DNA of 32,000 bases from Candidatus Paracaedimonas acanthamoebae. Lineage in GTDB: Bacteria; Pseudomonadota; Alphaproteobacteria; Caedimonadales; Caedimonadaceae. The first letter of the stretch is position 1. Each line of letters begins with the position of its first letter. Location of the stretch: NCBI GenBank assembly GCA_000743035.1, contig CP008936.1, forward strand, positions 600,001 through 632,000, in the 5' to 3' direction. The notes beneath the pieces were generated by a model that had not been told where the DNA came from, ran no database searches, and saw only the letters and a list, made by a program, of their open reading frames with translations. The position numbers were made by a program, and so were the translations under genes. Of the stretch, positions 1 through 32,000 are shown one piece after another.

Positions 1-1
1 A

Positions 2-1160
2 TGGTATGCTGTCCGGGATGAAGCTTTTTATGCGGAGTCTGAACTTATTAATGGCAAAGCGCCAACAGGAGCAGATGTCGAGTGGGTAGAAGAGCCCAGC
101 TATTTCTTTAAACTTTCTTCTTTTCAAGAGCCTTTGCTTGCATTCTATCGGGATAATCCTCATTTTATTGGGCCAGAAACGCGACGGAATGAAGTTATTC
201 GATTTGTGGAAGGAGGTCTCAATGATCTTTCCATTTCACGTTCTTCCTTTAAGTGGGGAGTCCCCGTGCCGGATGATCCAGACCATGTCATGTATGTGTG
301 GGTTGATGCGCTTGCAAACTATATTACAGCTCTTGGGTATCCAGATGAAAATGCGGCTGATTTTAAAAAATTTTGGCCAGAAGCCCTCCATATTATTGGA
401 AAAGATATTCTTCGTTTTCATGCCATTTATTGGCCTGCCTTTTTGATGGCCGCTGGTTTAACACCTCCAAAGCGCCTTTATGCACATGGATGGTGGACCA
501 ATGAAGGACAAAAAAATCTCAAAATCTGTGGGCAATACAATCGATCCTGTTGAGCTTGTGGAAACTTATGGGGTGGACCAAGTACGTTATTTCCTTTTGC
601 GTGAGGTGCCTTTTGGCCAGGATGGAGATTTCTCCCGCACCGCTCTTGAGCAGCGTATTAATTCCGATCTTGCAAATGATTTTGGAAATTTAGCGCAACG
701 CGTTCTTTCATTTGTTTATAAGAATGCTGACGCAAAAGTACCAACACCATCTTCTTTTACCGAGCAAGATGAGATGCTTTTAAAGGCTGCACAAGAGCTG
801 TTGCCACGCTTGTGTGAGAATTTTGAAAAACAAGCACTTCACCGCATGATTGAAGCGATTTGGGAGCTTGTGGGAGCGGCTAACCGATATGTAGATGCTG
901 AGCAGCCTTGGGCTTTAAAGAAATCAGACACTGTGCGGATGGCGACAGTTCTTTATGTTCTCTTAGAGGTTTTGCGGCATTTGGCATTTTATGTGGCTCC
1001 CATCATACCGCAGACATCTGAAAGATTGCTGGCATTACTCGGTATTTCAGAGGCAAGCATTTCGTTTAAAGATTTAATTGAAAAGAAGCTTCAAAGTGGT
1101 GTGCAATTGCCGCAACCAGAAGGATTATTCCCCCGGATTGAAAAGGAGCGCAAAGAATGA
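2..1160 (+). CDS. metG: Methionine--tRNA ligase (MetRS), 5'-truncated by the window edge. As sequenced, the frame is broken by one extra A in an A7 run (510-516).
   Basis: The frame starting at nt 2 reads [39 protein letters not shown]...[12 protein letters not shown] and then runs out of frame to a stop at 553. The +1 frame continues [41 protein letters not shown]..., which is the class-I KMSKS loop plus the MetRS anticodon-binding domain. Deleting one A restores [16 protein letters not shown]. Confidence 0.9.
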
Positions 1161-1903
1161 ATCAAAAAAATGAGAAATTGATTGTTGCAAACTGGAAAAT
1201 GAATGGGACACTAGAATTTTCTAGGGATTTAGCTGCTGATCTTGCTGAAAAGTGGCATACAAGTTCATCTTCTCATCAAATTGTTGTATGCCCGCCGTTT
1301 CCTTATCTATCAATTACCTTAAATCGTTTATTTGGAACAAAAATAGCGTGTGGGGGGCAAGATTGCTCGAGACATGAAAAGGGGGCTTATACAGGAGAGG
1401 TTAGCGCTCTTATGCTGAAAGACATTGGGTGCAGTTATGTGATTATTGGGCACTCTGAGCGTAGACAGCATCATCAAGAGATAAACGAGCTTATTCATCA
1501 AAAAGCAGAAATTGCGCTTAAGTCAGGTCTAAAACCAATTATATGTATTGGTGAAACTCTCGCTGATCGAGAAGGGCAAAAGACTTTAAGAATTCTTGAA
1601 GAGCAGCTTCAGGAATCAGTACCTGATAGTGATCAAGAGTTTGCCATTGCTTATGAACCTGTGTGGGCGATTGGCACTGGTAAGACAGCAACGACAGCTG
1701 AAATTTTAGAAGTGCATACTTTTATCCGGGCATGGCTTCAAAAAAACCGTAGGAAAGCTTCAAGTACGCCAATCCTTTATGGAGGATCGGTGACTGAACA
1801 AAATGCACAAGAAATTCTTTCTCTTGAAAATGTCAATGGCGTGCTTGTGGGGGGTGCTAGCCTTAAAGCAGAGACTTTCTGGCAGATTGTGCGAGCAGCC
1901 TAG
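1157..1903 (+). CDS. tpiA: Triosephosphate isomerase
   Basis: Motifs ANWKMNG, IIGHSERR, AYEPVWAIGTGKTAT and YGGSV are present. The ATGA start overlaps the metG stop. Confidence 0.95.
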   Translation: MNQKNEKLIVANWKMNGTLEFSRDLAADLAEKWHTSSSSHQIVVCPPFPYLSITLNRLFGTKIACGGQDCSRHEKGAYTGEVSALMLKDIGCSYVIIGHSERRQHHQEINELIHQKAEIALKSGLKPIICIGETLADREGQKTLRILEEQLQESVPDSDQEFAIAYEPVWAIGTGKTATTAEILEVHTFIRAWLQKNRRKASSTPILYGGSVTEQNAQEILSLENVNGVLVGGASLKAETFWQIVRAA

Positions 1904-1952
1904 TACTGGGCTCTTTAAATGTGCAAAATAGCCCTAATAGCATTATGATGCT

Positions 1953-2237
1953 TCATTTGGTCTCAAATTCTTTTGTCTCCGTATTAGGGATAGCTGCAGA
2001 AGTTGAAGTGTTTCTTGTTGCAAGATAAGTTCTAATTTCTCCTAGGGTTTTATCACTCGTATCAGAATAACCTAAGGCACGATTACGTTCAATGATGACA
2101 AGGATCCTATAATTTTCTAAATCTTCTTCATCTAGGTTAAAATTATCACTAGCAATACTTGGTGAGAAAAAAAATAAAGCTGTTGCTATAAGGAGAGAAC
2201 TCAAAATAAAAGGTGATTTTATCACGCGTATTTCCAA
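1953..2237 (-). CDS. Hypothetical small secreted protein (94 aa, TTG start)
   Basis: It is the only ORF in the 570-bp gap between tpiA and secG. The N-terminus looks like a signal peptide (IKSPFILSSLLIATALFFFSPSIA/SD). No recognisable domain. Confidence 0.35.
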   Translation of the reverse strand: MEIRVIKSPFILSSLLIATALFFFSPSIASDNFNLDEEDLENYRILVIIERNRALGYSDTSDKTLGEIRTYLATRNTSTSAAIPNTETKEFETK

Positions 2238-2479
2238 TCATTAAAGCTAAATAGACTAAATGACATATTTAGGGGATAATAAATATGCTCCTTATTTTTT
2301 GCAAGAAATTTATACGCTAAATGCCATTTTAGTGACAAAGTCTCCTTAAAATAATGGAACATTTTACTTATTTTGAAAAACAATTCATGGTCAGCTAAAT
2401 AATCTCATTTCCCTCTAGCATTTTCTGAAAACTCTCTCTAAAATGCCGGCAACGCACATTATTAAGGATTTAATTTAAC

Positions 2480-2863
2480 ATGACAACAGTCGTACTTGTA
2501 TTTCATATTATTCTCGCCATTGCGATGGTGGGGATTATCTTGCTTCAAAAGAATGAAGGTGGGGGGCTTGGTATGGGAAGTGGCACCATGGGGGGCCTGA
2601 TGTCAACACGAGGAACAGCCAATTTATTGACACGGACAACAGCAATTTTAGCCGGTCTTTTCTTCCTGACAACGCTTTTGCTCGCAATTCTTTTTAAAGG
2701 AGCGCATAAAGCGCAATCCATTCTTGATCATCCAGATGCCACAAAACCTGCAATTGTAGTTCCTGTCGAGCCCGCAACGCCTCCTGTTGCAACTGAGAAT
2801 AAAACCCAACCAGAACCAGAAAAAAATGTTCCTGGGGCTGAAACAAATAAAGCTAAAAAATAG
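2480..2863 (+). CDS. secG: Preprotein translocase subunit SecG with a Pro/Thr/Lys-rich C-terminal tail
   Basis: The N-terminal TM helix followed by LLQKNEGGGLGMGSG and a second TM helix is the SecG signature. The tpiA-secG-pyrG neighbourhood is conserved in many bacteria. Confidence 0.85.
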   Translation: MTTVVLVFHIILAIAMVGIILLQKNEGGGLGMGSGTMGGLMSTRGTANLLTRTTAILAGLFFLTTLLLAILFKGAHKAQSILDHPDATKPAIVVPVEPATPPVATENKTQPEPEKNVPGAETNKAKK

Positions 2864-2872
2864 AATTAATAG

Positions 2873-5379
<2,507 letters not shown>

Positions 5380-5533
5380 AGAAAGTATTGAACTTTTTCA
5401 GAGCAAGGAAGCAAGCTTAACCTAAACGTACCGTTTCTCTTTCCTTGTATCCATTTAAAGGAAGTCTCCTTCCAAAGAAAGCTTTTTATGAAGCGCTTTG
5501 AAAGGAGCTTTTATAGAAAAGGAGTTAAATCAT

Positions 5534-6235
5534 CTATGATTGTTTTTTGTAATAGTATGGTATAGTAAGTTTTTTAGTCAAAGTTTCAAAACCAGCTGGT
5601 AAACCTTTTTCAAAGCCATACTTAGGAAAATAATGTTGTGTTGCTCCTGCTCGAAGATCGGAAAAAACATAATCAACAGATGTTTGCGGTAAGATAAAAT
5701 GTTTTAAAAAGGCATCTAAGCATACTTGAGCATAGCCTTTTCCTCCAGCGTTGAAGCCTGAGTTAACACTTTCAATAACAATGTAGTCTTTTTGGTCTTC
5801 TTGTTTAGGAAAATATTGATATGTAGCTGTAGAGAGGTAGCAAGCTGAGTCTTTTCTGACATCTGAGAACCCTGTTAAACCGCTCAAGCAAATTTTTAAG
5901 GGATTCGTTTTTCCATCATAAAGGGCAAACTCACCATAAGGTGAGGATTTCCGACAAACATTGGCGATAATAAATTCTTCTTCTTGCTTAGTTTTAGGGT
6001 TTATACATGAAACCTCTTTTAAGGTGATCCAAGGAAAATTTTGCTCAGGTGACGCAATATATTGCTCAAGGTTGAGATCTGGTTGTGAGGCCCGATTCCT
6101 TGCAGCTATTACAGTTTCCTCATCAAGATAACCAAACCAGTTATTATCTTCTCGAGCATTGGTCGCAAATGCATGCCCAGTTAATGTAAAGGCTAATAAG
6201 ATGGCAAAGTTCCTAAATTTCAATTTTTTCTCCAT
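5534..6235 (-). CDS. Secreted GNAT-like (acyl-CoA N-acyltransferase fold) protein, function unknown
   Basis: Signal peptide MEKKLKFRNFAILLAFTLTGHAFA/TNA. The C-terminal half resembles GNAT motif A/B: IVIESVNSGFNAGGKGYAQVCLDAFLKHF ... SDLRAGATQHYFPKYGFEKG. The family call rests on motif resemblance only. Confidence 0.6.
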   Translation of the reverse strand: MEKKLKFRNFAILLAFTLTGHAFATNAREDNNWFGYLDEETVIAARNRASQPDLNLEQYIASPEQNFPWITLKEVSCINPKTKQEEEFIIANVCRKSSPYGEFALYDGKTNPLKICLSGLTGFSDVRKDSACYLSTATYQYFPKQEDQKDYIVIESVNSGFNAGGKGYAQVCLDAFLKHFILPQTSVDYVFSDLRAGATQHYFPKYGFEKGLPAGFETLTKKLTIPYYYKKQS

Positions 6236-6954
6236 TGTCTAAAGAATAAGTTATTAAACAAAAAGGTTAACAATTATTTTGTCTTCCCTTAAGGATAAGC
6301 ATTTTAATAAAAATAGACTTTTTGTCAAATAAAATTTGTTTAGCTTTATTATAAGATAATTGAGCAAATGGTTAGGCCGCAGCTACATTAGTCATTCGAG
6401 AATTGTTAAGAAGAGTTTTTTATTTCTTGAGAAAAATAGTGTTTTAACTATTTCCTTTATATAAAAAACTTGATTTATGAAACTAAATATGGTAGCCTGA
6501 TAGTATAGATGGTTAGATGATTTTCATCTCTTATGAAAACCTAAAAGATCTTCATAATTCTTCCATAAAATCCAACTGTCTCATTAAAATAATAAGGGAA
6601 TTAAAAAAACCTAAGTTATTAAAGAGAATAAGCCTTTTAACGCTCTTTTTGAGCGAATACCCTCTCTTTGCCTTTTTCAGAGGTCGATTCCTCTGCAAAA
6701 AGAATAACTGAAGCGTCCTGATCAAACGCTTAACCCAGAAAATTTCGAATCTCTGGGGAGAGAAAAAGGTATGCCAACAGTTGAGTAAATGAGGATAATG
6801 ATAGGCATGTCGTGAAATGGAAGAAACGATCTGTCCTGACCTCAACCTCTCAAACAAAAGCAAAAGGCTTCCCAATTCCTTCCTGTGCACAAACTGCACA
6901 GGAAGGGAGAGGGGAAAACAATAAAAACAAGAAACATAAACAAGGAGATATAAA

Positions 6955-7281
6955 ATGATAAAAACACATGAACAAAAACCAAATGGTAAGAAAGAACTAG
7001 GGGCACAAAAACGTCTGGACCCATCAACAATCAAGAAAAGGGTGCTCAGTGCTGTTTTGAGGAGAGAAACAGGTTGTTTCAATCCCTCTCAAAGAGACAA
7101 ACGTATGAAGGTCTATCAACAGAGCTTCAACCGCTGGTGGGACCTAATCTTCGATCAGAAAGAAAAGCATCGCATGGCGATAAGAAAGATCTTGAAGTCG
7201 CATGAGATCCTAGGCACAGGGCCTAGGATGACGAAAGAAGAGAGTACTTTGAACTTATTGGTAAGAACTGAGTGGAAATGA
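6955..7281 (+). CDS. Hypothetical basic 108-aa protein encoded inside repeat copy A
   Basis: Consensus SD AAGGAGA lies 6 nt before the ATG (caaggagatataaaATG). The product is Lys/Arg-rich with no recognisable domain. Its last 29 codons lie in the shared 3' module, but substitutions there against copy B are mostly non-synonymous, so coding status is doubtful. Confidence 0.3.
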   Translation: MIKTHEQKPNGKKELGAQKRLDPSTIKKRVLSAVLRRETGCFNPSQRDKRMKVYQQSFNRWWDLIFDQKEKHRMAIRKILKSHEILGTGPRMTKEESTLNLLVRTEWK

Positions 7282-7305
7282 AAATGAATAAAGAAAAGAA
7301 AAAAA

Positions 7306-7410
7306 ATGTTGGGAAATAAAAAGTTATTAAATGACGAGCTTCAGGCCTATCACCCACAAAGTCATCCTTGGGCTTGTCCCAAGGATCTCAGGCAACCAGG
7401 AAAACGTTGA
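7306..7410 (+). CDS. Candidate 34-aa small ORF in the repeat 3' module (copy A)
   Basis: MLGNKKLLNDELQAYHPQSHPWACPKDLRQPGKR. The homologous position in copy B (22331-22465) keeps the ATG and frame without indels (MFGNKGMKTDELQAYHPQSHPRTCVGDLRQPG...). Across 34 aligned codons there are 5 synonymous and about 11 non-synonymous differences. There is no SD in copy A and an AGGA in copy B. Confidence 0.2.
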   Translation: MLGNKKLLNDELQAYHPQSHPWACPKDLRQPGKR

Positions 7411-7789
7411 AAGGTGCCATAAGGTTCTGAGCGTGCGGAAAAGGTATGGACCAAGGGGAGACGTGTGAAATGGTTGGGACTGTAGGGTGGATAAAGAAGA
7501 AAGACACTTTTAGGGTTCTTTTTTGGCAAAAAAATGGAAGCATAGAACTTCATCGAAAAGTCTCAAGTATGTACAGGTATAGAAGGAACCAATAGGATGG
7601 CTTGAAATTAGAAAACAAAAAGAAAAAAATTAAGATTTAAGGGCAGTTTATTAATAATAATTTAAAATTTATCAAATAAACAGGGAGAAGCATAAAGAGC
7701 AATTTTTTAAAAAACATTTAGGGGGAAAGGTTTCACCTCTTGACCCTTTTAAAGATTGTTTTCTATGCTTGGCTGGAAATGGAGACGTT

Positions 7790-9730
7790 ATGACATATAT
7801 TAAACACGCCTATAAAGCAAGGCTCGCAACCTTAACATCAGAAAAGTATGGAGAGCTTTATACGCAATCAATTAAAAATACTGAAGTATTTTGGCGCGAG
7901 CAAGCACAGCGTATTACATGGATCAAGCCCTTTACCAAAGTTAAAGATACTTCTTTTTACGCTGAAGATTTTCGGATCAAGTGGTTTGAAGATGGCACTT
8001 TAAATGTTGCTGCGAATTGTCTTGATCGGCACTTAGTAGAACGTGGGGACCAAGTCGCCATTATTTGGGAAGGGGATGATCCTCAAAAATCCCAAAAGAT
8101 TACCTATCGAGAATTATATGAACAAGTTTGCAAGTGCGCAAATATTCTAAAAGGATTGGGTGTTGAGCGAGGCGATCGGGTGACGATTTACCTTCCAATG
8201 ATCCCCGAGGCTGCCGTTGCAATGTTGGCTTGTGCACGGATTGGTGCGATACATTCTGTTGTTTTTGGGGGATTCTCGCCTGAGTCATTAGCAGGTCGGA
8301 TTGTGGATTGCGATTCTAAACTCGTGATTACAGCCGATGAAGGCGTGCGTGGTGGTAAGCTTATTCCGCTGAAAAGAAATGTGGATGAGGCGTTAGCAAG
8401 GCCAGAGGTCACTTCAGTTGAATCTGTGCTTGTTATCAAACGTACGGGAAATGTCGTGCCTTTTATGCACGTAAGAGACCATTGGTATAACGAATTGATG
8501 GCCAAAGCTGCACATGAATGCGTGCCGGCTGAAATGGGAGCCGAAGATCCTTTATTTATTTTGTATACGTCGGGGTCAACAGGCAAACCTAAAGGGGTGT
8601 TGCATACAACGGGTGGATATTTAGTGTTTGCGTCTTTAACGCATCAGCAGATCTTTGACTATCATCCCGGTGACGTTTATTGGTGCTCCGCCGATGTAGG
8701 GTGGATTACAGGTCACAGCTATGTTCTTTATGGCCCGCTTGCAAATGGGGCAACCACCTTAATGTTCGAGGGTGTGCCGACCTACCCGGATGCATCTCGC
8801 TTCTGGCAGGTTATTGATAAACATCAGGTGAATATTTTTTATACTGCACCTACAGCCATTCGGTCGTTGATGCGAGAGGGGGATGAAGCGGTCAAAAAAA
8901 CGAAAAGACGTTCTTTAAGGCTTTTGGGGTCGGTTGGTGAGCCCATTAATCCTGAAGCTTGGGAATGGTACTATCGCATTGTGGGTGAAGAACGTTGCCC
9001 CATTATGGATACATGGTGGCAAACGGAGACGGGCGGTATTTTAATTACACCTCTCCCTGGTGTTCATGACCTTAAGCCAGGCTCTGCAACACAACCTTTC
9101 TTTGGTGCAAAGCCAGCGATTGTTGATCTTCAAGGAACCATCCTTGAAGGTGAAGCAGAAGGGGCTTTGGTTATGCTTGATTCATGGCCAGGACAAATGC
9201 GTTCCGTCTATGGGGATCATCAGCGCTTTATTGATACTTATTTTAAAACTTATCCCGGTATGTATTTTTCGGGAGATGGAGCGCGCCGAGATCAAGATGG
9301 CGATTATTGGATTACCGGACGAATTGATGATGTGATCAATGTTTCGGGGCACCGGCTCGGAACAGCTGAGGTTGAAAGTGCGTTAAATACGCATCCTAAA
9401 GTGGTTGAAACGGCTGTGGTTGGTTTTCCGCATGAGATTAAGGGGCAGGGGATTTATGCCTTTGTCACGCTTCATAAAGGTGAAAAACCTTCTGAAGAGC
9501 TGAAAAAAGAACTCATCCAAGAGGTCCGTAAACATATTGGGGCGATTGCGAGCCCTGACATCATTCAGTGGGCTCCAGGGCTTCCTAAAACTCGCTCAGG
9601 TAAAATCATGCGGCGCATTTTGCGGAAGATTGCTGCGAATGAAATTGATAGTTTAGGAGATATCTCGACATTGGCTGACCCTGGTGTTGTTGAGGAGTTG
9701 GTAAAGGAAAGAAATTTAAGATTTTTATAG
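7790..9730 (+). CDS. acs: Acetyl-CoA synthetase (AMP-forming)
   Basis: [34 protein letters not shown] and [12 protein letters not shown] prefer the ATG at 7790 (GGAGA 5 nt upstream) over the in-frame TTG at 7769 used by the ORF track. Confidence 0.95.
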
Positions 9731-9894
9731 GAATTTTTAATCCATTTAAAGGAATGCCATCTATATTAATATGATTAAATGACATATATGTATGTATGTT
9801 GTATTTTCTTAAAAAATACGCTATACAAAAGCATCTCCTTGCCGGTATTGCCGGCTTTGTTGAGTTTTCAACCCATTAGCCATGAGGAGCTGAT

Positions 9895-10311
9895 ATGAAT
9901 AATTATGAAATCGTTTTTATTGCGCGTCAGGATTTAGCACCCGCGCAAGTCGAAACATTGGCAGAGAAGTTTTCTGGCATTATTAAAGATCAAGGTGGCC
10001 AAATTGTTCGCAATGAATATTGTGGTCTTCGAACACTTGCGTATCTTATTAAGAAAAATCGTCGCGGGCATTATGTTGTCCTAAATGCCACGGCATCTGC
10101 TGCAGCGGTTAAAGAAGTTGAGCGTGTGATGCGGATCAATGAAGATATCCTTCGTTTCCAAACGATTGCTGTTGAAGAACATGAAAAGGGGCCTTCAGCT
10201 ATTTTAAAAGCATCACGTTATCAGAGAGACGATTACGCGCCTTCTCATGAACGTGAGGGCCGAGATGCAGAAGAATCCGATTCCGGAACCGAAGAAGAAT
10301 TAGAAAGCTAA
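9895..10311 (+). CDS. rpsF: 30S ribosomal protein S6 with an acidic C-terminal tail
   Basis: [14 protein letters not shown]...[28 protein letters not shown] precedes the ATG. It sits in the rpsF-rpsR-rplI context. Confidence 0.95.
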
Positions 10312-10322
10312 GGAAGAGTATT

Positions 10323-10574
10323 ATGAATGATCCAATGTCAAAAGGTGGTCCTCGTCGTCATTTTTTCCGTCGTAGAAAGAGTTGTCCTTTTAGTGAACCA
10401 GGTGCGCCCAAGATTGATTACAAAGATGTGCGCCTTCTTCAGAAGTATATCTCTGAACGTGGAAGAATTATCCCAAGACGTATTACGTCTGTTAGCGCAA
10501 AACACCAACGTGATTTGGCAATTGCAATTAAGCGTGCGCGCTTCTTAGCTTTGTTGCCTTACGTTGTTCGCTAA
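10323..10574 (+). CDS. rpsR: 30S ribosomal protein S18
   Basis: [10 protein letters not shown]...[50 protein letters not shown]. Confidence 0.95.
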
Positions 10575-10586
10575 AAAGCCGTTATT

Positions 10587-11510
10587 GTGACGACCTTGTC
10601 GTCAAAAGACTGGCATCAAATTCTAGCAAGAGGAGTGCTTACAGCACTCCTTTTTCAAGGATTTTTAACCAATAATCCCTTGTGGATTGTTACAGCTATT
10701 TTTCATCAATTTCCTTTATTTTCTGTCGGGCTTCAGTATGGGGTACGCCCGCTTTTAATTAGTTCAGGCTTAAGTTTTTGCTGTATTACCTTATTAAGTG
10801 GTGTAAAACCAGCGTTACTTCAAAGCTTGTGCTTCTTGACACCATGTCTATTGGTTACCTCTTTAGCTTTGCATTATCGCCAGGCATCAAACAAGCAGGT
10901 TAAGTGGTATCCTATCGGTCGTCTTGTTGCATCTTTGACAGCGTATATTCTGGGTCTTACCGCCTTTCTCACTGTCACATTGCTTACAAATGAGAATCTT
11001 CAGTCGCTTCAGCAAACTCTTCTAGAAGGAATAGGCAAGTTTAATCACAATCTAGAAGCTCTTTATCGGCCTTTCATCGCGCAACTTGTGATGATTTTGC
11101 CAGCTTTCTTTGCAAGTTTCTTATTTTTATTTACATTGATCAATGGAATATTAGCGCAGAGTACGTTGCAAAAGTTTTCTTGTAATCTGAGGCCAACTCC
11201 CTCAATGAGCCGTTTTGAGCTTCCTTGGTGGCCTTGGTGGGCACTCGCTGGAATCGGTATTTTTGCTTTTTTTGGGAATGGAACAGTTGGGATGGTCTCG
11301 ATAAATATGTTGTGGGTTTTGCTGAATGCATTTATGCTTGAAGGGCTTGCCATAATTCATAGTTATTCAACAAAATACGAACAACGAAATTTGTTTCTTT
11401 GGATTTTTTATACGCTTATGGTAGTGTTCGGCTGGTTAGCATTGCCCGTCTTGATTTTGGGAATTTTTGAGCCATGGCTCAATTTAAAAGAACGATTGTG
11501 TAAGATTTAG
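10587..11510 (+). CDS. Polytopic inner-membrane protein, DUF2232-like (GTG start)
   Basis: At least 7 predicted hydrophobic helices. A membrane protein of this type occupies the rpsR-rplI slot in many Alphaproteobacteria. The family assignment rests on position and topology only. Confidence 0.7.
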   Translation: MTTLSSKDWHQILARGVLTALLFQGFLTNNPLWIVTAIFHQFPLFSVGLQYGVRPLLISSGLSFCCITLLSGVKPALLQSLCFLTPCLLVTSLALHYRQASNKQVKWYPIGRLVASLTAYILGLTAFLTVTLLTNENLQSLQQTLLEGIGKFNHNLEALYRPFIAQLVMILPAFFASFLFLFTLINGILAQSTLQKFSCNLRPTPSMSRFELPWWPWWALAGIGIFAFFGNGTVGMVSINMLWVLLNAFMLEGLAIIHSYSTKYEQRNLFLWIFYTLMVVFGWLALPVLILGIFEPWLNLKERLCKI

Positions 11511-11519
11511 GAGAAAAAT

Positions 11520-12026
11520 ATGGAAGTGATACTATTACAACGAGTTGAACATTTAGGACAAATGGGTGATATCGTTCGTGTTAAGCCAGGCTATGCACGT
11601 AATTTCTTGTTGCCTAGAGGAAAAGCAGAAAGAGCAACGACGAATAAGATTGAAGAGTTTAAGCAAAAACGTGCTCAACTTGAAGCTCACAACCTGCACC
11701 TGAAAAAAGAAGCTGAAGCAGTGGCTGCAAAGATGAAAGGCCTTAGCATTATTATTTTGCGTCAAGCGGGTGATAATGGTCTTCTTTACGGGTCTGTTCG
11801 TCCTCAAGACATTGCGGAATCGGTAACAGCTGCAGGTTTTACTGTGACGCGCGCTCAGGCTGTTTTAAGTACGCCAATTAAAGCATTAGGATTGCATCAA
11901 GTGCAAATTGCGTTGCATCCAGAAGTTTCAGAAACAGTTATTGTTAACGTCGCTCAAACACAAGAAGAGGCTCTTGCGCAGGCATCTTCTAAAAACTCTC
12001 AAGAGTTAGAAGGAGTCAGCGCTTAA
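11520..12026 (+). CDS. rplI: 50S ribosomal protein L9
   Basis: MEVILLQRVEHLGQMGDIVRVKPGYARNFLLPRGKA. Confidence 0.95.
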   Translation: MEVILLQRVEHLGQMGDIVRVKPGYARNFLLPRGKAERATTNKIEEFKQKRAQLEAHNLHLKKEAEAVAAKMKGLSIIILRQAGDNGLLYGSVRPQDIAESVTAAGFTVTRAQAVLSTPIKALGLHQVQIALHPEVSETVIVNVAQTQEEALAQASSKNSQELEGVSA

Positions 12027-12155
12027 GATTTAATTAGCTCTTGTTCATAATGCCAAGGCAGAGTACAAAATAGAGAAGCTGCTCGCTTTGGCTGATTATG
12101 AAAAGCTTTCAAGTTACGTCCTTTTGAATGTTAAGCCCTCAACAAGAGAGTTGTC

Positions 12156-13646
12156 ATGACAGGAAACGTTGTTGCACTCACAGAAAACCGAAATCTATTG
12201 ACCTCCACAACTATTGAACAGGAACGTATTCCCCCTCATAATTATGAGGCTGAGCAAGCCCTTTTAGGCGCTTTATTGCACAATAATCAAGCCTATGAGA
12301 AAATTTCTGATTTCTTAATGCCTGAACATTTTGCAAGTGCTGCCAATGGGCGTATTTATGCAGTTATTTCCAAACTTATTGAGCGTGGGCAAATTGCAGA
12401 TCCCATTACGCTTAAAAGCACATTTGAGCAAGATAACTCTCTTCAAGAAATTGGAGGGACGCAGTATCTTGCGCACCTTGCAGCTTCTGTGGTCTCAATC
12501 ATAAGCGTTCAGCATTATGGAGAGCTTATCTATGACCTTCACTTAAGGCGTCAATTGATTGATTTAGGGGAAGAAGTTGTTATTAATGCTTTTACGCCAG
12601 ATGTTGAGCATGGCGCCCAACAACAAATTGAAAGTGCTGAGCAACGTTTGTACGATTTAGCCACTATTGGCCAAGCAGATCGAGGATTTGTTCCTTTTTC
12701 AAAAGCACTTACAGAATCTATCCAAATTGCCGAGCTTGCTTTTAAGCGAGAAGATAAAATTGTTGGTGTCACCACAGGTTTTAAAGACCTAGATGGTCTT
12801 TTAGGAGGACTCCACCCTTCGGATCTTATCATCCTTGCAGGTCGACCTTCGATGGGGAAAACGGCGCTTGCAGCAAACATCGCTTTTAATGCGGCGGAGG
12901 CAGGTCTTGAGGAGAAGGTGTATGGAGGAATTGTTGCATTCTTCTCACTTGAAATGTCATCTGAACAGCTAGCAACACGTCTTTTAGCGCAAGAATCAGG
13001 TGTTGCATCTGATCGCATTCGTCGGGGTGATATTCCTCAAGCTGATTTCCAGAAATTTTTTGAGGTAAGTCGTCGTCTTGCAAATTTACCGCTTTATATT
13101 GATGATACGCCAGCCTTGACCATTTCAGCGTTGCGAACCCGGGCGCGTAGGCTCAAGCGCAAGCATGGCCTTTCAATGATCATTGTTGATTATTTACAAT
13201 TGTTACAAGGGGCGCCAGGCGCAAGAAACTCGGATAACCGTGTTCAAGAGATTTCTGAGATTACACGAGGGCTCAAAACGCTTGCAAAAGAGCTTCATGT
13301 CCCTGTTATCGCTCTTTCTCAGCTTTCGCGTGCTGTGGAGCAGCGTGAAGATAAGCGCCCTCAATTGGCTGATTTACGTGAATCTGGATCGATTGAACAG
13401 GATGCGGACGTCGTGATGTTTGTTTATCGTGAAGAGTATTATGAAAGCAGGCGTGAGCCAGCGCCTAACTCTGATAAACACGAAGAGTGGTCAACGCGCA
13501 TGAAACAGATTTATAACTTAGCTGAAGTGATTGTGGCGAAGCAGAGACATGGTCCTATTAACAATGTTAAATTGTTCTTTGATGGCGCTTTAACTAAGTT
13601 TGGTAATTATGTTGAATCGGAAAGGATGCCTCATGGAGTGCGCTAA
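12156..13646 (+). CDS. dnaB: Replicative DNA helicase DnaB (no intein)
   Basis: PPHNYEAEQALLGALL N-terminus, Walker A GRPSMGKTALA, IIVDYLQLL, and SQLSRAVEQREDKRPQLADLRESGSIEQDADVV. Confidence 0.97.
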   Translation: MTGNVVALTENRNLLTSTTIEQERIPPHNYEAEQALLGALLHNNQAYEKISDFLMPEHFASAANGRIYAVISKLIERGQIADPITLKSTFEQDNSLQEIGGTQYLAHLAASVVSIISVQHYGELIYDLHLRRQLIDLGEEVVINAFTPDVEHGAQQQIESAEQRLYDLATIGQADRGFVPFSKALTESIQIAELAFKREDKIVGVTTGFKDLDGLLGGLHPSDLIILAGRPSMGKTALAANIAFNAAEAGLEEKVYGGIVAFFSLEMSSEQLATRLLAQESGVASDRIRRGDIPQADFQKFFEVSRRLANLPLYIDDTPALTISALRTRARRLKRKHGLSMIIVDYLQLLQGAPGARNSDNRVQEISEITRGLKTLAKELHVPVIALSQLSRAVEQREDKRPQLADLRESGSIEQDADVVMFVYREEYYESRREPAPNSDKHEEWSTRMKQIYNLAEVIVAKQRHGPINNVKLFFDGALTKFGNYVESERMPHGVR

Positions 13647-14829
13647 GCAGGGACCTGTGAAGAATTGTTTATTAGAAGGAGTGCCTGCTACTGCAACATC
13701 AGTCATGATGATTGATTTGCACGCTATTCAACATAATTATTTATTAACTCAAGCTCATCTTAAGGCTGGATGCCAAATCGCGGCAGTTGTAAAAGCAGAT
13801 AGTTATGGGCTCGGGATGAAGCAAGTAGCTCAAGCTCTTTATGCGCAAGGCTGCCGTATTTTTTGTGTGGCTTTTATTGAAGAAGGAGTGCGGCTTCGTC
13901 AGTCTTTACCTTTTTTGGATGCAAAAATTCTGGTCTTTTGTGGAGTTTTAGCCGGTACAGAAAACTACTTTTTTGAAGAAAATTTAATTCCCGTACTTGT
14001 TGATCGTGAGCAAATTAAGCGTTGGTCTGAGTTTGCGCGATTAAAAGCTCAAACCTTACCTGCCGTATTGCATATTGATACAGGAATGACAAGAAATGGA
14101 CTTTCTTTTCAAGATATTATGAAAGTAAGCCAAGAGATTGGCATGCTCAAGACTTTTTCACTTGAAATGATTATTAGCCATCTTGCCAGCAGTGATGAAA
14201 AAGATAATTCTCAAAATGAAGAACAGAGGCAAGTTTTTGAGAGAGCTCTTAAAATCTTACCAAAGGCTCCGGCATGTCTTGCAAACTCAAATGGAATTTC
14301 TTTGGGTGAAGCTTATCATTATGACTATGTCCGCCCAGGATTAGGTCTTTATGGATATGCCACTCCTTATCCTGAGGTTCATCATCTTCAACCAAGCGTA
14401 ACTGTTTATGCGCGCATTATGCAGGTGCAAGACGCCCATCCTGGCCAAACTGTTGGTTATAACGCGACATATCGTTGTACCACTCATAAGCGTTTAGCCA
14501 CCTTAGGAATAGGGTATGCAGACGGTATTATGCGTGAGCTCTCCAATAAAGGGCATGTTTATATTGGTGGCATAGCAGCTCCTATCATAGGGCGAATTTC
14601 AATGGATTTCATGCTAGTTGATGTAACAGATATTCCAGAAGCTCTATGCCATGTAAATGCTTGGGCCACGCTTTATCCAACAGCACAAAATCTTCGAGAC
14701 ATGGCTTATTTAGCGGGAACGGCACCTTATGAGTTACTAACGAGTCTTGGGTCAAGGGGCCATCGTGTTTATTCCCAGGCGACATGTGAGGCAGGGGATT
14801 CTTCTATTAAGTCTGTAGCCATCATATAG
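13633..14829 (+). CDS. alr: Alanine racemase
   Basis: PLP-lysine motif AVVKADSYGLG, plus VRPGLGLYG and GRISMDFMLVDV. The start is uncertain. The ATG at 13633 has AAAGGA 6 nt upstream and overlaps the dnaB end by 14 nt. The ORF track's 13600 and an ATG at 13705 are alternatives. Confidence 0.85.
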   Translation: MECAKQGPVKNCLLEGVPATATSVMMIDLHAIQHNYLLTQAHLKAGCQIAAVVKADSYGLGMKQVAQALYAQGCRIFCVAFIEEGVRLRQSLPFLDAKILVFCGVLAGTENYFFEENLIPVLVDREQIKRWSEFARLKAQTLPAVLHIDTGMTRNGLSFQDIMKVSQEIGMLKTFSLEMIISHLASSDEKDNSQNEEQRQVFERALKILPKAPACLANSNGISLGEAYHYDYVRPGLGLYGYATPYPEVHHLQPSVTVYARIMQVQDAHPGQTVGYNATYRCTTHKRLATLGIGYADGIMRELSNKGHVYIGGIAAPIIGRISMDFMLVDVTDIPEALCHVNAWATLYPTAQNLRDMAYLAGTAPYELLTSLGSRGHRVYSQATCEAGDSSIKSVAII

Positions 14830-14895
14830 CCTTAAAAGAGATCTAAAAAAAATTTGTTTTTTAGGTGCTTATATGTAAAACGATGTAGATCTCCC

Positions 14896-16694
14896 TTATT
14901 TCTTCTTTTCCTGAGACTTCTGTTGAAAAGGGGATGTTGATTGTTGTTTCAATATTTTCGGTGGTGCCTCATCTGTCCCTTCTTCTGGGCTACTCGCTGA
15001 GACTTCCTTTAACTTTCTTTTTGGTTTTCTGGTTAGTGCGGCTGTACTTACTGTTTTTTCTTCCTTAGTTGGTGTAGCAGCACTTGCAGCGGTATCTACT
15101 TTCATTGCCTCTTCAAAAGAAAGCTGTATAGGAATAATGCCTGATTCTCTCCCTCTTCGATCTTGGGGTAAGGGGCCTTTTTTAGCAGACAGAAGTATCC
15201 CCGTAGGGCTGTCTGTAATTTTTACAACTTCTACAGCTTCTTCTTCTTTCTTTTCTAAAGTAGGGGCAATTTCAGATGTGAGGTTTAAAGTTGTTGGCAA
15301 CAGTTCAAGCGTTAGATCGCCGCTATTTAGGGTAGAGTAAATAGCCCAAGGGGTTGTATGGAGACTTCCTTCATAATAATCTTCATGTTTGTTGGTTCCT
15401 TTTCCGACCAATACATGATGCAAAGGAACACGCTTTAAACGAGAGGATTTCTTAAAGTTCTCATAAGCTTGAGCTTGAGGGTGGCCATATTTATGTCCAT
15501 GGCTAATTAGGACATACTGGGGGTCGACTAATTTAACCCACTCTTCGCCATTACAACCATGCTCTGCAGAGCCATGATGGCTGGCAAGCAGGACCGTTGA
15601 TTTTAAAGAATCAAGGTTACCTTTGTAATTCTGCTTGATGCGTCTTGTTGTGGCTTGAGTGGCATCACCTGTGAGCATCACAGAAGATCCCCCATGGCGG
15701 ACTCTTAAGACTAGGCTATCCTTATTGTCGTCGGCATCATCATCGGCTAAACGAACGACGTTATCAAGATCACCACTATGAAGGGGGTTCAGCGCCAAAA
15801 GTGAGATCTCAACCTTATTCCCAAAATTAAAGGCTTTGGCAAGATCTAACCCTGCAAAAGACAGTGAACCAGAGAAAATGTGGGGGCAAATTCTTCTTTT
15901 TTTTCTTTTAATAAAATTTCTTGTAGAGGGTTAGCCTTATCTTGAGGAGCTAAAGCTGCATATTGAATGGCAGGGAAGAAGATTTTAGAATGGGTTGCTA
16001 AGCGTAGGGAAAGCCAACCTTTAAACTTTTGTTGATCTTCCGGCTGGCTATAATAATGGCTAGGAAGCCCTCCAAAAATAAGAAACTCTATTTTATCTTC
16101 TGGCTGAGAAAATAAGTTCATCAACCAACCATAGTGATCCGTGTCAGGATGAGTCACCACAACGGTTTTAACGGAAATCGGTGGGACTTTCTTTTGCTTA
16201 GTTTTTTTCTGCTGTTCTGAACTTTGGTCTTGCATTAACATTTTACGCATTTTTTTAATAAATTGATCTCTCTCTGTTTCTTTAAGTTCAGCAATAACAT
16301 TTTTATCTTCTTGGGTTTCATCCCAGTTAGGAGATTTTTTAGTACTTATTGGTACGGTTACCTTAGATGCTGGTTTAGTTGGTGTTGAAACGTCAGCTGT
16401 AGGTCGATTTGTGGTGGTTGTACTCTCTTGTGGAGAATGTGAGGACTGAACTTGATGATGTTGCCTATAAGCAGCTTCAGCTGCAAAAGACGTTGAGCCA
16501 ATATCCAGCAGCATGAACTCTGATTTCTTTGTAGCAGCGTCCCTAACCTCTAAGCTCGCACAATTGCCTTGCCCAACCGCATAAACCTTGAGCGTAACTT
16601 TAGGATCTTGTTCAACCTCACTGGCACTTGAGGAAACAAAACTCAATAAGAGGCTAAGCGATACAGCAATATGATAAATAAAGTGGGTACTCAT
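14896..16694 (-). pseudogene. Secreted ComEC/Rec2-type metallo-beta-lactamase-fold protein (COG2333-like). As sequenced it is split into ORFs 15846-16694 and 14896-15798 by a 1-nt frame change.
   Basis: The N-terminal ORF has a signal peptide, VYAVGQGNCASLE...LLDIG, and VVVTHPDTDHYGWL (the HxDxDH variant typical of ComEC MBL domains). The C-terminal ORF has SLVLRVRHGGSSVMLTGDA, LLASHHGSAEHG and VLISHGHKYGHP. The downstream frame stays open upstream to about nt 15930 and reads ...HIFSGSLSFAGLDLAKAFNFGNKVEISLLALNP. The switch must therefore lie at the T8 run (15897-15904) or the G5 run (15882-15886). Confidence 0.8.
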
Positions 16695-16766
16695 AGCTCA
16701 AGACTCCATAAGAGATCGATTATATATATTCCTTTACTTCTCATATGGGGACTGGGTTTTAAAAAA

Positions 16767-18287
16767 TCAACCCTCAGAGGTCAAGAATTCTTCAATAACT
16801 TCACTTTGACTTATTAGCATCTCTGGAATAGTTTTAGGAGTAACGTAATTCATCCTGATATCACCTTGGGGTGGATAACCATATGCCTGAACGTTCTTTA
16901 AAAAGGATTCCTTTCCAAAATAGATTTGAGCTTGGCGATAAGCGTACGCTAAACCTATTTGCATGCCATCTTGAATGGCATCCACAAGTTTTGGCCAGTA
17001 AATATGCATCTTATCTTGATCTTTCTTGGCTTTTGCAGCCTCAAAGCGTCCTTCCCAAAGACTAATGAGATATTCCCATCCGTCTGGGTCTTTAGCTTCT
17101 GCAGCTTTTCTAAAATATGCTGCAGCTTCCTCAATTAAACGGTTAGCTTCTTCTTGAGGAAGGTCTGAGAGATCCTTTTTCCACTCTTTCATATAAGGTC
17201 TTGGATCTCCAACGAGCGCCGTTCCCAATACAATATAGCCCCATGCCATACCATATTCTTCGGCGGCTTGCTTAAAGAAAAAATCAGACTGTTCATCCTT
17301 TCCTTGTTCATCATAGAGATATCCAAGATCTAAAAATGCAGGGCCATATTTTTTCTCGGCAGCTTCTTTAAGGATCATCTCCCTTTCCTGAGTGTCCTTA
17401 GTAAGTTTTGTGGCCTCAAGATAAGCAGGGAAGTATCCTTGGCGTGCAAGCGTAAGATAAACATCTGCTGGCGGTTTTTGATAAGTATCATAGTCATCTA
17501 TTTCGTTAAGGGCATAATACTTATTTCTTAAATGATTAGGATGACGGCTAAAAAGCTCATATCCAGACAAGGACAAGGTGTTATCATATCGCGAGACAAG
17601 CCAAGGATAGACTCCTGTTTGGCCTCGTCCTAATAAATAGCACGCATCAGGATGATCTAAGCACTGTTTTAATTCTGTGATCACATTACCAAGGTAATTC
17701 TTAAAGAAAGGTGTTAATTGTGGAACCTCCCCCAACCAGCGTATTTTGTGGAATGTATCCACAAGTAAATACTTGCCTAGCGAGTGATTAAACTTGGCAC
17801 TGATGGCAAATCCCCACAGGATATCAAACCGTTTAGCAAGGTGGCTTCTATAAGGGCAATCAAACCATTCAAGGGCTTGAGGAGGGAAAAAAAGATGGGC
17901 GCCAACACGTTCTTTCCAAGTTGTCTGAGCAGGCCAAGAATCAACTTTTAATTGGTGAGCATATGCTTGCCATACGTCATCAGGGAAAGCCAATTCCTTA
18001 AAGGCATAATAGGCCCTGCGTAACCTATTATCCTTGGCTTCAGCATACCCTCCCTTTATTATCTCATGAATCCCCTGAATAGAATTAGAAGCCTGTTCAA
18101 AGATATCAGAGGGGGTAGAGACAGCTGTGCTTGCTGCTTTAAAACTTTGAGGTATATAAGAAGCAAATTGTGGTTGTAAGTTAGCCGGGTAATTCTCTTT
18201 CTCAACATCCATAAGATCTGAAGCCCAGCAAGAGACTTCTTTCCCTATCAAGAAGCATGCCAGACTAATAAATACCAACTTTTTCAT
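16767..18287 (-). CDS. Secreted Sel1-like/TPR repeat protein (506 aa)
   Basis: Signal peptide MKKLVFISLACFLIGKEVSCWA. The C-terminal half has Sel1-like repeat signatures (ILKEAAEKKYGPAFLDLGYLYDEQGKDEQSDFFFKQAAEEYGMAWGYIVLG and AAAYFRKAAEAKDPDGWEYL). Confidence 0.7.
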   Translation of the reverse strand: MKKLVFISLACFLIGKEVSCWASDLMDVEKENYPANLQPQFASYIPQSFKAASTAVSTPSDIFEQASNSIQGIHEIIKGGYAEAKDNRLRRAYYAFKELAFPDDVWQAYAHQLKVDSWPAQTTWKERVGAHLFFPPQALEWFDCPYRSHLAKRFDILWGFAISAKFNHSLGKYLLVDTFHKIRWLGEVPQLTPFFKNYLGNVITELKQCLDHPDACYLLGRGQTGVYPWLVSRYDNTLSLSGYELFSRHPNHLRNKYYALNEIDDYDTYQKPPADVYLTLARQGYFPAYLEATKLTKDTQEREMILKEAAEKKYGPAFLDLGYLYDEQGKDEQSDFFFKQAAEEYGMAWGYIVLGTALVGDPRPYMKEWKKDLSDLPQEEANRLIEEAAAYFRKAAEAKDPDGWEYLISLWEGRFEAAKAKKDQDKMHIYWPKLVDAIQDGMQIGLAYAYRQAQIYFGKESFLKNVQAYGYPPQGDIRMNYVTPKTIPEMLISQSEVIEEFLTSEG

Positions 18288-18456
18288 GATTGCCCCCCTT
18301 TAAAGGCTGCAGCGCATTTCTTTAAAATTTTCTTAAATTTATTGTGACAATTAGCACAAAAAAATATAAATTTTAAGTAGAATTGTAAGAGGATATCGAT
18401 AAACCATTTAAACCTTAAATATGTCATATTTTGTGTTAAGCTATTTAAATTATCCT

Positions 18457-18640
18457 GTTTTTTTGACCGAACTATTTGCCATCTAGAAGTTGCTCATTTT
18501 TTTTTACGGCTTTTTATGCTCGTTTAAAGTGATCAAAAACCCATCTTTGAGAGACATTAAATTATTTAAAACTTATGACTTAAGTCGGGCGATTGCCAGT
18601 TGAAAAAAACCTATTTTTCCTCTAGAAGGCGAGCGTAAGA
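18457..18640. repeat. Direct repeat R1 flanking the KGG gene (partner R2 at 19345-19528)
   Basis: Colinear match to R2. Shared blocks are gtttttttgaccgaacta/gctttttttgatcaaacta, gatcaaaaacc, ttatttaaaacttatga, ccagttgaaaaaa and agc(g/a)taag. Weaker similarity extends to about 18424 and 19284 (tgtcatat ... ttgtgtt(a/g)agc). Confidence 0.7.
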
Positions 18641-18670
18641 TTTCTAAAGTATATATACAAAATAAAGAAG

Positions 18671-18697
18671 GTAAGCTAGCCTTCAAAGCTAGCTTAC
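18671..18697 (-). terminator. Probable intrinsic terminator of the KGG gene
   Basis: Perfect 10-bp stem gtaagctagc/gctagcttac with a 7-nt loop, 41 nt past the stop codon. On the minus strand it is followed by cttctttatttt. The plus strand also has a T-run after it, so it may act in both directions. Confidence 0.6.
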
Positions 18698-18737
18698 TTT
18701 TCTTATGTAAGGAGTAGAATTTTACCCTAGAAGTGGT

Positions 18738-19169
18738 TTATTCCCCTCTACGGGATTTGCCACCTTTGTGTCCCATCTCAGCATAGCCTTCTGGCCCAAG
18801 CTGCTCTTTACGAGCTTCACCACCTTTGTGGCCAAGGTCTACGTAGCCTTCATGCCCTAACTGTTGTTTCCGGGTTTCGCCACCTTTGTGTCCCATCTCA
18901 GCATAGCCTTCTGGCCCAAGCTGCTCTTTGCGAGCTTCACCACCTTTGTGGCCAAGATCTACGTAGCCTTCATGCCCTAACTGTTGTTTCCGGGTTTCGC
19001 CACCTTTATGACCACGTTCAGCCATTCCTTCGTGGCCAGCCTTTTCAGCACTGGCTTTTCCCCCTTTAGAGGCAATTTCTTGTACCTTTTCATGGGGCAT
19101 AGAAGCAAAGCCTCTGTTCTCTGTACCTGAGGATGAGGATCGTCCTTGATTTTTTCTATTTTGTGCCAT
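18738..19169 (-). CDS. KGG-repeat stress-induced protein (YciG/GsiB-like)
   Basis: Reiterated 20-aa units GHKGGE(A/T)RK(E/Q)QLG(P/H)EGY(A/V)(E/D)(M/L), and an N-terminus SKGGKAS. A strong RBS AGGAGA lies 6 nt before the ATG. Confidence 0.85.
   Translation of the reverse strand: MAQNRKNQGRSSSSGTENRGFASMPHEKVQEIASKGGKASAEKAGHEGMAERGHKGGETRKQQLGHEGYVDLGHKGGEARKEQLGPEGYAEMGHKGGETRKQQLGHEGYVDLGHKGGEARKEQLGPEGYAEMGHKGGKSRRGE
18751..19007. repeat. In-frame tandem repeat inside the KGG gene, period 120 bp, about 2.1 copies
   Basis: 18751-18870 versus 18871-18990 differ at only about 4 positions (for example 18810 a/g and 18838 g/a). A third unit begins at 18991-19007. Confidence 0.95.
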
Positions 19170-19344
19170 TGTTAGTCTCCTTTCTTAGCTTTGGTTATGA
19201 CGTTAGTACAAACCACAGTGAGCCTATAGATTATGGGAAATATATGATATATATTAATTGGCACGCTCCAATCTTGTCATATACGGCGCCCTCGCAAAAT
19301 TATTTGAGGCTTAGTAAGTTGTGTTGAGCGACTCAAACTATTTT

Positions 19345-19528
19345 GCTTTTTTTGATCAAACTAAGGCTTTTCAAAGCTTCTATTTGTTGATGGCTTCTCA
19401 GGTGCGTTTAATTTGATCAAAAACCTAACTCTTACGAGTTATTTAAAACTTATGATTTGAAATGAGTGATTACCAGTTGAAAAAAGACTAGCTTTGCTTC
19501 TAAAAGTTTAGCATAAGCACTTTAAGAC
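19345..19528. repeat. Direct repeat R2 flanking the KGG gene (partner of R1)
   Basis: See R1. The R1-to-R2 offset is 888 bp. Confidence 0.7.
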
Positions 19529-19553
19529 ATGCATTAAAAGTAGACGAAAGACT

Positions 19554-19997
19554 TCAGTTATGTTCAGGTTTTTGATGTGTCCACCAAGCTTCGTGAAGAT
19601 CATGAAAGTGACACATGATTTTTTCAACATGTAAACAAATCTCGCATTGATCTGAAAACAAAAGGTGGATTTCTCCATCTTTGTCTCCATGAATCGTTAA
19701 AAGATTTAAAGTTTTAGTTGGATCCTTAATGTCGATCCCTTTGTGGCGAACATGATGGACATGAGTAAAATGGAGGCCTGCATGCACTCGTGAATAAAGA
19801 GGTGTTCCAGTATGAAGTTGAGGACTTACTTCCCAACAAAAACGGTTGGCAAGAATACTGAAATGCTTACCTTCTTTATTATAATAGAAAGCTGTCATTG
19901 GAATGAGGCTATCTTGAAGATAAGCCCCCATAATTTTGAGGTCTTGTTGATCCTCAGCCCGCAGCTTTAAGGGGGTGTGTTGTTGTTGAAATGTCAT
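19554..19997 (-). CDS. DUF2948-family protein (conserved alphaproteobacterial murA neighbour)
   Basis: [33 protein letters not shown]...ANRFCWE matches the usual DUF2948 N-terminus. I prefer the ATG at 19997 over the ORF-track start at 20066, which adds 23 residues lying entirely inside murA. Confidence 0.75.
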   Translation of the reverse strand: MTFQQQHTPLKLRAEDQQDLKIMGAYLQDSLIPMTAFYYNKEGKHFSILANRFCWEVSPQLHTGTPLYSRVHAGLHFTHVHHVRHKGIDIKDPTKTLNLLTIHGDKDGEIHLLFSDQCEICLHVEKIMCHFHDLHEAWWTHQKPEHN

Positions 19998-21279
19998 ATG
20001 TAGAGCCCTCCCTGACTCGTTCAATAATAGCACCGCAAGCACCAAGCTTATTTTCCAGTTCTTCATATCCTCGGTCGAGATGATAAACGCGGTTGACTAT
20101 TGTTTCTTCAGAAGACGTTAACGCCGCTAGAACCAAAGAGACAGATGCCCGAAGGTCTGTCGCCATAACGGGTGCGCCTTTTAAGCTATTCACGCCTTTA
20201 ATAATCGCTGTATTTCCTTTGATTGTGATATCAGCCCCCATGCGAGCAAGCTCTGGGACATGCATAAAACGATTTTCCCAAATTGTTTCGGTGATTAAAG
20301 ACGTGCCCTCGGCAACACATGCTAATGCCATGATTTGTGCTTGTAAATCTGTTGCAAAGCCTGGGTAAGGATCTGTGGTCACTTCAACAGCTTTAAGTTT
20401 GTGTGAAGGGCCTGTGGCAATAAATCCTTGAGCGGTCTTTTTGAAAGTCATTCCCATAGCTTCAAGAGCTTGAGAAGTTGTTGGAATCAACGCTAAGTCA
20501 GTCCCAATAAGTTCAACTTCACCGCCTGTAATCCCTGCAGCCATAGCATATGTGCCTGTCTCAATGCGGTCAGGGAGAACAGAATAGGTGGTACCATGAA
20601 GGCTTGAAACACCTGTAATGGTTAAAATAGGGGTGCCAACACCTTCAATTTTTGCTCCCATAGCTTGGAGACAGTGCGCAAGATCTGTGATCTCAGGTTC
20701 AACTGCGCAGTTTAATAAACGGGTGGTTCCCTGGGCTAAAACAGCTGCCATAAGAATATTTTCGGTGCCAGTAACAGTTACCACTGGGAACGAGAATTCT
20801 GCTCCTACAAGACCATTTTGGGTTTGAGCAATGACATACCCATCTTCAAGAGTAATCTTAGCTCCTAACGCTTCTAATCCTTTGAGATGAATATCAACAG
20901 GGCGACTTCCAATAGCGCATCCTCCTGGAAGTGAAACTTTAGCATAGCCAGTTCTCGCTAAAAGAGGCCCCAAAACAAGGAAAGAGGCGCGCATTTTGCG
21001 CACAAGGTCATAAGGGGCTTCGGGAAGGATGGGACCTTGAGCATGGAAAGTTGCCTGGTGTTCACCAATAGCTTGACCTTCATAAGTGGTTTTGACGCCA
21101 AGATGGCTCAGAACACTGCCAAGCGTGAAGACATCCGCAAGCTGCGGCAGATTTTTTAAAACCAGAGGTTCTTTGGTTAAGAGACTTGTGCACATTAAAG
21201 GAAGAGCTGCATTTTTAGCGCCCGAGATGCGAATTTTTCCAGAAAGTGACTGACCGCCTATAATTTTAATCTTATCCAT
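19954..21279 (-). CDS. murA: UDP-N-acetylglucosamine 1-carboxyvinyltransferase
   Basis: [29 protein letters not shown], the active-site region [16 protein letters not shown], and [14 protein letters not shown]. Confidence 0.97.
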
Positions 21280-21841
21280 TTGCTTTTATGACCTGTGGTA
21301 AAGTTACGCCAAGTTGACCCATATATTTTCCTGACCGATCTTTATAAGAGACTTCGCAGGCTTGTTCTCCTTTAAGGAAAAGGAATTGACAGGCGCCCTC
21401 ATTCGCATAAATTTTAGCAGGAAGAGGGGTTGTATTTGAAAATTCTAATGTTACATGACCTTCCCACTCGGGCTCTAAAGGCGTCACGTTGACAATGATA
21501 CCACAGCGTGCATAGGTGGATTTTCCAAGACATATCACCAGAATATCGCGAGGAATACGAAAATACTCAACCGTACGCGCTAGAGCAAAGCTATTTGGAG
21601 GAATGATGCAAACATCAGTGACCCGATCAACAAAGCCATTATGATCGAAATTTTTCGGATCAACGGTCGCACTGTCAACATTGGTAAAAATCTTAAATTC
21701 ATTGGCAACACGGGCATCATATCCAAAAGAAGATAAACCATAGGAAATCATCCCTCGGCTTTGCTGGCGCTCAACAAAGGGTTCAATCATTTGCTGATTG
21801 AGGGCGGCGTCGCGAATCCACTGGTCTGATAAGATGGGCAT
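21272..21841 (-). CDS. dcd: dCTP deaminase
   Basis: [50 protein letters not shown]. It overlaps the murA start by 8 nt. Confidence 0.95.
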
Positions 21842-21930
21842 ATGGTTCTCTAGTTACTTAGTCAATATTCTTGCATGCTAATAGAAGTTCGTCAAAAAGT
21901 GGAGAAAAATTTGTAAGAAGTCAGAATTTT

Positions 21931-22448
21931 CTTGATTTTTGTATCATGATATGGTAGCCTGGTAATAGATGGTCAGAGATGATTCTCTTCCTTATTAAGA
22001 CTTAAAAAATCTTGATAACCCTTTTACTCAGTTTCTGAATCCATCCCATAAGAAAAGAAGAATAAGACAGGGATAAAAACCTCAATTATTAAACAATAAA
22101 AGACCTTTTAACGCTCTACTTCAGCGAATGCCCTCTCTTTGCCTGATGAAAAGGCGGGGGTAGGCATAGAAAAGGAGGGAGTTTAGTGGAGAACATCGAA
22201 TGGCGATGGGAGAGATCTTTCGGTTCCTTGAGATCCTAGGCACAGGGCCTAGGATGACGAGAACAAAGGAGCTTGGAACTCAGAGGTGAGGTCTGAGTGG
22301 GAATTGAAATGAATAAAGAAAGGAAGAAAAATGTTTGGCAACAAAGGAATGAAAACTGACGAGCTTCAGGCCTATCACCCACAAAGTCATCCCCGGACTT
22401 GTGTCGGGGATCTTAGGCAACCAGGGGATGCTGAAAGGTGCCAAGATA
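21931..22448 (+). repeat. Bipartite intergenic repeat, short copy B. The 5' module is 21931-22144, the 49-bp middle is 22145-22193, and the 3' module is 22194-22448.
   Basis: Colinear with copy A (6469-7425). It contains the same 8-bp hairpin (22234-22254) and the covarying hairpin (22389-22411). Confidence 0.85.
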
Positions 22449-22465
22449 ATCAATTTTTAACATGA
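22331..22465 (+). CDS. Candidate 44-aa small ORF in the repeat 3' module (copy B)
   Basis: MFGNKGMKTDELQAYHPQSHPRTCVGDLRQPGDAERCQDNQFLT. AGGA lies about 7 nt upstream. It is the positional homologue of 7306-7410. Confidence 0.2.
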   Translation: MFGNKGMKTDELQAYHPQSHPRTCVGDLRQPGDAERCQDNQFLT

Positions 22466-22622
22466 TAATGATTAAAGAACGTCAAGAGGAAAAAATGGTG
22501 AGAAAAATAGAACAAAAAACAAATAAGCTTTTATTGGATGAGTTTAGCTTCATCCTCAATAACGCTTTAAGAATTAACCAAAAAGCAAGCTGGCTTTTTG
22601 AATGAAGCCAAGGTAAAAATAA

Positions 22623-25600
22623 ATGCAGGATGATTCAATTAAGGTCTTAAGAATGAAAAAAAAGCAACTGAATGAGCGGGTCGAAACAATTACTGAACTT
22701 GTTCAAAGAAAGGCAAGCGATTCTATCAAACTATCGATCAAGCGTTTCACACAACAATTTTTTTCAACGCTTGCTTCAGATGATATGCGGAAGATCCCTC
22801 TTGAAAATCTTGCAGCAGGCGTCCTAGACCTTTGGGAGTTTTTTCAAGAGCGTGAAGTTGGAAAACCAAAAATTCGAATCTATTATTGGAGGCCAGACGC
22901 CACGTTGCCTTTGCCTTTGGCTGAACGTATTGTGATTGATATTGTGAATGATGATATGTCATTTCTTGTCGATTCTCTTATTCAACTCTTGCAAAAACAT
23001 AATCTAAAAGCCAAGCGAATTGTTCATCCTGTGATTAAAGTAAAACGAAATGCTGAAGGAAAGTTAACAGATGTATTTGAACTCACTGAAGAAGCTTCGG
23101 AAGCCCAGTATGAATCAGTAATTCATTGTGAAATTGTTGAATCCATTTATCCAGAGCTTGTGGATCTTTTAGCAAAAGAACTTCAAGATGTTTTACAGGA
23201 TGTGAGGTATGCAACTTCCGATTGGAAAAAAATGCTTGATAAAGTTTTAGTTGCGCAGGATGACCTACAAAGGACCTGCCCTCCAACAGCTCTTGATCAG
23301 CAAGGAGAAATCCTAAATTTTCTCGACTGGATTCGCGAGGATCATTACACATTTCTTGGTTATGCTTATTATGATTTCTTAGAAGCCCATCATGAAGGAA
23401 TTAAAAAAATTCAATGTTCTCATGGGCTTGGGATTATGAAACTAGAATCGTATCAAAGTCTTGCGAAGATTTTTGATGGAGTTGATTTTGAAAACCAAAC
23501 ATTTCACTATATTTTAGAATCGACACCTTTAATTATTAATAAGGCTAGCCAAATTTCTCGTGTCCATCGCGGGGTAACAATGGACATTATTGGCGTCAAG
23601 CACTTCTCATCGAATGGTTCGGTGATTGGCATGCATCTTTTTATGGGGCTGTTCACTTCTGTTGCTTATGATAGCAGCGTTCGAGATATCCCTTTATTGC
23701 GTCGGAAGCTAGAACATATCTTAGATTATGCTGGTTTGGTTCCTGCTTGGCATGATGGAAAGTCTTTGATTCATATTCTTGATTCTCTACCTCGAGATGA
23801 CTTTTTTCAAGCAGATATTGAGCAATTAGCAGAAATTGGGCTTGCTGTGTTAAATCTTCAAGAGCGTCAGAAGTTTGCGCTTTTTATTCATCAAGATCAA
23901 TTCAATCGTTTTTTGTCTTGCCTCGTGTATATCCCGCGTGAGCGTTTTGATTCTGAATTATGCGATCAGATTGGTGAGACACTTGCTAAAAACTTAAAGG
24001 GTGCCTTGTCGGTTTATAAAGCTCAATTTGGATCTTTTGCACTGGCACGCGTGCATTACACGATTCATATCCCAGGCGGTATTAAAGAGACTTATAATAT
24101 CAAGGGTCTTGAAGAAAAAATTGTTAAGGTAGCCCGTTCTTGGAAAGATGACTTACGGTTAACTCTTGTCTCTGCTTTTAATGATTATGAGGGGCAAAAA
24201 GTCTTTCAGCGTTATTGTGAAGCCTTCACGAAAGGGTATCAAGAACGTTTTCATGGCGCCGATGTTAAAGCTGATATTGAACAAATAGAATTAGCCTGCC
24301 AATCCAATACGCCTAAAGCTCGTCTTTATACAACTGATGGAGCTCCAAGTCACCGTTTACATCTGAAAGTTTTTAATCCAGGTGATCCTGTTGCTCTTTC
24401 GGATATTCTCCCAGTTCTTGAAAATCTTGATTTTAGAGTGATTAAAGAGATACCTTTTGTGGTCTCACCCCAAGGGGTATCTAACCCTGTGTGGATTCAT
24501 GATTTTGAAATGATTACGCAAGATAATTACGTTGTTAATCCCACAGAGATTCAAGCAAATTTTTTCAGTACTTTGAAGGGCGTAAAAGAAAGATTGATTG
24601 AAGATGATGGTGTTAATCGTCTCATTTTGAGAGCTAATATAACACCACGTGAAGGTTTAATTCTTAGGGTTTTAAGCAAATATTTACGGCAACTTCAGTT
24701 TTCATTCAGTCGAGAATATATTGAGCAAACACTCTTGAAATATTCCGATATTACGAAGCAACTCGTGACATTTTTTGGGAGTAAATTTAATCCAGAAATT
24801 GCCCTTGATGATCAGCTTTTGAAACAAGACATCTTAAAGAAGATTGATAAAATTCAAAATCCCGATGAAGATAAGATTTTAAGAAGATTTTTAAATCTCA
24901 TACAGTCAGCGTTGCGAACAAACTTTTACCAAAAAGATGCACAAGGCAATTTTAAGACTTATACGTCCATTAAGTTTGATTGTCATCAAATTGATGAATT
25001 GCCTCTTCCCAGGCCAAAATTTGAGATCTATATTTATTCTCCTCACTTTGAAGCCATTCACTTGAGAGGTGGAAAAGTTGCACGAGGAGGCATTCGTTGG
25101 TCAGATCGCCTTGAAGATTACCGAACAGAAATTTTAGGTCTTCTTAAGGCTCAGATGGTTAAAAATACGGTCATTGTACCTGTTGGTTCAAAAGGAGGAT
25201 TTGTTCTAAAAGCAATCCCTCAGAATGCAAGCCGTGAAGAAGTTCTCAACGAAGCCATAACCTATTATAAAAAAATGATTCAGGGTTTATTGGATATTAC
25301 AGATAATTTTAAAGATGGAGTAGTAATTCCTCCTCAAGATGTTGTTCGATGGGATGAAGATGATCCTTATTTGGTCGTTGCGGCGGATAAAGGAACAGCA
25401 ACATTCTCAGATTATGCCAATGAAGTTTCGAAAGATTATGACTTTTGGTTGGATGATGCATTTGCCTCCGGAGGATCCAGTGGTTATGATCACAAAAAAA
25501 TTGGAATCACAGCCCGAGGCGCATGGGAATCTGTCAAGCGCCATTTCTATGAGCTGGATATTCCTATCGAGAGGGCACCGTTTACTGTTGCCGGTGTAGG

Positions 25601-27509
25601 GGATATGTCAGGGGATGTTTTTGGGAATGGGATGCTTCAATTTGAGACAATCAAGCTTGTAGCTGCATTTAATCATCAACATATTTTTATTGATCCAACA
25701 CCAGACTCTCAATTGAGTTATAACGAACGGAAGCGTCTTTTCAAACTTCCACGCTCAACATGGAAAGACTATGATCCTGCTTTTATTTCAAAAGGAGGTG
25801 GTGTGTTTGAGCGGACAGCAAAGACAATTCCTGTATCTCCTGAGATGCAACAGCTTTTCAATTTGAATGTGACAGAGATAACCCCCTCTGAATTGATCAA
25901 AGCAATTTTGAAATTAAATGTAGATCTTTTGTGGTTTGGTGGCATTGGAACTTTTATTAAGTCTTCTAAAGAAAGTCATCAAGATGTTGGCGATCGTACC
26001 AATGATGCTATACGGATCAATGCTAAGCATCTTCGCTGTAAAGTCATTGGAGAAGGAGCTAATTTGGGTGTTACCCAGCTAGGCCGCATTGAGTATGCAA
26101 CCTTGGGGGGGCGCATTAATACGGATGCAATTGATAATTCAGGTGGTGTGAATTGCTCAGATCATGAAGTTAATATTAAAATTCTTCTCAATCAACTTGT
26201 CATTGCCGGAAAATTAAGTTTAGAAGCACGCAATAATTTATTGGAATCTATGACAGATGAGGTTGCCAAGCTTGTTTTACGGGACAATTATAAACAGGCA
26301 CAAGCCATCAGCTTGCTTGAGGCTCAAGGACCGAATCTTCTTGATGGACAGATTCGAATTATGAGAACGCTTGAGGCTAAGGGTATACTCAATCGAGCAA
26401 TTGAGTATTTGCCGGACGATGCCACGATGCTTGAGCATCAAACATTACAAAAAGGTCTTACAAAACCTGAAATTGCAATTTTGTTGGCCTATAGCAAAAT
26501 TGATTTTTATCAGGAAATCCTTAAGTCTTCTTTGCTGGATGATTTCGTTTTTGAAGAAGATCTTTTAAATTATTTCCCAGAGAGTATGCGCAAGAATTAT
26601 CGGGCTGAGATTTTAACACATCCGCTTAGGCGCGAAATTGTGGCAACAAAGATCACAAATGAAATTGTCAACCGCATCAGTGCTAGCTTCATTTATGATA
26701 CCATGACAAAATTAAACTGTCGCCTTGAAGATGTTTACCGGGCTTATATTATCGTTCGGAATGTCTTTGATCTTCGTGCGCTATGGCGACAGTTAGAGAG
26801 TTTGGATAAATTGATTCATCCAACAACGCTTATAAAAGTCATGATTGATATTCTGCATATGGTGCGGCGTACGATTAAGTGGCTTATTCGTCATTATAAA
26901 ATGGCGGATAATATTACGGCATCAACTCAACTTTTCAAACTTGGGACAAGCGCCTTTTTAGCAGATCTTCATCATTTCCTCGATGAACAGAGCCAGATTA
27001 ACCTTCAGCAGCAGATTACATTCTATGAGAAGTTAGGTCTTCCTCAAAAACTTGCGCTTGAGATTGCGTATCTTCAAGTGGCTACATCATCGCCAGATAT
27101 CATCTTAATTGCTTCACAAACAGGCTATAGTATTGCACAGATTGCCATCTTTTATTTTCTTGTGGGGGCGCGTCTTGGCATCACTCACTTAAGGCAAGAA
27201 ATTGAAAAAATTAAATCAAATACGTCTTGGCATCGTTTTGCAATTCTAGGAATTCAAGAAGATTTATTTAATATCCAGAATGAGGTCGTACTGCAGGTCT
27301 TAAGTTTTGATGACAAGAGTCCGAAAAATGATCAGCTTAAAACAACGATGTTAATGGAGCTTTGGACGATTGCATCAAAAGATAAATTAGCGTCTCTTGA
27401 TGCTTTGCTTCAGGAAGCTTTTTTGCAAAATTCATTGGATCTGGCAAATCTAACCGTTATCACGCGGGAATTAAGAAATCTAACAACGGAATTAGGGTTG
27501 AAGGGCTAA
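22623..27509 (+). CDS. gdhB: NAD-specific glutamate dehydrogenase, large (about 180 kDa) class
   Basis: 1628 aa. The catalytic core reads RGGIRWSDRLEDYRTEILGLLKAQMVKNTVIVPVGSKGGF ... VVAADKGTATFSDYAN ... GVGDMSGDVFGNGM ... NSGGVNCSDHEVNIKIL. The symbol is used loosely (gdhZ in Caulobacter). Confidence 0.93.
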   Translation: MQDDSIKVLRMKKKQLNERVETITELVQRKASDSIKLSIKRFTQQFFSTLASDDMRKIPLENLAAGVLDLWEFFQEREVGKPKIRIYYWRPDATLPLPLAERIVIDIVNDDMSFLVDSLIQLLQKHNLKAKRIVHPVIKVKRNAEGKLTDVFELTEEASEAQYESVIHCEIVESIYPELVDLLAKELQDVLQDVRYATSDWKKMLDKVLVAQDDLQRTCPPTALDQQGEILNFLDWIREDHYTFLGYAYYDFLEAHHEGIKKIQCSHGLGIMKLESYQSLAKIFDGVDFENQTFHYILESTPLIINKASQISRVHRGVTMDIIGVKHFSSNGSVIGMHLFMGLFTSVAYDSSVRDIPLLRRKLEHILDYAGLVPAWHDGKSLIHILDSLPRDDFFQADIEQLAEIGLAVLNLQERQKFALFIHQDQFNRFLSCLVYIPRERFDSELCDQIGETLAKNLKGALSVYKAQFGSFALARVHYTIHIPGGIKETYNIKGLEEKIVKVARSWKDDLRLTLVSAFNDYEGQKVFQRYCEAFTKGYQERFHGADVKADIEQIELACQSNTPKARLYTTDGAPSHRLHLKVFNPGDPVALSDILPVLENLDFRVIKEIPFVVSPQGVSNPVWIHDFEMITQDNYVVNPTEIQANFFSTLKGVKERLIEDDGVNRLILRANITPREGLILRVLSKYLRQLQFSFSREYIEQTLLKYSDITKQLVTFFGSKFNPEIALDDQLLKQDILKKIDKIQNPDEDKILRRFLNLIQSALRTNFYQKDAQGNFKTYTSIKFDCHQIDELPLPRPKFEIYIYSPHFEAIHLRGGKVARGGIRWSDRLEDYRTEILGLLKAQMVKNTVIVPVGSKGGFVLKAIPQNASREEVLNEAITYYKKMIQGLLDITDNFKDGVVIPPQDVVRWDEDDPYLVVAADKGTATFSDYANEVSKDYDFWLDDAFASGGSSGYDHKKIGITARGAWESVKRHFYELDIPIERAPFTVAGVGDMSGDVFGNGMLQFETIKLVAAFNHQHIFIDPTPDSQLSYNERKRLFKLPRSTWKDYDPAFISKGGGVFERTAKTIPVSPEMQQLFNLNVTEITPSELIKAILKLNVDLLWFGGIGTFIKSSKESHQDVGDRTNDAIRINAKHLRCKVIGEGANLGVTQLGRIEYATLGGRINTDAIDNSGGVNCSDHEVNIKILLNQLVIAGKLSLEARNNLLESMTDEVAKLVLRDNYKQAQAISLLEAQGPNLLDGQIRIMRTLEAKGILNRAIEYLPDDATMLEHQTLQKGLTKPEIAILLAYSKIDFYQEILKSSLLDDFVFEEDLLNYFPESMRKNYRAEILTHPLRREIVATKITNEIVNRISASFIYDTMTKLNCRLEDVYRAYIIVRNVFDLRALWRQLESLDKLIHPTTLIKVMIDILHMVRRTIKWLIRHYKMADNITASTQLFKLGTSAFLADLHHFLDEQSQINLQQQITFYEKLGLPQKLALEIAYLQVATSSPDIILIASQTGYSIAQIAIFYFLVGARLGITHLRQEIEKIKSNTSWHRFAILGIQEDLFNIQNEVVLQVLSFDDKSPKNDQLKTTMLMELWTIASKDKLASLDALLQEAFLQNSLDLANLTVITRELRNLTTELGLKG

Positions 27510-27535
27510 GTAAAAGAATCAAAAAACAATTGAAT

Positions 27536-28438
27536 TCAAGCATAGGACCGGATGGTTTTAGCTAATAAAGGGGCAATCGAAAGCTGGCGAAGCTTTGTGC
27601 AACCTTTTCTTGATATGGAAGAGAAGATACTATCGGTAAACACAACTTCTTGAAGAGGGGAGAGGGCGATTTTCTCAAGGGAAGTCCCCGAAAGAATGCG
27701 ATGAGTACAGTAAGCATTCACTGATTTTGCACCTTTCTGCATAAGGAATTCAGCAGCCTTACAAAGTGTCTCACCTGTATCAACGATATCATCAATAATA
27801 ATGCAGTTTTGATCAATAACAGAGGTTTTGAATTGCATGTTGCATGTACCCGTAATCTCGTCTCTAGCCTTATGCAGAGTAATAGCTTTTACATTTAAAT
27901 GGTGAGCTAGTACTTGAGCTCTTTCATGTCCTCCAGCATCAGGAGAGACAATGAGGAGATTTTCTAATGGATAGGAAGCAAGGATGTCTTCACAAAAAAG
28001 AGTGGTCATCGAGAGATTATCAACGGGAAGAGTAAAGTATTTTTTGATCTGAGGTGTATGTAAATCAACGGTTATAATTCTATTGACACCTGTGACTTGC
28101 AGAAGGCGTGCTGTTAATTCTGAGGCAATTGATGATTGGGGGGTTGTATGCCTATCTTGACGAGCATAACCATAATAAGGAATGACCGCTGTAATAGATC
28201 GAGGCGAACATTGTTTGATCGTATTAAGTGTGATCACTAATTCCATGAAGTTATCGTTGACAGGAAAAGAAGTTGATTGGATAAGGAAAATATCCTCGCC
28301 TTTTAAATCATCAAAAATCTCAACAAAGATTTCTTTATCAGGGAATGTTTTAAAAGATGCCCTTATTAAGGGAAGGCTAAGAAAAGAGGCAATTTTCTCA
28401 GCGAGAGGCTTGTTACTATTGCCGCTAAAAATTTTCAT
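27536..28438 (-). CDS. prs: Ribose-phosphate pyrophosphokinase (PRPP synthetase)
   Basis: MKIFSGNSNKPLAEKIA, VIPYYGYARQDR, SPDAGG, and IIIDDIVDTGETLCKAAEFL. Confidence 0.93.
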   Translation of the reverse strand: MKIFSGNSNKPLAEKIASFLSLPLIRASFKTFPDKEIFVEIFDDLKGEDIFLIQSTSFPVNDNFMELVITLNTIKQCSPRSITAVIPYYGYARQDRHTTPQSSIASELTARLLQVTGVNRIITVDLHTPQIKKYFTLPVDNLSMTTLFCEDILASYPLENLLIVSPDAGGHERAQVLAHHLNVKAITLHKARDEITGTCNMQFKTSVIDQNCIIIDDIVDTGETLCKAAEFLMQKGAKSVNAYCTHRILSGTSLEKIALSPLQEVVFTDSIFSSISRKGCTKLRQLSIAPLLAKTIRSYA

Positions 28439-28473
28439 AAAGACAGCCTCACCAACAATTCAATTTTGTAACA

Positions 28474-29595
28474 TTAGTTCAAGGCGTTATACCCTGACAG
28501 TTTCTTTTCTAAAGTGTTTACTGTCGTGGGATCTTTTGTAACTTTTGCGAGTTGATGAAGATATTCTTCTGTCGCGCCCCAGAGTCGAGCTTTATGAGCA
28601 GCTTCCGCTAAAACAATTAAAGAAATTTCATGCTCTTGATTTTGGGCCGTTAATTTTTGGATTGCTTCGTAAGCCTTAAGAGGCGTTTCAGGGTTTATTG
28701 CTTGGATATACAGCTGGCATAGTTCTTGATCCGGCGATAGCTTCCAAAGGCGTTTGATTAAAAATTGAGCCCGCCATCGATGGTTAAGTTTTACATGAAG
28801 CTCGGCCAAGATTTTTCCTTCTTCTACTCCAGGATGAATTCTATAGGCTTTTTTTGCACGTGACAGAGCTTCTTTGTGAGATTGTTGGCTGTCTAAAGAT
28901 TTAGCCCAACCTGCAAGTAATGCTCCTTTTTTCTCTCTTAAAAGATCTTCCTCAAAATAACCAATTTTCTTGAGTTGACCTAACGCATGTTCTGCCTTTT
29001 TATAATCACCTAACGCTTGGGCTTGTTCATGGATCATTTTAAGGGCATAAGGTGAATTTGGGAAATATTGGAGAGCCTTCTCTGCATAAGCCTGTGCTTG
29101 AGCTGGTCGATCATTTTTTAGACTAAGACGAGCCAATCCTTGCCACCCAAGATATTCAACTCCTTTGAAAGTCGTCATGATTTTAAAAATAATTTTTGCT
29201 TGTTCATCATCATTCAGAGCTATTAAAGCCAGTGTCTCAAAATATTCTCCAAGCCCTGCAGTAGGGCTGTATTTTTGGATAAATTTGGCTTTTTCTAGAG
29301 CAATTTTAGGAAGACCACGTTCTAGAGACGTAAGGATAGTAAGAATTACTTCAGGAATTTTTTTACGGTGCCGTGCTTGATTGTATTTTCGCCAATTGAA
29401 GGTAAAATATAAAATCTGCGTTAAAATCTTGAAAATGCTTAGGGAGATAACAAGCATTAAAAACAGAATCCCAACCGTTGTTTCAAGTTGGTAATCTCGC
29501 CAACTAATAGCGACAAGTCCGCCTTGCCAATGCAGATAAAGTATAAAAGTTCCTAAGAATAAACTTGCCAGTAAAAAGGAAAACATTTTTTTCAT
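28474..29595 (-). CDS. HemY-like membrane-anchored TPR protein (HemY_N domain type)
   Basis: Two N-terminal TM helices with the GGLVAISWRDYQLETTVGILFL pattern, followed by TPR-like helical repeats. It sits directly downstream of the hemD/HemX-like pair. Confidence 0.75.
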   Translation of the reverse strand: MKKMFSFLLASLFLGTFILYLHWQGGLVAISWRDYQLETTVGILFLMLVISLSIFKILTQILYFTFNWRKYNQARHRKKIPEVILTILTSLERGLPKIALEKAKFIQKYSPTAGLGEYFETLALIALNDDEQAKIIFKIMTTFKGVEYLGWQGLARLSLKNDRPAQAQAYAEKALQYFPNSPYALKMIHEQAQALGDYKKAEHALGQLKKIGYFEEDLLREKKGALLAGWAKSLDSQQSHKEALSRAKKAYRIHPGVEEGKILAELHVKLNHRWRAQFLIKRLWKLSPDQELCQLYIQAINPETPLKAYEAIQKLTAQNQEHEISLIVLAEAAHKARLWGATEEYLHQLAKVTKDPTTVNTLEKKLSGYNALN

Positions 29596-29597
29596 GA

Positions 29598-30209
29598 CTA
29601 ATCCTCACTAGAGAGCGATTTTTGAAATATTGTTGCTTTTTCAAGCCATAGGTAAAGAGATGAGGATGGGTCATGCGCTAATGGCCGAAGGAGTTCAATT
29701 GCTTGTAAAAGATTTCCTTGTTTAAGTAATTCATAAGCCTTGCTATATTTTTGATGGTAGGGAGTCTCTTTAATTTGAACATAGCGTGTAAACCACTTAA
29801 ATAATCTTCCTTCTCCCAAGAAAGGTATAGGAAGTGGCAAAGAAATTTCACTTTCCATTAAAGACTTAAATTCACTTATAAGTTTCTGATAGGATGTATC
29901 TATTTCTTGTTTCGTGGATTCGTTTTTATGAGAAGAAAGGGTTTCTAACTGACTATTAAGAGTGAGAAAATATGTCTCGTACAATTTTATCTTTTCTTCT
30001 GCAAGTACGACTCTTTTTTCTAATTTATGCAGGTCATTTGTAAGGGTATTGACAAGTTGAGTAGGGTTTAAGTGACGAATGACAAGCGTAATACCAATGA
30101 GAACAAGTCCAAAAATAATTACATTCGCTATAATTGCTTTTTTTAAAAAGTTAGAGCCAGGATACTCGGATTCTAACTCTATTGAGGCTTTTTTTTCTTG
30201 AGCTTTCAC
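29598..30209 (-). CDS. Short HemX/alpha-Mic60 (mitofilin-like) membrane protein, GTG start
   Basis: One TM helix (AIIANVIIFGLVLIGITLVI), a coiled-coil segment, and a C-terminus FKWFTRYVQIKE...YSKAYELLKQGNLLQAIELLRPLAHDPSSSLYLWLEKATIFQKSL that resembles the mitofilin signature region. It lies between hemD and the hemY-like gene, with a GTGA overlap to hemD and a 2-nt gap to the hemY-like gene. Confidence 0.6.
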   Translation of the reverse strand: MKAQEKKASIELESEYPGSNFLKKAIIANVIIFGLVLIGITLVIRHLNPTQLVNTLTNDLHKLEKRVVLAEEKIKLYETYFLTLNSQLETLSSHKNESTKQEIDTSYQKLISEFKSLMESEISLPLPIPFLGEGRLFKWFTRYVQIKETPYHQKYSKAYELLKQGNLLQAIELLRPLAHDPSSSLYLWLEKATIFQKSLSSED

Positions 30210-30922
30210 GGGATGTCCCCCTTTTTTAGATCCCTTAGAATTTTAATGACCTCCTGTCGAGTTGGGGATGTTGCTATATAAAGTTCTTTCCACTGTATTT
30301 TCGAAACAATATTCGCAATTTCTGAACTTAAGCAAACCCCATAAAGAAACTGACATAAGCCTTTACTATTCTCAACCAGCTTAGCAAATATTTGTGCGTT
30401 GCGGGGAGAAAAAAATGATACTGCTGAAATTGTTTTATTTTCTAATAATTGTTGAGTTTGATGGCTGAGAGATGAACATTCAACAGTATTATAAGCAATA
30501 ATTCGTCTTGCAGAGAAACCTAGCTCAATAAGGGGCAATATAAGGTCTGTGTGGATATGATCTCCTGTGATATAAGCAATTTCTTTTTTTGTATGAGAGC
30601 AGACTCCTCGTATAAGAGGCAAAAGAGAGAGAGCAGTTCCATTCCCTTGGATAATTTCTTTGAAATGGAGAGAAGAAGCTAATTTCATAGATTCTTGTCC
30701 TACGACAAAGAGAGGAAGTGATCTTTCTTGGCTTTGTGCCGCGAAACAACGTATGCCATTGATGCTTGTAATAACGAGAGCTTGGACATGCTTTAGGTCA
30801 TATTGAAAAGGCTTTGATTCAATCTTAATCAAAGGATTGATGTGACTTTCAATACCGTAAGCCAGTAGATCATTAGCAAGCTCTTCGGAATCGTATTGAG
30901 GGCGTGTAAGTAGAACCTTCAT
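30206..30922 (-). CDS. hemD: Uroporphyrinogen-III synthase
   Basis: MKVLLTRPQYDSEELANDLLAYGIESHINPLIKIE, a HemD-type two-lobe length (238 aa), and the hemD/HemX-like/hemY-like operon context. Confidence 0.8.
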   Translation of the reverse strand: MKVLLTRPQYDSEELANDLLAYGIESHINPLIKIESKPFQYDLKHVQALVITSINGIRCFAAQSQERSLPLFVVGQESMKLASSLHFKEIIQGNGTALSLLPLIRGVCSHTKKEIAYITGDHIHTDLILPLIELGFSARRIIAYNTVECSSLSHQTQQLLENKTISAVSFFSPRNAQIFAKLVENSKGLCQFLYGVCLSSEIANIVSKIQWKELYIATSPTRQEVIKILRDLKKGDIP

Positions 30923-31016
30923 TTCATTAAGTTAAGCTCATATAATATTGATAAATAGGTTTTACTAAAGTTAAAAATATGTAAAATAACCACTATTTCT
31001 AATTTACTTAAGGATA

Positions 31017-31976
31017 ATGAGCTTGCTTTTAAAGAACTACAAGAAAATTCTGGTCATTAAACATGGGGCTCTTGGAGATTTAATAAATGCCATGGGAGCG
31101 TTTGAGGCTATCCGGCATAATCATCGTCAAGCCCATATTATCCTTTTAACGAGCCCAGCTTACATCAACTTGATGACTGAAACAGGTTATTTTGATGAAA
31201 TTGTAGGAGATGCACGGTCCCGAAATCCTTTAACAACATGGAAGCTACGGTCTCGTCTTTTAAAATTGAATGTCGAACGAGTATACGATTTACAAAATTC
31301 AGACAGGACCGCTCTTTATTTTAAGTTGTTAGGTCCTGGAAAACGACCAGAATGGTCGGGCGTTGCTACAGGATGTTCGCATCCTCAAATGCGTAAAGAT
31401 CATAAGCAGCTTCATGCTTTCGTGAGGTTTGCTAAGCAATTAAAAATAGCTGGACTTGATCTTAAAGGACAAGATGAACTTTTTCCTGATCTATCGTGGT
31501 TAAAAAAAGATGTAAATCATCTTAATCTTCCTGAAAATGCAGTACTTTTAGTGCCTGGAAGTTCATTGAGAGGAGCTTATAAAAGATGGCCAGCTGAAAA
31601 GTATGCTGAACTAGCACTATGGCTTAAAAATGAGGGATTTAATCCTGTCTTGTTGGGTGGACCTGATGATATTGAAGTCGTGAATCGTATTATAAAAATT
31701 TTCCCAACTATTCATAATTTAAGCCAAAAAATTAATTTCTTTGAAATAGGAGCATTGGCTTGCAAAGCACTTGCTATTATCGGGAATGATACAGGGGCAA
31801 TACATTTGGCTGCTGCAATGAAATGCCCAACCTTGATTTTGTGGCCGCATCCATTGGCTCCAGAACTCTATGCGCCTCGAGGAAAGCATGTGAAAGTATT
31901 ACGTTTGCCGAATTTGTCTGATTCAAATCTTAAAGAAGTCCAAGAAGCGGTACGAGAAATTTTAATGCATAATTAG
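31017..31976 (+). CDS. Glycosyltransferase family 9 (LPS heptosyltransferase-like)
   Basis: ILVIKHGALGDLINAMGAFEAIRHNHRQAHIILLT N-terminus, and C-terminal GNDTGAIHLAAAM typical of RfaF/WaaC-type enzymes. Confidence 0.75.
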   Translation: MSLLLKNYKKILVIKHGALGDLINAMGAFEAIRHNHRQAHIILLTSPAYINLMTETGYFDEIVGDARSRNPLTTWKLRSRLLKLNVERVYDLQNSDRTALYFKLLGPGKRPEWSGVATGCSHPQMRKDHKQLHAFVRFAKQLKIAGLDLKGQDELFPDLSWLKKDVNHLNLPENAVLLVPGSSLRGAYKRWPAEKYAELALWLKNEGFNPVLLGGPDDIEVVNRIIKIFPTIHNLSQKINFFEIGALACKALAIIGNDTGAIHLAAAMKCPTLILWPHPLAPELYAPRGKHVKVLRLPNLSDSNLKEVQEAVREILMHN

Positions 31977-32000
31977 CTGAATGATAGGAAAATTCAAAAA

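Follow-up and report, generated by a model that had tools for sequence, protein, structure and literature searches.

The window analysed here is a stretch of 32,000 nucleotides from Candidatus Paracaedimonas acanthamoebae (contig CP008936.1, positions 600,001 to 632,000), and all coordinates refer to it. A gap of 1.55 kb separates acs from an upstream 233-aa ORF, which had been called GNAT-like but matched neither GNAT nor any other Pfam or NCBIfam family. The original prediction described an unclassified bipartite repeat in this gap and in a second one. Both a repeat search of the window and blastn recovered it as two modules that are colinear, on the same strand and 72-85% identical between copy A (6469-6673 and 7168-7425) and copy B (21931-22144 and 22194-22448). 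By blastn, module 1 (M1, the 5' domain) was 72% identical over 203 nt (E 1e-21) and module 2 (M2, the 3' domain) 80% identical over 255 nt (E 4e-58). The exact blocks of 31 nt (at 7204 and 22230) and 35 nt (at 7333 and 22358) that had been reported were both present. The 35-nt block belongs to this genome only, its relatives do not keep it, and an exact 20-mer out of it had no match in a scan of genome contigs. At the module junction we measured the same lengths as before, 494 bp in copy A (6674-7167) against 49 bp in copy B (22145-22193), and purines do make up more of the plus strand here (61% in 6469-7700, 59% in 21931-22620) than in the whole window (51%). The gap had been thought to lack a credible long CDS; this has to be corrected, as a credible short CDS lies at 6955-7281.

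The two copies are the only ones that nhmmer found in the window. More occur in several related genomes, and 22 distinct copies were collected (loci outside the window carry L numbers). Twenty-three metagenome loci matched the family, and additional copies were reached via the ORF. The hosts are the Holosporales relatives 'Caedibacter' sp. 37-49, 'Caedibacter' sp. 38-128 and Ca. Paracaedimonas; the genome of 'Caedibacter' sp. 38-128, the sole genome scanned, held six copies by search pattern. Judged from these sequences, the family is restricted to one lineage, a small group of amoeba-associated alphaproteobacteria. Rfam gave no match at the gathering score over the whole window, and at E<=10 the best scores in the two regions were 7-24 bits against thresholds of 37-163. 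The Rfam families covered included tRNA, tmRNA, RNase P, SRP, 6S, group I/II introns, riboswitches, alphaproteobacterial sRNAs and HEARO/omega RNAs. ARAGORN found no tRNA or tmRNA gene either, which agrees with the earlier failure to match the element by motif to tRNA, tmRNA, RNase P, SRP or a group II intron. The element had no blastn match in plasmid and phage collections, none of the viral contigs matched the M1 core motif in a motif scan, and there was no match to the ends of a known IS or prophage or to a decayed annotated gene. Exact-protein look-ups of dcd from the window and of P0126 returned no record, and in the genome papers on these symbionts general repetitiveness was the sole related mention. 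Homology gave no function to read.

The copies are headed by a sigma-70-type signature, TTGAnn-17-TGnTAnnnT, with TTGAnn-17-TAnnnT in 22 of 22 copies and TGn in 21 of 22. Its distance to a GATGG anchor is the same in all copies. In the -10 element T, A and T are fixed and the middle three bases vary (GCC, GTG, GTC, TGG, CAC). By the positions of these motifs the signature is a predicted promoter of the extended -10 class, the family's own and placed at the start of each copy; the readings as a sigma-32 or sigma-54 promoter were rejected because motifs and spacing did not fit. A generic promoter scan missed the copy A site because just 7 of 12 consensus bases match. Transcription of copy A is predicted to start near 6505. 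Sequence similarity between copies ends about 10 nt upstream of the -35 element, and the flanks are unrelated. The original prediction saw no convincing terminal inverted repeat, which holds, and a weak resemblance between tggtagcct and tggcacctt at the ends, which is not of that kind: tggtagcct overlaps the -10 element and tggcacctt forms the 3' side of the predicted closing stem of module 2. A long-range pairing of 5' UGGUAGCCUGG with 3' CCAGG...GGUGCCA was also rejected. It holds in copies A and B and fails in L026, L005 and L013, and the overlap of UGGUAGCCUGG with the -10 element undermines it further.

Table 1: Coordinates of the element features in the window. Promoters and helices are predictions.
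Feature	Position	Strand	Details
Copy A promoter	6470..6498	+	-35 TTGATT 6470-6475; 17-nt spacer ending TGg; -10 TAGCCT 6493-6498
Copy A M1 (module 1)	6494..6679	+	nhmmer E 3e-41
Copy A P1, predicted helix	~6511-6517 with 6667-6672	+	
Copy A P2, predicted helix	6531-6537 with 6551-6557	+	
Copy A P3, predicted helix	6591-6601 with 6610-6620	+	
Copy A P4, predicted helix	6641-6644 with 6652-6655	+	
Hairpin P5	6673..6702	+	UUUUU-CAGAGG-UCGAUU-CCUCUG-cAAAAA; found in long-junction copies
Middle leader region	6703..6877	+	~70% conserved against long copies of other species
Strong pre-ORF hairpin	6878..6906	+	CCUUCCUGUGCA-caaac-UGCACAGGAAGG
Small ORF	6955..7281	+	108 aa; Shine-Dalgarno AAGGAG 6942-6947
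Copy A M2 (module 2)	7168..7425	+	R, central hairpin, A-rich stretch, U
Copy A reverse unit R	7168-7234		hairpin 7207-7229; nhmmer E 2e-4
Copy A A-rich stretch	~7279-7330		
Copy A forward unit U	7354-7424		hairpin 7364-7386; nhmmer E 3e-18
Copy A M2 closing stem, predicted	7175-7179 with 7414-7419		UGGCG with GUGCCA
Copy B promoter	21932..21960	+	TTGATT-17-TAGCCT with TGg
Copy B M1	21956..22150	+	nhmmer E 6e-50
Copy B P1, predicted helix	21971-21979 with 22136-22143	+	
Copy B P2, predicted helix	21992-21998 with 22012-22018	+	
Copy B P4, predicted helix	22112-22115 with 22123-22126	+	
Copy B M2	22194..22448	+	R 22194-22260; U 22379-22446
Repeat block A/B	6469-6505 / 21931-21967	same strand	78%; repeat search of the window
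Repeat block A/B	6604-6673 / 22075-22144	same strand	76%; repeat search of the window
Repeat block A/B	7168-7234 / 22194-22260	same strand	85%; repeat search of the window
Repeat block A/B	7247-7400 / 22272-22425	same strand	80%; repeat search of the window

The 5' domain M1, about 165 nt long, is predicted to fold into four hairpins with a closing terminal stem, and it carries the invariant core CCUUUUAACGCUCU (CCTTTTAACGCTCT at 6633-6646 in copy A). The RNAalifold consensus of the 21-sequence alignment A4 has 27 pairs, and 96.3% of the cells are paired against about 40% in slid controls. The covariation score was 0.153 against 0.113 in shuffled alignments, with 0 of 500 shuffles as high, a test that is inflated because the M1 sequences are related. 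Both sides change in 5 of the 27 pairs and the RNAalifold covariation term is just -0.96 kcal/mol, so that the covariation support for M1 is modest. Single-sequence fold z-scores are only about -1.8 to -1.9 (-1.9 for copy A). The many G-U pairs of P1, which would be A-C on the opposite strand, and the pair types of P4 (GC 13, GU 5, AU 3) point to the plus strand as the RNA strand. Three other readings of M1 were rejected. A 64-aa ORF at 6517-6711 meets 1-, 2- and 4-nt indels and a lost ATG in other copies. As a target for the M1 core, its complement AGAGCGTTAAAAGG gave one 10-bp match in a search of the window, in the U tail of copy A, and that match is unconserved. An rRNA-type boxA reading of GCTCTTTTTGAG failed since the variant CTACTTCAGC retains the hairpin and loses the boxA sequence.

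The 494-bp 'insert' of copy A is ancestral and no insertion. By blastn, copy A is colinear over 6487-6991 with L005, L011, L012 and L032, and the segment holds two conserved hairpins and the small ORF. The stems of hairpin P5 are complementary by eye in different copies (CAGAGG/CCTCTG, AAGGG/CCCTT, AGGGG/CCCCT, CAGGGG/CCTTGG). The hairpin before the ORF forms 16 pairs at -25.6 kcal/mol in an RNAalifold consensus of nine copies, and its apical pairs vary on both sides (GC/CG/UA/AU). Of the proposed bipartite repeat the two modules stand, and a three-part unit fits better, in which a 5' domain and a 3' hairpin domain enclose a cassette of hairpins and ORF that some copies lack. Copy A would be the complete form and copy B the cassette-less form.

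Within the small ORF, only a core of 68 aa (6955-7158) reads as protein-coding in the sequence comparison. The core is basic and conserved, and the tail (7159-7281), which enters module 2, is unconserved. Frame 1 of the core has no stop in nine of nine divergent copies (the chance of this is P ~0.01 per copy) against 2-7 stops in the remaining frames, and AGGGAG or AAGGAG and the ATG line up across the ORF copies. In the motif ..Q.F.R.W.L.F the nine A5 proteins all keep Q, F, R, W, L and F, a D is also invariant among the six proteins of alignment A2, and the third-position changes in the motif between copy A and L005 are synonymous by eye. The dN/dS of the ORF is 0.2-0.65, overall not low. 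Residues 1-68 are identical to IM40_08840 of Ca. Paracaedimonas acanthamoebae, and relatives of the ORF numbered only 20 among 1.84 billion representatives; the protein had no match in Pfam, NCBIfam, PHROG or PDB. The core is probably helical and, when the sequence is read directly, has no hydrophobic stretch. The AlphaFold2 model was too poor (pLDDT 58) to be used for a fold search. A 120-aa ORF of L009 was considered as a distant relative of the family protein and rejected (hhalign E 0.4).

The 3' domain M2, about 250 nt long, is predicted to contain a 9-bp hairpin unit twice, as R and U in opposite orientations, plus a central hairpin. The unit hairpin is 93.6% paired, with a covariation score of 0.322 against 0.147 in shuffled alignments and 0 of 500 shuffles as high. 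For the whole of M2, RNAalifold on five copies gave 41 pairs, ten of them changing on both sides, and the closing stem covaries; support for this fold is weak because the alignment has just five sequences. Support from compensatory changes is strong for the unit, modest for M1 and weak for M2. In about 0.4 Mb (the window and the collected loci) there were 60 unit matches, each either 30-1320 nt downstream of an M1 or on a contig cut before M1, and full units are always in the orientation of M1. In this DNA the units are restricted to these elements. Their loop sequences, CUUGU and ACAAG/ACAGG, are complementary to one another, and since the hairpin unit occurs in both orientations, recognition at the DNA level fits as well as recognition of RNA. 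Translation of the family's ORFs runs into the 3' units, giving protein tails such as '...IPAFAGMT...' and '...CPEDLRQP...', and annotation would therefore gain from a model of the family. Some further readings were discarded. The mini-ORFs of M2 (7306-7410 and 22331-22465) have no start in L044 and L026 and an early stop in L015. Protein-level selection on module 2 was dropped because 58% aa identity at 80% nt identity (copy A and L026, hand count) equals what is expected under no constraint, and a CsrA-sponge was dropped because 13 GGA motifs in copy B against about 8 expected (hand count) are too weak a signal.

In copy B the ORF core is absent and M1 is joined to M2 via only 49 nt. By sequence comparison, copy B is an ORF-less isoform that is present in another species too, and such derivatives exist alongside intact copies. 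The variant CTACTTCAGCG is common to copy B, L009 and L013 (both of species 38-128), the latter two being without the family ORF. The M1-R-U order without ORF, which copy B and L013 have in common together with CTACTTCAGCG, suggests that the ORF-less form is long-lived.

A non-autonomous mobile or mosaic repeat without a function of its own, in the manner of MITE, BIME, REPIN, BOX or Correia elements, could explain part of these observations. Its recombinase would be encoded elsewhere, the hairpin units would be recognition sites and the outward promoter would be incidental. The order of the modules does vary, with U directly after M1 in L026, L038 and L043, U downstream of the ORF core in L005 and L032, and R-U after M1 in copy B and L013, and the units are inverted relative to one another. 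M1 is 95% identical at different loci inside species 37-49, which implies that copies were duplicated or converted recently. In close relatives, four metagenome contigs stop at most about 600 nt upstream of gdh, near the element, suggesting that it fragments assemblies, and a GIY-YIG gene and an IS lie inside or beside some copies. However, about 22 copies showed no terminal inverted repeats, target duplications or transposase, and the absence of a transposase or integrase noted in the original prediction is borne out: the 5' edge is the promoter signature with its fixed -10 bases and no conserved transposon end, the repeat search paired the ends of neither copy as inverted repeats, the 3' boundary differs among copies, and the sole ORF that is conserved, a 68-aa orphan, matches no transposase or integrase. 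In the sampled 0.4 Mb no units were dispersed independently of M1, as REP, BIME or REPIN units would be, and no RAYT (HUH tyrosine transposase) was seen in the collected loci. The copies are few, with six pattern matches in the single genome that was scanned, and the element holds a conserved, selected ORF. The same loci are filled in species whose proteins share only about 82% identity, namely acs (window, L011), gdh (window, L005), hppA (L040, L021, L026) and tolB (L025, L046). As these loci are occupied while M1 holds 70-83% identity and the flanks between copies are unalignable, selection is a better explanation than recent spread. The pair L026 and L021 was set aside for splitting constrained from neutral positions, being too close (~88% identical throughout). 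We regard the mobile repeat as unlikely.

For each of acs, gdh, hppA and tolB, two or three species have the element upstream of the gene and in the same orientation. A portable cis-regulatory leader would be placed in this way; it would provide a promoter and a long structured 5' UTR, including an upstream ORF, and so control the core-metabolism gene that follows. No plus-strand intrinsic terminator separates element and gene in copy A, copy B or L040, L005 had one weak candidate, and the L025 element sits between an upstream gene cluster and tolB, co-oriented with both. This explanation is nevertheless unlikely in our view. A riboswitch or 5' leader would always be upstream and co-oriented, with an adjacent expression platform, whereas the downstream gene is co-oriented at 9 of 13 loci, an orientation bias that is not significant (p ~0.13), and convergent at four (L009, L012/L023, L027, L036). 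The distance from element to gene varies from 0.66 to 1.7 kb, and the L013 copy has a canonical terminator at its end, just before rimP. The stretch of about 55 nt before acs is conserved in L011 and carries a promoter-like site (TTGACC-18-TATGCT, 7740-7769), so that acs probably has its own proximal promoter. We also considered a toxin-antitoxin-like repeat (compare LDR, hok/sok and Sib/Ibs), in which the small protein would be a toxin curbed by the leader or by an sRNA. The look is similar, a dispersed intergenic direct repeat of 0.5-1 kb with a promoter, a structured mRNA and a small ORF, and so are the ORF-less derivatives alongside intact ones. It is very improbable given that the protein core is basic and without the hydrophobic stretch of type I toxins, that the element showed no conserved internal antisense promoter (6469-7425 and 21931-22448 have no minus-strand promoter-like sites), and that no PHROG match was consistent between copies.

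The explanation that we favour, and think probable on balance, is a lineage-specific multi-copy gene family, and no transposon, whose product would be a long purine-rich multi-domain structured RNA. The copies are best read as independently transcribed structured RNA genes, of which the long form also encodes a protein; the transcript as such, and where it starts and ends, are predictions from the sequence. The transcript would open with M1 and close with M2, and complete copies would hold the cassette in between. With the ORF in its cassette, copy A would be a small-protein mRNA with long structured untranslated regions and a candidate dual-function RNA; copy B, with M1 straight onto M2, would be a non-coding isoform. 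We infer that M1 and M2 may act as RNA stability, translation-control or riboregulatory domains and that the hairpins of the family may be recognised by its small protein. Since the four co-oriented loci scanned have few or no plus-strand terminators, transcription may run into acs, gdh and hppA.

A more specific and quite unlikely model is an undescribed RNA-protein element in which the structured RNA encodes its own helical basic protein, and this protein binds the inverted units. The complementary unit loops could then form a kissing contact like that of ColE1 RNA I / RNA II with Rop, the ORF-less copies could be decoys or partners, and the energy-metabolism genes acs, gdh, hppA and tolB, next to which the system would be maintained, could be co-regulated via read-through or RNA-RNA contacts. 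The original prediction held this gap to be the likeliest site in the window for an undescribed RNA or small-gene element, and the further copies, the covariation and the small ORF support that choice.

To our knowledge, almost no regulatory RNAs or small proteins have been described in amoeba endosymbionts (obligate or facultative Holosporales). The gene family proposed here is a concrete candidate, a promoter-led multi-domain RNA with an optional ORF at the same metabolic loci across species. If expressed, it would be new both among structured RNA families and among orphan small proteins, and would serve as a case study of coding and non-coding isoforms of one gene that coexist.

Several known systems share part of this design. 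The LDR (ldr/rdl) loci of E. coli and the hok/sok and Sib/Ibs 'QUAD' loci are intergenic direct repeats of 0.5-1 kb with their own promoter, a strongly folded RNA and a small ORF, and like the family they have few copies, some of them degenerate; the family differs in its protein of ~68 aa, which is basic and not hydrophobic, in having no evident antisense RNA gene, and in the lack of sequence similarity. REP/BIME, REPIN, pneumococcal BOX (boxA-boxB-boxC), Neisseria Correia and Rickettsia palindromic elements are likewise modular, with units in both orientations and in variable number and order. They can be transcribed with neighbouring genes, and units of the Rickettsia elements are likewise read through as protein tails. 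In contrast to these mosaic repeats, the units of the family were found in the sampled DNA only within M1-headed elements, with six copies in the scanned genome and not hundreds, and the element has a promoter and a selected ORF and no associated RAYT-type transposase. SgrS/SgrT, RNAIII/hld and SR1/SR1P are structured RNAs that encode a small protein, with non-coding versions alongside, as here. The family is much longer (0.5-1 kb) than these dual-function sRNAs and multi-copy. The cspA cold-shock family likewise consists of paralogues that encode a protein of ~70 aa under their own promoters behind a long conserved structured leader, but the element described here has no cold-shock domain (no Pfam match), has a leader of ~450 nt, and keeps ORF-less copies.

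Copy A (6469-7425) and copy B (21931-22448) had been read as colinear repeats on the same strand, and a repeat search bore this out with four blocks linking 6469-7400 to 21931-22425 at 76-85% identity. By blastn the 5' domain (M1) of the two copies is 72% identical over 203 nt (E 1e-21) and the 3' domain (M2) 80% over 255 nt (E 4e-58). The exact 31-nt (7204/22230) and 35-nt (7333/22358) blocks were found as described, as were the unequal junctions between the modules (494 bp in copy A, 49 bp in copy B) and the purine-rich plus strand (59-61% in the copies versus 51% for the window). In agreement with the original prediction no tRNA or tmRNA gene was found, and no Rfam family matched even at E<=10. 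One label, GNAT-like for the upstream minus-strand ORF 5534-6235, was not retained: searches of Pfam and NCBIfam gave no match, and the ORF starts with the signal-peptide-like MEKKLKFRNFAILLAFTLTGHAFA, so it more likely encodes a secreted orphan protein.

The 35-nt block is genome-specific, with 0 matches in the genome contig collection. The pattern CCTTTTAACGCTCTNNTTNAGNGAAT, taken from the core common to copies A, B and one relative, matched six copies in the genome of 'Caedibacter sp. 38-128' and 23 metagenome loci, and additional copies with a variant core were reached via relatives of a small ORF in the element. The search for further copies ended with 21-22 distinct 5' modules aligned; within the window, an HMM of this module found copies A and B and no others. 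Blastn gave no match in the plasmid and phage collections, and the core motif matched no viral contig. General repetitiveness was the sole mention in the genome papers checked. At locus L039 an IS-type transposase (DDE_Tnp_1 / DUF4096; 697-1459, minus strand) overlaps the tail of the small ORF and looks like a secondary insertion, not a family part.

The copies become similar to one another about 10 nt ahead of a -35-like hexamer; outside the element their flanks are unrelated. TTGAnn, exactly 17 nt and TAnnnT are present in all 22 copies, with TGn directly before the -10 in 21 of them, and the distance from promoter to GATGG anchor is fixed in the family copies. Because only T, A and T are invariant in the -10, while its middle three bases read GCC, GTG, GTC, TGG or CAC, the 5' edge matches what selection on a sigma-70 promoter of the extended -10 type, presumably active, should leave, and not what a transposon end would show. 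A generic promoter scan missed it, as only 7 of the 12 consensus bases match. An AT-rich block of about 70 nt (ttattgatttgtattgataaaat...tttttgggatgattttt) lies upstream of the promoter in L005 (8180-8250), L032, L014, L038 and L044 and is absent from copies A and B; it could be a UP element or a regulator site.

Folding of 21 M1 sequences with RNAalifold gave a terminal stem, GGUCAGAGA with UCUCUUUGCC, around three more stem-loops (27 pairs, five helices). A pair count found 96.3% of the cells paired, against about 40% with the partners slid. The covariation score was 0.153 versus 0.113 in shuffles (0/500 as high), and 12 cells were changed on both sides versus 4.7 in shuffles. One pair of the predicted helix P4 is GC in 13 sequences, GU in 5 and AU in 3, and helix P1 has many G-U pairs; as these would be A-C on the opposite strand, the structure, if real, is on the plus strand. 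It has modest support, given a small covariation term, related sequences and a single-sequence fold z-score of -1.9. Conservation is highest in CCTTTTAACGCTCT, after which come a small hairpin and a CU-rich tail.

Between the modules, copy A is colinear over 6487-6991 with the gdh-upstream region of 'Caedibacter sp. 37-49' and with other long copies. Its 494-bp "insert" is therefore ancestral, and there is a gene in it.

Features between the two modules of copy A
Feature	Position	Remarks
U-run/hairpin/A-run helix	6673-6702	stem varies between copies, still complementary by eye
Very stable hairpin	6878-6906	16 pairs, apical changes on both sides
Small ORF start	ATG 6955	preceded by A-rich spacer and AAGGAG

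Over the first 62-68 codons of the small ORF, frame 1 is open in 9/9 divergent copies and frames 2 and 3 hold 2-7 stops each, the chance of a stop-free frame being about 0.01 per copy. Q, F, R, W, L and F of the motif ..Q.F.R.W.L.F are invariant in nine proteins, and its D likewise in the six proteins of a smaller alignment. Third-position changes in the motif between copy A and L005 (TTC/TTT, CGC/CGT, GAC/GAT, CTA/CTG) are synonymous by eye, and dN/dS is 0.2-0.65 overall. Residues 1-68 are shared unchanged with a Candidatus Paracaedimonas acanthamoebae protein annotated as hypothetical. Searches found eight relatives among 5.8 billion clusters and 20 among 1.84 billion representatives; they are short throughout, and those with names are "hypothetical". 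Pfam, NCBIfam, PHROG and PDB gave no match, and the protein is an orphan. A weak AlphaFold2 model (pLDDT 58) suggests a helical hairpin. Past residue 68 the tails vary between copies and are translated hairpin units; protein conservation is confined to the core.

M2 starts at 7168, just past the end of the ORF core. Each exact block overlaps a copy of one and the same hairpin unit: the R hairpin lies within the 31-nt block, and the first bases of the U hairpin form the end of the 35-nt block. U, the forward unit of about 70 nt, reads GTCATCC-stem-CTTGT-stem-GGATCTCAGGCAACC...GGTGCCA, and the related R lies upstream of it in reverse orientation. Pairing in the 9-bp stem reaches 93.6% over 28 units, with a covariation score of 0.322 versus 0.147 in shuffles (0/500 as high) and 23 cells changed on both sides. 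As the substitutions give radical amino-acid changes (R/W, E/K/G, P/V/T), the constraint acts on the nucleic acid. Copies A and B, L012, L044 and L015 conserve the whole R-spacer-U block, and L026 conserves part of it. RNAalifold, on five sequences only, closed the block by a terminal stem of UGGCG with GUGCCA, inside which lie R, a central hairpin, an A-rich stretch and U. In the long copy after mutS (L044), a 94-aa GIY-YIG nuclease-family gene (3363-3647) between the small ORF and the R unit takes the place of the outer part of R and may be an inserted selfish gene.

The family thus has a long form (promoter, M1, hairpins, ORF, M2), as in copy A, L012 and L044, and a short form (promoter, M1, M2), as in copy B and L013. 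The form without the ORF keeps every invariant M1 position. Since copy B has the M1 variant CTACTTCAGCG in common with L009 and L013 of species 38-128, both lacking the family ORF, and the order M1-R-U in common with L013, this form is older than the split of these genomes. L009 has, behind M1, another basic ORF (120 aa; 369-731, element coordinates) with a strong AAGGAGG site; comparison with the family protein by hhalign (E 0.4) detected no similarity.

The window, part of a bacterial chromosome, holds pyrG, kdsA, acs, murA, dcd and gdh, a 1628-aa NAD-glutamate dehydrogenase gene whose best matches are metagenome proteins (83-92%) and 'Caedibacter sp. 37-49' (82%). Together with the match of the small ORF, these place the organism in the Holosporales (Alphaproteobacteria), among the symbionts of amoebae. 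The gene downstream of copy A is acs and that downstream of copy B is gdh, and each copy is on the coding strand of its gene. In different species the element is found at the same loci, as it is also present at acs in L011 and at gdh in L005 and recurs at hppA (L040, L021, L026) and tolB (L025, L046). Between same-locus copies of different species M1 is 70-83% identical while the flanks cannot be aligned, which indicates purifying selection. In species 37-49 M1 is 95% identical at different loci, which implies a measure of recent duplication or gene conversion.

Several observations concern the surrounding DNA. About 55 nt upstream of the acs ATG are conserved with its species 38-128 orthologue (L011) and carry a promoter-like TTGACC-18-TATGCT (7740-7769). 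The probable start of acs is ATG 7791, which has GGAGA in front of it, and not the mechanically listed TTG 7769. The roughly 190 nt directly upstream of gdh (22432-22620), including a hairpin TGGCTT...AAGCCA near 22590-22611, are conserved in L001, L004 and L002/L003 independently of the repeat and are probably gdh's own leader. Four independent metagenome assemblies of close relatives (L001, L002/L003, L004, L007) end 280-570 nt upstream of gdh, adjoining the element's position in the window, which fits a repeat breaking assemblies. Elsewhere, a tandem array of 60-nt period (18751-19050; four overlapping 120-nt copies, 65-100% identical to the reference copy) lies within the minus-strand ORF 18738-19169 (143 aa), which looks like a repeat-containing small protein. 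Direct repeats at 18492-18621 and 19376-19498 (55 + 60 nt, 73-78% identical) lie just downstream of this ORF and the neighbouring minus-strand ORF 19554-20066, and the two may be paralogous genes with a common 3' region.

The analysis shows the family, its promoter signature, hairpin covariation, coding core, restriction of units to the element and positional conservation. The reading we favor, somewhat better than even in our estimate, is that these are multi-domain structured RNA genes, independently transcribed and forming a lineage-specific family, with copy A a coding and copy B a non-coding isoform. The element itself would be transcribed, M1 and M2 might act in stability, translation control or riboregulation, and the small protein possibly binds the hairpins. 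A mosaic repeat of the MITE, BIME or BOX kind is an unlikely alternative. Module order is not fixed, U standing directly after M1 and ahead of the ORF cassette in L038, L040 and L043. Against this, all 60 unit matches in about 0.4 Mb (window and loci) lie 30-1320 nt downstream of M1, or on a contig cut before M1, and full units have the M1 orientation in every case; in this sampled DNA the units are element parts, not a genome-wide REP family.

A portable cis-regulatory leader is slightly less probable still. In copy A, copy B and L040 the stretch from element to gene showed no plus-strand intrinsic terminator in the scans, and in L005 it showed a single weak candidate; read-through into the genes downstream could occur. 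At the end of the L013 copy, about 10 nt ahead of the rimP start codon, is a canonical intrinsic terminator, GGTGGGT-ccaaaaa-ACCCGCC-TTTTTATTT (645-690, element coordinates), possibly an attenuator of the rimP-nusA-infB operon. Relative to the gene that comes next, orientation varies (9 loci co-oriented, 4 convergent). A toxin locus of the LDR or hok type is very improbable. Each of these three alternatives fails at least one defining feature tested, although they and the RNA-gene reading are not fully mutually exclusive. The original prediction of an RNA or small-gene element stands with refinements. The family is genuine and undescribed and limited to a small, little-studied clade, and it is of a broadly familiar kind, that of dispersed promoter-bearing RNA and small-ORF repeats.

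What the first reader, a model, noticed from the sequence alone, without database searches (positions are those of the whole stretch)
7364..7386. Hairpin in the repeat 3' module is preserved by compensatory double substitutions
Copy A forms atccttggg-cttgt-cccaaggat, a 9-bp stem. Copy B at the homologous site (22389-22411) forms atccccg-gacttgtgt-cggggat, a 7-bp stem. Two T:A pairs in A are C:G pairs in B, with both partners changed, while the surrounding 35-nt block is identical. A second hairpin, tcctaggc-acagg-gcctagga (7208-7228 and 22234-22254), is fully conserved. Covariation argues for selection on secondary structure, in RNA or in single-stranded DNA as with IS200/IS605-type subterminal hairpins or REP-like elements. 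Neither hairpin is followed by a U-tract, so they are not simple terminators.
Basis: seen in the sequence. Interest (0 to 1): 0.7.

Follow-up and report, generated by a model that had tools for sequence, protein, structure and literature searches.

The report
Covarying hairpins in a repeated gene leader
The hairpin is real and keeps its base pairing through matched changes, but it is one small palindromic building block of a repeated promoter-plus-leader cassette that sits in front of many genes in a group of amoeba-associated bacteria, and whether it acts in RNA or in DNA is still open.

Summary
The hairpin, its coordinates, the second conserved hairpin and the missing U-tracts are all as described.

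- **The repeat.** The two window copies (6469-7480 before acs, 21924-22443 before NAD-gdh) belong to a dispersed, lineage-specific repeat. It occurs in Caedimonadaceae-like bacteria (Holosporales), at no fewer than 10 loci in one metagenome sample.
- **Architecture.** Each copy starts with a conserved ~220-nt promoter-like module (M5). A variable mosaic of short palindromic units follows, in direct and inverted versions.
- **Orientation.** In 14 of 15 cases with a callable downstream ORF, the copy is co-oriented with that gene.
- **H1 and H2.** H2 (the finding) and H1 are the same unit in opposite orientations.
- **Covariation.** Across 34 distinct copies the 9-bp stem is 92.5% paired against 82.5% in shuffles (0/500). 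Five of the nine pairs show compensatory double changes.
- **Local fold.** The local hairpin is what is conserved. The H1:H2 long-range duplex is not.

No Rfam family, terminator, transposase, plasmid or phage match was found.

Best reading (about 0.5): stem-loops in a shared transcribed 5' leader. The main rival (about 0.3) is REP/BIME- or MITE/RPE-like selfish palindromes acting in single-stranded DNA. The G·U versus A·C test does not settle the strand.

Verdict: a new variant of a known kind, of moderate interest.

The parts
6469..7480 (+). Repeat copy A: the whole promoter-leader cassette upstream of acs. It consists of M5, an extra ~490-nt module, and the hairpin modules H1, H2 and a class-3-like motif at 7431-7449.
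   Evidence: It lies between divergent genes: 5534-6235 on the - strand and acs on the + strand.
6469..6673 (+). M5 module of copy A. It holds a promoter-like TTGATT-17 nt-TGG TAGCCT (6470-6498), covarying small hairpins, CGCTC-TTTTT-GAGCG (6641-6655) and a CU-rich AATACCCTCTCTTTGCC (6656-6672).
   Evidence: The alignment of 16 copies has a sharp 5' boundary at CTTGAT, with CTTGA and ATGGTAG nearly invariant. The promoter is inferred; it fell below the threshold of the simple scan.
6876..6908 (+). 14-bp hairpin TTCCTTCCTGTGCA-CAAAC-TGCACAGGAAGGGA, just upstream of a strong Shine-Dalgarno sequence.
   Evidence: It is conserved, with stem changes, in L007, L028, L019 and L031.
6955..7281 (+). 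Small ORF (108 aa) with AAGGAG-N7-ATG. It reads through H1.
   Evidence: The N-terminal 68 aa are identical to IM40_08840 of Ca. Paracaedimonas acanthamoebae. Third-codon-position bias is seen only in the first ~65 codons.
7204..7232 (+). H1 of copy A: a class-1 palindromic unit in inverted orientation (stem 7207-7229).
7333..7367 (+). 35-nt block identical in both copies.
7361..7397 (+). H2 of copy A (the finding): a class-1 unit in direct orientation, GTCAT-CCTTGGG-CTTGT-CCCAAGG-ATC, plus the conserved flank TCAGGCAACC. The stem is 7364-7386.
7769..9730 (+). Downstream gene of copy A: acetyl-CoA synthetase.
   Evidence: The orthologous acs in L027 also has the cassette upstream.
21924..22443 (+). 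Repeat copy B: the cassette upstream of NAD-glutamate dehydrogenase. It lacks the ~490-nt module.
21931..22144 (+). M5 module of copy B, with the promoter-like site at 21932-21960.
22230..22258 (+). H1 of copy B (inverted class-1 unit).
22386..22422 (+). H2 of copy B (direct class-1 unit; stem 22389-22411) plus the flank TTAGGCAACC.
22623..27509 (+). Downstream gene of copy B: large NAD-specific glutamate dehydrogenase (1628 aa).
   Evidence: The orthologue in L007 carries a ~1.5-kb (8242-9713) version of the cassette, with about 290 nt more to the gdh start.

Best explanation
The hairpin is one palindromic module of a multi-copy, lineage-specific promoter-leader cassette found in Caedimonadaceae-type (Holosporales) chromosomes.

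Each cassette begins with a conserved promoter-like module (M5). It continues with a variable mosaic of short stem-loop units. Class 1 is GTCATCC-TCGGG-CTTGT-CCCGA-GGATC. Class 2 is GTCATCCCCGC-GAAA-GCGGGGATCC. Each class exists in a direct and an inverted version. The cassette ends just before a co-oriented gene, here acs and gdh.

I infer that the cassette is transcribed from M5 as a long 5' leader. I also infer that each unit folds locally as a stem-loop in that RNA. Stacked stem-loops would then set mRNA stability, processing or translation, or bind a protein. In some copies a small upstream ORF is part of the leader.

Units are duplicated, inverted, lost and exchanged between copies.

**Shown:** the family, its architecture, the co-orientation with downstream genes, the sense-strand purine and GGA bias, and conservation of the local stems by compensatory change.

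**Inferred:** the promoter, transcription of the leader, action at the RNA level, and the regulatory role.
For: - **Family and copy number.** A pattern scan gave 22 related loci on several contigs of the same bins. Assemblies of close relatives break inside the gdh leader.
- **Architecture.** M5 always comes first and the hairpin modules follow in the same orientation.
- **Co-orientation.** 14 of 15 cassettes with a callable downstream ORF point into it. The downstream genes include acs (twice), gdh (twice), maeB-pta, tolB, pcm and several hypothetical genes.
- **Setting in the window.** Both window copies lie between divergent genes, which is promoter territory.
- **5' boundary.** Homology starts sharply at an invariant CTTGAT, followed 17 nt later by TGGTAG.
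- **Stems.** Class 1 is 92.5% paired with 5 of 9 covarying pairs, and class 2 is 96% paired. Class-2 direct units mostly carry GNRA-type GAAA loops.
- **M5 hairpin.** CGCTC/GAGCG changes to CACTC/GAGTG through G·U intermediates.
- **Local fold.** Local hairpins, not the H1:H2 duplex, are what is kept.
- **Strand bias.** Sense-strand purine content is 0.54-0.65. GGA outnumbers TCC by about 2:1 overall (GGA > TCC in 17 of 18 arrays).
- **Persistence.** Cassettes persist at orthologous acs and gdh loci although the GDH proteins are only 82% identical.
- **No terminator.** No terminator on the + strand separates cassette and gene.
Against: - There are no transcript data.
- G·U versus A·C in the sense orientation is only 19:12 (p = 0.14).
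- RNAalifold scores M5 equally well on both strands. Single-sequence folding z-scores are also similar on both strands.
- Units occur in both orientations, so a loop-specific RNA-binding role cannot apply to all of them.
- The promoter-like site scores below the simple sigma-70 scan threshold.
- Module content differs strongly between orthologous leaders. That fits selfish turnover as well as it fits regulation.
- The downstream genes share no single obvious pathway.
- The copies are related by descent. The shuffle controls therefore overstate significance.
Confidence: 0.5

Rival explanations
1. Selfish palindromic DNA. The units would be REP/BIME-like or MITE/RPE-like elements whose hairpins matter in single-stranded DNA, during replication or transposition. 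They would pile up and recombine in permissive promoter-proximal intergenic DNA. The compensatory changes would reflect what a transposase or a DNA-level process needs, or quasi-palindrome template switching and gene conversion, rather than RNA function.
For: - The units are short palindromes with conserved flanks (GTCAT...ATC-TCAGGCAAC). They occur in direct and inverted versions, clustered in mosaics.
- H1 and H2 form 29-nt inverted repeats enclosing ~130 nt, like MITE terminal repeats.
- Modules are gained and lost between orthologous leaders, and 100% identical M5 copies occur within one genome.
- Contigs break at the repeat.
- There is no significant G·U over A·C asymmetry.
- B's changed stem equals the class-2 stem, which suggests conversion.
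- Correia, BOX and QMITE1 elements also sit upstream of genes, carry promoters and contain ORFs (PMC10969869).
Against: - No solitary units were seen outside the cassettes in about 326 kb. This sample is biased, because the loci were chosen for carrying a unit.
- Every cassette starts with M5 and keeps one orientation relative to the downstream gene (14/15).
- The inverted and direct versions are distinct subfamilies fixed in orientation, not freely flipping copies.
- No target-site duplication was recognised.
- The window has no transposase, and tblastn found no Y1 transposase.
- Strand-specific purine and GGA bias is not expected for purely DNA-level palindromes.
- There is no match in the plasmid or phage collections.
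Confidence: 0.3
2. Coding constraint. The hairpin would lie inside a fast-evolving small-protein gene, and the conserved block would be conserved as peptide. The window ORFs are 7306-7410 (34 codons including the stop) and 22331-22465 (45 codons). Other copies carry ORFs of 108-214 aa. The palindromes would be RPE-like in-frame inserts.
For: - A strong Shine-Dalgarno sequence plus ATG is conserved in the sense orientation.
- Third-position bias appears in the first ~65 codons, for example 4/4/12 differences in L028 versus L031.
- The H2 plus class-3 module stays open in one frame in most copies, while the other two frames hold 2-7 stops.
- Gene callers annotated 7 such proteins. One is IM40_08840 of Ca. 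Paracaedimonas acanthamoebae, whose first 68 aa are identical to window ORF 6955-7281.
Against: - Within the hairpin the A-versus-B changes are radical at the protein level (W to R, A to T, P to V, K to G), yet they keep the pairing.
- Codon-position differences are flat in the hairpin-bearing part (12/13/11).
- The ORFs end at different places, and copy B lacks the long ORF altogether.
- There is no Pfam or NCBIfam match.
- The 35-nt block is identical even at third positions, which coding does not explain.
Confidence: 0.1
3. Chance. With two copies, the matched substitutions could be coincidental.
For: Only two copies exist in the window. Each copy differs from the family consensus by a single double change.
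Against: Family-wide counts exclude it. No shuffle in 500 reaches the observed pairing or the observed number of double-change cells. At least 8 apparently separate double-change events occur over 5 pairs, by my reading. The same behaviour is seen in class 2.
Confidence: 0.02

Closest known systems
REP sequences and bacterial interspersed mosaic elements (BIMEs) of enterobacteria and pseudomonads (REPINs, RAYT-associated)
   Same: Both have short imperfect palindromes with conserved flanking bases. Both occur in alternating orientations, clustered with other short motifs into mosaics. Both are extragenic, and their stems are kept by matched changes.
   Different: - Here the units are seen only inside cassettes that begin with a promoter-like module and lie 5' of genes, not mainly in 3' regions.
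- Tens of units were seen, not hundreds.
- The flank is GTCAT rather than GTAG.
- No RAYT was found.
- The two inverted units do not co-evolve as a REPIN hairpin would.
Correia elements of Neisseria, and other promoter-bearing MITEs such as BOX and QMITE1 (PMC10969869)
   Same: Both are repeats with inverted termini located just upstream of genes. Both carry sigma-70-like promoters and sometimes ORFs. Both fold in transcripts, and Correia terminal repeats are cut by RNase III.
   Different: - No target-site duplication or defined element ends were found.
- The cassette is 0.5-1.7 kb and mosaic, not a 100-200-bp unit.
- Each inverted terminus is itself a palindrome.
- The orientation relative to the gene is fixed.
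Rickettsia palindromic elements (RPEs)
   Same: Both are palindromic repeats in an obligately host-associated alphaproteobacterial lineage. Both can be read through in frame by ORFs.
   Different: - RPEs are ~150-bp units inserted inside unrelated housekeeping genes.
- These units are 25-37 nt. They sit in leaders and in a small lineage-specific ORF, not inside acs or gdh.
- Sequence relatedness to RPE families was not tested.
Structured 5' leaders and cis-regulatory RNAs shared by a regulon
   Same: Both show a conserved sequence plus covarying stems between a promoter and the start codon of several co-oriented genes.
   Different: - There is no Rfam match.
- No single conserved architecture, ligand pocket or terminator/antiterminator switch was found.
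- Module number and order vary between copies.
IS200/IS605 subterminal hairpins
   Same: Both are imperfect palindromes that could fold in single-stranded DNA.
   Different: There is no adjacent tnpA or tnpB, and no IS ends. The units are internal, repeated, and present in both orientations.

Membership tests
REP / BIME (RAYT-mobilised) | Short (20-40 nt) imperfect palindrome with conserved flank, in clusters of alternating orientation | tested here: met
   60 class-1 and 36 class-2 units were found in direct and inverted versions.
REP / BIME (RAYT-mobilised) | Cognate RAYT (Y1 transposase) gene in the genome, typically flanked by REPs | tested here: inconclusive
   None is present in the window. 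A whole genome was not available.
REP / BIME (RAYT-mobilised) | Many dispersed copies, mostly in 3' or inter-cistronic extragenic space | tested here: not met
   Units occur only within M5-led cassettes 5' of co-oriented genes. The sample is biased toward loci that carry a unit.
MITE (Correia-like) | Terminal inverted repeats | tested here: met
   H1 and H2 are 29-nt inverted copies about 157 nt apart, start to start.
MITE (Correia-like) | Target-site duplication and clean presence/absence at orthologous sites | tested here: not met
   No duplication was seen at the H1/H2 outer edges. Orthologous leaders differ by mosaic indels, not clean insertions.
Rickettsia palindromic elements | ~100-150-bp palindromic unit inserted in frame in housekeeping ORFs; sequence similarity to RPE-1 to RPE-10 | not tested
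   No RPE library was available. Here the units are read in frame only by a small lineage-specific ORF.
IS200/IS605 end | Adjacent tnpA (Y1) and/or tnpB | tested here: not met
   The window genes are housekeeping genes.
Intrinsic terminator | GC-rich stem followed by a U-tract on the transcribed strand | tested here: not met
   H1 is followed by GACGAAAG and H2 by CTCAGGCAAC. No + strand site was found.
Any Rfam family (riboswitch, leader, sRNA, ribozyme) | Covariance-model score at or above the gathering threshold | tested here: not met
   There were 0 hits at gathering. Only chance-level hits appeared at E <= 10.
Structured cis-acting leader RNA | Co-orientation with the downstream gene and covarying stems | tested here: met
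   14 of 15 cassettes are co-oriented. Covariation is shown.
Structured cis-acting leader RNA | Strand-specific signal of RNA pairing (G·U tolerated, A·C not) | tested here: inconclusive
   The count is 19 versus 12, p = 0.14. Alifold scores for sense and antisense are about equal.
Structured cis-acting leader RNA | Evidence of transcription through the element | not testable with these tools
   No expression data were available.

The most novel reading that the evidence does not exclude
The cassette is a previously undescribed kind of modular leader. One promoter plus a stack of interchangeable stem-loops, with an optional upstream ORF, has been copied in front of acs, gdh, maeB and other genes. 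Through it, an obligate amoeba symbiont would co-regulate uptake-dependent carbon and nitrogen metabolism by way of a single RNA-binding factor or RNase.
Probability: 0.2. Interest if true: 0.7.

Novelty: new variant of a known kind. Interest (0 to 1): 0.45.

Why it matters
Little is known about gene regulation in Holosporales symbionts, which cannot be grown outside their hosts.

A shared promoter-leader cassette in front of acetyl-CoA synthetase, NAD-glutamate dehydrogenase, malic enzyme and others would be a concrete handle on how such bacteria coordinate metabolism.

The family is also a natural case for asking whether REP-like palindromes can be recruited as RNA structure.

It has practical consequences too. 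The repeat breaks metagenome assemblies at these loci, and it produces spurious small-ORF annotations.

If it turns out to be selfish DNA only, it is one more lineage-specific palindromic repeat and of modest interest.

Tried and rejected
- **Rfam.** Nothing at gathering and only chance-level hits at permissive thresholds. No tRNA or tmRNA was found.
- **Genome-collection scan.** An 18-mer from the identical block gave only two chance hits, in Cyanobium and a Cytophagaceae MAG.
- **Exact look-ups.** The S6 protein and P0126 are not on record.
- **Terminator reading.** Rejected because there is no U-tract.
- **Long-range H1:H2 helix.** RNAfold's MFE prefers it. I rejected it as the conserved structure because partners within a cassette match no better than random partners (22.2 versus 22.5 of 27).
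- **Sigma-54 reading of TGGTAG-N5-TTGTA.** Rejected because the -12 part is not conserved across copies.
- **Hammerhead-like CUGACGAG.** There is no Rfam support and no GAAA core.
- **CcrM GANTC sites.** They occur only in the ATTC/GAAT variants and are absent from the window units.
- **CsrA-type GGA sponge.** GGA is enriched, but I had no evidence that the lineage has CsrA, so this stays speculation.
- **Sense versus antisense tests.** Both the alifold comparison and the G·U/A·C counts were inconclusive.
- **Plasmid and phage similarity.** None.

Full report
**Observation.**
- Copy A at 7364-7386 is ATCCTTGGG-CTTGT-CCCAAGGAT.
- Copy B at 22389-22411 is ATCCCCG-GACTTGTGT-CGGGGAT. It has an extra G·T pair that would be a G·U wobble in RNA.
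- The identical 35-nt block is 7333-7367 and 22358-22392.
- The second hairpin lies in an identical 31-nt block at 7204-7234 and 22230-22260.
- No + strand terminator-like site exists in either region.

**What the repeat is in the window.**
- The two copies are homologous intergenic regions: 6469 to about 7480, and 21924-22443.
- Each lies between divergently transcribed genes and points into a metabolic gene. Copy A points into acetyl-CoA synthetase (7769-9730). Copy B points into the large NAD-glutamate dehydrogenase (22623-27509).
- Copy A has about 490 nt that copy B lacks.
- The rest of the window is ordinary chromosome: metG, tpiA, secG, pyrG, kdsA, rpsF-rpsR-rplI, dnaB, alr, murA, dcd, prs and hem genes. 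It contains no transposase.
- No Rfam family, tRNA, plasmid or phage matches the repeat.

**H1 and H2 are one unit in two orientations.**
- RNAfold paired the two 'hairpins' with each other.
- The reverse complement of H2 (GAGATCCTTGGGACAAGCCCAAGGATGAC) is nearly H1 (GAGATCCTAGGCACAGGGCCTAGGATGAC).
- In relatives the flanks are inverted too: TCAAGCAAC against TCAGGCAAC.

**Relatives.**
- The GDH protein places the window next to 'Caedibacter sp. 37-49' (82% identity) and unnamed Logan assemblies (83-92%).
- The small ORF in copy A shares its first 68 residues exactly with IM40_08840 of Candidatus Paracaedimonas acanthamoebae, which belongs to Holosporales, Caedimonadaceae.
- The gdh neighbourhood is syntenic in these relatives.
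- Five of their contigs end 280-570 nt upstream of gdh, inside the leader. This is what assemblers do at repeats.
- The long contig L007 has a ~1.5-kb cassette (8242-9713) in the gdh upstream region, homologous to copy A including its 'extra' part. It holds five hairpin units.

**The family.**
- A degenerate pattern for H2 plus its flank found 23 stretches in metagenome contigs. One of them (L032) is a chance hit.
- Several different contigs of the same sample carry copies. Ga0209960 alone has 7 contigs and at least 10 units.
- All-against-all comparison and module mapping give a consistent architecture.
- A ~220-nt module M5 always comes first. A variable mosaic of modules follows in the same orientation.
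- The total length is 0.4-1.7 kb.

**The M5 module.**
- In the alignment of 16 M5 copies, homology starts abruptly at TTTTCTTGAT.
- CTTGA is invariant or nearly invariant. So is ATGGTAG, 17 nt further on.
- I read this as a -35 / extended -10 promoter. That is an inference, because the simple scan does not reach its threshold.
- M5 then has small helices with compensatory changes. CGCTC-TTTTT-GAGCG becomes CACTC/GAGTG, and CGCTC/GAGTG copies carry a G·U pair.
- M5 ends in a CU-rich AATGCCCTCTCTTTGCC.

**Context of the cassettes.**
- Of 15 cassettes with a callable ORF beyond their 3' end, 14 are co-oriented with it.
- The downstream genes are acs (window and L027), gdh (window and L007), a malic enzyme-PTA fusion, tolB, pcm and several proteins without Pfam domains.
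- The array part of 18 cassettes is purine-rich on the sense strand (0.54-0.65, against 0.51-0.53 in coding regions).
- The arrays carry about twice as many GGA as TCC in total, 343 against 182, with GGA ahead in 17 of the 18.

**The units.**
- A Hamming scan with the class-1 consensus GTCATCCTCGGGCTTGTCCCGAGGATC found 60 sites, 34 of them distinct.
- A class-2 consensus GTCATCCCCGCGAAAGCGGGGATCC found 36 sites.
- Each class has a direct subfamily with outer stem ATCC/GGAT. Each also has an inverted subfamily, mostly ATTC/GAAT, with its own flank.
- All units found lie inside cassettes.

**Covariation.**
- Class 1: 92.5% of 306 cells are standard pairs, against 82.5 +/- 1.2 in shuffles (0/500).
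- Class 1 has 30 double-change cells against 11 +/- 2.3 (0/500). Five of 9 pairs have double changes. Slid registers give 27-53% paired.
- The pair types at three positions are:

| Pair (columns) | Types seen |
|---|---|
| 6-24 | C-G 26, U-A 6 |
| 9-21 | C-G 18, A-U 6, U·G 6, U-A 1 |
| 12-18 | G-C 14, C-G 9, U-A 3 |

- Class 2: 96% paired, with C-G 13 against U-A 10 at one pair.
- Against the family consensus, window copy A has one completed change (C-G to U-A at 9-21). Six other copies carry the U·G intermediate of that change.
- Window copy B has one completed change (U-A to C-G at 8-22).
- B's resulting outer stem ATCCCCG/CGGGGAT is exactly the class-2 stem. A conversion event is therefore as plausible as two point mutations.
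- The copies are related by descent. The shuffle control therefore overstates independence, but the slid-register control and the number of pair types do not depend on that.

**Local hairpin or long duplex?**
- For 11 cassettes that have an inverted unit followed by a direct unit, the two match each other no better than units taken from different cassettes. The mean is 22.2 of 27 against 22.5 permuted.
- Each unit's own arms pair at 7-9 of 9 positions.
- The conserved structure is therefore the local stem-loop.

**RNA or DNA?**
- In the sense orientation, non-Watson-Crick cells are G·U 19 and A·C 12 (p = 0.14).
- RNAalifold scores M5 alike on both strands.
- Single-sequence z-scores are similar on both strands.
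- These tests do not decide the question.
- The indirect evidence favours a transcript: co-orientation, the promoter-like boundary, the purine and GGA bias, the sense-strand SD-ATG, and GAAA loops in direct class-2 units.
- Other evidence is what selfish palindromic DNA would also show: both orientations, mosaic turnover, 100% identical M5 copies within one genome, and contig breaks.

**Small ORFs.**
- The extra module of copy A holds a 14-bp hairpin (6876-6908). AAGGAG-N7-ATG follows, and then a 108-codon ORF (6955-7281) that reads through H1.
- Homologous ORFs of 128-214 aa occur in other cassettes.
- Only 7 proteins in 5.8 billion match the ORF profile, and none has a Pfam or NCBIfam domain.
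- Third-position bias is visible only in the first ~65 codons.
- The H2 plus class-3 module stays open in one frame in most copies.
- Within the hairpin, however, the A/B differences are radical amino-acid changes that preserve pairing.
- Coding may therefore constrain the N-terminal part of the small ORF. It does not explain the hairpin.

**Comparison with known systems** (my knowledge, plus PMC10969869).
- The units work like REP palindromes in BIME-type mosaics.
- The cassette's position and promoter recall Correia, BOX and QMITE1 elements.
- In-frame read-through recalls Rickettsia palindromic elements.
- The cassette fails the membership tests for terminators, Rfam families, IS200/IS605 ends, clean MITEs (no target duplication) and typical REP distribution.
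- Literature searches for Holosporales or Caedibacter repeats found no description of this family.

**Verdict.**
Structure is conserved and the units are REP-like, but there is no IS200/RAYT evidence.
- The larger context, a shared promoter-leader cassette, is new information.
- I rate it a new variant of a known kind, with interest 0.45.

Noticed in passing
window 18738-19169 (-), repeats 18751-19050: The gene encodes a LEA_5/KGG-type small hydrophilic stress protein and is built on 60-nt tandem repeats. This is an unusual plant-seed-protein-like family for an intracellular alphaproteobacterium.
   Followed up: partly
window 18492-18621 and 19376-19498: Two pairs of direct repeats (55-60 nt, 73-78% identity, about 880 nt apart) flank the LEA-like gene on both sides (families D5 and D6). 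This suggests a local duplication of its intergenic flanks.
   Followed up: no
window 6955-7281 (+): The first 68 residues of this 108-aa ORF with a strong SD are identical to hypothetical protein IM40_08840 of Candidatus Paracaedimonas acanthamoebae (90 aa), after which the two diverge. The window is probably from a very close relative. Even so, the 18-mer from the repeat was not found in the species-representative genome collection.
   Followed up: partly
L003, L004, L005, L006, L009 (first 280-570 nt): Independent assemblies of related genomes all end inside the gdh leader. L004 starts in the middle of an inverted class-1 unit. The repeat is an assembly breakpoint.
   Followed up: yes
L030 4949-5167 and 11192-11410: Two M5 modules about 6 kb apart on one contig are identical over the 211 nt compared, while M5 copies of different loci are usually 70-85% identical. 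This points to recent duplication or gene conversion.
   Followed up: partly
L035 697-1459 (-): An IS4/IS5-type DDE transposase (DDE_Tnp_1 plus DUF4096) lies directly next to, and overlaps the end of, a cassette ORF in one metagenome contig. It is the only transposase seen near any copy.
   Followed up: no
taxonomy of the closest named relative: NCBI files 'Caedibacter sp. 37-49' under Gammaproteobacteria/Thiotrichales. Its GDH (82% identical) and the gdh neighbourhood of matching metagenome contigs resemble this window, whose cassette ORF family is otherwise found only in Holosporales Ca. Paracaedimonas. The name-based placement looks wrong.
   Followed up: no
window 7279-7305, 7603-7629, 22304-22330: An A-rich motif TGAAAATGAATAAAGAAAAGAAAAAAA occurs three times (family D7). 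It overlaps weak TTGAAA-17-AAAAAT promoter-like matches at 7602-7630 and 22304-22332. This could be an internal promoter or an Hfq-type ARN tract.
   Followed up: no
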